Assembly (NCBI GenBank): GCA_963703305.1
Contig: OY969808.1
Coordinates: forward strand, 2,903,422 to 2,967,421
Length of the DNA: 64,000 nucleotides
Source of the DNA: Vulcanimicrobiota bacterium
GTDB lineage: Bacteria > Vulcanimicrobiota > Vulcanimicrobiia > Vulcanimicrobiales > Vulcanimicrobiaceae
Direction of reading: 5' to 3'
Shown: piece by piece, positions 1-64,000 of the stretch
Numbering within the stretch: the first letter of the stretch is position 1
Layout: the number at the start of each line of letters is the position of its first letter
The notes under the pieces: generated by a model
Databases searched by the model: none
Seen by the model: the letters and a program-made list of their open reading frames with translations, nothing else
Told to the model about the DNA's origin: nothing
Made by a program: the position numbers and the translations under genes

Positions 1-8137: not shown

Positions 8138-8818
8138 TCAGGACGGCGAACTTGGTGCAACGTCGATCACGATTACAACGTCGCCGGTCGAGTGGGCGGC
8201 GCGCCTTACCTCGACTTCCCGGCCCTTCGCGCGCGCGCGCAGCGTGAGATCGATTGCGTTCGTGACTCCCTCGATCACGAAGCGGCCGTCGGCTCTCGCC
8301 GTGGCCGTTCGTCCCAAATCGGCGATATCGATCACGGCGCCGGCGATCGGCGTACCGTCTTTCGCCGTTACCTGTCCGGCGATTGCTTGCATGGGAAGCG
8401 CCGACAAAACGGCGGTGCGCACCGGCGGTGCGAGGCGTTCGTCGCTCACCTCACTTGCCGTTGCGTGAAGAATGAAACTCGCGCGGGCTGCAAGATTGAG
8501 CGCAGACCATGCGGCGGCAGCAGGGGCGCCAAAGTCGAGAGAGTACTGCGGTTGTGTGCCGGCTTCTGCGATGACTTTTCCGAGCAGTGCGTGCGCCGCA
8601 ACCGGATCCGGTCCGCACGACGTGACGAGATAGCCAAGACGAAGCTGCACGGGAGGGGTTCGTCCGGATGGAACCGCCGCAGGCCGCTCGATCTCGAATA
8701 AATAGGCAAAAAGCGTCAGCTCGGACGCATCGTCGGACGGGCGCGCGAAGCTGATGGTCGCGCCGTCGACGACGTCTTTTAGCCAATCGCGGAGTTGTTC
8801 GTCGATCGATTCGATCAT
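8138..8818 (-). CDS. DUF4255 (Pvc16/Afp16 N-terminal domain) protein with C-terminal carboxypeptidase-regulatory-like beta-sandwich
   Basis: 226 aa. MIESIDEQLRDWLKDVV..LFAYLFEIE..LRLGYLVT is DUF4255-like. The C-terminus ..GQVTAKDGTPIAGAVIDIADLGRTATARADGRFVIEGV.. is CarboxypepD_reg-like. First gene of the CIS operon. Confidence 0.8.
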   Translation of the reverse strand: MIESIDEQLRDWLKDVVDGATISFARPSDDASELTLFAYLFEIERPAAVPSGRTPPVQLRLGYLVTSCGPDPVAAHALLGKVIAEAGTQPQYSLDFGAPAAAAWSALNLAARASFILHATASEVSDERLAPPVRTAVLSALPMQAIAGQVTAKDGTPIAGAVIDIADLGRTATARADGRFVIEGVTNAIDLTLRARAKGREVEVRRAAHSTGDVVIVIDVAPSSPS

Positions 8819-8836
8819 TGCGGCGCACTCTTAGCT

Positions 8837-9571
8837 ATGCGAACCATGCGGACGCCCTTCTTCATTCTCGCGCTGATGCTGCTGCTGGCTGCGTTCGCGT
8901 TGGAGATCGGATCGAACTGGATTCTGCTGACGCCGTCGCAATCCGGCGCCTCGTCGAACGTCCAATCGCAGTTAGGCATTCCGTCGCTCGCGCTCTTCGA
9001 TGCGTCGTTCGTCTGGACGCTCGTCTTGATGCTGCTCGGTATCGTGTTGGACCGCGCGCTCGTGGGTCGCATCCAGGGCATCGTCACGCTCGTGATTTCG
9101 ATCGTCATCATTATCCTCGGCATCAAGACGCTGCTGACGTCCTTCATCTTGTTTCTGATTATGTTCGCGCTGCTGTCGTCGTTCTTCGGGTGGATCGTGT
9201 ATATCGCGCTCTGGGGTTCGTTCGATACCGCGGACGCTGCGACCGTGCTCGCAACGATTACGTTCTTCAAGCTGGCGTGCGCCGCATTGCTGGTCGTCGC
9301 GCAGCAAGACTACCTGAAGAGCACGCGGTTTATCATCCTGGTGCTCCTCTCGCTGCTGCTCGATTTGCTGCTGTCGTTCTTGCAGGGCTTGCCGCCGGGC
9401 GTTTTGGTCAGCGTTACCGATGCGATCGGCGCCATCATCATTTCCATCGTCGCGATCGTCTACGCGCTCGTGCAGGCCATCTTCGCCATCGTCGCGATCG
9501 TTCGCGTGCTGCTCGGCATTCGCCTCAATAGGACACAACGCACGGAACTGGACCAGCACACTGAAGCGTAA
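8837..9571 (+). CDS. polytopic membrane protein, unknown function
   Basis: ORF 8795..9571 trimmed to the ATG at 8837 (MRTMRTPFFILALMLLLAAF..). At least six hydrophobic helices. Divergent from the CIS operon with only ~18 nt between start codons. Confidence 0.6.
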   Translation: MRTMRTPFFILALMLLLAAFALEIGSNWILLTPSQSGASSNVQSQLGIPSLALFDASFVWTLVLMLLGIVLDRALVGRIQGIVTLVISIVIIILGIKTLLTSFILFLIMFALLSSFFGWIVYIALWGSFDTADAATVLATITFFKLACAALLVVAQQDYLKSTRFIILVLLSLLLDLLLSFLQGLPPGVLVSVTDAIGAIIISIVAIVYALVQAIFAIVAIVRVLLGIRLNRTQRTELDQHTEA

Positions 9572-10001
9572 CCAGTCCGCCGGCTTTCGGCAGAACGAAG
9601 CTCTGATGCGGATTCGACGGCGAGAGGGGTTCCGGCGTCTGCGAGGGCGCCGGGTTTGAGAGCGGCGGATAGTTCAGCGCGACGGAGTAGGGCGACGACG
9701 CGAGTTGGAGCCGCATCATGCGGTATTGCTGTGCGGACGGACGTATTTGCAGCGAGGCCGTCGCGAAGGCCGGGATGCTCACGAGGTTCGGCCCGGCCAT
9801 GGTGCCCAACACGGTGACGTCGGCCGGCTGGACCTTAAGAAACGCCGGCACCATGGGCCAGACGGCGTCGAACGATATCGGGAGCTGCTGACGGTTCGAG
9901 GCGGACGGAGCCGGCTCGCCGGCGTGACGGTGCGCGCCGGTGGCGATGACCGCGAAGAATAGAATGACGAACGCGACCAGCACGATCGTCCACACGCGCA
10001 T
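9525..10001 (-). CDS. hypothetical N-terminally anchored/secreted protein
   Basis: 158 aa. N-terminal hydrophobic helix MRVWTIVLVAFVILFFAVIATG. GC3-rich codon usage consistent with coding. Convergent 47-nt overlap with the previous gene. Confidence 0.4.
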   Translation of the reverse strand: MRVWTIVLVAFVILFFAVIATGAHRHAGEPAPSASNRQQLPISFDAVWPMVPAFLKVQPADVTVLGTMAGPNLVSIPAFATASLQIRPSAQQYRMMRLQLASSPYSVALNYPPLSNPAPSQTPEPLSPSNPHQSFVLPKAGGLVTLQCAGPVPCVVSY

Positions 10002-10115
10002 GGGGGCGCTTTCGCAATCCCGCCTCGGCTTTCCGGGGTGCCAGACGCCTCCTTGGTGAGGCGGGAAGCGTCACGGCGCTTGCTGAAACCGGGTTTCACT
10101 TCGGGGGGACGAACC

Positions 10116-12461
10116 ATGAGCGTACGTACTTCAGGTTTCGTTTTTTGCGCACTATTGCTCGCCGCTTGTGCTGGGCATTCCGGCGGCTTCACACCGATGG
10201 CACCCAACTCGGCAGCGTCGTCGAGGCACGTCGAACCGGCCCGCGATTTGGGCCGCCGGGCCGCGGGAAAGACCGCGTCGGTCGTGCTGCTGCTGAAATA
10301 CCGCGATCAGGCGGGGCTGGATCGATTTACGGCTCAGTTGGCGCGATCGCGATCGCCGCGCTACCTCACGCATGAAGAGTTTCTCGCGCACTACGCACCG
10401 ACGCCGCAGCAAGAGCAGCGCGTAATCGATGCATTGCACCGTGCGGGTTTTACTATCAACGCACGCTATGCAAACCGCACGATCGTCGACGCCACGGCCC
10501 CCGTGCGCGACGTCGAACGATTCTTCGACACGCAGATTCACGATTTTCGGCAGGCTCGCCACGGCGTACGGTTTGCGAGCGTCCGGCCCGCGGTCATTCC
10601 GAGCCGGCTCGCATCGCTGGTCTCGTCGGTGACGATCGACACGGTCGTGCGCATGCACGTCGCGTCGGACTTTGACTCGCCGCCGGCGTTGCCGGACACG
10701 ATGCCGGTGCCGGATAAAGTCGCGCCCGCCGAACCCGAGACGGCGACCGGAAACATCGTCAAGAATCCCGGCTTTGAAACCGGGCACCTGAAGCCATGGC
10801 AGGCCTGCTCGAGCAAGGACGCCGCCGGGGGAGCCATCTCGAAGACCGCGCACTCCGGCAAACGTGCCGCTTCGACCGGTTCGACGAGTGCGCCGGAAGT
10901 TGCGGGCATCTCCTGCGTGTGGCAACTGGTGACGATCCCCGCGCAAGCGCAGCTCACCGCGTATATTCTGCGCAGCACGGACGACACGAATCACTCGAAA
11001 GCCGGCCAGTTCGCAGCGCTGTACAACGCGAAGGGCAAGTTCGTCGCGACGCTCTTCAACTCGCTCGTCTCATCGAAGCACTGGTCGAGGCAGACGATGC
11101 ATCTGGCGCAGTACGCCGGCCAGCAGCTCTACGTTACGTTCGGCGTAATCGGAGCGAAGAAAGATGCGAAAAAATACGTAGGGATGTCGATCGACGACGT
11201 CTCGCTGACCGGCGTTGCTTTGACGCCCACGCCGTCGCCTTCCCCGTTGCCGACTCCGACGCCGACGGGGGGGGCCGATTCGCCCTGTCCGACCGCGGCG
11301 CGGCCGACGCCCAACTACGGGCCTAACGACGGATGGGGTCCGGCGGCCGCGGCCGCGGGCCTCCTACTGCCGTCGATCTATTGCTACAACGGCGCCGGTG
11401 AGACGGCGGCTATCGTTATCAGCGCCATGCCGCCGACCTCCGATATCGCCGAGTACATGCAGAACTTCGGCATCACGCGCCACGGCTCGATCGTTGCGGA
11501 GCCGATCGACGGCGGCAACCCAAATCCCGGAGCAGACGACCTCGGAGAAGCGACGCTCGATCTGGAGACGATTGCGAGTTTGGCTCCGAACGCGAACGTG
11601 ATCGTGTACGTGATCCCGAGCCTGGATGACGACAAAATTCTGGATGCGTACAACAAGGTGTTGAGCGACGGTACGGCCTCGGCCGTGAACTCGTCGTTCA
11701 GCGGCTGCGACACCGGCGACATGTCCTTCATTACGTCCAGTAACGCGATTGCCCAGCAAGGTGCCGCGGAGGGTGTAACGTTCGCCGGCTCGAGCGGCGA
11801 TCAAGGCGTCGAATGTTACAACGGCGGGTATGTCTTCGGTACCGGTTCGCCGGGGAGCGACCCGTATTTCGTCTCCGTCGGCGGAACGCAGTCGTCGTCC
11901 GCCGCGGTGACGGACTCGTGCTACCCGTATGACCCCACGACGGCAATCGCTAACCCGGTCGTCTGGAACGACTGCGTTGGCGCCGGCGGCGGCGGCGTTT
12001 CGACGCAGTGGCCCTTACCGTCGTACCAGACCGGCCTCACGAGCGTCCATGGAAGAAGTGTCCCGGACGCATCGATGCCGGCGGCCGGCATCGATACCTA
12101 CTCCGCCAGCGCAGGAGGCTGGCAAACGTTTTGGGGCACGTCGTGGGCGAGCCCGCTCTACGTTGCGATGCAGATCGAAGTCAACGAGGAATGCGCCAAA
12201 CATCTCTGGGGCATCTCCGCGCTCTACGGCAGCTTCGCGCAAGACCCAACCGATCAATACGCTTTCGTCGACGTTACATCAGGGAACGACGACTACGACG
12301 GCCAGCCGACCTACTATACCGCCGGAACGGGTTTCGATACCGCATCCGGTATTGGAATCCCAATCGGCGTGAACATTGCGTACTATTCGTGCGGGGGCAA
12401 CCAGTTGCGACGGCTCTCTCCGAAGCCGCCTATGGCGGCGCCGCCTCGTCTTCGCCGCTAG
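10116..12461 (+). CDS. S53 (sedolisin/kumamolisin-like) serine peptidase lipoprotein with inserted CBM-like domain
   Basis: ORF 10038..12461 trimmed to the ATG at 10116, preceded by GGGGGA. Lipobox LLAAC. Pro-kumamolisin activation domain (..LLKYRDQAGLDRF..YLTHEEFLAHYAPT..). NPGFETGHLKPWQ carbohydrate-binding-like module. PT-rich linker. Catalytic motifs GEATLDLE and GTSWASP. Confidence 0.85.
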   Translation: MSVRTSGFVFCALLLAACAGHSGGFTPMAPNSAASSRHVEPARDLGRRAAGKTASVVLLLKYRDQAGLDRFTAQLARSRSPRYLTHEEFLAHYAPTPQQEQRVIDALHRAGFTINARYANRTIVDATAPVRDVERFFDTQIHDFRQARHGVRFASVRPAVIPSRLASLVSSVTIDTVVRMHVASDFDSPPALPDTMPVPDKVAPAEPETATGNIVKNPGFETGHLKPWQACSSKDAAGGAISKTAHSGKRAASTGSTSAPEVAGISCVWQLVTIPAQAQLTAYILRSTDDTNHSKAGQFAALYNAKGKFVATLFNSLVSSKHWSRQTMHLAQYAGQQLYVTFGVIGAKKDAKKYVGMSIDDVSLTGVALTPTPSPSPLPTPTPTGGADSPCPTAARPTPNYGPNDGWGPAAAAAGLLLPSIYCYNGAGETAAIVISAMPPTSDIAEYMQNFGITRHGSIVAEPIDGGNPNPGADDLGEATLDLETIASLAPNANVIVYVIPSLDDDKILDAYNKVLSDGTASAVNSSFSGCDTGDMSFITSSNAIAQQGAAEGVTFAGSSGDQGVECYNGGYVFGTGSPGSDPYFVSVGGTQSSSAAVTDSCYPYDPTTAIANPVVWNDCVGAGGGGVSTQWPLPSYQTGLTSVHGRSVPDASMPAAGIDTYSASAGGWQTFWGTSWASPLYVAMQIEVNEECAKHLWGISALYGSFAQDPTDQYAFVDVTSGNDDYDGQPTYYTAGTGFDTASGIGIPIGVNIAYYSCGGNQLRRLSPKPPMAAPPRLRR

Positions 12462-13278
12462 GCGGGGAAAAATCCAATCGCGGCAGCCGGCGGAACTTTC
12501 CGTCGATCACGACGCCGGGTTCGCGATCGTGCGACATGACGTCACGCAGGATGTCCAGCTCGGGCAGCCACTGGCGCCGTTCGCCGTCGTACTCGTATCC
12601 GAGCAGAATGATTTGTTCGCGCTGCAGCAGCGCGTCCAGCGACATGATCGACACGTCGCTCGGCGCTAAATCGTCCGCGATGATCCCAAAGACCGCATCG
12701 ACCCGCCGCGTGCTGGGCTGCACGCCGATCACCTCGGCATTGCCTTGATCGGACGAATAGAAGTCGTCCGCCAGAAGCGCGACCTGCCGAATGCTCTTAT
12801 GCGTATGATCGTCGTGATCGACGCGGTCGGCGACGATCAGATGCGACGTCACCGGCACGCGGAACACTTCGCCTTCGTTCTCGAGCACGCGCAGGATGTT
12901 CTCACCGTCATCCGTTTCCAGCGGCGGCGGTGGATCGCTGGACTCACCCACGCCATAGCTGATCAGCGTGACGCCGCCGTTCTGTTTATCGATCTCGTGA
13001 TCGTGCAGATCGAAGAGCAGATATGCATCGTCGGCTTTCGACGGATCGCGCTCGTACTGCACGTCGATTGCGCCGCCTTCGATCAACTCGTGAAAGAGCG
13101 GCCCGAGCGGTTGCAGCAAGCGCCCGCGCTCCTCGTAGACCTTGCGAAGCGCGGGCCCGCGCGTTTTATCCGCCGTCGGGAGTTCGATCAGCCGGTCGCG
13201 TTCGGCGCGCAGCTTCTTTAATTCGGCGATATAATGCGCGATGGTCGCTTTCGCGGCGGAGGGTTTCGGCGTCGCCAT
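12430..13278 (-). CDS. hypothetical acidic protein, coupled to HMG-CoA lyase gene
   Basis: 282 aa. ATG 1 nt after the lyase stop. N-terminal coiled-coil-like segment, Asp/Glu-rich. I recognise no family. Confidence 0.6.
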   Translation of the reverse strand: MATPKPSAAKATIAHYIAELKKLRAERDRLIELPTADKTRGPALRKVYEERGRLLQPLGPLFHELIEGGAIDVQYERDPSKADDAYLLFDLHDHEIDKQNGGVTLISYGVGESSDPPPPLETDDGENILRVLENEGEVFRVPVTSHLIVADRVDHDDHTHKSIRQVALLADDFYSSDQGNAEVIGVQPSTRRVDAVFGIIADDLAPSDVSIMSLDALLQREQIILLGYEYDGERRQWLPELDILRDVMSHDREPGVVIDGKFRRLPRLDFSPPSGEDEAAPP

Positions 13279-13279
13279 G

Positions 13280-14203
13280 CTAGATGGCCGTCACGATGCG
13301 GAGTTCCGCGGCTTCCATGGCTTGATGCGCCTTGCTGGTGAGCGAGTGATCGAGAACGGTGGCGATGTAGCGCGAGGCCGCACGGATCTTTGCGAGATCG
13401 ATGCCGGTTTCAATCTTCATGGTATGCAAGAGGTAGAGCACGTCTTCGGTGCCGACGTTGCCGGTCGCGCCCGGCGCGAACGGACAGCCGCCCAGGCCGC
13501 CCGCCGACGAATCGAAGTTCGCGATCCCGTTCTGCAGTGCGGCGTACACGTTAGCGAGCGCCGTTCCGCGCGTGTCGTGGAAATGAAAGGCGATCTGCTC
13601 GCGCGGAATCTTCGCCACGAGAAGCGGAACGAGTTCGTCGACTTGGCTGGGCACACCGACGCCGATGGTGTCGCCGATCGAAAGCGAGTCGCAGCCCATC
13701 GCCATCAGCTTTACGCTAACGTCGACGACCATCTGCGGAGTGACCTCGTCGCCAAAGGGCGAACCGAACGCCGTCGAAACGTACCCGCGCACCCACATGC
13801 CGTCTTCTTTAGCGGCGCCTACGACGTGGCGGAAGGTTTCCAGCGATTCGTCGATCGTCATGTTGATGTTGCGCTTCGTGAAGTGCTCCGAAGCGGCGGT
13901 GAAGACGGCAATCGCATCGGCACCGGCGGCCTTCGCCCGCTCGTAGCCCTTGATGTTGGGGGTGAGCACGGGGTAACGGACGCCCGGCGCCTTGCGGATG
14001 CGCTTGAAGACCTCAGCGCCATCGGCCAATTGCGGAATAGCTTTCGGACTTACGAACGAGGTCGCTTCGATCCAGCGCAGGCCCGTTTCGCTCAGCAGGT
14101 CGATGAAGGCGACCTTGGCGTCGGCGGGAACGAGCGCGGACTCGTTTTGGAGCCCGTCGCGCGGGCCCATCTCGAACAGCGTGACTTCTTTCGGAATGCT
14201 CAT
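13280..14203 (-). CDS. hydroxymethylglutaryl-CoA lyase
   Basis: 307 aa. ..LFEMGPRDGLQNE..SFVSPKAIPQLAD..HFHDTRGTALANVYAALQNGI..FDSSAGGLGGCPFAPGATGNV.. are canonical HMGL motifs. Confidence 0.9.
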   Translation of the reverse strand: MSIPKEVTLFEMGPRDGLQNESALVPADAKVAFIDLLSETGLRWIEATSFVSPKAIPQLADGAEVFKRIRKAPGVRYPVLTPNIKGYERAKAAGADAIAVFTAASEHFTKRNINMTIDESLETFRHVVGAAKEDGMWVRGYVSTAFGSPFGDEVTPQMVVDVSVKLMAMGCDSLSIGDTIGVGVPSQVDELVPLLVAKIPREQIAFHFHDTRGTALANVYAALQNGIANFDSSAGGLGGCPFAPGATGNVGTEDVLYLLHTMKIETGIDLAKIRAASRYIATVLDHSLTSKAHQAMEAAELRIVTAI

Positions 14204-14319
14204 ATTCTTATAGAACCGTCCTTCGACTCCGTCCGCTTCAACCTTCCGAGGGGCGGTCGTATCGGTCGCTGAAGCACCCTCGGCGAAGGTTCACTGGCTG
14301 CTGCTTTTAGGAGGGTGAG

Positions 14320-14889
14320 ATGCACCGGATTCGGGTTATCGCGGTAGCCCTATTGGCGTTCGCGGGGGCGTTCGTTCTGCTCGACCGCAGCGCACCCGCG
14401 GACACGACCGGCGTCCGCGTCGACAGCGATGCCGACGGTCTGATCGTTACCGTCAATACCGAAGCCGCGAACGTCCATTTCACCTACGTTGAAAAGTGCG
14501 ATAGCGGGCAACCGTGCTACACCATCAACGTGGGACAAGGCATGGTTGGGATTCCCGCGACGGCGAGCGCGTGCACGGTGAAGCAGGGGAACGAAACGAC
14601 GCCTACCGCGATCCAGTGTCCGGCGGCCTCCGCCGGTTCGGTTCAATTCAAACTGCTGCACGGCGGCACGTGGAGTGCGTATCAGGGCGGCGGCGGGCAG
14701 CACACCGGCGCGCCGTGTTCTCCGGCGCGCTTGATCGTTACGACCGGTTCGGGAGCAAATTCAATCGACGCGTGGGACGGCTGCCACGAAGTCATCAACT
14801 GCAATGCGGCGGCCGGCGGATTCTCCGGTGTGGAAGTCGATGCGACCGACGACGTTCACGGCACGTGCTCGTCGGTCGTCAAGCACTAA
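14320..14889 (+). CDS. secreted Cys-rich hypothetical protein
   Basis: 189 aa. Strong SD (AGGAGGG) upstream of the ATG. Signal-peptide-like N-terminus. Eight or more Cys. Confidence 0.6.
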   Translation: MHRIRVIAVALLAFAGAFVLLDRSAPADTTGVRVDSDADGLIVTVNTEAANVHFTYVEKCDSGQPCYTINVGQGMVGIPATASACTVKQGNETTPTAIQCPAASAGSVQFKLLHGGTWSAYQGGGGQHTGAPCSPARLIVTTGSGANSIDAWDGCHEVINCNAAAGGFSGVEVDATDDVHGTCSSVVKH

Positions 14890-14891
14890 GG

Positions 14892-15362
14892 TTAGTTCAT
14901 CGGTTTCATCGACGGATCCGGGATTCCGTCGGGACAGATCGACGCTTCAATCGCGGGCGAAACGTAGTAGGCGTGCAGGTCGTAGTGCGGCACGGGGAAG
15001 CCGTTGTGACCTTTCGGCTCGAACTTGAAGTCGATGTGGTCGATCGTGTAGCCGGGCAGCGCGTGGACGTTCGCGTAACTAAAGCCCTCTTGCAGCTGCT
15101 TCACGGAAACCATGATCTCCGTGAAGACCGGTTTGCCATTCCATGTGCCGTAAATCGGGCCGAGCGGCGCATCTTTGAGATTGACCCAGTGCTCGCCCAT
15201 CGTGGCTACGCACGGACTTACCATCACCGCGCCTGCGGGAATTCCGGCGGGACGAACGGCCGGCTGGGGCGGGAGCTGCATCCCGCCGTCAGGAGGAGCG
15301 GCGACGGCCATCGCGGTCGTCAGCAGACCGGCAGCGAAAATTCCGAAGAGCCAACGAGACAT
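14892..15362 (-). CDS. secreted hypothetical protein
   Basis: 156 aa. Signal peptide MSRWLFGIFAAGLLTTAMAVAA. No family recognised. Confidence 0.55.
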   Translation of the reverse strand: MSRWLFGIFAAGLLTTAMAVAAPPDGGMQLPPQPAVRPAGIPAGAVMVSPCVATMGEHWVNLKDAPLGPIYGTWNGKPVFTEIMVSVKQLQEGFSYANVHALPGYTIDHIDFKFEPKGHNGFPVPHYDLHAYYVSPAIEASICPDGIPDPSMKPMN

Positions 15363-15458
15363 AAGATCTCTCCCTCAAAATGCTAAAGCATCTCCGGGAG
15401 TACACCGCGTGGTTCGCTCGCTCCCCTCCTCTAGGGACAATTGAGCCATATGGCAGGG

Positions 15459-17396
15459 CTAGCCGAGTTCGATCAGCGGCGCGCCGCCGGGAACGATATC
15501 GCCTTCCCTAACTAAGATGGATTTGACGCTCGCCGCGTTGGTCGCTTCGATGCGGTGTTCCATCTTCATCGCCTCGAGCACGATCAGCAGCGCGCGTTCG
15601 GCAACGTCGTCGCCTTGGCGGACGGCGATCTTGACGATCTTGCCGGGCATCGGCGCGGTGATGCGGCCATCGCTGCCCGCGCCGCCGATCGCGACCGCAG
15701 CATCGGAACTCGGCGCATCGGCGAAGCGCAGATCGTACGCCGCACCGTCGTAACGCACGGAGAACGCGCCGTCGATGCAGGCGACCTCGCCGGTGAATCG
15801 TGCGCCGTCGAAGTCGACGGCGATCGTACCGCCCGCGTGGCGCGCTTGCAGCGCGCCGGCGGCATCGCCGGTGAGATGCCACTCGCCGGGCGTCGAAGTT
15901 GCGTCGGCGCGATACTCGATCGTCTTGCCGTCGTGCTGCAAGCGAATCGGCATGCCGACGTGCGCGATGCGCCAGGGTGCGAGTCCGTCCAGGAGCAGCG
16001 CGGCGGCGCAGAGCAGCGCGGCCTCGCGCGGCAGCGTGCCGCGGGTGAAGATCGATTCGTCGAGATACTTTGCGAGAAAACTGGTGGTGGTGTCGCCGGC
16101 GCGAAACGCGTCGTTGCGCGCGATCCAGAGCAGCAGCGGAACGTTGGCGCGAACGCCGTCGATGCCGAACGATGCGAGCGCGCTGGTCAGGCGTGCGACG
16201 GCGTGGGCGCGATCGCTGCCGAACACGATGAGTTTGGCGAGCATCGGATCGTAGTAGACGCTCACCTCGCTGCCCGTGGTAACGCCGGCATCGACGCGAA
16301 CGCCAGGCCCTTCGGGCGGCGACCAGCGCACGATCGTACCGGTCGAGGGCAGCATGTGATTGGCGGGATCCTCGGCGTAGATGCGCGTCTCGATCGCCCA
16401 GCCGCGCGGCCGCACATCCTCTTGCGCGAACGTCAAGGCCTCGCCGTCGGCAATGCGCAGTTGCCATTGCACGAGATCGATGCCGTAGACGAGCTCGGTG
16501 ACCGGATGCTCGACTTGCAGCCGCGTGTTCATTTCAAGGAAGAAGAAGCTTCCGTCGGTATCGAGCATGAACTCGCAGGTGCCGGCGTTCACGTAGTCGA
16601 CCGACTTTGCGGCGCGCACGGCGGCCGCGCCCATGGTGGCGCGCAGTTCGGGCGAAAGCGCGACGGAGGGTGCTTCCTCGACGACTTTCTGATGCCGGCG
16701 CTGAATCGAACATTCGCGCTCGCCGAGATGCACGGTGCTGCCGTGCGCGTCGGCCAGCACTTGAAACTCGATGTGGCGCGGATCGCGCAAATACCGTTCG
16801 AGCAGGACGGCGTCATCGCCGAAAGCAGCCAGCGCTTCGCGTTTGGCCGCATCCAGCGACTCGTCGAACTGCGCGAGCGATTCCACCACGCGCATGCCGC
16901 GGCCGCCTCCGCCGGCGCTGGCTTTGATCAGCAGTGGAAAACCGACGCGCTCGGCTTCCTTGCGCAGCGTCGCGAGACTCTGATCGTCACCTTCGTAGCC
17001 CGGCACGACCGGGACGTCGAACTCGCGCACGCGGCGCTTGGCATCGATCTTACTGCCCATCGCCTTCATCGCTTCCGGTGACGGCCCGACGAAGATCAAC
17101 CCCGCATCGCGCACGGCCTGCGCGAACGCGGCGCGCTCCGAAAGAAAGCCGTATCCCGGATGCACGGCATCGGCGTTCATACTCACGGCCGCCGCGATGA
17201 CGTTATCGATGTTGAGATACGATTCGGATGCAGGCGCGGGACCGACGCAGCGCGCGTCGTCCATGAACTGCAGGTGGTAGGCGTTTTCGTCCGCTTGCGA
17301 ATAGATGCCGAGCGGAGCGATCCCCATTTCGCGTGCCCCGCGCGCGACGCGGACCGCGATCTCGCCGCGATTGGCGATCAACAGGCGGCGGATCAC
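15459..17396 (-). CDS. methylcrotonyl-CoA (acyl-CoA) carboxylase alpha subunit: biotin carboxylase plus biotinyl carrier domain
   Basis: C-terminal 645 aa of track ORF 15459..19028. GTG at 17396 overlaps the hydratase stop (GTGA). ..RRLLIANRGEIAVRV.., ATP-grasp motifs, and the biotinylation motif EAMKME near the C-terminus. Confidence 0.9.
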   Translation of the reverse strand: MIRRLLIANRGEIAVRVARGAREMGIAPLGIYSQADENAYHLQFMDDARCVGPAPASESYLNIDNVIAAAVSMNADAVHPGYGFLSERAAFAQAVRDAGLIFVGPSPEAMKAMGSKIDAKRRVREFDVPVVPGYEGDDQSLATLRKEAERVGFPLLIKASAGGGGRGMRVVESLAQFDESLDAAKREALAAFGDDAVLLERYLRDPRHIEFQVLADAHGSTVHLGERECSIQRRHQKVVEEAPSVALSPELRATMGAAAVRAAKSVDYVNAGTCEFMLDTDGSFFFLEMNTRLQVEHPVTELVYGIDLVQWQLRIADGEALTFAQEDVRPRGWAIETRIYAEDPANHMLPSTGTIVRWSPPEGPGVRVDAGVTTGSEVSVYYDPMLAKLIVFGSDRAHAVARLTSALASFGIDGVRANVPLLLWIARNDAFRAGDTTTSFLAKYLDESIFTRGTLPREAALLCAAALLLDGLAPWRIAHVGMPIRLQHDGKTIEYRADATSTPGEWHLTGDAAGALQARHAGGTIAVDFDGARFTGEVACIDGAFSVRYDGAAYDLRFADAPSSDAAVAIGGAGSDGRITAPMPGKIVKIAVRQGDDVAERALLIVLEAMKMEHRIEATNAASVKSILVREGDIVPGGAPLIELG

Positions 17397-18175
17397 TGCG
17401 CGAATCCGGCCGGACGGCGCTCGAGAAAAGCGCGCAGGCCCTCTTGGCCTTCCGGCGTGACGCGCTGTTTGGCAATCGCTTGCGCGGTCAGCAGCTTCGA
17501 CGCATCGTAGCTCGCTGCGGCGACGGCGGGGATCAGCGCTTTCGCGGCGGCGACCGCGGACGGACCGGCGGTGCGCAGCTCGGCGAGCACGCGTTCTACC
17601 GCGGCGTCGAGATCGGCGACGGCGACGACCTCGTGCACGAGGCCGATCGTGCGCGCGCGTTCGGCGCCGAATCGTTCGCCGGTAAGGAAGAGCGCGCGCG
17701 CGTACGACACGCCGATCTTCGCGAGCACGAACGGCGAGATCACCGCGGGAATGATGCCCAGTTTGGTTTCGGTAAAACCGAAGAGCGCGTCGTCGCCGGC
17801 GATCGCGATATCGCAGACGGCCGCCAGGCCCGCGCCGCCGCCGAGCGCCGCGCCTTGGATGCGCGCGATCACGGGCTTGCTGCAGCGATCGATCGCGCGA
17901 TACATCTCGCTCATCCGCTCCGCATCGGCGACGTTCTGATCGAAACTGAGCTCGAGCGACGCGCGCATCCAGTTGATGTCGGCGCCGCCGCAAAAGACTT
18001 TGCCCTCGCCCGCCAGCACCACCGCGCGGACGGCCGCGTCGCCGGAAAGCCGGGTGAAGATCGCGTGGAGTTCGCGGATGACGTCGGCGTTGAAGGCGTT
18101 GCGAACGTCGGGTCGCGCCAGCGTTACACGGGCAACGCCGCCGTCCATGGCAAGAGTAACGGTCGAATCGGGCAT
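17393..18175 (-). CDS. enoyl-CoA hydratase/isomerase family (methylglutaconyl-CoA hydratase-like)
   Basis: 260 aa. ..VVLAGEGKVFCGGADI..ARIQGAALGGGAGLAAVCDIAIA..FGFTETKLGIIPA.. is the crotonase fold signature. Confidence 0.85.
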   Translation of the reverse strand: MPDSTVTLAMDGGVARVTLARPDVRNAFNADVIRELHAIFTRLSGDAAVRAVVLAGEGKVFCGGADINWMRASLELSFDQNVADAERMSEMYRAIDRCSKPVIARIQGAALGGGAGLAAVCDIAIAGDDALFGFTETKLGIIPAVISPFVLAKIGVSYARALFLTGERFGAERARTIGLVHEVVAVADLDAAVERVLAELRTAGPSAVAAAKALIPAVAAASYDASKLLTAQAIAKQRVTPEGQEGLRAFLERRPAGFAQ

Positions 18176-18227
18176 GCGGGGCGCTTCTCGCTGTCATCCA
18201 AACTGGCCTTGATGGCGTATAGTCAAG

Positions 18228-19037
18228 GTGATGCCTACGCCAGCCGCCGTCCCGAAGGTCATCAAGCGCTACAGCTTCGTCACGCGGGCGAGCCACTGGT
18301 TCTGGGTGATCGCGTTCGGTATTTTGGTCTCGAGCGGGCTGCAGATCTTCAACGCATCCCCGATGCTCGACGCCTCCGACAAGAGCAATCCGGCCCGGCG
18401 CGTGCTGGCCATCGGTTCGCCGGACGACGGCACCGGCATCACGACGATCTTCGGCCACGACTTCAACACTACGGGCTGGCTCGGGTGGGTGGACGACGGT
18501 ACGGGCGGCAAAACCGCGCGTGCCTTCCCCGGCTGGATCACGATACCAGCCTACCAAGACCTCGCCGACGGCCGCCGCTGGCATCTCTTCTTTGCATGGT
18601 TTGCTGCGGCGTGCTGGCTCGCGTGGATCGTTTCGACGGCGATCAAGGGCAACTTGCGCGAGATGCTGCTGCGTCCGAGCGACCTCCCCAAGCTCTGGCC
18701 GATGCAGGCCTACTATTTGAAGCTCCGCAAAGAGCCGCCGCCGCACGGCATCTACAATCCGCTGCAAAAAGCCGCGTACACGAGCATCGGCTTCGTGCTC
18801 GCGCCGTTCGTGGTGCTCACCGGGCTCGCGCTTTCGCCCGGCATCGACGCGATCGCCAACCCGCTTACGTGGCTGCTGGGCGGCCGTCAGTTCGCGCGCT
18901 TGTGGCATTTCGCCGGAATGTTCGCGCTGATCGCCTTCATGTTCGTGCACGTTTTCCAAGTTGCAACCCAGGGTTTCTTGAACCAAATGAACTCGATGAT
19001 TACCGGCCGCTATCGACTGGACTCGCACGAATCGTGA
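18228..19037 (+). CDS. membrane b-type cytochrome (bacterial cytochrome b561 / Ni-hydrogenase cyt b-like family)
   Basis: 269 aa. ..RYSFVTRASHWFWVIAFGILVSSGLQIF.. plus several TM helices with conserved His. Translationally coupled to the next gene. Confidence 0.7.
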   Translation: MMPTPAAVPKVIKRYSFVTRASHWFWVIAFGILVSSGLQIFNASPMLDASDKSNPARRVLAIGSPDDGTGITTIFGHDFNTTGWLGWVDDGTGGKTARAFPGWITIPAYQDLADGRRWHLFFAWFAAACWLAWIVSTAIKGNLREMLLRPSDLPKLWPMQAYYLKLRKEPPPHGIYNPLQKAAYTSIGFVLAPFVVLTGLALSPGIDAIANPLTWLLGGRQFARLWHFAGMFALIAFMFVHVFQVATQGFLNQMNSMITGRYRLDSHES

Positions 19038-19774
19038 AGCGCAAACTCTTTCTGGCGTCGTCGATCTCGGCTGCGCTGGCGGGTTGTTCGCCGATCGGCA
19101 CCGCGTTGAACAACAACCAAGGCTTCCGGCGTCTGCTCGAATCGGCCGAAGGCTTGAATCATGCGGTCATCGGTACGCGCGGTTTGGCACGGCTCTACAA
19201 CGACCGCGACGTCGACACCACCTTTCGCGTGAACGGTTTCGCACCGCCGGCCGATCAGTCTTACGCGCGCATGATGATGGACGGGTTCCGCTCGTACAAG
19301 CTCGTGGTCGACGGTGCGGTCGACCGGCGCAGCGCGTTCACGCTGGCCGAGCTGCAACATATCGGCGAGCAGACGCAGATCACGCGGCACGATTGCGTGG
19401 AAGGCTGGAGCGCGATCGGCAAATGGAGCGGCGTACGTTTAGCCGACGTGCTGGCTGCGGTGAGTCCGCGATCCGATGCGAAGTACGTGGTGTTTCATTG
19501 TTTGGACAACGACGGCCAAGGCCATCTGTATTACGAAAGCCTCGACCTTCACCAGGCCAACCACCCGCAGGCGCTGCTGGCCATGAGCCTCAACGACGCG
19601 CCGCTGGATGCGGCCCACGGCGCGCCGGTACGGCTGCGCGTGCCGACGCAGCTCGGATACAAGAGCGCGAAATGGGTTGGAAGGATCGAGCTGGTCGGCA
19701 GCTACGCCAACATCTACGGCGGCGGCGGCGGATACTGGGAAGACCAGGGCTACGAATGGTACGCGGGGATCTAA
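19034..19774 (+). CDS. molybdopterin-dependent oxidoreductase (sulfite-oxidase / YedY-MsrP-like fold), lipoprotein
   Basis: C-terminal part of track ORF 17333..19774. GTG at 19034 overlaps the cyt b stop. Lipobox LAGCS. ..ITRHDCVEGWSAIGKWSGVRLADVL..GAPVRLRVPTQLGYKSAKWVGRIEL.. Confidence 0.8.
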   Translation: MKRKLFLASSISAALAGCSPIGTALNNNQGFRRLLESAEGLNHAVIGTRGLARLYNDRDVDTTFRVNGFAPPADQSYARMMMDGFRSYKLVVDGAVDRRSAFTLAELQHIGEQTQITRHDCVEGWSAIGKWSGVRLADVLAAVSPRSDAKYVVFHCLDNDGQGHLYYESLDLHQANHPQALLAMSLNDAPLDAAHGAPVRLRVPTQLGYKSAKWVGRIELVGSYANIYGGGGGYWEDQGYEWYAGI

Positions 19775-20484
19775 GCCTTGGTGCCGGCGCCCGATGGACT
19801 CAAGCCTTTGAACAGAAGCCAAACGCCCAATACCATTTCGAAGAGCGCCATCGGTACGTCGAACCAATACGAATTCACCATCGTGTCGAAGTGTGGGAAA
19901 ACGATGAAAGCGAAAGCGCAGATCACGCACCACGCCGACGAGATTACACCGAAGCCGGCCAACGCTCTCGGGATATAGCCTGACTTGAACCACAAGTAGC
20001 TGCACAGCGTGGAGGCCAATCCCCAAAACGGCAGGCCGACGTAGTACGCGTCAAAGCTCGCGGTGAGGTGCAGCTTTGCCAGGGTCTGCAATTGATCCGC
20101 ATGAAAGACCGAGAGGTAAGTAGCGTCACCCAAGAGGCGCAGAGCGGCAAGCGAGTTCAGCGCGGTAATGCTCCACATCACCGCAAATACCAGCCTACAG
20201 AACGTTGCGACTAGGGCCAGGTGCGGGTTCACCGGCTTGAGGATCACGTAGAGCGCTGCGAGCAGCACCACGACGTCCGCAACGTAGATCAGATTGCAAG
20301 CGATGTTGATGCGGAACAAGGTTTCGTGCGCCACGATGTTCTTGGCGGTTTCCACGGCATTGCCCGGGACGACGAGCCGAAAGTCGATACCGTAGTTCGC
20401 AACGATCACGATCGCTATCCCGAACAGGAAAGCGAATCCCGCGACTCGCGCAGCTTTGCGTTGCGACTCCTCGGGCGTGTTCAT
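19771..20484 (-). CDS. DUF4386 family membrane protein
   Basis: 237 aa. ..AARVAGFAFLFGIAIVI..GNAVETAKNIVAHETLFRINI.. is the pattern typical of DUF4386. GGAG SD upstream of the ATG. Confidence 0.7.
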   Translation of the reverse strand: MNTPEESQRKAARVAGFAFLFGIAIVIVANYGIDFRLVVPGNAVETAKNIVAHETLFRINIACNLIYVADVVVLLAALYVILKPVNPHLALVATFCRLVFAVMWSITALNSLAALRLLGDATYLSVFHADQLQTLAKLHLTASFDAYYVGLPFWGLASTLCSYLWFKSGYIPRALAGFGVISSAWCVICAFAFIVFPHFDTMVNSYWFDVPMALFEMVLGVWLLFKGLSPSGAGTKA

Positions 20485-20577
20485 CGGCCATTCACTCCTT
20501 AGAGCGATCCCCAGATGACCGCCCTACTAAAGCCAGCGCCGTTTTGTTTCGCGCGAATGGGGGCAAAGACGAGTTCG

Positions 20578-21063
20578 ATGCGATTCGTTAGGCGCGCGCT
20601 GCTCCGGATTGCTGCCGTTTTCGCGCTAGCGGCCTGCAGCGCGCCGGACCTGCACTCCGCCGCGGACTATGCGGGGGCGTCGGCGGTCGGCGTCCCCGAC
20701 GGCAGCCTTACCCTCATCGCCGGCCCGGAAACGGCGATCGTCCAAATGACGTCGACCGTGCGCTTTCCGCAGGGCGATACGCCGCCGGACGTGCGCAGCG
20801 TGTTGATGTATGAGGGCCCCGCGAGCGCGCCCGGCGCGTGCCTCTTTCGAGCGGGTTACAAAGGCAACCGTTCGTACACGATCGTCAAAGAGGATGTCGT
20901 GACACAGCCGTGCGACGGCAAGCAGCAGGCGCGCTTTCGAATCGCCGGCATCGACGTCGCGTTCGTCGGGCATCTCGTAAAAACCGACTACAAGGGAACG
21001 CCCGTCACGCTGTTCGAGATAAGCGATCACACCGTCCCTGAGTCGATCCACCTCGTCTATTAG
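20578..21063 (+). CDS. hypothetical lipoprotein
   Basis: ORF 20515..21063 trimmed to the ATG giving MRFVRRALLRIAAVFALAAC (lipobox). Start uncertain. Confidence 0.5.
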   Translation: MRFVRRALLRIAAVFALAACSAPDLHSAADYAGASAVGVPDGSLTLIAGPETAIVQMTSTVRFPQGDTPPDVRSVLMYEGPASAPGACLFRAGYKGNRSYTIVKEDVVTQPCDGKQQARFRIAGIDVAFVGHLVKTDYKGTPVTLFEISDHTVPESIHLVY

Positions 21064-21124
21064 CACGCGGCCTTTGACTTGACTTGATGCACGCCGTTCG
21101 CGACTGCGGTAGAATGGTCTGACC

Positions 21125-22159
21125 ATGACCCGCCGGTTCGCGGCCGCCGCCGTCGCATCGATCTTTCTCCTCGGCGTCTCGGGGCCGAACGACCTCGTCG
21201 CCGCGCTGCACGATGCCGCGACGTCGTACTACGCCAACCTCGCCAAGATCGCCAAGGTAACCAGCCGCGAGACGACGATCGACTACTACCAGCGCCTGCT
21301 CGATGACCAGGACATGCTGCTGAACGAACCGGCGCCCGTCGGGTACGATCAGGCGACCTGGGAGATCTCGACGCACGGAATCGCGACGCTCGATCTGAGC
21401 TTAGCCAATCAGTTGCTCACCGATACGATCACGCCGATGGCGTCGATCCGCGGATTGGGCGAAACGTTCGTGCGTTCGTCCAAGGACGGTTCGATGCAGC
21501 CCGTCGCAGTGTACGTACCTTCGTCGTACGTTCCCGGCAAAGACGCGCCGCTGATCGTCTTTTTGCACGGCAATCCGCAGTCGGAATCGCAGCTGCTCGC
21601 GCCGCGTTTCGTGCGCGAGCTCGCCGAAGCCAACGGCACGATTCTGGTCGCCCCCTACGGGCGCGGCTACTACGATTTCCGCGGAACGAAAGAGGACGTG
21701 TACGACGCGCTCGATGCGGCAGAGAAAGCCTTTTCGGTCGATCCGCGCAAGCGCTTTCTGGTCGGATACTCGATGGGCGGTTTTTCGGTTTTTGAGGTCG
21801 CACCGGACCGTCCCAACACTTGGACCGCCGTGATGTGCATTTCCGGCGCGCTGCTCGGCAGCGACGCACCGCGCGTGCTCGCGTTCATGCCCAGCACGCC
21901 GTTTTACGTGCTGACCGGTCTCAAAGACGAGAGCATCCCGACGCAGTACCCTACGGTCACCGCCTCCTATCTGAGCCAGCAGGGCATTCCGGTTTCCTTT
22001 TACTCCCTGCCGAACGGTATCCACCGGTTGATCAGCCTGCTGCCGATCCTCACGCTGGCTTGGGCCGACATGGTGCACGGGGTCGTCCGGTCTTCGCCCC
22101 CGGCGCTCGGCAATGCGATGCTCCCGACCCAAGCCCCGGTCGCGGGGATGAAAACCTAG
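21125..22159 (+). CDS. alpha/beta hydrolase (esterase/peptidase-like), secreted
   Basis: 344 aa. Signal-like N-terminus. ..PLIVFLHGNPQSE.. and nucleophile elbow GYSMGG. Confidence 0.75.
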   Translation: MTRRFAAAAVASIFLLGVSGPNDLVAALHDAATSYYANLAKIAKVTSRETTIDYYQRLLDDQDMLLNEPAPVGYDQATWEISTHGIATLDLSLANQLLTDTITPMASIRGLGETFVRSSKDGSMQPVAVYVPSSYVPGKDAPLIVFLHGNPQSESQLLAPRFVRELAEANGTILVAPYGRGYYDFRGTKEDVYDALDAAEKAFSVDPRKRFLVGYSMGGFSVFEVAPDRPNTWTAVMCISGALLGSDAPRVLAFMPSTPFYVLTGLKDESIPTQYPTVTASYLSQQGIPVSFYSLPNGIHRLISLLPILTLAWADMVHGVVRSSPPALGNAMLPTQAPVAGMKT

Positions 22160-22234
22160 GCTCTCCGAGTCCCTGCAGGGGGCATCCCCGTCGAATAGCA
22201 AGTAACCGTGGCTGGAATCCGCATGGAGGAACCA

Positions 22235-22948
22235 ATGCACTACCTGCGCCTCGCGCTGGCTACCGCTATGTTTGCTGCAGCGGCATTGGGTCCGCGCGCG
22301 CTCGCCGAGGAGCCGCCGCACTACACGTTCGACGTTACGGCACCCGGGACGGTGCAACAGAACCAGCTCTTGTATCTTGCCGGTGACGCCATGCATAGCC
22401 AATGGCGTGCCGTCTTAAGCAAAAAGCGCGTCGGTTCGTCAGGTCACGACGTCTTCTATCAGTGGTACCTATCGGTCTATGCGATCGATGGAACGACGTA
22501 CAAGCTGCAATACCAGTCTCCGCGCGACGGCGGCCCTTTCTCGAACGTGACGAAGGCCAACGGCGAGCAGATGTGGTTTCCGGTGCAGTCGGGGAAGATC
22601 GACGCGCCGATCGCGTTGATGACGGAAGGCAAAGATAATCTCGTCGTCGAGTCGCACGAATTTTCGGCGGATTGCGGCGGCGGCGTCGTCGCGGTCTTCA
22701 CCACCAACTCCGCCGGTAAGGTCGTGCCCGCGGTTTCCGCGCGCAACGGCTGCGAGCTCACCGCAACGCCGGTCAATTCGAAATCCGGCCCGAGTTTGAC
22801 GTTGAAAGGTCCGTATTACGGCCCGACTGCGCCGATGTGCTGCCCGACGATTGCGAATGCTACTGCAACGCTGCGATACGTCAACGGCCAGTGGGTCCAA
22901 ACGCCGAAGCGGTACGAACTTTTTCCGGGGAAGCTGCCCCCGCAATAG
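22235..22948 (+). CDS. secreted hypothetical protein (possibly LppP/LprE-like)
   Basis: ORF 22208..22948 trimmed to the ATG at 22235, preceded by GGAGGA. Signal peptide MHYLRLALATAMFAAAALG. C-terminal GPYYGPTAPMCCPT motif. Confidence 0.5.
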   Translation: MHYLRLALATAMFAAAALGPRALAEEPPHYTFDVTAPGTVQQNQLLYLAGDAMHSQWRAVLSKKRVGSSGHDVFYQWYLSVYAIDGTTYKLQYQSPRDGGPFSNVTKANGEQMWFPVQSGKIDAPIALMTEGKDNLVVESHEFSADCGGGVVAVFTTNSAGKVVPAVSARNGCELTATPVNSKSGPSLTLKGPYYGPTAPMCCPTIANATATLRYVNGQWVQTPKRYELFPGKLPPQ

Positions 22949-22949
22949 T

Positions 22950-25900
22950 ATGGATCGCTTGCGAGCCGCGCGCGAACTCCTTCGCCGAATTGCGATGCTG
23001 CTTTCGGGCGAGCAGGAATTGACGGAAGTGCTGCACGAGCTGTGTGCGCTGCTGGCCGAGACCTTCGAAGCCGGCGTTCGCGTCGGCTACACCGTTGAAA
23101 ACGGCGAGCCGCGGACGTACGAGCACGGCGAGCAACACCCCGAGATTCCGTCGACGCGCGTACCGGTCGCGTTCTCCGGACTCATCCTGGGCGATCTGTG
23201 GGTCAGCGCGGCGCGACCGCTCGATGCCGACGACGTGTCGCTGCTCGAAACGTGCGCGGTCTATCTCGGCGCGCGCCTGCACGACGAACAGAGCCGCGTG
23301 CGTACGGAACAGCTCGAGCGCCTCGCGCTCACCGACTCGCTCACGACGGTATCGAACCGCCGCGCGTTCGATCAGGCGATCTCGCGCGAGTGGTCGCGCG
23401 CGCGTCGTAACGGCAGCTCGCTCTCGCTGGTGATGCTCGACATCGATCACTTCAAACTCTACAACGACACCTACGGACATCGAGCCGGCGATCAGTGTCT
23501 GCGTTCGATCGCGGCCGCAGCGTCCGCATGTCTACGGCGCCCCGGCGATTTCTTCGGCCGCTACGGCGGTGAAGAGTTCGTCGCGCTACTTCCGGAAACG
23601 GGGTTGGAAGGCGGCTTGATCGTGGCCGAATCGATGCGCGGCACGATCGAACGGCTGGCGATCGCGAACACCGGCACGTCGATCGGGCGCGTCTCGATCA
23701 GCGTCGGCGTCGCGCAGTGCGTGCCCAAGGATACGGGCGATTCCGGTCAGCTCGTCGGATCGGCGGACGCCGCATTGTACGCGGCTAAGGCCGACGGGCG
23801 AAATCGCGTCGTCGGCGCGCACACGCTCGCTGCCGAAAACGTCGACGCGCGCTCGGTGCTCGGCAACATTCCGTCGCGTGCGACGCGGTTCGTCGGTCAC
23901 CACGATGAGGTCACGCGGCTAAGCGACGCGGTCGAGCGAGCGCCGGTCGTCACGATTACCGGCGCCGGCGGCGTCGGCAAGACGCGCATTGCGATCGAGA
24001 TTGCGCGCCGGCTGGCACGTTTCTTCTCGGACGGGACGTGGTTCTTGGATCTCGCAATGCTCGACGACCCGGCCGACTTCATGCCGTTTGCCTGCGAAGT
24101 GCTGCGCACCGTCGCGCCGCTCGCCCGCGACACCGAGAGTTTGGTCTCGGCCCTGCGCGACAAACGCCTGCTGGTCGTGATGGACAACTGCGAACACGTC
24201 ATCCCGCAGGCGGCGGAACTCGCGCGGCTGCTGGCGGTTTCTGCGCCGAAAGTGCGCGTCATCGCGACCTCGCGCGAACCGCTTCGGGTGAAAGGCGGTA
24301 CGACGCACCGGCTCGGGTCTCTCCCGCTTGAAGATGCCGTCGAACTGTTCACCGAGCGCGCGCGCGCCGGCGGCATTTGGCTCGGCGACGAACGGCGCGC
24401 GATCATCGCCGCGATCGTACAGCAGCTCGATTCAATTCCGCTGGCGATCGAACTCGCCGCACCGCAGCTGCGCAGCATGTCGCCGGAAGAACTGCTGCGC
24501 CGTTTGGACGAGCGCTTGCAAGTGCTCGGCGCGTCCAATCGCGGCGGTGCCAGCCGGCAACAGACGCTCGAAGCGCTGCTCGACTGGAGCCATCGACTGC
24601 TCGACGAGAACGGCCGCAAACTGTTCCGGCGGCTCGCGGTGTTCACGGGCGGCTGCACGCTCGAAGCTGCGATGCACGTGTGCGGCGACGAAGAGCGGCT
24701 CAACGAGGCCGTCGTCGGCGAAGCGCTGGCCGATCTCGTTTCCAAATCGCTCGTCTCCGAAGAGTCGTCACCGTCGGGAACGCGCTACCGCATGCTCGAG
24801 ATCACGCGCATCTACGCGCAGGGGCTGCTCGTCGCGTCGGAGGAGTTCGACGCCGCGGCGTACGCGCACGTTCGCTTTTTCACGACCCTCGCGCTGCGTT
24901 TCGAAGGCACCCTCGAAGCGACGCCGGTAACGCATTGGCGCAGCCTCGTCTCGATGGACGGGCAGAATTTCCGCGCCGCGCTCTCGCTGGCCATCGACGC
25001 GGGCGACGTCGACAGCGTCGCGACGATCTGTCAGGCGCTGCACTACTGGCTGTGGGAGCACGGCGCCGTGCAGGCAACCGATCTGGTGCGGCGCATTGCG
25101 GCGATTCTTGCGACGACGCTGCGCCCATCCGTCGAGGCGCCGATGCGCTTGGCGCTGGCTTCGCTCGTTCGCCGCTCGGACCGGACGCGCGCGCACGAGG
25201 CGGCGCGGCGCTCGCTGGATCTGTATCGTGCGCTCGGCGACGACATCCACGTCGGCGACGCGCTCCGCTGCACCGTCGCCACCGAACTCGAGACCGTCAG
25301 CGAACTGGATCCATCGCTCGAAGGCGAGATGCTGCGCTTCATCGAGACGATGCTCGATTTGGGCAGCACGCTGCGCGCTGCAGAGCTGCTCAACAATCTC
25401 GGCGTGTTTTACGCGCAGCTGCTGGACGACTCGCGCCTGCCTGAAGCGCTGGTGTGTTTCGAACGCGCTGCGGCCCTGCTCGAGGCGCGCGGCGACGCCG
25501 ACCGGTGCGGGCGCGTCATCGGAAACTCGGCCGGTATCGCGTTCCTGCTGGGCGATGCGGAGCTGGCGGCGCGCCGCAGCCGCCGCGCGGTCGAGCTGTT
25601 CGATCGCAGCGAAGAGAGTTGGAGCGGCGGCCGCCAGTGGGCCAATCACGGATACTATCTGCTGGCCTGCGGGCGTTACGACGAGGCACGGAATGCGTTG
25701 CGCCGCGGGATCGGCGTGCTGCGCGATCTCGGCGATCGGGTCGGGCTGGCGGGCGCGCTCGAGTATATGGCGCAGCTGTACCACCGAACCGGCGACGACC
25801 GGCTGGCCGCGCGATTGATCGGTTTTGCCGACGTGACGTTCGGCCCGGGCGTCGCACGCCAGGCGCGCGAGGCGGCAATGTTGCACGATCTGCTCGAGGC

Positions 25901-26000
25901 CGTCCGCAAGAATCTCGGCGACGAAGCGTTTTCGGCCGAAGCGCATCGCGGTGCCGGGTCTTCGGTGGAGGATATCGTTCGCGCCGCCGAGAGTGCGTAA
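22950..26000 (+). CDS. multidomain signalling protein: GAF-like, GGDEF diguanylate cyclase, STAND/NB-ARC-like P-loop NTPase, TPR-like repeats
   Basis: ORF 22851..26000 trimmed to the ATG at 22950, 2 nt after the upstream stop. GGEEF active site with an RxxD I-site five residues upstream (RPGDFFGRYGGEEF). Walker A GAGGVGKT, Walker B LLVVMDNCEH. Long helical-repeat C-terminus. No HTH seen. Confidence 0.85.
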   Translation: MDRLRAARELLRRIAMLLSGEQELTEVLHELCALLAETFEAGVRVGYTVENGEPRTYEHGEQHPEIPSTRVPVAFSGLILGDLWVSAARPLDADDVSLLETCAVYLGARLHDEQSRVRTEQLERLALTDSLTTVSNRRAFDQAISREWSRARRNGSSLSLVMLDIDHFKLYNDTYGHRAGDQCLRSIAAAASACLRRPGDFFGRYGGEEFVALLPETGLEGGLIVAESMRGTIERLAIANTGTSIGRVSISVGVAQCVPKDTGDSGQLVGSADAALYAAKADGRNRVVGAHTLAAENVDARSVLGNIPSRATRFVGHHDEVTRLSDAVERAPVVTITGAGGVGKTRIAIEIARRLARFFSDGTWFLDLAMLDDPADFMPFACEVLRTVAPLARDTESLVSALRDKRLLVVMDNCEHVIPQAAELARLLAVSAPKVRVIATSREPLRVKGGTTHRLGSLPLEDAVELFTERARAGGIWLGDERRAIIAAIVQQLDSIPLAIELAAPQLRSMSPEELLRRLDERLQVLGASNRGGASRQQTLEALLDWSHRLLDENGRKLFRRLAVFTGGCTLEAAMHVCGDEERLNEAVVGEALADLVSKSLVSEESSPSGTRYRMLEITRIYAQGLLVASEEFDAAAYAHVRFFTTLALRFEGTLEATPVTHWRSLVSMDGQNFRAALSLAIDAGDVDSVATICQALHYWLWEHGAVQATDLVRRIAAILATTLRPSVEAPMRLALASLVRRSDRTRAHEAARRSLDLYRALGDDIHVGDALRCTVATELETVSELDPSLEGEMLRFIETMLDLGSTLRAAELLNNLGVFYAQLLDDSRLPEALVCFERAAALLEARGDADRCGRVIGNSAGIAFLLGDAELAARRSRRAVELFDRSEESWSGGRQWANHGYYLLACGRYDEARNALRRGIGVLRDLGDRVGLAGALEYMAQLYHRTGDDRLAARLIGFADVTFGPGVARQAREAAMLHDLLEAVRKNLGDEAFSAEAHRGAGSSVEDIVRAAESA

Positions 26001-26054
26001 AAATATGGACGTGCAGCGCAACGTTTGCGCGCTTAGAGCGATTGGAAGTGCGGA

Positions 26055-27482
26055 CTAAGGTCCTATCGCAAGGCCCCAGGGTGCTTCGAACGGCTTACCA
26101 CGTCCGTTGTTTCGAATGGCTTCTTGCGAGCCCGTTGCGAACGGAACCGCATAGAGAACCTGCGATCCAAAGACCGGCGGGAGGGGATTCGGGGGAGATC
26201 CGAGCGTGCCGAGCGTGCTCATGTAGACCTCGCGTTGCGCGTCCACGGCGATTCCCGAAGCTTGCGTCATCACGGGGATGCCGGTGTTGGGTGGCGCGCA
26301 ACTCGCTCCTACGGTACAGCTAATGTAACCGTCGATCTGCGCGTATGTGGTCGGTACGTAAAGCCCATAGAAGGTCGTTGTTGAACCGTACTCCCACGCG
26401 GTCGCGACGGGCGCGACTTGACCGCCGCCGTACGGGTAGAACGCCGGCTTGGCCGAACCGCGCGCAAAGACCGCCAGGCCCGGGGGTTGCGAATATGCTG
26501 TGAGACCGAAGGGCATTGCTACGGCGAGGTCGCCTTTGTTGTTGAGCGAGCCGCCCGTAAACGGCGTCCCGAGCGGGAAGCCGGGCAATGCGATTTCGGA
26601 CGGTTGCGATTCCTCGATCAGCGTCCTACCGAACGACCAGGTGTTTCCCGAACGTACGAATCGTTCAATGACCCCTTCGGACTGAGGCGGTGTGACGGTG
26701 GTGCCGTAGATGATATAGCCTGACGTTCCCGCCGCGTCGACTGCAATGCCGGTGGCCGCGGTATTCGAACCCGGGTACGTTTTGGTGAGGATTTTCGTAC
26801 ACTTACCGTTCGAACACTCGCCGATATAGATATTGAGAAAAGCCGACTCATTTGCGGCGTAAAAAACGTCGCCGCCTGCGTCGACCGAAAGAGCGATTGG
26901 ATGTGCTCCGGCCGGCTTCGTAGCGAGCGGCGGCGCTGACGGCGACTCATCGGAGACAATCGGAAAATCGAACCTGTCGATCGCGTCGGCACTGAAGTCC
27001 GCAACGTAAAGGCCTACACTTGATGGCGAAGGATAAGCGATTCGCGTGGTGAGTGTTGCCGTAAGTCCAGTTTCGGATTTGTCGGACATGACAAACGTAC
27101 ACGTATATGTTGGCAGGCCGGACCTTCCGTATTTCGCGGAGACGAGATACTTCGTGAACTTGACGCCGTCCTTTTCGCCGCTGCTCTGCGTGCTAAACGT
27201 TACTCGCGGCTCTTTCGGCGCCAGAGATTTGCAATGAGCGTTTTCGCGTGGAACGGCGAGGCTCGCGTCGTATTCGAACTCTACCGGAACCGGTTGGCCT
27301 AAGTAGGTAACGTTTACCGTACTCGGCTGCCATGTGAACTCGGGACGCTTCGGCTGTCCGTTCGCGAGAATCGCGTTCGGGGCACTTTGTGGGTTAGATG
27401 CCGACGCGGACGGAACGATGCCGCCGCATCCGGCACACGCAATCACGATTGGCAGCAGTGCTGCTCTAAATCGCCGGCCCAC
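26055..27482 (-). CDS. lipoprotein, probable beta-propeller/repeat fold
   Basis: ORF 26055..27743 trimmed to the GTG at 27482, because the upstream part overlaps the carboxyltransferase gene. Lipobox IACAGC. Repeated ..GIAVDA.. segments. Confidence 0.6.
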   Translation of the reverse strand: MGRRFRAALLPIVIACAGCGGIVPSASASNPQSAPNAILANGQPKRPEFTWQPSTVNVTYLGQPVPVEFEYDASLAVPRENAHCKSLAPKEPRVTFSTQSSGEKDGVKFTKYLVSAKYGRSGLPTYTCTFVMSDKSETGLTATLTTRIAYPSPSSVGLYVADFSADAIDRFDFPIVSDESPSAPPLATKPAGAHPIALSVDAGGDVFYAANESAFLNIYIGECSNGKCTKILTKTYPGSNTAATGIAVDAAGTSGYIIYGTTVTPPQSEGVIERFVRSGNTWSFGRTLIEESQPSEIALPGFPLGTPFTGGSLNNKGDLAVAMPFGLTAYSQPPGLAVFARGSAKPAFYPYGGGQVAPVATAWEYGSTTTFYGLYVPTTYAQIDGYISCTVGASCAPPNTGIPVMTQASGIAVDAQREVYMSTLGTLGSPPNPLPPVFGSQVLYAVPFATGSQEAIRNNGRGKPFEAPWGLAIGP

Positions 27483-27579
27483 GATAAACGCGTTAGTGCG
27501 GCCTCTGTGCGGTCCTCCCTGGCAAGGGTCCCATCCCTTGGTTCGGGCGCGGCGTCCCCGCAGCTGCGTCGAGTTCCAA

Positions 27580-29163
27580 CTACATCCGGAAGATTCCGAA
27601 TCGCGTCTGGGCTTGAGGTGCGTGGGCGGCGGCGTCGAGGCCGATCGCGAGCACGCGGCGTGTATCGAGCGGATCGATGATGCCGTCGTCCCACAGCCGC
27701 GCGGTTGAATAATAGGGATTGCCTTCGGCTTCGTATTTCTCAAGGATCGGCGCCTCGAAGGCAGCTTTTTGCTCGGGCGTCATCTCGCCTTTGACCGTTG
27801 AGAGCACGCTCGCGGCCTGCGGGCCGCCCATGACGCTGATGCGCGCGTTGGGCCACATCCAGAGCTGTCGCGGTGAGAACGCGCGGCCGCACATGCCGTA
27901 GTTGCCGGCGCCGAAACTGCCGCCGATCACCACGGTGAACTTCGGAACTTCCGCGCACGCCACCGCCATCACGAGTTTCGCGCCGTCTTTGGCGATGCCG
28001 CCGTTTTCATATTCTTTGCCGACCATGAACCCGGTGATGTTTTGCAAGAACACCAGCGGCGTGCCGCGCTGCGTGCACAGCTCGATGAAATGGGCGCCTT
28101 TGAGCGCGCTTTCGCTGAACAGAATACCATTGTTGGCGAGGATGCCGACCGGGTGCCCTTCGATGTGCGCGAAGCCGCAGACGAGCGTCGTGCCGTACCG
28201 CGCTTTAAACTCGTGGAACTCGGAGCCGTCAACGAGCCGGGCGATCACCTCGCGCACGTCGTAGCCGGTGCGGCTATCCGCGGGGATGACGCCGTAGATC
28301 TCGCGCGGATCGTACTTCGGCGGCAGCGCCTCGGAGCGGTCCCACTGGACCGGATGCTCCAGATGCAAGTTGCGCACGATTTCGCGCACCATCGCAAGCG
28401 CGTGCGGATCGTCGTTCGCAAAGTGATCCGCAACGCCCGAGATGCGCGTGTGCACGTCGGCGCCGCCGAGTTCTTCGGCGGTTACTTCCTCACCGGTCGC
28501 CGCTTTGACCAGCGGCGGACCGCCCAGAAAAATCGTGCCGTTGCCTTTTACGATCACCGCTTCGTCGCTCATTGCGGGAACGTACGCGCCGCCCGCCGTG
28601 CACGACCCCATCACGGAAGCGATCTGCGGAATGCGCTTGCCCGACATGCGCGCTTGATTATAGAAGATGCGTCCGAAATGATCGCGATCCGGGAACACTT
28701 CGGCTTGCAGCGGCAAGAACGCGCCTCCCGAGTCGACCAGGTAGATGCACGGCAGATGGTTCTGTTCGGCGATCTCCTGCGCGCGCAGATGCTTCTTTAC
28801 CGTCATCGGATAGTACGTACCGCCCTTGACGGTGGCGTCGTTGGCGACGATCGCGCAGAGCTGTCCTTCGACGACGCCGATGCCGGTGACGATGCCGGCG
28901 CTGGGCGAATCGTCGCCGTACATGCCGTTTGCCGCGAGCGCCGCGATTTCGAGAAAGTCGGAGCCCGGATCGATCAGCATTTCGATCCGCTCGCGCACGG
29001 TGAGCTTATTGCGCTTGCGATGTTTGGCGGTCGCCTCGGGTCCGCCGCCGGCGTGGGCCGTCGCGAGACGCTCGCGCAGTCCGGCGACTAAGCCTTCCAT
29101 GCGCGCGGCGTTGCGCTCGAAGGCTCGCGAATGCCGCTCGAGACGAGTCTCCAGTAGTGCCAT
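27580..29163 (-). CDS. methylcrotonyl-CoA carboxylase beta subunit (carboxyltransferase)
   Basis: 527 aa. ..[65 protein letters not shown].. are carboxyl transferase domain motifs. Confidence 0.9.
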
Positions 29164-29296
29164 CGCCCCGCGCCTTCGGCGCCCTGCCGCCGGGCTCCCA
29201 GGCTTGCCCGGCCTAAAGCGGCCATGAGGGGGCGGTTAGAAGTCGGCTCGGACGGGAGCGTCCCGGCCGTGCGGCGCGTTATACTCTCACTGCACC

Positions 29297-30775
29297 ATGT
29301 CAGCACAAACACAAGTAGACGTCGGCGGAATCCTTCGCCCACAAGGCCGCCTCGACGCGACGCCGCTCGCGCCCTATCGGGGCACGCTCGACGACCGCAG
29401 CGCCGCGCATTTGCTGCGCCGCGCCGGTTTCGGCGGATCCGAGACCGAGATCAAACGTTATACCGGCATGCCGGTCGATACCGCGGTCGAATCGCTCGTG
29501 CGCTTCCCGTCGACCGCCGCGCTGCCGCCGCCGTCCAACGTCTTCGACCCGACCGACGTTCTTCGCCAATATACGCCGCAAGATTTTCGGGCGCTCGACA
29601 AGGCGACGAAGCGCGGCATCGAGCAGAGCCTGCGGGAGCAGACGCAGGCTTCGGTGTTGTCGATGCAGGTGTGGTGGCTGAACCGCATGCTGGACACGCC
29701 GGCGCCGCTGCAAGAGAAGATGGCGTTCTACTTCCACGGTCATTTTACGTCCGCCGCCGTGCAAAAAGGCGCTGCAGCCACGCTGACCTATCAGCAGAAT
29801 CAACTCTTTCGCAATTACGCCCTTGGGAATCTGCGCGAACTCACGCGCGCGGTTTCGCAAGATCCGGCGATGCTGATCTATCTGGACAATGCGGCCAACG
29901 TCGCCTCACATCCAAACGAGAACTTCGCACGCGAGCTGATGGAGCTGTACACGCTCGGCGTCGACCACTACACCGAGAAGGACGTTCGCGAATCGGCGCG
30001 CGCTTGGACCGGTTGGCAATATTCGCGCTTCACGGGTGTGGCTCGCTTCAATCCGCGCCTCCACGACGACGGTGTGAAGACGTTCCTCGGCCAAACCGGA
30101 AACTTCAACGGCGACGATATCGTCAACATCATCTTCGCGCAGCCGCAGTGCGCCCGCTTTTTTGCAGGCAGCCTGCTGAGCTACTTCGTGTACAACGATC
30201 CCGAGCCGGAGCTTATCGACGCCGTCGCCGCGCTGCTGCGCAAGCACGACTACGAACTGGCCCCGGTGATGTCGGCGATCTTTCGCAGCGACGTATTCTA
30301 CTCCGACCGCGCCTACCGCGCGCTGGTAAAGACCCCGGTCGAGTTCGTGGTCGGCACGTACAAGACGCTCGGGCTGTCGCAGTTCGACGTGACGATCGTG
30401 CCGCAGCTGCGGCAAATGGGTCAGATACTTTTCTCGCCGCCCAACGTCGCCGGCTGGCCCGGCGGCGCAAACTGGCTGACCAGCGACATGATGATCGCTC
30501 GGCAGAACTTCCTCGAGTCGTCCGTTAATTCGCAAAACGTAACGGCTTCCTCGTGGCTCGGAACCATGCCGATGAAGGCGAAGACCGTAACGAAAACGCT
30601 GGTTGAGACGATTCTGCAGGGCGATGCGTCGCCGGCTGCGATCGCGAAGCTGGACGCGCTGCTCGGCGGTGCCGGCAGTGCCGCGCTTGCTGCTTTCGGT
30701 CCAGAAAACTATGGCGAACGCGTGAGCGGCGCCGCCTACCTCGCCATGGCCGCGCCGGCCTTCCAACTGAATTAA
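29297..30775 (+). CDS. DUF1800 family protein
   Basis: 492 aa. ..AAHLLRRAGFGGS.. and ..ELMELYTLGVDHYTEKDV.. are motifs typical of DUF1800. Paired with DUF1501 as usual. Confidence 0.8.
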   Translation: MSAQTQVDVGGILRPQGRLDATPLAPYRGTLDDRSAAHLLRRAGFGGSETEIKRYTGMPVDTAVESLVRFPSTAALPPPSNVFDPTDVLRQYTPQDFRALDKATKRGIEQSLREQTQASVLSMQVWWLNRMLDTPAPLQEKMAFYFHGHFTSAAVQKGAAATLTYQQNQLFRNYALGNLRELTRAVSQDPAMLIYLDNAANVASHPNENFARELMELYTLGVDHYTEKDVRESARAWTGWQYSRFTGVARFNPRLHDDGVKTFLGQTGNFNGDDIVNIIFAQPQCARFFAGSLLSYFVYNDPEPELIDAVAALLRKHDYELAPVMSAIFRSDVFYSDRAYRALVKTPVEFVVGTYKTLGLSQFDVTIVPQLRQMGQILFSPPNVAGWPGGANWLTSDMMIARQNFLESSVNSQNVTASSWLGTMPMKAKTVTKTLVETILQGDASPAAIAKLDALLGGAGSAALAAFGPENYGERVSGAAYLAMAAPAFQLN

Positions 30776-30778
30776 AAC

Positions 30779-32005
30779 ATGTCGATGAAACGCCTGAACT
30801 TCCTACTCGGCAGCGTCTCCGGCCTCGCGGTCGTCGCGAATACCGAGCATCTCTTCGCCAAAGCGCTGGCGCAAGCGCCGCTCGCGGGATTGCCCGGCGG
30901 CAGCGATCGCGTGCTGATTCTGTTGAATCTGCAGGGCGGCAACGACGGGTTGAATACCGTCGTCCCGCACGGCAACCAGCGTTACTACCAGCTGCGTCCG
31001 AATCTTGCGATCGGGCCAAACGACGTGCTGCGGATCGACGACCAACTTGGGTTCAACCCCATGATGAAATCGTTCAAGGCCATGTACGATAAGGGCGAGG
31101 TCGCCATCGTTCAAGGCGTGGGCTATCCGAATCCCGACCTCTCGCATTTTCGCTCGACGGAGATCTGGCAGACGGCGTCGCCCGATCGCTACTTGCACAG
31201 CGGCTGGCTCGGACGCTATCTGGATGAAGCAAACCTGCCGGCCAACAACCTCTTCAACGGCGTCGCGCTCTCGCAGCTCGTGCCTGAAGCGCTCGACGCC
31301 TCGAACGTCGACGTTCCGGCGATTGCAAATCTGGGCGCGTACGGGCTCACGATCAACGGCAACAACGGTACGCGCAACGCGTTCTCAACGCTCGTGCACG
31401 ATCGGACCGTGCCCTTCAAGTCGCCGTACCTCGCGCGCGTGATGGAGATCGAAGACCACGCCCAACGGGGTTCGCAAGAGTTGCCGAAGCTGATCGCCGG
31501 GTATAAAACGCAAGCCGCGTATCCGGCCACGCCGATCGGCCGCAGCCTCGCGTTGGCCGCGCAGATCGTCGGCAGCAATCTGGGCACGAAAGTGATCTAC
31601 GTCGAGCACGGATCGTTCGACACCCACATCAGTCAGAAGGCAACGCACGACAAGCTCATCGAGCAGTTCTCCGATGCAATCGCCGCGTTCTACGACGACC
31701 TCGCCGCGCACGGCAACGACAAGCGCGTGCTGACCATGACCTTTAGCGAGTTCGGCCGGCGCGCTGCCGAGAACGGCAGCAACGGCACGGATCACGGTGA
31801 AGCCTCGCCGCTCTTCCTGATCGGCGGCGGCGTCAAGGGCGGCGTCTACGGAGACAATCCGGTCATTGGCCAAGAAGCGTTCGGCAACGTCAAATACACG
31901 ATCGACTTCCGCAACGTCTACGCCACCATCCTGGAACGCTGGCTGAACCGCCCCTCCGTCCCAATCCTGTCCGGCTCGTTCCCAATACTGCCCGTTCTCG
32001 GGTAA
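30779..32005 (+). CDS. DUF1501 family (sulfatase-like) protein
   Basis: 408 aa. ..LNLQGGNDGLNTVVP.. and ..FSEFGRRAAENGSNGTDHG.. are DUF1501 signatures. Confidence 0.8.
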   Translation: MSMKRLNFLLGSVSGLAVVANTEHLFAKALAQAPLAGLPGGSDRVLILLNLQGGNDGLNTVVPHGNQRYYQLRPNLAIGPNDVLRIDDQLGFNPMMKSFKAMYDKGEVAIVQGVGYPNPDLSHFRSTEIWQTASPDRYLHSGWLGRYLDEANLPANNLFNGVALSQLVPEALDASNVDVPAIANLGAYGLTINGNNGTRNAFSTLVHDRTVPFKSPYLARVMEIEDHAQRGSQELPKLIAGYKTQAAYPATPIGRSLALAAQIVGSNLGTKVIYVEHGSFDTHISQKATHDKLIEQFSDAIAAFYDDLAAHGNDKRVLTMTFSEFGRRAAENGSNGTDHGEASPLFLIGGGVKGGVYGDNPVIGQEAFGNVKYTIDFRNVYATILERWLNRPSVPILSGSFPILPVLG

Positions 32006-32064
32006 CTGGAATTCCCGGGCGGGGGACGAAAAAAGACCGGTCGGACGGGGGATTACCGGTTAGC

Positions 32065-33558
32065 ATGCTGTCTCGAATAAAGCCGCTGGCAACGATTCTA
32101 GCCGAAGGTGCCAATCAGGAGCACGGGCTCCGACGCTCGCTCGGACCCTGGGCGCTGACCGCCATGGGTATCGGCGCGATCATCGGTACCGGGATATTCG
32201 TCCTGACCGGCGTCGCTTCGGCAACGCGCGCGGGCCCGTCGCTGACGATCTCGTTCGTCGTTGCCGGCTTCGTCAGCGCGCTAGCCGCGCTTTGCTACGC
32301 CGAGGTTTCGAGCAAGATTCCGATCTCGGGAAGTGCGTACACGTATACGTATGCGACGCTCGGCGAGTTTCTCGCTTGGATCGTCGGGTGGGGTCTGGTC
32401 TTCGAATACGCGCTGGGCGCGGCGACCGTCAGCGTCGGCTGGTCCGGCTATTTCACATTCATTTTGAAATCCGTATTCAATGCCGACATTCCGCAGGTTT
32501 GGCAGCACAGCCATTGGGACATGACCCCGGGGATCGCGAATCTGCCGGCCGCAGCGATTATCTTGCTCATCACCGCGCTGCTCGTTCGCGGGACGAAGGA
32601 GTCCGGGACGGTCAACGCGGTCATCGTGGCGATCAAAGTTGCCGTCGTGATCTTCTTTATCATCATCGGCATCCAGCACATCAACCCGGCAAATTATCAT
32701 CTGCCGCCCGGACCGCAATCGGGGCTCGGTGGATATTTTCCGTTCGGCTGGGCCGGCACGCTGGGCGGCGCGGCGTTTATGTTTTTCGCCTACATCGGCT
32801 TCGATGCGGTGTCGACGACGGCCGAAGAGGCTCGCAATCCGTCGCGGGATTTGCCGTTCGGCATCATCATGAGCCTGGTGATTTGCACGATCCTCTACAT
32901 CATCGTCTCGGCAATTCTCGACGGCATGGTGCCGTTCTACAAACTCAACGTTGCGTTTCCCGTCGCGTTCGCTGCAGATAGCGTCGGCCTGGTTTGGGCC
33001 GGCGTCATCATATCGTTCGGTGCGATCGCCGGCTTGACGACGGTGCTGCTCGTGATGATGTACGGCCAGACGCGCGTCTTCTATGCCATGGCGCGCGACG
33101 GTCTGATCCCGCCCAGCTTCACGCGGTTGCATCCGGTATGGCGCACGCCGATGATCTCACAGATCTTCTTCGGCGTCCTGATCGCCGCGGCGGGCGCCCT
33201 GTTCCCGATCGGCATCTTGGGCTCGGCTACCAACATGGGAACGCTCACGGCGTTCGTGCTCGTCGCGATCGCCGTGCCGGTATTGCGCCGCCGGCATCCC
33301 GAACTAACCGGCAAGTTCACGCTTCCATTCGGCCCGTACATCATTCCGGTGCTCTCCGCCGTCTCGGCGCTCGTGTTGATCTACTTCTTGAAAGTCGGCA
33401 ACCCGCTGGTGTGGGGCTTCTTTCCGCTGGTATGGCTCGCGTTCCTAATCTGGCTCGCGATGGGCTTAGCGTTCTACTTCTCATACGGCCGCCGCAAGAG
33501 CACGGTAGCGCTCCAAGAGGCCGAAGGATTAGCGCCCGTACAACCGCGAGTGAACTAA
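32065..33558 (+). CDS. APC-superfamily amino acid permease
   Basis: 497 aa, about 12 TM helices. ..LRRSLGPWALTAMGIGAIIGTGIFVLTG.. is a typical amino-acid/polyamine permease N-terminus. Confidence 0.9.
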   Translation: MLSRIKPLATILAEGANQEHGLRRSLGPWALTAMGIGAIIGTGIFVLTGVASATRAGPSLTISFVVAGFVSALAALCYAEVSSKIPISGSAYTYTYATLGEFLAWIVGWGLVFEYALGAATVSVGWSGYFTFILKSVFNADIPQVWQHSHWDMTPGIANLPAAAIILLITALLVRGTKESGTVNAVIVAIKVAVVIFFIIIGIQHINPANYHLPPGPQSGLGGYFPFGWAGTLGGAAFMFFAYIGFDAVSTTAEEARNPSRDLPFGIIMSLVICTILYIIVSAILDGMVPFYKLNVAFPVAFAADSVGLVWAGVIISFGAIAGLTTVLLVMMYGQTRVFYAMARDGLIPPSFTRLHPVWRTPMISQIFFGVLIAAAGALFPIGILGSATNMGTLTAFVLVAIAVPVLRRRHPELTGKFTLPFGPYIIPVLSAVSALVLIYFLKVGNPLVWGFFPLVWLAFLIWLAMGLAFYFSYGRRKSTVALQEAEGLAPVQPRVN

Positions 33559-33563
33559 GCAGT

Positions 33564-33802
33564 GTCATCCTGAGCGTAGCGAACGCAGTGAGCGTAGTCG
33601 AAGGACCGCGGAAAAGGATGGCTCGCCACGGCGAGCCCGCTTTTAACGGAACCGCGGCATTGCTCTTGTCATCCTGAGCGTAGCGAACGAAGTGAGCGTA
33701 GTCGAAGGACCGCGACAAAGGATGGCTCGCCACAGCGAGCCTCCTTTGATTGATGGAATCATGGCATTGCCCTTGTCATCCTGAGCGTAGTCGAAGGACC
33801 GC
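33564..33802. repeat. REP-like ~105-bp tandem units (two full plus one partial copy), core GTCATCCTGAGCGTAGCGAACGxAGTGAGCGTAGTCGAAGGACCGCG
   Basis: Copies start at 33564, 33668 and 33775. Copies 1 and 2 are near identical over ~74 nt, including GGATGGCTCGCCACxGCGAGCC. Copy 3 lacks the internal duplication. Confidence 0.75.
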
Positions 33803-34104
33803 TACACTGGTTTCGCTCGATCCAGACCCCTCGCAAACTTAGAAGCCATCGCCCAATCATCGCGGATGAGGGCGATCTTCTTGCGACGAGACCAACGTTT
33901 CAACTGCTTTTCCCAATCGATCGCCTGACGGACGTCGTTGAACGCCCACGCTTTCGCAAGCACGACTGGGCGACGGAAATGAGTGTAGCAATCTGGATCC
34001 TAGCCGTCGTTGTGCTGCCCCACTCTTCGGTCGGCATCGCGCGTCACGCCGACGTAGAACGAGAGGTCCGCGCAGAGGAGCAGGTAGACGTAGTAGGTGT
34101 TCAC
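33803..34104 (-). pseudogene. GIY-YIG nuclease family gene interrupted by an in-frame TAG
   Basis: My reverse translation: (GTG)NTYYVYLLLCADLSFYVGVTRDADRRVGQHNDG*DPDCYTHFRRPVVLAKAWAFNDVRQAIDWEKQLKRWSRRKKIALIRDDW.. The TAG is at 34000..34002 and the frame is otherwise intact. GIY-YIG motifs YYVY..YVG..R..H. Confidence 0.65.
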
Positions 34105-34148
34105 GCCGTGCTTCTGCTTCCGGATGGGTGGATGGCTAGAGTTGGGTA

Positions 34149-34192
34149 GCGGTCCTTCGACTACGGCGCTGCGCGCCTACGCTCAGGATGAC
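34149..34192. repeat. inverted copy of the REP-like core
   Basis: GCGGTCCTTCGACTAC..GCTCAGGATGAC is the reverse complement of the GTCATCCTGAGCGTAG..GTCGAAGGACCGC core. Together with the copy at 33775..33802 it brackets the GIY-YIG gene. Confidence 0.65.
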
Positions 34193-34199
34193 AAGAGCG

Positions 34200-34405
34200 G
34201 CGCCCTTCGTCTCCAAAACCCTGCAGCGCCCTTCGTTTCCCAAACCCTGCAGCGCCCTTCGTTTCCCAAACCCTGCAGCGCCCTTCGTTTCCCAAACCCT
34301 GCAGCGCCCTTCGTTTCCCAAACCCTGCAGCGCCCTTCGTTTCTCAAACCCTGCAGCGCCCTTCGTTTCCCAAACCCTGCAGCGCCCATCGTTCTCCAAG
34401 CGAAC
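34200..34405. repeat. 26-bp direct tandem repeat, about 8 units (GCGCCCTTCGTTTCCCAAACCCTGCA)
   Basis: CTGCAG recurs at an exact 26-nt period (34221, 34247, 34273, 34299, 34325, 34351, 34377). The first and last units are degenerate. The period is not a multiple of 3. The array abuts the multicopper oxidase stop. Confidence 0.9.
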
Positions 34406-36019
34406 TTAGATTGCTCGGATTGTGGCCATCATGCCGGCGTCTTCGTGGTCGAGGATGTGGCAGTGGAAGACGAAGAGACCTTTGATGATGGGGTCGCGGA
34501 AGTCGACGATCACTTGGAGATGTCCGGGCGTCCACGAGCCGTTCTTGCCGGGAATGCGGTGCGGGACGACGACGCTGTCGGCCCAGTGCGGGTGCGCGAC
34601 GCCGACGCCGTTGATGGATTGCACGAAGAAGTGCACTTGATGCATGTGGAAGTCGTGGACCTCCTCGGTGATGTTCACGACTTGCCACTCTTCGATCGTT
34701 CCGGTGCGAACGGTGAACAGCGGCGGCGCCGACGGGTTGTACGGCGAGCCGTTGATGTACATCGCATTTGCATCCTCGTTCAGGACCACGGTACGAAACG
34801 CTGCAGACGGCGGGAACGATGACGACAGCGGATTGACGGGAAGCGGGGTGCCGACGCGCAGATGCGGCAGCCTCGCGATTCCGGCGCGATGCGAAGCGCC
34901 GGGGCCGGGCTTGAGGGTGGCGAGCAGCGTATCCGGGTCCGGGTCACCGGTCGGTCCGGAGTTGTAGCATTTCGTGTGGAACGCCGTCGGCGAGCCGGTG
35001 CCGGTTACCACGAACTCGGCACGCGCGGCCGGCGGCAGCACGAAGTCGGGAACGATCTGCGTTGCAGCAGTACCGGGATACGCGTCGAGCGCGACGCCGT
35101 CGATCGCCACCAGCTCGAGGGAGGCGCCGTCGACCGCTAAGTCCATGTTCTTATGGCCCGTCGCGTTGACGACGCGAAAAAATTGCGATTCGCCGGCGGC
35201 GATTCTGATGCTCGGGCTCACCACGCCGTTGACGGTCACCGTGAGCCCAGGGTCCGGTCCGCACGGGTTGGTGTTACTATCGACGTCGTTGGGACGCATC
35301 ACCGGCATCGCGTCGCTTTCGCCGCCCATCGACATGTGCATCGGCGCGCCGTCGTTGTGGCGCAGCGAGAGCGCCTCCGGCGCGGACGATGCGACGTCGC
35401 GAACGATCATCAGGCGCTCTTTCATCGTCGCGAGCGCGGGAAGATGCTTCTGGAGACCGTTTACGACGATGGCACCGGACATGCCGCCCAAACCAACTTG
35501 ATAATCGGTTTGCCCGTGAACGTGCGGATGGTACCAGTAGAGCCCCGGTTCGGCGTTCTTCGGCAGCTTCACGACATAATGCAGCGAACCGCCCGGCATC
35601 GCCAGCGTCGTTATCACGTCGTCGGATGGTGCTTCGGGCGAAACCTCGAGGCCGTGAAAGTGCAGGTTCATGTCGCTGGCCATACCGCCGGCCGCCGGCA
35701 GCGCATTGTGCACGTCGACGATAATCGTGTCTCCCGGGTTCACGCGGATCGTCGGAGCGACGCCCTTTTGCCCGTCGTACAGAAACGCCGGCAGCGCGGT
35801 CGCCGGATCGATGATGGTGCTGAGTACGACCGTTGCGACGCGATGCACGGAGTCGACCTCAGGCGGCTCGGGCAGCGGAGCGCCCGGCCCGAGCGCGCCT
35901 TGACGCGCGAGCTCGGCGACGGTCGGCAGAAGGTTCTGCGTTGGCGGCGTGCCGCCCGAACCTCCGCACGCGTTGAGTGCGAGCGAGCCGATCAGAATGG
36001 TCCAAAGCCGTTTCGTCAT
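34406..36019 (-). CDS. three-domain multicopper oxidase (laccase/CueO-like), lipoprotein
   Basis: 537 aa. Lipobox LALNAC. Copper-binding motifs HFHGLE, WYHPHVHG, HDFHMHQVHF, HCHILDHEDAGMM. Confidence 0.9.
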   Translation of the reverse strand: MTKRLWTILIGSLALNACGGSGGTPPTQNLLPTVAELARQGALGPGAPLPEPPEVDSVHRVATVVLSTIIDPATALPAFLYDGQKGVAPTIRVNPGDTIIVDVHNALPAAGGMASDMNLHFHGLEVSPEAPSDDVITTLAMPGGSLHYVVKLPKNAEPGLYWYHPHVHGQTDYQVGLGGMSGAIVVNGLQKHLPALATMKERLMIVRDVASSAPEALSLRHNDGAPMHMSMGGESDAMPVMRPNDVDSNTNPCGPDPGLTVTVNGVVSPSIRIAAGESQFFRVVNATGHKNMDLAVDGASLELVAIDGVALDAYPGTAATQIVPDFVLPPAARAEFVVTGTGSPTAFHTKCYNSGPTGDPDPDTLLATLKPGPGASHRAGIARLPHLRVGTPLPVNPLSSSFPPSAAFRTVVLNEDANAMYINGSPYNPSAPPLFTVRTGTIEEWQVVNITEEVHDFHMHQVHFFVQSINGVGVAHPHWADSVVVPHRIPGKNGSWTPGHLQVIVDFRDPIIKGLFVFHCHILDHEDAGMMATIRAI

Positions 36020-36032
36020 GTCGTTACGTCTC

Positions 36033-37154
36033 TTAGTAAGCGAAGAGCAGGCCGAGCGCGAGCTGGTATTGCTTTGCGGAATAGGTGCCTTCGAACGTCA
36101 GGCGCGCGCGATCGACCGGACGAATCACGAGGTCGAGCGTATCCTGATACGTGCGCAGGTTGAATGGGTCGTAGACGTTGTCGTAGCGGCCGTAGAGCGC
36201 GATACCGCTGTTGAACTGCCACCCGGCCTGCACGAATCCGCCCGACGACAACGCACCGTTGCCGAACCCGTAGGCGCTCGAATCGTTGCCGGTTTGAATG
36301 ATTCCGACCGAGCTGAACTTCCCTTTTTCGTAGCCCAAGCCATACGCTTGCCGGTAAAAATTATCGACGACCGGCGAGAAGTTCTGCTGGCCCTGATAGC
36401 GATAGACGTACGCGGTGACGTCGTTGCCGATCGTCTTCGACGCCGTCGCCATGAAGTCCAAACCCGAGATGGGAATACCGCTCCCGCGCGTGTAGGCTTC
36501 GAGCGTGTCGAAGTGCGCTTCGAAGCCGTGCCGGTCGTCGGTGTACGAGAGATCCGAACCGATCTCCGGATTGAAGAAGTTGAACGCGTTGCTCGCAACG
36601 ACTTGGCTGTACAGCAAATAGCCGGAGAGCGTCGGCCGCTGCGTTTCCGGATCCACCGGCAGCGGCAGCGTGAACTGGCCGAACTTGGCGTGGAACGTGG
36701 GGCCGATCGGGTCGTCGGCGCGAGCGTACTTGTCGAAGTTCACCCACATGTCGCGCGGCTGCCCCGGGAGGCCATCGTCGACGATGTACTGCTCCAAATA
36801 GTACGAGGTATTGCGGCCGATCGAACCGGCCGAGAGCACTTCGATTTCGTCGACCAGCAGCTTCGGCAGCGGCTGGGGGGCGCCGCCGGGTTCGTCCGTG
36901 TCGCCGGCACCCGAGCTGTTATAGGTGATTTCCGTCTTCACGGCGATCGGCAGCGTCCCGCGAGCCCCGCCCGGGAGCCGGAAGCCGTGCCTCAGGAAGT
37001 ATTTTCCGAAGGCGTTGAGGTTCGGGACGGTCGTGTGGCACTGCTGGCACGAGAAGCCGTACCGGTGCGCAAAAATCGGCAAAGCAGAGGCCCGAGCACT
37101 CAGAGCGGCGGCCAGGGAAACCGAAATTATGAGTGTGAGGCTCCAAGTGCGCAA
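36033..37154 (-). CDS. Cyc2-like fused monoheme cytochrome c / outer-membrane beta-barrel porin
   Basis: 373 aa. Signal peptide. A single CQQCH heme motif right after the cleavage region (..FAHRYGFSCQQCHTTVPNLNAFGKYF..). Alternating-hydrophobicity beta-strand body. The C-terminus ..LLFAY is typical of outer-membrane barrels. 13 nt upstream of the MCO gene. Confidence 0.6.
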   Translation of the reverse strand: MRTWSLTLIISVSLAAALSARASALPIFAHRYGFSCQQCHTTVPNLNAFGKYFLRHGFRLPGGARGTLPIAVKTEITYNSSGAGDTDEPGGAPQPLPKLLVDEIEVLSAGSIGRNTSYYLEQYIVDDGLPGQPRDMWVNFDKYARADDPIGPTFHAKFGQFTLPLPVDPETQRPTLSGYLLYSQVVASNAFNFFNPEIGSDLSYTDDRHGFEAHFDTLEAYTRGSGIPISGLDFMATASKTIGNDVTAYVYRYQGQQNFSPVVDNFYRQAYGLGYEKGKFSSVGIIQTGNDSSAYGFGNGALSSGGFVQAGWQFNSGIALYGRYDNVYDPFNLRTYQDTLDLVIRPVDRARLTFEGTYSAKQYQLALGLLFAY

Positions 37155-37343
37155 AGGACCCCCTAAAACGAAAGTTAGGAGCGCCTAATATCTCATTTAG
37201 GCGACCTTTACGCACCGACTTCTCTCGCAGGTCAACTTTCTGAAAGCGTGAATGAATCGCGCTTCAGCACCCTCGGTTTGTTCGGCTCGGGACCTGGGAA
37301 TTGATAAAACACTGATGGTTTATAATCCGCGGGAAGCCTTCGG

Positions 37344-37757
37344 GTGAGAGCCTCCCACGAGCGCGTCTTGTCGCTCGGCGCCCGCGATAGCGGACTGCCG
37401 CCTAAAGGCACGCCCAAGAATTACTTGATGGCGTGGCTGCTCGTAATGCTCGCCGAACATAATTTGCACGGTTACGAAATCACCAAGGAACTCAACGAGA
37501 AGTTCGACCTGACGACCGACGCCGGAACCGTCTACCGCGCGCTGCGCCAGCTGGAGCGCGACGGATACATCTCGTCCTGGTGGGATCCGAAAGAACAGGG
37601 GCCGGCTCGCCGCTTCTACGCCCTCACGGATGCCGGAGATGCGGCACTGCGGTTGTGGAGCGAAGTGCTCAACCAATACCGCGCCAACCTCGAGACGTTT
37701 TTCGCACTGTACGACGCCCGGGGTGAGACCGCGTCGGTGAGGCAGCGCGGCGCCTGA
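37344..37757 (+). CDS. PadR family transcriptional regulator
   Basis: 137 aa. ..WLLVMLAEHNLHGYEITKELNEKF..GTVYRALRQLERDGYISSWWD..RRFYALTDAG.. is the PadR winged helix. Confidence 0.85.
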   Translation: MRASHERVLSLGARDSGLPPKGTPKNYLMAWLLVMLAEHNLHGYEITKELNEKFDLTTDAGTVYRALRQLERDGYISSWWDPKEQGPARRFYALTDAGDAALRLWSEVLNQYRANLETFFALYDARGETASVRQRGA

Positions 37758-38548
37758 ACTCCATCCTCTTTCTGGGCAGCGGCGGCGCCCGCTTCGTCGT
37801 CGCACGCCAGTTGCGCGCCTCCGGCGGGATGTGGATGCGCTTCGGCGAGACCCGCATTCACGTCGATCCCGGGCCCGGAGCCTTGGTTCGCGCGCTGTCG
37901 CACGTCCCGCCGTGCAACCCGCGCGAACTCGACGCGATCGTCTTGTCGCACAAGCATCTCGACCATTCCGGCGATGTCAACGTACTGATCGAGGCGATGA
38001 CGGCCGGCGGTTTCCGTCCGCGCGGCGCCGTGTTCGCGCCGGCCGACGCGTTCGACGGCGAGCCGGTCGTGCTGCCGTACGCGCAACAATTCCCCGAGCG
38101 GGTCGAACGTCTGGAGCAAAGCTCGGGCCCTTACCGCATCGGTGATGTCGAACTGCGCACGTCGATCGCGCACGTGCACGCCTCGCAAACGTACGGCCTG
38201 CATTTCGCGCACGACGGGCTGCGCGTTGCGTATCTTCCATGCGGACGTTTTTTCGAGGGCTTGATCGCCGACTATGCAAGCTATAGACCGGACGTTCTCG
38301 TGATTAACGTGCTGCGCTATCGCGACGAGATGAGCGTCGACCATTTAAAATGGGACGACGCCAGGCGCATCGTCGAAGGCGTTCGTCCGAAAGTCGCGGT
38401 CTTTCAGCACTTCGGAACGAAGATGCTCGAGGCCGATCCAAAGCGGCTCGCGCAAGAAGTCGAAGACGAGCTCGGCCTTCGGGCAATCGCCGCCTACGAT
38501 GGGCTCGACCTCGATCTCGACACCGAGGTCGCGGCGGTTGCCGGTTGA
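37754..38548 (+). CDS. MBL-fold metallo-hydrolase (probable non-canonical CTG start)
   Basis: Track ORF 37811..38548 (TTG) lacks the conserved first strand. The in-frame upstream sequence reads LNSILFLGSGGARFVVARQL.., with a stop only 9 codons further up and no ATG/GTG/TTG. CTG at 37754 overlaps the PadR TGA (CTGA). HxHxDH motif SHKHLDHSGD. Confidence 0.7.
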   Translation: MNSILFLGSGGARFVVARQLRASGGMWMRFGETRIHVDPGPGALVRALSHVPPCNPRELDAIVLSHKHLDHSGDVNVLIEAMTAGGFRPRGAVFAPADAFDGEPVVLPYAQQFPERVERLEQSSGPYRIGDVELRTSIAHVHASQTYGLHFAHDGLRVAYLPCGRFFEGLIADYASYRPDVLVINVLRYRDEMSVDHLKWDDARRIVEGVRPKVAVFQHFGTKMLEADPKRLAQEVEDELGLRAIAAYDGLDLDLDTEVAAVAG

Positions 38549-38963
38549 GATCGGGCGCGCCGCACCGGGATCGGTCGACGCGTTCTTCAAGAAAAACGAA
38601 CGCGAAGCGCTGAAGTCGCTCTACGAGTTTTCGGTGATCTGGCACGAGCAGACGTGCGATTTCAGCGCGACCGAAGACGGCGAACCGGTCGGTGCCGCAA
38701 CGATCCGAATCGCTGCGTCGCTCGCGCACGTCGAGCGAGTCGTCGTGGTTCCGGAGCGCCGCCGCGCGGGAATCGGACGCGGAATGCTCGATGCTGCCGC
38801 CGACGTCGCGAACTACTACAACTGCCACAAGATGACGGCGCTCGTGCCGCACGCGAGCGCGGCGCAGCAGTTTCTCGAAGCGTGCGGCTACAAAGAAGAA
38901 GCCGTGCTGCCGCAGCACACGTTCAAACTCGACGTCGCCGTCATGCGAAAGTTCCTGCTGTAA
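38538..38963 (+). CDS. GNAT family N-acetyltransferase
   Basis: ORF 38499..38963, with a likely TTG start at 38538 near the MBL stop. ..VERVVVVPERRRAGIGRGMLDAA.. is the acetyl-CoA binding motif. Confidence 0.7.
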   Translation: MPVEIGRAAPGSVDAFFKKNEREALKSLYEFSVIWHEQTCDFSATEDGEPVGAATIRIAASLAHVERVVVVPERRRAGIGRGMLDAAADVANYYNCHKMTALVPHASAAQQFLEACGYKEEAVLPQHTFKLDVAVMRKFLL

Positions 38964-38980
38964 AGCGCCGATAAGAGAAC

Positions 38981-39991
38981 ATGCGCCCATACGACACGGC
39001 GGATTCGCGGCAGATCTGGACCGAAGCCGTCACCGCGATTCCAACATCGGACGTCGACCCGCAATCGCCACCGCGCTTCACCATCGACCGCGCGACGAAG
39101 ATTGCTTCGGCGGGAAGCTGTTTCGCCCAGCGCATCGCGCAGGAGCTGTCCGGCCGCGGCTTTACCTACGTTCAGACCGAGCCGAACTGCGACTTCTCCG
39201 CTCGCTATGGGAACATTTACACGACTCGGCAACTTGCTCAGCTCCTCGAGCGGGCAACCGGCGCATTTACACCGTCCGACGATGTATGGACGAATTCGCA
39301 GGGTCTCTACATCGATCCGTTCCGGGCGCGCGCCGTGCCCGAAGGTTTTGCGTCGGTCGAAGCTTTGCGTGCCGATCGCCGGCAGCACCTCGAGGCCGTT
39401 ATTCGCACCATCGAAACTGCCGAGGTCTTCATATTTACACTTGGGCTGACCGAAACGTGGCTTAGCGCGATCGATGGTGCCGCATACTCGGCGCCGCCGG
39501 GATACGGATCCGGACAATACGATTCGCAGAAGCACCTCTTTCACAATAGCGACGTTGCAGAGAACGTCGCCCACTTAGAGCGTTTTCTCGAGCTGGCGCA
39601 TCGGATCAATCCGGATCTCCGCGTTTTGCTTTCGGTTTCGCCCGTTCCGCTCGCGCTCACGTACGAACGTGCAAACGTCCTTAGTGCGACGACGTACTCG
39701 AAGTCGGTTCTGCGAGTCGCGGCCGAAGGTATTCGCCGGCGCTACCCGCAGGTCGACTACGTTGCATCGTACGAGATCGTTACGAACACCGGGAACGGGT
39801 CTGCATATTTTAGCGACGACCGGCGAAACGTGAGCGACGTGGCGGTCGCGCACGTGATGCAGTCGTTCTTTAGAAACTTTGCGCCGGAACCGCTCGAATT
39901 GATCCTTGACCGCCCGGCGGTCGCGCCCCATGAGGATCCCTGCGACGAGGAACACGTGCTTCGTTCCGTACTCGCCGATCGAGCGCGATGA
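38981..39991 (+). CDS. GSCFA family protein
   Basis: 336 aa. Literal GSCFA motif (..KIASAGSCFAQRIAQEL..) and ..FIFTLGLTETW.. Confidence 0.8.
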   Translation: MRPYDTADSRQIWTEAVTAIPTSDVDPQSPPRFTIDRATKIASAGSCFAQRIAQELSGRGFTYVQTEPNCDFSARYGNIYTTRQLAQLLERATGAFTPSDDVWTNSQGLYIDPFRARAVPEGFASVEALRADRRQHLEAVIRTIETAEVFIFTLGLTETWLSAIDGAAYSAPPGYGSGQYDSQKHLFHNSDVAENVAHLERFLELAHRINPDLRVLLSVSPVPLALTYERANVLSATTYSKSVLRVAAEGIRRRYPQVDYVASYEIVTNTGNGSAYFSDDRRNVSDVAVAHVMQSFFRNFAPEPLELILDRPAVAPHEDPCDEEHVLRSVLADRAR

Positions 39992-40764
39992 ACGTTGTCC
40001 CCGAAGTCACGACGGTGAACGTCGTCGGCGACAGCCACGCCGAGGTGACGTTCCGAAACGTTCTGCTCGAACGCGACGGCGAGATGATCAATACCGAGAC
40101 GGTCTACATCGAGTCGATCGAGGCCGCGAAGTTTTACGAGAACGGCGAAGTTATCCGGCCCATTCTGACCTCGCTGACCGTACAACGCATTCTGCTCGCA
40201 GAGCGCATCAAGGGAGATAACGGCGACGTCAGCTTTCACCTTCGGGCACATCCGTTGAGTGCCGGCCGGCCAACGCTTTTTAGCGTTGGCGACAACGATT
40301 TGCGCGGCATCCTGCTGGCGCAGATCGCGTCCTACGACTATCGGATCCCGTGGAGATCCGAGAGCGAACAGCCCCCTCCGGTGCCATCCCTCAAACCAGC
40401 CCCTTTCGAACAAATCGACGGCTTCGTTCAGAAGCTTTTGACGCCATACATGACCGGTTTGGGGTATCTGAGATCGCTTGGGCTCAATCGGTTAGCGGTT
40501 CTAAGCATCGCTCCCCCGACGCTTGACGACGACGAGTACGAGCGTTTCAACGGATACCGGACGCATCTGCACACGCGCTACAAAGCAGCGCTGCTGATGA
40601 ACGATACCCTGCGAAAACTAGCAGCCCAGAACGGCTTCACCTTCATCGATATCTGGGGCGCGGTAACCGAGAACGGTTATCTGAATCCTCGCTACTACCT
40701 CGACGGCACGCACCTCAATAGGCAAGCCGCCGCCGTCGCGATTGAAGCGCTGCTGGCGCGTTAG
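39988..40764 (+). CDS. SGNH/GDSL-like hydrolase-fold protein (tentative)
   Basis: 258 aa. ATGA overlap with the GSCFA gene. N-terminal ..VVGDSHA.. and C-terminal ..YLDGTHLN.. resemble SGNH blocks I and V. Confidence 0.5.
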   Translation: MNVVPEVTTVNVVGDSHAEVTFRNVLLERDGEMINTETVYIESIEAAKFYENGEVIRPILTSLTVQRILLAERIKGDNGDVSFHLRAHPLSAGRPTLFSVGDNDLRGILLAQIASYDYRIPWRSESEQPPPVPSLKPAPFEQIDGFVQKLLTPYMTGLGYLRSLGLNRLAVLSIAPPTLDDDEYERFNGYRTHLHTRYKAALLMNDTLRKLAAQNGFTFIDIWGAVTENGYLNPRYYLDGTHLNRQAAAVAIEALLAR

Positions 40765-41978
40765 TAGGGCGGGTGCTTGTGGGTCGGCGTCGGTTGCGGA
40801 TAGGGACGCAGTTTGCGCGGCGGAAGCGGACGCGGATATGCCTGCACCGGATGCGGATATGCCTGAACCGGGTAGTGTCCCTGGGCGGACGCGCCCGGAT
40901 ATCCGGTGGCGCGTTGCTGCACGCGCGGCGCAGCCATCGCGGGCCGTTGGGCGGCAGCGGCGGGCGCCGTACCGCCGATCGAAGGTTCGAGATTCTGCTG
41001 CACCATGGGGTGTGCGGCCATCGAGCCGTTGTACAGGTAAACCGAGCCGTTCTGCGATGAGGTCGTGACGACCGGGCCGCCGCCGCGCACGCGCGCCTCG
41101 GTGTCGCTGTCGCCGCCGGTTACCTGCGTCCCATCGCTATAGTTCGAAACGATGTGGCCGCTGCCGGAGTGCGCGCCGATCTGGACGCCGTTCCCCTGAT
41201 TTTGCACGCCGATCGCGACGTTGCCGTACTGCGACTCGAATCGCGCCAAGCCCGGCTGGAACTGTCCGTTGTCGTACACGATCGAACCGTAGGTGCTGCT
41301 CGCCTCGATTTGATGCGCGACGCAGTTGCGGAACACCATGTTGCCGGTACCGGTGCGGGCGCGCAAGCGCGCGAACGACGAATCGTCGACGGTGACCGGC
41401 CCGCGCAGCGACTGCGCGAAACCCGTTCCACCGACGTGTTGCAAGGAGATCGCGCCGCCGCGCGAGTGCGCGACGAAGACGCCGTTGTAGTTTTGGATGG
41501 TGATGCCGCCGGCGCGCACGTGCGCGAAGACGAACGCCGTTCCGCGCGGAATCGTAATCGTCGTGTCGCCCTGTCCGCGAACGAAGATCGCGTCGTGCGG
41601 TCCGGGGGGCAGATGCGGCAGCACGAAGTTCTCGGGCACGAGCGCGATCGTGCCTTGCATGGTCTGTGCGGTTTGCGCGTCGATCCGGATTTCGGGCGGA
41701 TACTGTGCGCCCGGGTCGTTCGGCCCGAGATGCTGCACGTCGACGATGCCGGTGCTCGAAACGGTGACCTGCGGGTTGTCCGACGTCGCGATCGTCACTT
41801 TGCCGGTGCTCAACATCACGCGCACGATCGGCGACGGGCCGACCGAGTACGACTCGTCGGCGCGTGCGACGCCTGCGAGGAAGAAAAAACACAGTGAGAC
41901 GAAGAGCGCCGATACCGCCCCTCGCCCCCGAATTCCGATCACCCATCCATTGTAGCCGGGGGCCCACGACCGCATCAT
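40761..41978 (-). CDS. DUF4097-type beta-repeat protein with Pro/Tyr-rich C-terminal tail
   Basis: 405 aa. ATGA overlap with the kinase stop. N-terminal hydrophobic anchor. Repeated ..G.I.I../..G.V.V.. beta-solenoid-like strands. Tail with PVQAYP x2. Confidence 0.65.
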   Translation of the reverse strand: MMRSWAPGYNGWVIGIRGRGAVSALFVSLCFFFLAGVARADESYSVGPSPIVRVMLSTGKVTIATSDNPQVTVSSTGIVDVQHLGPNDPGAQYPPEIRIDAQTAQTMQGTIALVPENFVLPHLPPGPHDAIFVRGQGDTTITIPRGTAFVFAHVRAGGITIQNYNGVFVAHSRGGAISLQHVGGTGFAQSLRGPVTVDDSSFARLRARTGTGNMVFRNCVAHQIEASSTYGSIVYDNGQFQPGLARFESQYGNVAIGVQNQGNGVQIGAHSGSGHIVSNYSDGTQVTGGDSDTEARVRGGGPVVTTSSQNGSVYLYNGSMAAHPMVQQNLEPSIGGTAPAAAAQRPAMAAPRVQQRATGYPGASAQGHYPVQAYPHPVQAYPRPLPPRKLRPYPQPTPTHKHPPY

Positions 41979-43399
41979 GAGATATCGGTGAGCGGAAGAT
42001 TCATGCGAGGTAAAACGACGCGGAACAAGGCCCCGCCTGCTTGCGAGCGCCCGGCCGTTACCTCGCCCTCGTGAACGCGAGCAATCGAGCGCACGATCGC
42101 TAGTCCTAAGCCGGTACCCGGAACCCCCTCGCTGCGCGAACGGGCCTGATCGGTGCGGTAGAAGCGGTCGAAGACGTGAGGCAGCTCCTCCTCGGGGATC
42201 CCGGGGCCGCTGTCGCTTACCTCGACCCAGGCCGAGTTTTCGCCCTGGCCCACGCGCACGTCGACCGACCCGGTTTCGGTGAACTTGATGGCGTTGTCGA
42301 CGAGGTTGCCGATGAGCTGCCGCAGCAGGCTGGGATCGCCGAACACGACCGGCATCGCCTCGTGCTCGAAGGTAAGCTCCAGCTGTTTATCCGCAGCGCG
42401 CTGCGCCGAGCCGCGCACGGCTTCGCTCGCCATTTGGGCCAGCGAGACGGGTTCTTTGGGGACGTCGTCGCCGCGATCGGCCTTGGCCAGCGTGAGCATG
42501 CCGTTGACCATCGCCGCCAGCGACGCGCTCTCCGCGGCGATCGTCTCCAGGCTTTCGTGCCGGATGACGGGCTCTCGATCGCCCCAGCGCAGGAGCATTT
42601 GCGCGTTCGCGTTGATCGACGTGAGCGGCGTCTTTAGCTCGTGCGATGCGTCGGAGATAAAGCGGCGTTCGCGGGCGAACGCCTCTTCGAGACGCGCGAG
42701 CAGATCGTTGAAGCTCTCGGCGAGCCGTCCGATCTCGTCGTTGCGCGGCGGCCGTTTCAGACGCAGGCTCAGGCGGTCGAATCCGATCTCGCGCATCGCA
42801 TTCGACAGGTCGTTGATCGGCGTGGTCGCCTGTGCGGCGAGCAAAATCGACAGCAGGATGACCGCGATCGCAGCCGCCGCGAGCGTTAGGAGAATGACGC
42901 GCCGCGCTTGCGCGAACACCTGATAGAGCGCGTCGAGCGGCTGCGCGACGTGCACGACGGCGGCGCTGTTGCCTTCGCTGATGAAGCGGTCCTCCACCAA
43001 ATACGGCGTCCCGGCGATGCTTACGTTGCGGAACGCCGTATCGGACTTCGCGCTCAAGTCCGTGTTCGGCGGGATCGTGTTGCCGCCGAGGTTGTCGGTC
43101 TTGGCGAGCGGGTAGCCGCTCGACGAATCGACCTGGATGAACGTGCTGGGCGATTCCCACTGCGCCAGGTTCGTGCTGTTGAAGAAGAACTGAAGCGCGC
43201 CGCCGGTCGAATCCGAGAACGTATAGGGGTTCGAGTGCTGCGAGGCGACCACGATATCGCTCATCGTCGCGTTGACGTTGGCCTTGGCCGAATCGTAGAG
43301 GATCGACTGAAAGCGCCACGCGATGATGGCGCTCGTTACCACGAGCGCTGCGACGAGCAGCACCGCGTAGACGAGCGCGATCCGCCACTTGAGCGTCAG
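41975..43399 (-). CDS. sensor histidine kinase (TM-sensor-TM-HAMP-HisKA-HATPase_c)
   Basis: H-box ..FISDASHELKTPLTSI.., N-box ..LIGNLVDNAIKFT.., G-boxes ..DSGPGIP.. and ..GTGLGLAIV.. Start uncertain: CTG at 43399 (MTLKWRIALVY..) or GTG at 43363. The track start at 43555 would overlap the RR gene by 136 nt with an Arg-rich, junk-like N-terminus. Confidence 0.85.
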   Translation of the reverse strand: MTLKWRIALVYAVLLVAALVVTSAIIAWRFQSILYDSAKANVNATMSDIVVASQHSNPYTFSDSTGGALQFFFNSTNLAQWESPSTFIQVDSSSGYPLAKTDNLGGNTIPPNTDLSAKSDTAFRNVSIAGTPYLVEDRFISEGNSAAVVHVAQPLDALYQVFAQARRVILLTLAAAAIAVILLSILLAAQATTPINDLSNAMREIGFDRLSLRLKRPPRNDEIGRLAESFNDLLARLEEAFARERRFISDASHELKTPLTSINANAQMLLRWGDREPVIRHESLETIAAESASLAAMVNGMLTLAKADRGDDVPKEPVSLAQMASEAVRGSAQRAADKQLELTFEHEAMPVVFGDPSLLRQLIGNLVDNAIKFTETGSVDVRVGQGENSAWVEVSDSGPGIPEEELPHVFDRFYRTDQARSRSEGVPGTGLGLAIVRSIARVHEGEVTAGRSQAGGALFRVVLPRMNLPLTDIS

Positions 43400-43419
43400 A
43401 GCGAGTACCTGTAGTCTTT

Positions 43420-44100
43420 TTAGTCTTTGATTGTGTAGCCGACGCCGCGCACGGTCGTGATCAGCTTCTCGTCGAAGCCGTCGTCGATCTTGCCGCGTAA
43501 ATACCGCACGTAGACGTCGATCAGGTTCGAATCGCCCAGGAAATCGCTGCCCCACACCCCGTTGAAGAGTTCGTCGCGCGTGTGCACTTTGTTACGATGC
43601 AGCAGCAGGTACTCGAGCAGCGCGTACTCTTTGGCGGTCAGGTTCACCGGTTTGCCGCTGCGGTGCACTTCGTGACGATCGCGGTCCATCACCACGTCGC
43701 GGTACTCGATCACGTTGGATTGCGGCGAGCGCTCGCGAAGGCGCGCGCGCACGCGGGCCAGCAGTTCTTCGGTGGAAAACGGCTTGGTGATGTAATCGTC
43801 GGCGCCCAAGTCGAGGCCGGCGACGCGGTCGGGCACGCGGTCCTTGGCGGTGAGCATGATGATCGGCACGTTGCTCTTGGAGCGAATGCGCTTGCAGACT
43901 TCGAGTCCATCCATGCGCGGCAGCATCAGATCCAAGATGACGAGATCGGGTTCTTTGAGCGCCTTTTCCAACCCGGCGAGTCCGTCGCGTGCGACGTCGA
44001 CCTCGAAGCCCTCATGCTCGAGTTCGAGCTGCAGGACGCGGTTGATGGCGGTGTCGTCTTCGACGACGAGGATGCGGTGGGTCTTGGCCGGTTTCTCCAT
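43420..44100 (-). CDS. OmpR-family response regulator
   Basis: 226 aa. Receiver domain (..ILVVEDD..DLVILDLMLPRMDG..) plus winged-helix trans_reg_C (..LTAKEYALLEYLL..VRGVGYTIK). Confidence 0.9.
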   Translation of the reverse strand: MEKPAKTHRILVVEDDTAINRVLQLELEHEGFEVDVARDGLAGLEKALKEPDLVILDLMLPRMDGLEVCKRIRSKSNVPIIMLTAKDRVPDRVAGLDLGADDYITKPFSTEELLARVRARLRERSPQSNVIEYRDVVMDRDRHEVHRSGKPVNLTAKEYALLEYLLLHRNKVHTRDELFNGVWGSDFLGDSNLIDVYVRYLRGKIDDGFDEKLITTVRGVGYTIKD

Positions 44101-44108
44101 GCTGGAGA

Positions 44109-44492
44109 TTACCGGCTACCCCTCCGTCCGGACCTCTGTCCGGCGAGCGCGTACGGTTGGGATCCCATGAAAAGTGTCAGCCACACGGCGGTGGCGACGC
44201 CGGCGCCGGTCCATGCCAAGTTGCCCATGTTGGAGAACGCGTGGGTGAAGCTCTGGCCGATGGTATCGAGCGTGTGCGCGAAGAGCGTTCCGCCGCCTAG
44301 GGCGATGAGAATGGCGAACCAGATGCCGATCGCGGCGACCGCGCCGATGGCGGCGATCTCCCACGGTGCGAATGCCGGGACGGGGCGGTAAACGGTTGCG
44401 GTCAGGATCGAGGCACGCATACCCTCCGGCGGCTCCTCCAGGGGGAGCGCGAACAGGGCCCGGTCGAGTGCGTCGTCGCTGTCGTATTTCAT
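44109..44492 (-). CDS. membrane protein in anti-sigma-factor position
   Basis: 127 aa. ATGA overlap with the sigma factor stop. Cytoplasmic N-terminus followed by 2-3 TM helices. No zinc-finger anti-sigma motif seen. Confidence 0.5.
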   Translation of the reverse strand: MKYDSDDALDRALFALPLEEPPEGMRASILTATVYRPVPAFAPWEIAAIGAVAAIGIWFAILIALGGGTLFAHTLDTIGQSFTHAFSNMGNLAWTGAGVATAVWLTLFMGSQPYALAGQRSGRRGSR

Positions 44493-45064
44493 GATTCCGT
44501 TACCTCCGCTCCGGCCAAGAGCTTCCGTAGATGCTCTTTTGCCCGGAACAAGTGCGTCTTTACCGTTCCCATCGGCAGATCGAGGACTTGGGCAATCTCT
44601 TCGTACTGCTTGCCCTGCAGATGGTAGAGGGTGATGACCGTTCTATACTTCTCCGGAAGCTGGTCGATTGCCGCTCGCAACCGCTGGGCTTCGTCGAGGG
44701 CGATCGCTTGGGCTTCCGGGCCCGGGGTGCTGTCGGCCCGTTCCGGCAGCTCCTCATTCGAATAACGCTTGCGGCGGTTCAAACGGTCGCAGCAGGCGTG
44801 ATAGGTGATGGCAAAGATCCAAGTCGAGAACTTCGCTCCCGGTTTGAACGTGCGCAGGCTCCGGTACGCCTTGAAGAACGCCTCCTGTGCGACGTCGCGG
44901 GCTTCCTCGACGTCGTGAAGGGTCCGGTAGGCCAAGTGGTAGACCGCGCGGTCGTACCGCTCGACGAGGGTGGCGAAGGCGTCCGGGTTGTCCCTGAGGG
45001 TCAGGGCCACGAGGTCGCCGTCGGCCAGGCCGTTGGCTAGCCGGTCGATCTTGGGTGCCTCCAC
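44489..45064 (-). CDS. ECF (group 4) sigma-70 factor
   Basis: ORF 44489..45253 trimmed to the GTG at 45064 (alternative GTG at 45079). Region 2 ..YDRAVYHLAYRTLHDVEEARDVAQEAFFKAYRSL..FSTWIFAITYHACCD.. Region 4 ..YEEIAQVLDLPMGTVKTHLFRAKEHL.. Confidence 0.85.
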   Translation of the reverse strand: MEAPKIDRLANGLADGDLVALTLRDNPDAFATLVERYDRAVYHLAYRTLHDVEEARDVAQEAFFKAYRSLRTFKPGAKFSTWIFAITYHACCDRLNRRKRYSNEELPERADSTPGPEAQAIALDEAQRLRAAIDQLPEKYRTVITLYHLQGKQYEEIAQVLDLPMGTVKTHLFRAKEHLRKLLAGAEVTES

Positions 45065-45087
45065 GAGTAGAGCCGACACGCCTGACC

Positions 45088-45114
45088 TACGCGCCCGCGA
45101 TGGGCTTTGTTTCG
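45088..45114 (-). promoter_or_regulatory. candidate ECF-type autoregulatory promoter (GAAAC-N17-CGTA)
   Basis: The minus strand reads cGAAAC aaagcccatcgcgggcg CGTA, about 10-25 nt upstream of the candidate sigma start codons. It resembles the TGAAAC-N16-CGTA class of ECF promoters. Confidence 0.35.
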
Positions 45115-45282
45115 GGGGGCAACTCGAAACAAGTCCCCCTGCCGGCCGTAAGTAGGGCAGAAACATCCACGGAGGCTCACCCCACTCATGGCAATCATCA
45201 CAAAATCGACTCTCCCGGGCACGCAGCGGCCGCCGCTCCACACCACCTTTCACGGTTGGGGTCCGGAGCTCCGGGTGTCCCT

Positions 45283-46290
45283 ATGAACTCGAAAAAGGTC
45301 GCGCTGGTCGGCATGCTGATCGCCGTCGAAGTACTCATCGCGGGATTCGCGATCTGGTGCATCGGCGGTGCGGGGCATCTGTCGGCCGCCGGCTTCGGCG
45401 CCCACCACATCGACTACGCCGCAAAGACGGTTGCCACGTTCGAAGCGGGTCAAACGCCGCACGTCGTGATCAGCGATCCCGAATCTCGCGTCTACGTAAA
45501 CGTCTCGAGCGACGGGCAAGTGCACGTCAAAGACAACACGAGCATCCACGGCTTGATCTTCACGTCCGATCGTTCGATTCCGAAACTGAATGCGACGCGC
45601 ACCGCCGACGGCGTACTGGTGGAGCGTGCCGACTATAACGATAACTGGATGCACGTAACGTTCGGCGACACGGAGCAAAACATTGAGGTCGACGTGCCGG
45701 CGAACGCGCGCGTCGAAATTCAAAAATCCTCCGGCGCGACCGTCGCCGGCTTGCGCGCCGGGATCTCCGTGCAATCGCAGGACGGCCATATCGCGCTCAG
45801 CGACGTACAAGGCGTCGTCGACGCGCATAGCGCGGACGGTTACATCAACGCCAACAACGTCAAAGGTGATACGTTGACGCTGGTCAGCGCGGACGGGCAC
45901 GTCTCCCTGACCGACGTTACGGCCCAGCAGCTCACGGCGCGCTCCAACGACGGCCGCGTCGAAGCCACGAACCTTACGATCGCCGGTACGCAACCGCAAG
46001 CAACGCTGCACTCCGACGACGGATCGGTTCACGTTCGCGGCAGTTTCGCGCCCAGCGGCACCTACGACGTTTCATCGAACGACGGGCGCATCGAACTCGG
46101 TGTCGCATCGAATTCGGATCTCACGATCACGGCATCGACGGCCGACGGCAAAATAATCGTCGACGGCAAGTCGCCGGCGTCCGACGAGGACGCACATAAC
46201 AAGAACATCAAACTCGGATCCGGCTCGGGCTCCATGCACGTGAGCAGCGGAGACGGATCGATCCACCTGACAACGAACGGAGCGTTCTAA
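45283..46290 (+). CDS. DUF4097-type beta-repeat protein, N-terminally membrane anchored
   Basis: ORF 45055..46290 trimmed to the ATG at 45283 (MNSKKVALVGMLIAVEVLIAGFAIW..). Repeated ..DG.I.L.DV.. / ..SDDGSVHV.. / ..SGDGSIHL.. units. Confidence 0.7.
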   Translation: MNSKKVALVGMLIAVEVLIAGFAIWCIGGAGHLSAAGFGAHHIDYAAKTVATFEAGQTPHVVISDPESRVYVNVSSDGQVHVKDNTSIHGLIFTSDRSIPKLNATRTADGVLVERADYNDNWMHVTFGDTEQNIEVDVPANARVEIQKSSGATVAGLRAGISVQSQDGHIALSDVQGVVDAHSADGYINANNVKGDTLTLVSADGHVSLTDVTAQQLTARSNDGRVEATNLTIAGTQPQATLHSDDGSVHVRGSFAPSGTYDVSSNDGRIELGVASNSDLTITASTADGKIIVDGKSPASDEDAHNKNIKLGSGSGSMHVSSGDGSIHLTTNGAF

Positions 46291-46295
46291 ACGCC

Positions 46296-46919
46296 ATGGA
46301 AGCAGAAACTGTCGTCCCGGTCATTGCAATCATGTTCCTCTTCGGCGGACCGATTGCGGCCATCATCATCTGGCGTGTGCTCGCGCACCAAGAACGCATG
46401 GAGATGCTGCGCCGCGGTATCACGCCGCCGCCCGACCCGCGTACGATGCGCCGCGCGATGAAGTACGGCTGGCAGCCGGGGCCGATGCCGGGCACCGGTC
46501 CGGTTCCAGGCCCGATGCCGACGATGAATCCATACGGCTACGATCCGAACTACTACGCGCAGCATCAGTTGCGGCGCGGCGTGCAGGTGGCGTTCATCGG
46601 CCTAGCGCTGCTGATCGGACTTTCGTTCATCGGCTACCACGGCGACGGGCCGCCGCACTACGGGCCCTGGCTGCTCGGCGGCCTGATCCCGCTCTTCGTC
46701 GGGCTGGCTCAAGTCATCAGTGCGATCATGAGCGGCGCTCGCATCGGCGGCGATTCGGCCCCGACCCAGAGTTTCGGTCCCGCCCCCGGGCCTGGAATGA
46801 GCGCACCCCCGCCGCAGGGAGGGCCGTCGGCCGCTCAGGCACCCTCCGGCCCGTACGGCTGGCGCCCTGGCTCAACTCCGGAGATCGAGAAGCCGGCGGG
46901 TCCGCCCGACTTCCGCTAG
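46296..46919 (+). CDS. membrane protein with Pro/Gly-rich linker and tail
   Basis: 207 aa. N-terminal TM helix (VVPVIAIMFLFGGPIAAIIIW), then two central TM helices. PG-rich low-complexity segments. Confidence 0.6.
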   Translation: MEAETVVPVIAIMFLFGGPIAAIIIWRVLAHQERMEMLRRGITPPPDPRTMRRAMKYGWQPGPMPGTGPVPGPMPTMNPYGYDPNYYAQHQLRRGVQVAFIGLALLIGLSFIGYHGDGPPHYGPWLLGGLIPLFVGLAQVISAIMSGARIGGDSAPTQSFGPAPGPGMSAPPPQGGPSAAQAPSGPYGWRPGSTPEIEKPAGPPDFR

Positions 46920-46935
46920 TCCCCCAGAGCGATGC

Positions 46936-46972
46936 AAAAGAGCCGCCGGTCGTTACGACCGGCGGCTCTTTT
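46936..46972. terminator. bidirectional rho-independent terminator
   Basis: Perfect 17-bp stem AAAAGAGCCGCCGGTCG / CGACCGGCGGCTCTTTT with a 3-nt loop. A/T runs on both sides. Lies between convergent genes. Confidence 0.75.
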
Positions 46973-47006
46973 GGATAATGTTTGGAAAAATCTCGGAATG
47001 AAGACG

Positions 47007-47147
47007 TTATCTACACGAGACGAGAGCCATCGCCCAACCTGCGGTGGTGCGCGTCCTGACCAGATATCCGTCCGCAGTACGGTCGTAAACCTGATACCCA
47101 GCGCGCAAAGCTTCGGCGAGCGACTTGAAGACCATGAGACCTGACAT
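47007..47147 (-). CDS. small hypothetical protein (46 aa)
   Basis: Below the track length cutoff. My translation: MSGLMVFKSLAEALRAGYQVYDRTADGYLVRTRTTAGWAMALVSCR. AGGAGGG SD 6 nt upstream of the ATG. Followed by the bidirectional terminator. Confidence 0.4.
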   Translation of the reverse strand: MSGLMVFKSLAEALRAGYQVYDRTADGYLVRTRTTAGWAMALVSCR

Positions 47148-47262
47148 CTGCGGACCCTCCTTTCTTATTTTCTAAGAGTCTATACCCTATAACGGCTTTT
47201 ATCGCAAGTTAGTTGACGTACTTTGCCTGGGTTTCGTTAAAGATTTGGAGAAAATCGGTATT

Positions 47263-48093
47263 ATGACGGTAAAAACGCCCGGGCGCGTGCACGCGACGCT
47301 GATCACGGATCGTCGCGAACTTGCGCCGGGCGTCGTCGTTCTCGGGTTCGATGCCGCCGAATTGGTACGCGACGCGCGGCCCGGCCAGTACCTGATGGTG
47401 ATTCCACCTTCCGGCGAGGCGTGTGCCACCGCACTCGGCATCTACGAAGCGGAAGGAAGACGCGCGAGCATCCTCTTTTTCGTCACCGGTAAGCGCACGC
47501 GCGAACTAGCGGAATTGCGCCCCGGAGATCGCCTCGATGTGCTTGGTCCGCTCGGCAATGGATTCGACCTCTCGGGCGGCGCGCGCGACGTGGCGATCGT
47601 CGCCGGCGGCGTGGGTTTGGCGTCGGTGCTGCTTCCGGCCCAGTGGCTGGTTCGCGCCGGCGCCCGGGTGCGGCTGTTCTACGGCGCGCGGAGTGCCAAG
47701 CTGCTCGTCGACGCGAAGCGTTTCAGCGACGCGGGTTGCGAAGTGCTTTTTTCAACCGACGACGGCTCGGCCGGGCACTATGGCTTCATCACCGATCTGC
47801 TCGCGCGCGCCGCCAGGCGGCAACTCCCGGACCTGATCTTAGCGTGCGGTCCGTCGCCGATGCTGCGCGCAGCCGCGCGCGTCGCGACCGAACTCGGCGT
47901 CCGGGCGCAACTGAGTTTGGAAGAAACGTTCGCGTGCGGCGTCGGCGGATGCTGGGGATGTGTGGTCCCGCTCGCACGGGAGAGCGCGCAAGCGCCCGGG
48001 TTTCCCGATGCCGAAGCCGGCGGCAGCGACGTCGTCAACGCGCGCATCTGTAAAGAAGGGCCGGTCTTTTGGGCGGACGAGTTGCGATGGTGA
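47263..48093 (+). CDS. pyrK: dihydroorotate dehydrogenase B electron-transfer subunit
   Basis: FAD/NAD-binding fold plus a C-terminal 2Fe-2S Cys cluster (..CGVGGCWGCVV..ICKEGPVF). Directly upstream of pyrD. Start at the ATG at 47263, or the TTG at 47245. Confidence 0.85.
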   Translation: MTVKTPGRVHATLITDRRELAPGVVVLGFDAAELVRDARPGQYLMVIPPSGEACATALGIYEAEGRRASILFFVTGKRTRELAELRPGDRLDVLGPLGNGFDLSGGARDVAIVAGGVGLASVLLPAQWLVRAGARVRLFYGARSAKLLVDAKRFSDAGCEVLFSTDDGSAGHYGFITDLLARAARRQLPDLILACGPSPMLRAAARVATELGVRAQLSLEETFACGVGGCWGCVVPLARESAQAPGFPDAEAGGSDVVNARICKEGPVFWADELRW

Positions 48094-49049
48094 ACGCGAA
48101 GGCGAATCTCGGCGTCAAACTCGGCAAACTCGAGTTGAAGTATCCGACGCTGATGGGCAGCGGTTGTTACGGCTCGGGCGAGGAGTACGCGCCGTTCGCG
48201 GACTTATCGAAGCTGGGCGGCGTGGTGCTCAAGAGCGTCACGCGTTTGCCGCGCATCGGCAATCCGACGGCGCGTCTCGTGCATACGCCGGCGGGACTGC
48301 TCAATGCGATCGGGCTGCAGAATCCGGGGATCGATTGGTACCTAGAGCGCGAGGTTGCGAAGTTCGCGGCGCGGCCGTGTGCGGTGATCGGCAGCGTCGC
48401 GGGTTTTTCGATCGACGACTATGCGTACGTCTGCGAGAAGCTGGCGGCGCGCGACGAGATCGAGGCGATCGAGATCAACATCTCCTGTCCCAACGTGGCC
48501 AGCGAAGGCGAAACGTTTGCCTGCGATCCGAAGCTGACCGCTAAGGTGGTCGGCGCGGCGCGGGCGACGACCGATAAGACGCTGATCGTCAAGCTTTCGC
48601 CCAACGTCACCGACATCACGGAGATCGCGCGCGAGGCCGAATCGGCGGGTGCCGACGCGCTTGCGGTGATCAACACCGTGCGCGGCATGGCGATCGACGT
48701 CGATGCGTGGCGTCCGCGGCTGGGTAACGTTACGGGCGGCCTTTCTGGGCCTGCTATTCGGCCGATCGCGGTGCTGGCCGTCTACGAAGTCGCGCGCGCG
48801 GTGCGTATTCCGATCGTGGGGCAGGGCGGCATCGAGACCGTCACCGACGCGCTCGAGTTTTTCCTAGCGGGCGCGAGTGCGATCTCGATCGGTACCGCGA
48901 ATTTTACCGATCCGCGCGTTCCGGAGCGCATCGTCGATGGGCTCGCATCGTACCTCGCCGGGCGCAACCTTTCTTCGCTGAGCGACATCGTTGGAAAGGC
49001 AAACGTGGGGTTCGCAAACGCACACCAATACGAGGGAGATGAAGGATAA
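48087..49049 (+). CDS. pyrD: dihydroorotate dehydrogenase, class 1B catalytic subunit
   Basis: ORF 48069..49049 trimmed to the ATG overlapping the pyrK stop. ..GSGCYGSGEEY..NAIGLQNPG..EINISCPNV..GGLSGPAIRPIA.. Confidence 0.9.
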   Translation: MVNAKANLGVKLGKLELKYPTLMGSGCYGSGEEYAPFADLSKLGGVVLKSVTRLPRIGNPTARLVHTPAGLLNAIGLQNPGIDWYLEREVAKFAARPCAVIGSVAGFSIDDYAYVCEKLAARDEIEAIEINISCPNVASEGETFACDPKLTAKVVGAARATTDKTLIVKLSPNVTDITEIAREAESAGADALAVINTVRGMAIDVDAWRPRLGNVTGGLSGPAIRPIAVLAVYEVARAVRIPIVGQGGIETVTDALEFFLAGASAISIGTANFTDPRVPERIVDGLASYLAGRNLSSLSDIVGKANVGFANAHQYEGDEG

Positions 49050-49053
49050 GCGC

Positions 49054-49764
49054 ATGGCACAACTCGTCGTCGCACTAGACGTTCCCGGGCCGGATGAGGC
49101 CGAGCAGCTGATCGACCGGCTCTACGAACTCGATATCATCGCGAAGATCGGGCTCGAGGCGCTGTGCGGGTATCCCGAGCGCATTCTCTCCTACTGCGAA
49201 TCGCGTGACGTGCGCACGTTCATCGACGCCAAGCTGCACGACATCCCGCGAACGGTCGGCGCCGCGATCCGGCAACTGGTCCGGCCGAACGCCCACATCA
49301 TCAACGTGCACGCGCTGGGCGGCGGCGAGATGATGCACGTCGCAGTCGAAGAGGCGGCCAATCGCGCCGACGAGTTGGGCATCGCGCCGCCGAATATCTT
49401 CGCGGTGACGATTCTCACCAGCATCGCGCCCGAGGACCTCCTCGAGTTGGGGCTGCAGGGCGGTCCCGGTGAAAACGCAACGCGGCTGGCCGCGCTGGCG
49501 CGCGACGCCGGATGCACCGGCGTCGTCTGCAGCGCGCACGAAGCGCGCGATATGAAGAACTTCTTCGGCGAAGGGTTCCTCACGCTTACTCCAGGCATTC
49601 GTCCGGCCGGCAGTGCGCACGGCGATCAGAAGCGCGTGATGACGCCGGCCGATGCGGTCGCCGCAGGCGCGGACTACATCGTCGTCGGCCGGCCGATCAC
49701 CGAAGCCGCCGATCCCTTCGAGGCCGCGAGAGCCATCTTGGAAAACATGAAGGTGCCCGCTTGA
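49054..49764 (+). CDS. pyrF: orotidine 5-phosphate decarboxylase
   Basis: ORF 48991..49764 trimmed to the ATG at 49054 (MAQLVVALDVP..). ..FIDAKLHDIPRTV..INVHALGG..GADYIVVGRPI.. Confidence 0.9.
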   Translation: MAQLVVALDVPGPDEAEQLIDRLYELDIIAKIGLEALCGYPERILSYCESRDVRTFIDAKLHDIPRTVGAAIRQLVRPNAHIINVHALGGGEMMHVAVEEAANRADELGIAPPNIFAVTILTSIAPEDLLELGLQGGPGENATRLAALARDAGCTGVVCSAHEARDMKNFFGEGFLTLTPGIRPAGSAHGDQKRVMTPADAVAAGADYIVVGRPITEAADPFEAARAILENMKVPA

Positions 49765-50333
49765 CCGATGCGACTATCGACTTGATGAAGCTGCTCGGGG
49801 AGCGCGGCGCGCTGCTCGAGGGGCATTTCAAGCTGAGCTCGGGGCGCCACAGCGACCGGTTCATTCAAAAATTCCGCATTCTCGAAGATCCCGAACTCGT
49901 CGAACCCGTCGCGATGGCGATCGCGGACGCGTTTAGCGCGATGGCGCCCACGGTCGTCGTCAGCGCCGCCGTCGGCGGCATCGTGCTCGGCTACGAGGTC
50001 GCGCGGCAACTCGGTACCAAGGCGATCTTCGTCGAGAAAGAGGCCGGCACGGCGCTGCTGCGGCGCGGTTTTGCGCTCGGGCCAAACGATCGCGCGCTGG
50101 TCGTTGAAGACGTCGTGACCACTGGGCTCTCCGTGAAAGAAGTGATCGGCGTGGTTCGCGCGCACGGTGCCCAAGTTGCCGGCATCGCGATTATCGTGAT
50201 GCGCGGGCAAGCCGACTTCGGCGTGCCGACGCACGCCTTGCTCGATCTGCCGATCGTTTCGTACGATCCGTCCGAATGTCCGCAGTGTATCGCGGGCGAG
50301 CCGATCGCCGATCCGGGTTCGCGCCGGTCGTGA
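49761..50333 (+). CDS. pyrE: orotate phosphoribosyltransferase
   Basis: TTG at 49761 overlaps the pyrF TGA. ..GHFKLSSGRHSDRFIQ.. and PRPP-binding loop ..ALVVEDVVTTGLS.. Confidence 0.9.
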   Translation: MTDATIDLMKLLGERGALLEGHFKLSSGRHSDRFIQKFRILEDPELVEPVAMAIADAFSAMAPTVVVSAAVGGIVLGYEVARQLGTKAIFVEKEAGTALLRRGFALGPNDRALVVEDVVTTGLSVKEVIGVVRAHGAQVAGIAIIVMRGQADFGVPTHALLDLPIVSYDPSECPQCIAGEPIADPGSRRS

Positions 50334-50791
50334 ACCTGGCCGTACGACCGGGCACACCAGCCGATCGGGCGTACGTTACCGACCTTGGAAAGCGTACGGT
50401 CGTCGACAGCGTGGCTGCGTTCCGGCCGGCTCCGGAGAAGCAGCTCTTTCACGCACTCGACCGGCTGTACGAGTCGATCGCCTATCAATCGCACCTGACG
50501 CTCATCGCCGAATACGACGGCGAGCGCGCCGGCTTCGCGCTGTTTCTCGACGATCTGCCCGACGAAGTCACCGCGCTGCCGCAAGGCTTCATCGCGTACA
50601 TGGCCGTCGAGCCGCTCCTGCGCGAGCGCGGCATCGGCTCGGCGCTGCTCGCGGCGACCGAAGAGGCGGCCCGGCAGCGGGGCCTGCCCTACATGTCGCT
50701 AATGGTGACCGAAGATAACGCACCGGCCCGAGCGCTCTACGAGCGCCGCGGCTATCTCACGGAGCGGCGTTTGATGAGCAAGGCCTTATGA
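50330..50791 (+). CDS. GNAT family N-acetyltransferase
   Basis: GTG overlaps the pyrE TGA. ..YMAVEPLLRERGIGSALLAATEEAARQRG..ARALYERRGY.. Confidence 0.75.
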   Translation: MNLAVRPGTPADRAYVTDLGKRTVVDSVAAFRPAPEKQLFHALDRLYESIAYQSHLTLIAEYDGERAGFALFLDDLPDEVTALPQGFIAYMAVEPLLRERGIGSALLAATEEAARQRGLPYMSLMVTEDNAPARALYERRGYLTERRLMSKAL

Positions 50792-51885
50792 GCCCCGTCG
50801 TGTGGCGCCGGATCGGCTGGATTGCCGGCGTCATCGTTGCGGCGCTCGTCATCTGGTGGATCGCCGTGCACATTCCGCGCACGATTTCGATCTTCGTAAT
50901 CGCCGCATTCATCGCGTTCGGCGTACAGCCGATCGCCGTGCGCTTGGAAAAACGTATGCCCAAGCCGCTCGCGATCACGATCGTGTTTGCGGGGCTGCTG
51001 ATATTAATTGCGATCGGCTTAACGATCGTCGTGCCGCTTACCATCGACCAGTCGCAGCAACTTGCGGCGAATCTTCCCTCATACGCGGCCGCAACGGAGT
51101 CGTGGCTGAGCGGTATCGAAGTTCAGCTCACGGAACGTTTCCCGCAACTGCACATCCCGACGAACGCGCTCGACCTCAGCCACGTCGGCAGCTCTGAAGC
51201 CAGCGGCGTCGTGGCGGGCGCGATCGCTTCGATCGGCGAGATCGCCGTGAATACGATGACGGGTTTGTTCATGGCGTTCTCGGCGATCATTCTCTCGTTT
51301 TTCTTCCTGCTGTACGACTCGCAGGTCGCCGAGGGATTCGCCTCGATGTTTCCGCCGGCACGCCGCGAAACCGCTCGCAAACTCGCCGCCGAGGTAACGC
51401 AGGTTTTCGGAAGCTACATTTCCGGCCAGGTCATCGTGAGTGCGATTACCGGCGCGGTAATCGCGATCGCAAGCGCCGTCATCGGTTTCAAATTCTGGCT
51501 GATCATCGGCATCGTGGCCGGCGTCGCGTACGCTATCCCGATCATCGGGATGCTGATCGCCGAGATTATCGCCGTGCCGCTGTGCGTTCCGCAGGGGTTG
51601 TTCATGGTCGTCGCCGTGCAAGTCATCATGTTCGGCATGGCGCGCATCAGCGACAACGTGCTCGTGCCTAAGATCATGGGCGAATCCGTCGGCGTCTCCC
51701 CGATCGGCGCCATGTTCGCCGTCTTCGCCGGCGGCGAGTTGTTCGGCATCCCAGGTTTGATTCTCGGCATCCCGGCCGCCGCGCTCATCAAGATCGTGTG
51801 GCGCTATTTCGTTGCGCCGTGGCTGCACTCGCAATTCGAAACGCCTGCTCCCGCGGTGGTGGAGGATAAGAAGCGAGCACCCTGA
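50788..51885 (+). CDS. AI-2E family transporter (PerM/YhhT-like, UPF0118)
   Basis: 365 aa polytopic. ATGA overlap with the GNAT gene. ..YISGQVIVSAITGAVIAI.. and ..NVLVPKIMGESVGVSPI.. are motifs typical of the family. Confidence 0.85.
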   Translation: MSPVVWRRIGWIAGVIVAALVIWWIAVHIPRTISIFVIAAFIAFGVQPIAVRLEKRMPKPLAITIVFAGLLILIAIGLTIVVPLTIDQSQQLAANLPSYAAATESWLSGIEVQLTERFPQLHIPTNALDLSHVGSSEASGVVAGAIASIGEIAVNTMTGLFMAFSAIILSFFFLLYDSQVAEGFASMFPPARRETARKLAAEVTQVFGSYISGQVIVSAITGAVIAIASAVIGFKFWLIIGIVAGVAYAIPIIGMLIAEIIAVPLCVPQGLFMVVAVQVIMFGMARISDNVLVPKIMGESVGVSPIGAMFAVFAGGELFGIPGLILGIPAAALIKIVWRYFVAPWLHSQFETPAPAVVEDKKRAP

Positions 51886-52068
51886 GCGTGGTTCACGTTG
51901 CGCGTTGCTGGGGTCCATCCGGCAGACGCTCGAAAACCCCATCCATTGGGTTTTCTACTTGCCCGTTTTTTCAAAACTTTTAAAGGAAGTACGCCATCCT
52001 GGCTTTTTTGAAAAAATCAGACACTGCCGGATGGACCCCAACAACGCGCAACGCAAACCACGCTCAGG
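51881..52068. mobile_element. MITE-like element / long composite hairpin with ~45-bp imperfect terminal inverted repeats
   Basis: Left arm CCTGAGCGTGGTTCACGTTGCGCGTTGCTGGGGTCCATCCGGCAG (51881..51925). Right arm CTGCCGGATGGACCCCAACAACGCGCAACGCAAACCACGCTCAGG (52024..52068). AT-richer core with two nested hairpins. Lies between convergent genes. Confidence 0.6.
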
Positions 52069-52087
52069 GCGGTGAGGTGAGGTTGAG

Positions 52088-53779
52088 CTACATGCTATCC
52101 GGCGCGCTGACGCCGAGCAGATGTAGCGCGTTTGCGAGGACGCTCATGGTGGCGAGGCAGAGCGCGAGACGTGCAAGGCGGACGGCGCGGTTGTCGTCCA
52201 AGACTTTGCACTCGGTGTAGAAAGCGTGGAAGTCGGCGGCGATGTCGCGGGCGTAGCGGGCTAGGCGGTGTGGGGCGAGGTGATCGACGGCGGCTTGGAT
52301 GGCGCGCGGGAACTCGGCTATTCGGCGCGCGAGCGCGAGTTCGGTTTCGTGGATGAGGGGGGCTAGCGATGCGGTTGTTGCGGCGACTTCGTCGTCGCCG
52401 CCGGCGCGGCGGAGGATTGAGGCGATGCGCGCGTGGCCGTATTGTACGTAGTAGACGGGGTTTTCGGCGGTTTTTTCGACCGCGAGCTTTAGATCGAACG
52501 TAAGCGGCGATTCGGGGGAGAGCATGACGAAGAAGAAGCGCGCGGCGTCGTTGCCCACTTCGTCGAGGATCTCGTCCAACGTCACGATGTCGCCGGCGCG
52601 TTTGCTCATGCTCATCGTCTCGCCGCCGCGCATTAATGCGACTTGCCCGGAGATCAGGACGTCGAGCGCGAGGGGATCGAAACCGAGGGCTTTCGCTAGC
52701 CCGCGCAGGCGGCCGATGTAGCCGTGATGATCGGGGCCGAGAATGTCGATCACGCGGCCGGCGCGCTGCAGTTTTTGATAGTGGTACGTTACGTCGAGCG
52801 CGAAATAGGTTGGGCGGCCGTCGCTGCGCGTGACGACGCGATCCTTGTCGTCGTCGAAATCGGTCGCGCGAAACCAGACGGCGCCGTCCTTCTCGTACGT
52901 CGTTTCGAGTTCGGTCAGGCGGTCGACGCCTTCGCGGATCTTGCCGGTGTCGTGCAACTCTTTTTCGCTCTGCCACAGATCGTAGTGCACGCGGAAGCGC
53001 TCGGCGGTGCGCTGTTGCTGTGCGACCAGTTCGTCGCGCCCGAACTTCTTGAAATATGCCAGCCACTCGCTTTCGGGCGCCGCGATCCATTTGTCGCCGT
53101 CGCGTTCGCGAATCGCTTTTGCGATGGGGACGAGATATTCGCCGGGGTAACCGTCTTCCGGGAACGGGAATCCCGGTTCTCCGATCTGACGGTAGCGGGC
53201 GTAGAGCGAGCGCCCGAGCGTATCCATCTGTGCGCCGGCGTCGTTGATGATCCATTCGACGAAGACGTCGTACCCGCGCATGCGGAACGCGCGCACGAGC
53301 GCGTCGCCGATCGAGAGCGTGCGTCCCTGCACGACCACCAGCGGCCCGGTGGGGTTCGCGCTGCCGAACTCGAGCGAAATCCTCCGGCCGTTGCTCGGCA
53401 ATCTGCCGAAATCGTCGCCGAGCTCGAGAGTTTGGCGGATCGAATTCTGCCACACGTGCGGTGCCAAGCGCAGGTTGATGAACCCGGCGACCGCATCGAT
53501 GCTCGCGAAAAGCGATGCGAGCTCCGGCGCGGCGGCACGAACGTCCTCGATCAGCGCCAGCGCGACATCCTGCGGCGAGCGTTTCGCAACCTTGGCCAGC
53601 TGCAGGGCGACGTTCGTTGCGAAATCGCCAAACTCGGGGCGGCGGGGGGCCTCGAATGCCGGCGCGGCTGCCGGAGCTTCGGGATAGCGCGCAGCCACGG
53701 CGCGTTCAACGGCGGCACCGAACGCGTGCAGCGCATCATCCGGCAGGGGCCCCGAAATTTCAGTGGTGGTAGGGTTCAT
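52088..53779 (-). CDS. argS: arginine--tRNA ligase
   Basis: 563 aa. ..FGDFATNVALQLAK.., class I HIGH-region equivalent ..SANPTGPLVVVQGR.., ..GPDHHGYIGRL.., and a C-terminal DALR anticodon-binding domain. Confidence 0.95.
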   Translation of the reverse strand: MNPTTTEISGPLPDDALHAFGAAVERAVAARYPEAPAAAPAFEAPRRPEFGDFATNVALQLAKVAKRSPQDVALALIEDVRAAAPELASLFASIDAVAGFINLRLAPHVWQNSIRQTLELGDDFGRLPSNGRRISLEFGSANPTGPLVVVQGRTLSIGDALVRAFRMRGYDVFVEWIINDAGAQMDTLGRSLYARYRQIGEPGFPFPEDGYPGEYLVPIAKAIRERDGDKWIAAPESEWLAYFKKFGRDELVAQQQRTAERFRVHYDLWQSEKELHDTGKIREGVDRLTELETTYEKDGAVWFRATDFDDDKDRVVTRSDGRPTYFALDVTYHYQKLQRAGRVIDILGPDHHGYIGRLRGLAKALGFDPLALDVLISGQVALMRGGETMSMSKRAGDIVTLDEILDEVGNDAARFFFVMLSPESPLTFDLKLAVEKTAENPVYYVQYGHARIASILRRAGGDDEVAATTASLAPLIHETELALARRIAEFPRAIQAAVDHLAPHRLARYARDIAADFHAFYTECKVLDDNRAVRLARLALCLATMSVLANALHLLGVSAPDSM

Positions 53780-54221
53780 TCCGCAAAATCTTCGCCGCGC
53801 GATAGAGTTGTTCCAGCACGATGGCGCGCGCCCACTCGTGCAAAAACGTTAACTCCGAGAGCGACCAGCGCATCTCGGCGCGCTCGAGCAGCGCTTCGTC
53901 GGCGCCGAACGTGCCGGCCACGACAAAAGTCAGACGAGAAGTGCCGGCGTGCGCGACCTCGTCAAGCCGCTGCGCGAGGGCTTCGCTCGAGAGCTGCGAG
54001 CCGCTCCGTTCGAGCAGCCACACGCGGTCGTCCGGGCGCAAGTGCCGCCGAATGCGCTCGGACTCCTCGCGGATCGCAGCCTGCGCGTTTTTTCCGTTAC
54101 CGGGCCGCACTTCGATCTCTTCGTAGGGATAGTAAGGTCCGAGCCGTTTGCGCAGTTCGGCGCAGAGTTCGGCAACGTGCGGCGAGCGCAACTTGTCGAC
54201 GGCGATCAATCGCAGCTGCAT
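53760..54221 (-). CDS. rlmH: 23S rRNA (pseudouridine1915-N3)-methyltransferase
   Basis: 153 aa SPOUT fold. ..VLLERSGSQLSSEALAQRL..LTFVVAGTFGADE..SLSELTFLHEWARAIVLEQLYRA.. 20-nt overlap with argS. Confidence 0.9.
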   Translation of the reverse strand: MQLRLIAVDKLRSPHVAELCAELRKRLGPYYPYEEIEVRPGNGKNAQAAIREESERIRRHLRPDDRVWLLERSGSQLSSEALAQRLDEVAHAGTSRLTFVVAGTFGADEALLERAEMRWSLSELTFLHEWARAIVLEQLYRAAKILRNEPYHH

Positions 54222-55078
54222 CGCGCAATAGCATAACAGGTCGCGCCGCGCCGCTCGACCATGCCGTCGAGTTCGAGCATCGCGAGGGCGGCCATCACGG
54301 CCGGTGCGAGTATGCCGGTTTCATCGACCAGGCCGTCGAGGTCGCGTTCGCCGCCCTCGAGTACCGTCAGCAGCCGAGCGGCAATTGGATCCGTGCTTGC
54401 AACTCCGAACGGCAGCGGAAGCGGACTCCCGTGGCCTAGCACCTCAAGGACGTCGCCGGCATGACGCGCCAGTATCGCGCCGTCGCGGATCAGCGCGAGA
54501 CAGCCTTGAACGTGCGCCCGGTCAACGTCACCCGGCACCGCGAAGACCGGGATGCGGCCCGCCGCCCAGCCTGCGGTGTTGAGTGCGCCGCTGCGCGCAG
54601 GGGCCTCGATCACGACCACGGCGTCCGAGAGCGCGGCGACGATACCGTTTCGCGCGAGAAACTGGTTCGGGTAGGCGACGTCGTCCGGAGCGTACGGCGA
54701 AAGCACGGCACCGCCGGCGGCAACCATACGCTCGGCCAATCCGGCGTTGCGGCGCGGAAAGAACTGCCGGTGGCCGCTGCCGAGCACGCCGATCGTCGGC
54801 GCGTTCGCGCGCAACGCGCCTTCGTGCGCTTCGGCGTCGATTCCGAGCGCGAGGCCGGAAACGATGCAGCACCCTGCCGCGCCGAGACGTTCGGCAAACG
54901 CGCGCGCAAGACGCCTCCCATACGGCGTAGCCGCACGCGTGCCGACGATCGCGACGCACGGTTTTGCAAGGCCGGCGAGCGTTCCGGACCGCCATAAACC
55001 AGCCGCTGCAAGCTCGACGCCGCGCGCACCGCACGCCGATACGATTGCCTCGCGCGATTCGAACACGGGGTCGTCCAT
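54206..55078 (-). CDS. dprA: DNA processing protein DprA (Smf)
   Basis: ORF 54206..55264 trimmed to the ATG at 55078, because the upstream part overlaps a plus-strand small gene. ..VAIVGTRAATPYG..IVSGLALGIDAEAHEGAL..TIGVLGSG..RNGIVAALSDAVVVIEAPARSGALNTA.. C-terminal winged helix. Confidence 0.85.
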   Translation of the reverse strand: MDDPVFESREAIVSACGARGVELAAAGLWRSGTLAGLAKPCVAIVGTRAATPYGRRLARAFAERLGAAGCCIVSGLALGIDAEAHEGALRANAPTIGVLGSGHRQFFPRRNAGLAERMVAAGGAVLSPYAPDDVAYPNQFLARNGIVAALSDAVVVIEAPARSGALNTAGWAAGRIPVFAVPGDVDRAHVQGCLALIRDGAILARHAGDVLEVLGHGSPLPLPFGVASTDPIAARLLTVLEGGERDLDGLVDETGILAPAVMAALAMLELDGMVERRGATCYAIARCSCD

Positions 55079-55214
55079 TATCGCCGCTATCACGCCAATC
55101 GAGGTCGCTCGCAAGGGGTACCCTTTTCGTGCTTGTTCGTGCTTAGGCGCCTCCCTCGAGGGGAATCGCAGGCAAGCCAGGGAATGGGCCCGGCACCAAA
55201 CGGAGGTACCCCAG

Positions 55215-55364
55215 GTGGCAGCAGAAGCGTATTGCGTGAAGTGCAAAACGAAGCGGCAGATCAAAGACGCCGTTCAAATCACCATGAAGAATGGCCGTCC
55301 GGCAACCGAGGGCAAGTGCCCGGAGTGCGGGACCAAGATGTTCAAGATCGGAGCCGCGAGCTAA
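55215..55364 (+). CDS. small zinc-ribbon protein (DUF5679-like)
   Basis: 49 aa from a GTG preceded by GGAGG: VAAEAYCVKCKTKRQIKDAVQITMKNGRPATEGKCPECGTKMFKIGAAS. Two CxxC pairs. Followed by a terminator hairpin. Confidence 0.6.
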   Translation: MAAEAYCVKCKTKRQIKDAVQITMKNGRPATEGKCPECGTKMFKIGAAS

Positions 55365-55388
55365 CCAAGCGCGGTCTTTCGATAGCGA

Positions 55389-55416
55389 AGGGACCGTCAT
55401 CCGACGGTCCTTTTTG
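55389..55416 (+). terminator. rho-independent terminator
   Basis: GGACCGTC-atcc-GACGGTCC stem-loop followed by TTTTT, about 25 nt after the small zinc-ribbon gene stop. Confidence 0.6.
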
Positions 55417-55466
55417 CGTTCGCTACGGATAGTAGGCTATAATCGAGCGGGCACTAGATATTGGGG
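55414..55466 (+). promoter_or_regulatory. candidate sigma-70 promoter (TTGCGT-18-TATAAT) with overlapping NrdR-box-like palindrome
   Basis: TTGCGT at 55414 and TATAAT at 55438. The 16-mer GCACTAGATATTGGGG (55451..55466) resembles the NrdR box consensus acaCwAtATaTwgTgt. It lies directly upstream of nrdR. Confidence 0.3.
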
Positions 55467-55487
55467 TAGCTGCTAGGAGTATCGCCG

Positions 55488-55940
55488 CTGTTCTGTCCGA
55501 CCTGTCGCAAGAGCGAGACGCGCGTCGTCGATTCACGCGACGATGAGACCGTCGTTCGCCGGCGGCGCGAGTGTTTGGACCCGCGCTGCAAGCACCGTTT
55601 TACGACCTACGAGCGGATGGAATCCCCGCGTCTCTTCGTCGTGAAAAAAGACGGCCGCCGCGAACAGTACAATCGCGAGAAGATCCTCGGCGGGCTGCGC
55701 AAGGCGTGCGAGAAGCGTCCGATCTCCGAAAGTCAGATGGAAAGCACCGCTGCCGACCTCGAGCGCGAACTCTTCGCACGCGGCGAGAGCGAAGTGCCCT
55801 CGACGATGGTCGGCGAGAAGCTGATGGAATCGCTAAAGAAGCTCGATCCCGTCGCGTACATTCGTTTTGCGAGCGTCTATCGCTCGTTCCGCGATCTCGA
55901 GAGCTTCCGGGAAGAGTTATCCGCCCTCTTTGCTAAATGA
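55488..55940 (+). CDS. nrdR: transcriptional repressor NrdR (CTG start)
   Basis: Track ORF 55575..55940 lacks the zinc ribbon. In-frame upstream sequence: (CTG)[41 protein letters not shown].. A TAG lies 7 codons upstream of this CTG, with no ATG/GTG/TTG in between. AGGAG lies 8 nt upstream. The ATP-cone follows. Confidence 0.85.
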
Positions 55941-55947
55941 GCGGTTG

Positions 55948-56439
55948 ATGACCGCTAGGCCCAGCGACGGCGTTCGCGTCGCGCTACAACGCTTGCCGGA
56001 GGGCGAAGGCTTGCCGGCTCCTGCCTACATGAGCGCGCACGCAGCCGGCGCCGATTTGTGCGCGGGCATTCGCGAAGAACTGACGCTGCTGCCGGGCGCT
56101 CGCGCGCTCGTCCCGACGGGATTCTCGATCGCGTTGCCCCCCGGCTTCGAAGCGCAGATTCGGCCGCGCAGCGGCCTCGCGCTGCGCAACGGCGTAACCG
56201 TGCTCAACTCGCCGGGCACGATCGATGCCGACTATCGCGGACCGGTGCAAGTACTCTTGGCCAATCTCGGTACGGAACCGGTGACGATTCGCCGCGGCGA
56301 CCGCATCGCACAGATGATCGTCGCGCCCGTGTCGCGAGCGCTCTTCGAAGAGGTCGACGATCTGCCCGAAACGCCGCGCGGTGCGGGCGGCTTCGGATCG
56401 ACCGGCGTCGCGACGCTAGCAACGCAGGTACCCGGGTGA
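55948..56439 (+). CDS. dut: dUTP diphosphatase
   Basis: ORF 55867..56439 trimmed to the ATG at 55948. ..[65 protein letters not shown]. Confidence 0.9.
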
Positions 56440-57407
56440 GGGTCTACATCGTCGGCAAAGGCGCGGTCGGAACGTATCTCGGCGGCTTGCTCGACTCGAT
56501 CGGCGTCGAAGTGATGTACGCGCCGCGCTCGATCGACGACGTGGTGCCCTACGATGCCGACGTGGCAATCGTAACGACGAAATCGTACGACACCGACGGC
56601 GCGATCGCGACGCTGCGCGTAGCGATCCCGCACCCGGAGAAATGCGTGTTCCTTTCGCCGCAGAACGGCGTCGGCAACGAAGAAAAACTTGCCGAGGCCT
56701 TCGGCGCCGACAACGTGGTCGCGGCGGCGCTGACGGTGCCTATCGATCGCGATCGCGACGGCAACGCATCGGCGGCTAATACCGGCGGCTTCGCGCTCGC
56801 GCCGATGGGCGCCAACGCATACAACTGGCTGGTGGCCACGTTCGCGAGCGCCGGACTCAACGTGAAGGTCGTTGACGATTGGCGCGCGCTGAAGTGGAGC
56901 AAGCTCGCGCTCAACGTCGTCGCCAACGCGAGCTGTGCGATTCTCAACGTGCTCCCGAACCGGCTCGTGCACTTCGACCGCATCTTCACGCTGGAGATCC
57001 GGATGGTTCGCGAAGTGCAGGCCGTGATGAAAAAGATGGGGATCACGCCGATCGACCTGCCGCGTTATCCGGTGCGCGCTCTGCTCAACGTCGCGAGCCT
57101 GCCGAGCCCGCTCGCGCGCACGCTGCTGACCAAACGGATCGCCGGCGCTCGCGGGACCAAAGCGCCGTCGCTGCTGCTGGATCTGCGCGGTGCGAAATTG
57201 CAGACCGAGGTCGACGTGCTCAACGGCGCGGTTGCCGCTGCCGGACATAAATACGGCGTTCCAACGCCGGTGAACGCGGTGTATTGCCGCGTACTCGAAG
57301 ACATCGCCCACACGCCGCCGCTTTGGGCGAAGTACCGCGAACGCCCCGAAACGCTCGACGCCGAAGTCGAAGCCGAGATCAAACGCGTTAAAGCCGTCAC
57401 CCGGTAA
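56436..57407 (+). CDS. ketopantoate reductase (ApbA/PanE) family oxidoreductase
   Basis: GTG at 56436 overlaps the dut TGA. Rossmann N-terminus [15 protein letters not shown]. ..[22 protein letters not shown].. is the PanE C-terminal domain pattern. Confidence 0.75.
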
Positions 57408-57431
57408 CCCTAGGACCGTCAACGAGGAATC

Positions 57432-58283
57432 ATGCGCGACCCGAACGTTCCCGAATCGATCGAGGGCTGGTGGATACTCCACCGCATGTTTTCATTGGAC
57501 CGTCGACGGTGGGACGCACTGCCGGAAAAACGGCGCAACAAATGGACGCAGCACGCGGTCGACCTGGTCGATCATTTCAAGTCGAGCGAGGAAGGCGACG
57601 TCGGGCTCGCGCAGATCGTCGGCAACAAAGGCGACCTGATGCTCACGCACTACGCGCGTACGTACGACGGCATTGCATACGCGCAGACGCTGGTCGATAA
57701 ACTCGAGCTGCGAGAGTTCTTGACCCTGCAAGGTTCGTACGTCTCCGTGCTCGAGCTCGGCCTGTACGACGCAACCGGCAAGATTCACCTCGAGCTTACG
57801 GAGCGCGGTCTGGCGCAGCAATCGCCGGAATGGATTGCCGGATTCGACGAACTCATGCGCAAGCAGGCGGAGAGCCCGTATGTCGGACCGCGCCTGTGGG
57901 CGAAGATTCCGCAGCGGCGCTACGCATGTTTCTATCCGATGAGCAAGCGGCGCGGCGAGGTGGAGAACTGGTACATGCTCGGATTCGACGCGCGCGCCAA
58001 GATGATGAGCGAGCACGGCGTCGTCGGCCGCACCTATCACGGCCGCGTCACGCAAGTGATCTCGGGTTCGATCGGCTACGACGACTACGAGTGGGGCGTC
58101 GATCTCTATGCCGACGATCCGCTGGTCTTCAAGAAACTCATCTACGAAATGCGCTTCGACGAAGCCAGCGCGCGTTACGGCGAATTCGGTGCGTTTTGGT
58201 CCGGCATTCAGTTCTCTTCCGACGAACTCGCCGCGTTCCTCGACGGGGATGCGATCCCGCAACTCAACGCCCCGGCCCCGTGA
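57432..58283 (+). CDS. chlorite dismutase family protein (HemQ/coproheme decarboxylase-like)
   Basis: 283 aa. ..EGWWILHRMF.., ..FYPMSKRRGEVENWYML..MMSEHGVVGR..VTQVISGSIGYDDYEWGVDLYADDPLVFKKLIYEMRFDEASARY.. Confidence 0.85.
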   Translation: MRDPNVPESIEGWWILHRMFSLDRRRWDALPEKRRNKWTQHAVDLVDHFKSSEEGDVGLAQIVGNKGDLMLTHYARTYDGIAYAQTLVDKLELREFLTLQGSYVSVLELGLYDATGKIHLELTERGLAQQSPEWIAGFDELMRKQAESPYVGPRLWAKIPQRRYACFYPMSKRRGEVENWYMLGFDARAKMMSEHGVVGRTYHGRVTQVISGSIGYDDYEWGVDLYADDPLVFKKLIYEMRFDEASARYGEFGAFWSGIQFSSDELAAFLDGDAIPQLNAPAP

Positions 58284-58762
58284 CCGGCGAGTACTCCGTT
58301 CGTGCGGCTGCGCCCGACGACGCGGAGTTCGTGCTGGAACTGTTCGCTCGCGATCACGTCCGACCGTACACGCACGGACCGCGGTCGATCGAGGATTTCC
58401 ACCGCAGTCTCGCGATCGGCGGCAAGGAAGTCGCCATTCTCGAACGCGGCGGCCGGCCGTTCGGAAATATATGCCTGGGGACGTCGCTGCCCTGGCTGTT
58501 GGAGCTGCAGGTGATCGCGATGTGGGAGAACGGTCGCGGTGCCGGGCAATTTGGGATGCAGTACGTGAAGTGGCACGGCTTTGACGACCTGCGTGTGAAC
58601 CGGATCTATCTGGAGGTCGTCGCGACGAACGCGCGCGCGCGAACGCTCTACGAACGGTCGGGATTTACGGCCGAAGGTCTGTTTCGCTCCGGTTATTGCG
58701 ACGTCGACGGAACCTTCCACGATCTCGCGGCCTACGGGATGCTCGCGACCGATCCGCGCTAA
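58280..58762 (+). CDS. GNAT family N-acetyltransferase
   Basis: GTG overlaps the upstream TGA. ..NRIYLEVVATNARARTLYERSGFTAEG.. Confidence 0.7.
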   Translation: MTGEYSVRAAAPDDAEFVLELFARDHVRPYTHGPRSIEDFHRSLAIGGKEVAILERGGRPFGNICLGTSLPWLLELQVIAMWENGRGAGQFGMQYVKWHGFDDLRVNRIYLEVVATNARARTLYERSGFTAEGLFRSGYCDVDGTFHDLAAYGMLATDPR

Positions 58763-59172
58763 AGCTTTTTGAAGTAGAAGATCTCCGGGTCTCCGGGGTC
58801 GAGATTCTCCAGCCGACCGACCGGCTCGAATCCGCGTTTGCCGAGCATGCCCTGCATCACCGCGTTCGATTCGTTGGTCGACGTGTAGAGATTGTGCCCT
58901 TTGTTGAGCGACTCGACGCGGGCGATCAGCTCCGTTGCGACGCCCAAGTGCTGGTGGTTCGGGTCCACGCCGAGCATCCACATGAACGGGCGGGCGTAAA
59001 AGCCGCGGTCCCACACCACGAACCCCGCAATCGCGCCGTCGATCTCGGCGACCAAGCATTCCTTCGAGCCGAGGGCGTGTCGGATGAACGTCAGATGGTG
59101 CGAGTAGTGCAGCGCGTGCGGCATCGTCTCGAGTTGCGCGAGCTCTTCGGGCTTAGCTTGGCGGACGTGCAT
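58759..59172 (-). CDS. GNAT family N-acetyltransferase
   Basis: ORF 58759..59280 trimmed to the ATG at 59172 (MHVRQAKPEEL..). ..MWMLGVDPNHQHLGVATELIARV..AVMQGMLGKRGFEPVG.. Confidence 0.7.
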   Translation of the reverse strand: MHVRQAKPEELAQLETMPHALHYSHHLTFIRHALGSKECLVAEIDGAIAGFVVWDRGFYARPFMWMLGVDPNHQHLGVATELIARVESLNKGHNLYTSTNESNAVMQGMLGKRGFEPVGRLENLDPGDPEIFYFKKL

Positions 59173-59237
59173 GGCGACCCGTTTTGCCTCCCGTAAAAAC
59201 GGTTCCCTCCGTCGCCGCGTCGAAATAGCGCGTAACG

Positions 59238-61283
59238 ATGATGCCGCTCGCTCTGCCGCCCGCGCGTGCGATGATTCCATTTCGGGAACGGCACGTCCGG
59301 CGGACGCCGGCCGTCGAGCGATTCGGCGCGCGCGTCATCGTCGTCGGCTCGCAGCGCCTGCAAGCGTGCACGCTGACCGTGCGCGGATACTGCGGCGATT
59401 TGAACGTTCCGCTCAACTGGCTCGATTCCACCGACGGTACGATCTCGATTCGCTACCAATGGGTTCCGGCAAGCGGCGTTCCGCATTCGGCTCAGACCAT
59501 CATTGCCGAGGAAGGCGGCCCCGGCTATTCGACGACCGGAACCGGTGCCGAATACGCGCAGCTTTTTGCGCCGCTGCTTCGAACGCACAATCTGCTGATG
59601 ATGGATCAGCGCGGCACGGGCGGCTCTGCCGCGATCGATTGCCCGGCACTGCAGCCGTGGGGCGGCGACGGTACGATAACGGTGCCGTTCTTGCCGGCAG
59701 TAGAGCAGTGCGGCGCACAGCTGAATCGAACCTATCGCGATGCGAGCGGGAAGTTCGTTCGTGCCAGCGATCTCTTCGGTACGAGCCAGTCGGTGCGCGA
59801 TCTCGCGGCGATCGTCGGCGCGCTGCAGCTCGGGCGCGTCGACTACTACGGCGATTCGTACGGGTCGTTTTTCGGACAAGTATTCGCGTCGCGCTACCCG
59901 CAACTGCTTCGCTCGGTCGTGCTCGATTCCACCTATCCGACGATCGACCAAGATCCGTTCGACCGCGCGGGTCTGGCTGAGATTCGTTTCGGCTTTAACG
60001 CCGTCTGCGAACGCAGTCTGGCGTGCAGCGCGCAGGCGCCGGGATCGTCGATCGACCGGCTCCATCGGCTAGCCGACGCGCTCGACCGGCGCCCGCTCAT
60101 CGCCGAAGCCTTCGCGCCCGACGGCCACGTGGTGCACGTGCACCTCACCGGACCCGACCTTTACGAACTCACCGGCTCGGCCGGCGATGACTACGGACCG
60201 TACCGAAACATCGATGCCGCCGCGCGCGCGTATCTCGAACGCGGTGACAAAGTGCCGCTCGCGCGGCTCTTCGTGTGGACGACCTACTTCCCGCCCTCCT
60301 CGGAGTACGGCGTGCGCGAGTTTTCGATGGGTCTGGAGATGGCCGACAGCTGCACGGTCTACAAGAATCCATTCGATATCGATGCGCCGGTCGCAACCCG
60401 CCGCGTGCAGTACGGCCGCGCGGTTGCCGCGCTGCCCGTTTGGGTTGGTTTTCCGCTGAGCGTTTCGGATTTGATTCACTCTCCCGAAGAGGCGTACAAC
60501 GAGTGCCTCACGTGGCCCGCCCCCGCGCAAGTCGATCCGATCGTAACCAAGAAGCCGCCGATCGTTCCGGCAAGGCTGCCGATTCTGATCGTTTCCGGCG
60601 ACCTGGATGAAACGACGTCGCCCGGCGACGCGCGCCGCGCGGCGAGCGCCCTCGGCCCGAACGTCGTCTTCGCATCGTTGCCCAACGAAATCCACGTGCC
60701 GGCGCTGGACGATCCGTTCGACTGTGCAGCGGCAATCGTCGTCGCGTTCGTCGCGCACCCCGGGCCCGCGAATACGCAATGCGGCGCCTCGATTCCCGAA
60801 GTGCGCACCGTCGGCACGTTCCCGTTGGTGCTCGCCGATCAGCCGCCGGCCAGCCCAGCGCCGGGCAACGCTGCGACGATGCAGGAACTGCGCTTGGCGG
60901 CGCTCGCGGTCGAAGCGGTCGGCGATACGCGGCAGGCGTCGATCTATAACTACGAATCGTACTATCCAGACTGCGGACGCGGCTATTGCGGCCCTGGATT
61001 GCGCGGCGGCACGTTCTCCGCAACCGGCACGATCGAGCGCGTCGCGTTAAACAAAATTGAATATTCCTCAGATACGTCGACCTCCGGTGCGCTCTCGGTT
61101 GACGGCGCGCTTGGGCCGGGTTATCCCGGCGCAGTCGACGCACGCGTCGTCGCTACGGGACCGCAGGGTCTTTGGATCGACCTTGCGGTGCGCTACGACG
61201 AGCGCGTGCCGCACGCACTCGCAACGATTACCGGCCAAACGCGCGGCGGACGTCGCATCGCGGCGACGTTCCCAGCACCGTAA
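59238..61283 (+). CDS. alpha/beta hydrolase, tripeptidyl-aminopeptidase-like (S33-type)
   Basis: 681 aa. ..IIAEEGGPGYS..MMDQRGTGGS.. and nucleophile elbow YGDSYGSFFG. Large C-terminal extension. Start uncertain. Confidence 0.75.
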   Translation: MMPLALPPARAMIPFRERHVRRTPAVERFGARVIVVGSQRLQACTLTVRGYCGDLNVPLNWLDSTDGTISIRYQWVPASGVPHSAQTIIAEEGGPGYSTTGTGAEYAQLFAPLLRTHNLLMMDQRGTGGSAAIDCPALQPWGGDGTITVPFLPAVEQCGAQLNRTYRDASGKFVRASDLFGTSQSVRDLAAIVGALQLGRVDYYGDSYGSFFGQVFASRYPQLLRSVVLDSTYPTIDQDPFDRAGLAEIRFGFNAVCERSLACSAQAPGSSIDRLHRLADALDRRPLIAEAFAPDGHVVHVHLTGPDLYELTGSAGDDYGPYRNIDAAARAYLERGDKVPLARLFVWTTYFPPSSEYGVREFSMGLEMADSCTVYKNPFDIDAPVATRRVQYGRAVAALPVWVGFPLSVSDLIHSPEEAYNECLTWPAPAQVDPIVTKKPPIVPARLPILIVSGDLDETTSPGDARRAASALGPNVVFASLPNEIHVPALDDPFDCAAAIVVAFVAHPGPANTQCGASIPEVRTVGTFPLVLADQPPASPAPGNAATMQELRLAALAVEAVGDTRQASIYNYESYYPDCGRGYCGPGLRGGTFSATGTIERVALNKIEYSSDTSTSGALSVDGALGPGYPGAVDARVVATGPQGLWIDLAVRYDERVPHALATITGQTRGGRRIAATFPAP

Positions 61284-61307
61284 ATTTGCTCGTCACAAAA
61301 CGGCGGC

Positions 61308-64000: not shown

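Follow-up and report, generated by a model that had tools for sequence, protein, structure and literature searches.

The locus considered here lies in a 64,000-nucleotide stretch of DNA (the window) from a soil bacterium of the phylum Eremiobacterota (family Baltobacteraceae), and contains genes for a 373-aa Cyc2-like protein and a 537-aa multicopper oxidase (MCO) together with a gene for a PadR-family regulator, Table 1. The list of open reading frames reproduces the coordinates and strands that the initial annotation had given to all three, and the 13 nt that it placed between the cyc2-like and MCO genes are exact (TAA gagacgtaacgac ATG); no convincing terminator was found between the two. 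The PadR assignment also stands (PF03551 at 72.8 bits, cut-off 27), the match to the PhaQ equivalog (103 bits) falling below the 139-bit cut-off. Orthologs of 109-134 aa make the ATG at 37428 a possible true start of the regulator.

Table 1. Features of the cyc2-like/MCO locus, in window coordinates.
Feature	Position	Strand	Description	Basis
Lipoprotein MCO gene	34406..36019	-	537 aa, three-domain, Cys18 lipoprotein, Met axial ligand at T1 copper	Pfam, ortholog alignment
Gap from cyc2-like stop to MCO ATG	36020..36032	-	13 nt	
cyc2-like gene	36033..37154	-	373 aa, TTG start; predicted fused monoheme cytochrome and 16-strand porin	ORF, homologs, model, HMMs
Predicted beta-barrel	36039..36947	-	16 strands, residues 70-372, C-terminal F-A-Y	DSSP of model
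Conserved loop, strands 5-6	36558..36680	-	GQFTLPLPVDPETxRPT...NxFxFF; porin loop L3 position	Alignment and model
Cytochrome motif	37017..37085	-	A24-LPIFAHRY-GFS-C36QQCH40-TTV-P44NL46	44-sequence alignment; motif definition PMC8406198
Predicted signal peptide	37083..37154	-	Residues 1-24, cut after ASA	Read from sequence; model helix 2-19
Second, imperfect palindrome copy	37153..37166	-	TTAGGGGGTCCTTT; overlaps ribosome-binding site and start codon	
Palindrome, candidate operator	37175..37188	.	TTAGG-AGCG-CCTAA in cyc2-like promoter	
PadR-family regulator gene	37344..37757	+	Divergent from cyc2-like; first gene of padR-MBL-GNAT operon (to 38963)	Pfam PF03551

Membership of Cyc2 was judged by the criteria of Keffer et al. 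2021 (PMC8406198), which include a signal peptide, the motifs AXPXFAR[Q/K][T/Y] and PXL, a length of at least 365 aa (373 aa here) and sequence similarity. The N-terminus reads MRTWSLTLIISVSLAAALSARASA up to the predicted signal-peptide cut and LPIFAHRYGFSCQQCHTTVPNLNAFGKYF beyond it. This cut site, ASA/LP, aligns with ARA/LP in a Caballeronia homolog and AQA/NP in a Ralstonia homolog, the A of the AXPXFA motif being the -1 residue in each of these proteins, and a hydrophobic helix at residues 2-19 of the structural model is as expected for a Cyc2 signal peptide. The CXXCH that the initial annotation had noted near the mature N-terminus lies ~11 residues past the predicted cut and, since the protein has only two cysteines, is the only one. 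In an alignment of 44 homologs with identities down to 41% C36, C39 and H40 are invariant, answering the question raised earlier of whether the CXXCH is conserved, as are P44 and L46 of a PXL element 4 residues past it; such invariance establishes that the motif is more than chance. The spacing of the cytochrome motif equals that of ANPIFARQTGLNCASCHTVYPEL of Ralstonia, and the distance of 3 residues from FAHRY to CXXCH is the same in the Ralstonia, Mariprofundus and Acidithiobacillus proteins. The published AXPXFAR[Q/K][T/Y] motif, however, reads A-L-P-I-F-A-H-R-Y, with H for R and R for Q/K. This H-R variant is clade-wide, and the paralogs read FAQRY and FAQAY.

The barrel proposed by the initial annotation is recovered in an AlphaFold (AF2) model (pLDDT 82, pTM 0.80) as a 16-strand porin behind the N-terminal heme segment, and the chain does end in LLFAY. 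The best Foldseek matches of the model are the porins Omp32, OmpF and OprP, with E values of 4e-11 to 1e-8 and TM-scores of 0.55-0.61 against 16-strand porins, including OprP (2o4v). Between strands 5 and 6 is a non-strand segment, modeled with pLDDT of 81-92, that contains a cluster of invariant residues (G159, F161, L163, P164, E170, R173, T175, Y179, Q184, N189, F191, F194 and G199) and that, by analogy with porin architecture, probably forms the pore constriction. Sequence and model together thus predict an outer-membrane 16-strand porin with one c-type heme at the N-terminal CXXCH segment. The genome encodes a cytochrome c assembly protein and Omp85/BamA and so can make such a heme porin.

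The similarity criterion for Cyc2 asks for a blastp match at 1e-5 or below or for a FeGenie HMM hit; similarity was judged here through surrogates, tblastn and our own HMMs. An HMM of the family matches Cyc2 of Mariprofundus at 1.2e-14 and of Acidithiobacillus at 6.5e-9, a profile link to Cyc2 of the kind on which the earlier proposal had been made to depend, and its alignment to Cyc2-type proteins of ~390 aa is full-length. Conversely, HMMs of four Cyc2 clades from outside the Eremiobacterota score the window protein at 3.5e-10 to 8e-23 and, among the 26,691 ORFs of the genome, recover only three paralogs. The hhalign probability against Burkholderiales Cyc2-like proteins is 98%, the Ralstonia Cyc2-like protein matches in tblastn at 1e-7 and an unbiased profile search matched 3,732 representatives. 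Searches of Pfam and NCBIfam at E up to 1 assign the protein to no family, and a relationship to CopB/PcoB, which had been named as a possible outcome, is not borne out, Pfam giving no CopB match. In Mariprofundus and Acidithiobacillus, the two Cyc2 lineages that have been studied biochemically, only the cytochrome region aligns, homology of the barrel being undetectable by sequence.

Taken with Cyc2 of Acidithiobacillus ferrooxidans, Mariprofundus ferrooxydans (Cyc2PV-1) and Ghiorsea bivora (389 aa), the window protein is of similar size, begins with a signal peptide, has its one CXXCH ~10 residues past the mature N-terminus, carries the AXPXFA...Y and PXL motifs at the same spacing and is modeled as a 16-strand porin resembling OprP, as reported for Cyc2 (PMC8406198). 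The locus also supplies a cupredoxin-fold partner, as rusticyanin does in A. ferrooxidans. In contrast to Cyc2, that partner is a three-domain MCO and not Cyc1, rusticyanin or an aa3/cbb3 oxidase, and FAHRY (FAQRY and FAQAY in paralogs) replaces FAR[Q/K][T/Y]. It is very likely a member of the Cyc2 superfamily with the predicted heme-porin architecture. The earlier description as Cyc2-like needs to be narrowed: the HMMs in both directions, the 16-strand fold, the CXXCH and the PXL uphold the superfamily, the literal published motif does not extend to this protein, and given the clade-wide H/R variant we file it as a divergent Cyc2-like clade rather than as canonical Cyc2.

We found 463 homologs of the protein, and the clade occurs only in Eremiobacterota, where it is present in 145/251 genomes of the phylum (~58%); many members, at 337-364 aa, are below the 365-aa FeGenie cut-off. 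Such a spread among genomes of mostly presumed heterotrophs argues against dedicated lithotrophy. The three cyc2-like paralogs of the host genome each lie beside copper-protein genes, namely the MCO of the window, a Cupredoxin_1/COX2-type protein (with a 4-nt overlap), and an SCO1-fusion lipoprotein that is accompanied by putative cupredoxin lipoproteins. In a survey of 60 loci a YceI-like gene follows the cyc2-like gene in 17, and some family members (P0288, P0312) are fused to class I cytochromes c.

The MCO matches Cu-oxidase_3, Cu-oxidase and Cu-oxidase_2, each above Pfam cut-offs, and contains the four copper-ligand motifs (HFHG, WYHPH, HDFHMHQVHF and HCHILDHEDAGM) and the lipobox (LALNAC, with its Cys) credited to it previously. 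Both features are kept in 19/19 cyc2-linked MCO orthologs, the motifs in the form HFHG, WYHPH, HxFHxHQxHF and HCHIxDHEDxGMM. Its nearest solved relatives are the Thermus MCO (2xu9, E 7e-36), McoC and CueO, and by sequence it belongs to the CueO/Thermus MCO metallo-oxidase group. Two traits of CueO/PcoA are not seen, a Tat signal and a Met-rich segment that covers the T1 site; a Met-rich insert, MHMSMGGESDAMPVM, is instead located between domains 1 and 2 and is absent from the 18 other linked MCOs, and the signal has a lipobox and carries K-R in place of R-R. The pairing of the cyc2-like and MCO genes pointed out by the initial annotation does recur, in at least three genomic contexts, but is optional. 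An MCO gene is directly downstream in 17/60 loci, spanning 37-72% cyc2-like identity, and an MCO of the window type is missing from 42/60, so that the porin-cytochrome must work without it; in a sample of Cyc2-type loci from many phyla only 1/119 has such an MCO.

A palindrome common to the promoters of the cyc2-like gene and of a gene for an MCO-ZIP fusion, TTAGG-N4-CCTAA, is new here. It is located 22-40 nt upstream of the cyc2-like start in 53/74 orthologous loci and occupies the spacer between -35 and -10 in the consensus promoters of loci L160, L189, L193 and L202. In the MCO-ZIP protein a ZIP-like membrane domain (30.9 bits for ZIP, Pfam cut-off 35.1) is joined to an MCO of two domains, and the same palindrome precedes the gene for this fusion in the host genome and in 18/20 other genomes. 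There are only 3 sites in the 4.54-Mb host genome. In 49 cyc2-like sites a second copy, of consensus t.AGG.g.gCcT, follows ~8-9 nt past the first. The arms, 4 bp apart, correspond to one dimer footprint within the 19-bp IdeR/DmdR1 iron box TTAGGTTAGGCTAACCTAA, and, as with the boxes of IdeR, DtxR and DmdR1, the element overlaps the core promoter. It is, however, 14 bp long and not 19; by eye 12/19 positions of the full box agree, the flanks being unmatched, and genome-wide iron-box-like sites show no enrichment over shuffled controls and define no 19-bp iron-box regulon. The host genome encodes a DtxR-family repressor. Expression of the cyc2-like gene is probably set by a repressor at this candidate operator.

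A dedicated role for PadR in regulating the cyc2-like/MCO operon is doubtful. The divergent arrangement is kept down to 46% cyc2-like identity (loci of P0002, P0040, P0075 and P0090, and L048) and the palindrome is found in 9/9 PadR-adjacent loci. However, it is also found in 44/65 loci lacking an adjacent PadR gene and before the MCO-ZIP genes, padR heads an operon of its own, and the known PadR operator, ATGT-N8-ACAT, is unlike the palindrome. Since the element is present with or without a neighboring PadR gene the regulator is not specifically implicated.

Together the two proteins probably oxidize a metal in solution at the cell surface, iron being the likeliest. The best overall explanation, to which we assign a probability of roughly one half, is Fe(II) oxidation in the cell envelope in which the MCO accepts the electrons or acts as a co-oxidase. 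The heme porin would accept an electron, within the pore or at its mouth, from a reduced metal ion in solution (Fe2+ most likely), and the next carrier in the operon, the lipoprotein MCO tethered in the periplasm, would pass electrons from the heme via its type-1 copper to the trinuclear cluster, where O2 would be reduced to water. Fe(II) or Cu(I) leaking in through the pore may be oxidized by the MCO as well. The resulting Fe(II):O2 module, short and wired by copper, would not extend beyond the outer envelope; it would serve detoxification or iron handling and not necessarily energy conservation, and a second copper-oxidase gene, that of the MCO-ZIP fusion, would be marked by the same palindrome. 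Met-ligated T1 copper has a potential of ~+400-500 mV. With +208 mV for the Cyc2 heme of strain PV-1 (PMC8406198), the order of redox centers would be downhill.

The 13-nt gap, the recurrent MCO adjacency, the copper-protein neighbors of all three paralogs and the shared promoter element count for coupling to copper proteins and suggest an electron route from an outer-membrane heme to O2 via copper centers, of which we found no description in the searchable literature. Grouping of the MCO with the CueO/Thermus metallo-oxidases counts in the same direction, for Fe(II) oxidation. Against it are the H for R in the Cyc2 motif, the barrel that cannot be aligned to those of Mariprofundus and Acidithiobacillus, and the many Cyc2 homologs in organisms not known to oxidize iron (Keffer et al., PMC8406198); the scarcity of the MCO, both in the clade and in Cyc2-type loci at large, counts against a heme-MCO module. 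On balance we lean somewhat toward a functional coupling of the two proteins, while Fe(II) as the substrate with electron flow from heme to MCO is a tentative assignment, at a little under even odds.

A different use of the same metal would be iron acquisition, the heme porin admitting Fe2+ or reducing external Fe(III) and the periplasmic MCOs oxidizing the iron for hand-over to a permease, by the logic of yeast Fet3-Ftr1. Were the operator bound by an IdeR-type iron-dependent repressor the genes would be on at low iron, a state that suits acquisition more than it suits an Fe(II) oxidation serving energy or detoxification. The link that the palindrome makes to the MCO-ZIP gene, its iron-box-like arms, its repressor-like position between -35 and -10 and the DtxR-family gene are all in keeping with this, as are the wide spread among heterotrophic soil genomes, which fits a housekeeping role, and a Pseudomonas aeruginosa MCO cited in PMC5566968 as a ferroxidase for iron uptake. 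We nevertheless consider it unlikely, in view of the partial iron-box match with no enrichment over shuffled controls, the ZIP score under the cut-off, and the lack of siderophore, TonB-receptor, Feo or Efe genes near the locus.

He et al. 2017 (PMC5566968) put forward a 'porin-periplasmic MCO' hypothesis in which Fe(II) or Cu(I) is oxidized in the envelope, and there, as in PcoAB/CopAB and in the present locus, a gene for an outer-membrane beta-barrel adjoins one for a periplasmic CueO-like MCO. Copper homeostasis of this kind, with an outer-membrane channel and a cuprous oxidase acting on Cu(I) and exporting copper, is quite improbable here. It draws on the closest characterized MCO relatives being cuprous oxidases (CueO, Thermus MCO, McoC), on the Met-rich insert and on the SCO1 copper-chaperone domain and cupredoxins beside the paralogs, but these neighbors fit electron transfer and copper loading equally well and the insert is peculiar to the window MCO. 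Moreover, the barrel is unrelated to PcoB, having 16 strands and a predicted covalent heme site, an invariant heme would serve no purpose in a channel for copper alone, relative to PcoAB/CopAB the two genes stand in reverse order, the MCO is a lipoprotein with no classical twin-arginine signal, and the operon contains no CopC/D, CusF, P-type ATPase, CueR or CopRS-type genes. Phenolics are common effectors of PadR regulators. This, the absence of the MCO from most loci, the 7 Cytochrome_CBB3-type domains and two heme-copper oxidases of the genome as possible acceptors and the class I cytochrome c fusions would suit neighbors that are uncoupled, the cyc2-like protein having as its acceptors soluble cytochromes c or cupredoxins from other loci and the MCO acting on a substrate of its own, Mn(II), phenolics or Cu(I), yet such independence is similarly improbable given same-strand adjacency in 17/60 loci with only ~6 MCO genes per genome, recurrence of the pair in unrelated contexts, the cis-element shared with a second MCO gene and an MCO that groups with metallo-oxidases and not with phenol laccases.

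Iron oxidizers in metagenomes are called chiefly by Cyc2 as the genetic marker, and the present clade is found in over half the genomes of a soil phylum that is abundant and has hardly any cultured members. Its FAHRY/FAQRY/FAQAY variants and many short members mean that published screens by motif and length could reject it. Iron oxidation has recently been predicted for Eremiobacterota MAGs (Baltobacteraceae) from Cyc2 BLAST or FeGenie hits (Grettenberger & Hamilton 2021, PMC8357290; Metallomics 2026, PMC13594681), the accessible text of these reports giving Cyc2-like presence or absence only, with no motif variant, paralog structure, MCO/YceI partners or operator, and the clade bears on how they should be read. 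With two genes the system is small, and it lends itself to testing by expression in E. coli, a method that has already served for Cyc2PV-1. One can speculate, at long odds, that the Eremiobacterota Cyc2 heme porin has been rewired to copper proteins in place of cytochromes c, its heme here feeding the lipoprotein MCO directly, and that this two-protein Fe(II):O2 oxidoreductase of the outer envelope and the MCO-ZIP fusion, an oxidase-permease under the same operator, form a metal-responsive regulon, a bacterial counterpart of Fet3-Ftr1 with an outer-membrane heme pore as entry. If the shared operator is iron-responsive, calls of 'iron oxidation' in this phylum may reflect iron acquisition or homeostasis, and biogeochemical readings would change.

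Three open reading frames are found where the initial annotation had placed them (see the table): a cyc2-like gene for a 373-aa predicted heme porin, followed after 13 nt as annotated (TAA gagacgtaacgac ATG) by a gene for a 537-aa protein that matches all three multicopper-oxidase (MCO) Pfam domains, and a divergent gene whose 137-aa product belongs to the PadR family by Pfam. The genome is a single contig of 4.54 Mb with an estimated completeness of 95%, and by its named homologs the organism belongs to Eremiobacterota (Baltobacteraceae / Ca. Tumulicola). The locus is flanked by a DUF1800/DUF1501 gene pair, the position of which is kept in relatives even where there is no MCO. Between an amino-acid permease gene and the MCO sit REP-like units of ∼104 nt that contain GC-rich hairpins and have inverted partners, whose core TGTCATCCTGAGCGTAG occurs in 101 copies genome-wide. 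Adjoining the MCO stop codon are ∼8-9 copies of a 26-nt tandem unit, GCAGCGCCCTTCGTTTCCCAAACCCT, that has no other occurrence in the genome; the array would fall in the 3' UTR of the operon.

Features of the cyc2-like locus (window numbering) and of related loci on the same genome's contig (C1) and fetched loci (L)
Feature	Position	Strand
DUF1800/DUF1501 gene pair	29297-32005	
REP-like units	33563-33810; 34146-34198	
26-nt tandem array	34197-34399	
MCO, 537 aa	34406-36019	-
cyc2-like gene, 373 aa	36033-37154	-
Palindrome TTAGG-AGCG-CCTAA, PadR/cyc2-like intergenic region	37175-37188	
padR, 137 aa	37344-37757	+
Region of paralog 2 (377 aa) and adjoining genes	C1:2386347-2390449	
Region of paralog 3 (380 aa) and upstream cupredoxin gene	C1:2876405-2877993	
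MCO-ZIP, 623 aa	C1:1219678-1221549 (L208:2679-4550)	-
RibBA with N-terminal helix-turn-helix (HTH)	C1:3823871-3825283 (L209:1872-3284)	
YceI-like gene downstream of cyc2-like gene	L159, L166, L171-L173, L188, L189, L191-L194, L201-L203, L205-L207	

In the definition of Keffer et al. 2021 (PMC8406198), a Cyc2 protein has a signal peptide, one CXXCH with AXPXFAR[Q/K][T/Y] upstream and PXL downstream, a 16-strand porin like OprO/OprP and no fewer than 365 residues. The corresponding stretch of the window protein is A-L-P-I-F-A-H-R-Y-GFS-CQQCH-TTV-P-N-L. Taken literally, the published motif is matched by none of the three paralogs of this genome (FAHRY in the window protein, FAQRY and FAQAY in the others), and we have therefore filed the window protein as a member of a divergent Cyc2-like clade and not as a canonical Cyc2. 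No family in Pfam or NCBIfam matched it, which is no argument against Cyc2 membership because those libraries contain no Cyc2 model. There are 463 homologs, and in a set of 44 of these, extending down to 41% identity, the single CXXCH is conserved, with C36, C39, H40, P44 and L46 invariant (N-terminal consensus ALPVFAHRYGLSCQxCHTTVPxLNAFG); the aromatic C-terminus noted initially likewise holds, the set ending in F-A-Y.

The link to Cyc2 was established with profiles. A hidden Markov model (HMM) of the window family (Z = 1e6) matches Cyc2 of Mariprofundus (1.2e-14) and of Acidithiobacillus (6.5e-9) in alignments that span the cytochrome region only, and aligns end-to-end with a clade of ∼390-aa proteins that includes Melioribacteraceae, Caldithrix and Gemmatimonadota. 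In the reverse direction four HMMs of non-Eremiobacterota clades find exactly three of the 26,691 ORFs in the genome, with values for the window protein of 3.5e-10 to 8e-23, and the Acidobacteriota/Nitrospirota-clade HMM covers its residues 8-327. Since an hhalign comparison with a Burkholderiales Cyc2-like profile aligns approximately the first 100 columns and nothing beyond, it is through the intermediate clades that homology of the barrel is shown. An unbiased profile search of 1.84 billion representatives returned 3,732 matches at E ≤ 0.001. A PDB sequence search with the family profile yielded nothing beyond a redoxin aligned to the CxxC region (E 0.03), which was taken as a chance match.

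Among plasmids, tblastn (E 1e-7) matched genes of Ralstonia and Caballeronia that are labeled 'cytochrome C', the products of which carry ANPIFARQTGLNCASCHTVYPEL and ALPAFARQTGLACVACHVSFPEL with spacing identical to that of the window protein. One Cyc2-like gene with the canonical motif, on plasmid pSBC1_3 of Caballeronia sp. SBC1, is annotated merely as 'cytochrome C' and lies between a HiPIP gene and a diheme c-type cytochrome gene. With a degenerate DNA pattern of the Cyc2 motif, named genomes from many phyla yielded 119 loci, all of which encode such a protein. Fusions also occur among the homologs: in P0247 and P0253 (∼1,040 aa) a chemoreceptor (HAMP plus MCPsignal) precedes the cyc2-like module in the same reading frame, and P0288 and P0312 (600-652 aa) carry one or two class I cytochrome c domains after the module.

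The porin-like body proposed earlier is borne out by an AlphaFold2 model, calculated from a 44-sequence alignment, in which a short N-terminal segment precedes precisely 16 strands (pLDDT 82, pTM 0.80). The low confidence of that segment is expected because the model was built without heme. Foldseek searches of the PDB matched the 16-strand porins Omp32, OmpF/OmpK36, PorB and OprP (2o4v, TM 0.61). Apart from the heme motif, conservation is highest in the loop that joins strands 5 and 6 (GQFTLPLPVDPETxRPT...), which probably forms the pore constriction since its position is that of porin loop L3. A heme-loaded outer-membrane barrel is feasible, as the genome encodes both a cytochrome c assembly protein and Omp85/BamA.

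In a maximum-likelihood tree, a quick search with long branches that should be read with caution, the window protein and its relatives form a clade confined to Eremiobacterota (NCBI name Vulcanimicrobiota; SH-aLRT 97), placed in the 'FARKY' half with Mariprofundus; Acidithiobacillus and Burkholderiales fall elsewhere, in a 'FARQT' clade. Within the phylum, 145 of 251 genomes and 45 of 87 genera have the subfamily of the window protein. Copper-protein genes adjoin the other two paralogs as well as the window copy. Paralog 3 (FAQAY) lacks the aromatic C-terminus, and its gene shares 4 nt with the gene just upstream, which encodes a 149-aa Cupredoxin_1/COX2-like protein whose site HCSVMCGAGHADM resembles a CuA site. 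Paralog 2 (FAQRY) lies downstream of two lipoproteins, one of them a fusion with an SCO1/SenC domain, that are putative blue-copper proteins on the basis of only an H...C..H....M ligand pattern and weak pseudoazurin matches (E 0.05-0.7); an OmpR-type response regulator and a histidine kinase come next after this cluster.

The promoter of the cyc2-like gene contains a palindrome, TTAGG-N4-CCTAA, as a candidate operator, and an imperfect second copy overlaps the ribosome-binding site and start codon. Of 74 loci, 53 have the palindrome at a distance of 22-40 nt upstream of the cyc2-like start, with fixed arms and a variable spacer, and in several loci it occupies precisely the spacer of a TTGACA-N17/18-TAnnAT promoter, a repressor position. 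It is present in all 9 loci with an adjacent PadR gene and in 44 of the 65 without one. The divergent padR-MBL-GNAT operon remains a neighbor of the cyc2-like gene in homologs with as little as 46% identity; as the palindrome is independent of a neighboring PadR, this adjacency may be a matter of inherited gene order rather than of regulation.

Only 3 exact sites occur in the genome, that of the cyc2-like promoter included, with 1.9 expected by chance. The second lies 33 nt upstream of the gene for a secreted two-domain MCO with a ZIP-like membrane tail (MCO-ZIP; ZIP match of 30.9 bits, below the cut-off). Of 81 genomes of the family, 45 have this gene, and in 18 of the 20 other genomes compared its ortholog has the palindrome upstream, either perfect or with a single mismatch. 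The neighbors of the MCO-ZIP gene (HutD, PPK2 and an ECF-type sigma factor) give no clue to function. The third, between a TetR gene and an HTH-RibBA gene, we take to be a chance occurrence, because none of 20 RibBA orthologs has the palindrome upstream and 1.9 sites are expected; a regulon with riboflavin synthesis, or TetR control, was rejected on the same count. RibBA itself (DHBP synthase plus GTP cyclohydrolase II) carries a Cro/C1-type HTH domain, a fusion shared by 60 of 61 family genomes. Autoregulation of RibBA is suggested by a different conserved palindrome, located around the -35 box (TTGACA-nnTGTnAA) in its upstream regions (L237-L256).

In the cyc2-like palindrome the arms are those of a single dimer footprint in the IdeR/DmdR1 iron box, and the genome encodes a DtxR-family protein (C1:∼999768), but the full 19-bp box is unmatched by the palindrome region, and iron acquisition as the role of the locus is a reading that we consider unlikely. 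A classical 19-bp IdeR regulon was rejected, genome match counts being equal to those of shuffled controls.

The nearest solved relatives of the MCO are those of Thermus thermophilus (E 7e-36), Campylobacter McoC and E. coli CueO, and by sequence it is assigned to the metallo-oxidase group. The lipobox cysteine and all four copper motifs recognized initially are conserved in 19 cyc2-linked orthologs. Copper homeostasis, a role that CueO-like kinship might call to mind, seems to us distinctly unlikely; a Met-rich insert, considered as a sign of cuprous oxidase function, was set aside as unique to the window copy among linked MCOs.

The proposed pairing with the MCO holds in part: it recurs in three unrelated contexts, those of the homologs P0002, P0009 (with two MCOs) and P0033, but is absent from P0040, P0058, P0075, P0090 and P0114. 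Of 60 loci from 59 genomes of the phylum, 18 have an MCO of the window type no more than 4 kb away and 17 have one immediately downstream in the same orientation, with only ∼6 MCO genes per genome, and it is improbable that the two genes are uncoupled neighbors. Only 1 of the 119 Cyc2-type loci spanning many phyla has such an MCO, and the Cyc2-type protein there is a FAHRY variant. At least 17 of the 60 loci have a gene for a YceI-like periplasmic protein (PF04264, 116-123 bits) next after the cyc2-like gene, a lower bound because ORF calling, greedy and crude, is noisy in high-GC loci (14 of 60 without a clean call); in some loci the order is cyc2-like, YceI, MCO.

Cyc2-like genes in Eremiobacterota are already known from BLAST or FeGenie surveys (PMC8357290, PMC13594681), and the idea of a porin working with a periplasmic MCO exists for PcoAB (PMC5566968). 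In the searchable literature we found no description of a Cyc2-type heme porin paired with an MCO or YceI, nor of the motif variant or palindrome operator of this clade.

With the architecture, Cyc2 homology, heme-site conservation, recurrent MCO operon and a cis-element common to a second MCO gene established, a mechanism can be proposed in which a dissolved metal ion in the pore would give an electron to the heme, by analogy with what has been demonstrated for Cyc2PV-1 and A. ferrooxidans Cyc2, the heme would pass it to the T1 copper of the tethered MCO, and the MCO would reduce O2. Alternatively, the MCO could oxidize ions that enter through the pore. For the heme porin and its MCO, detoxification or iron handling is at least as likely as lithotrophy, given the wide occurrence of the heme-porin family in presumed heterotrophs and possible low-iron control.
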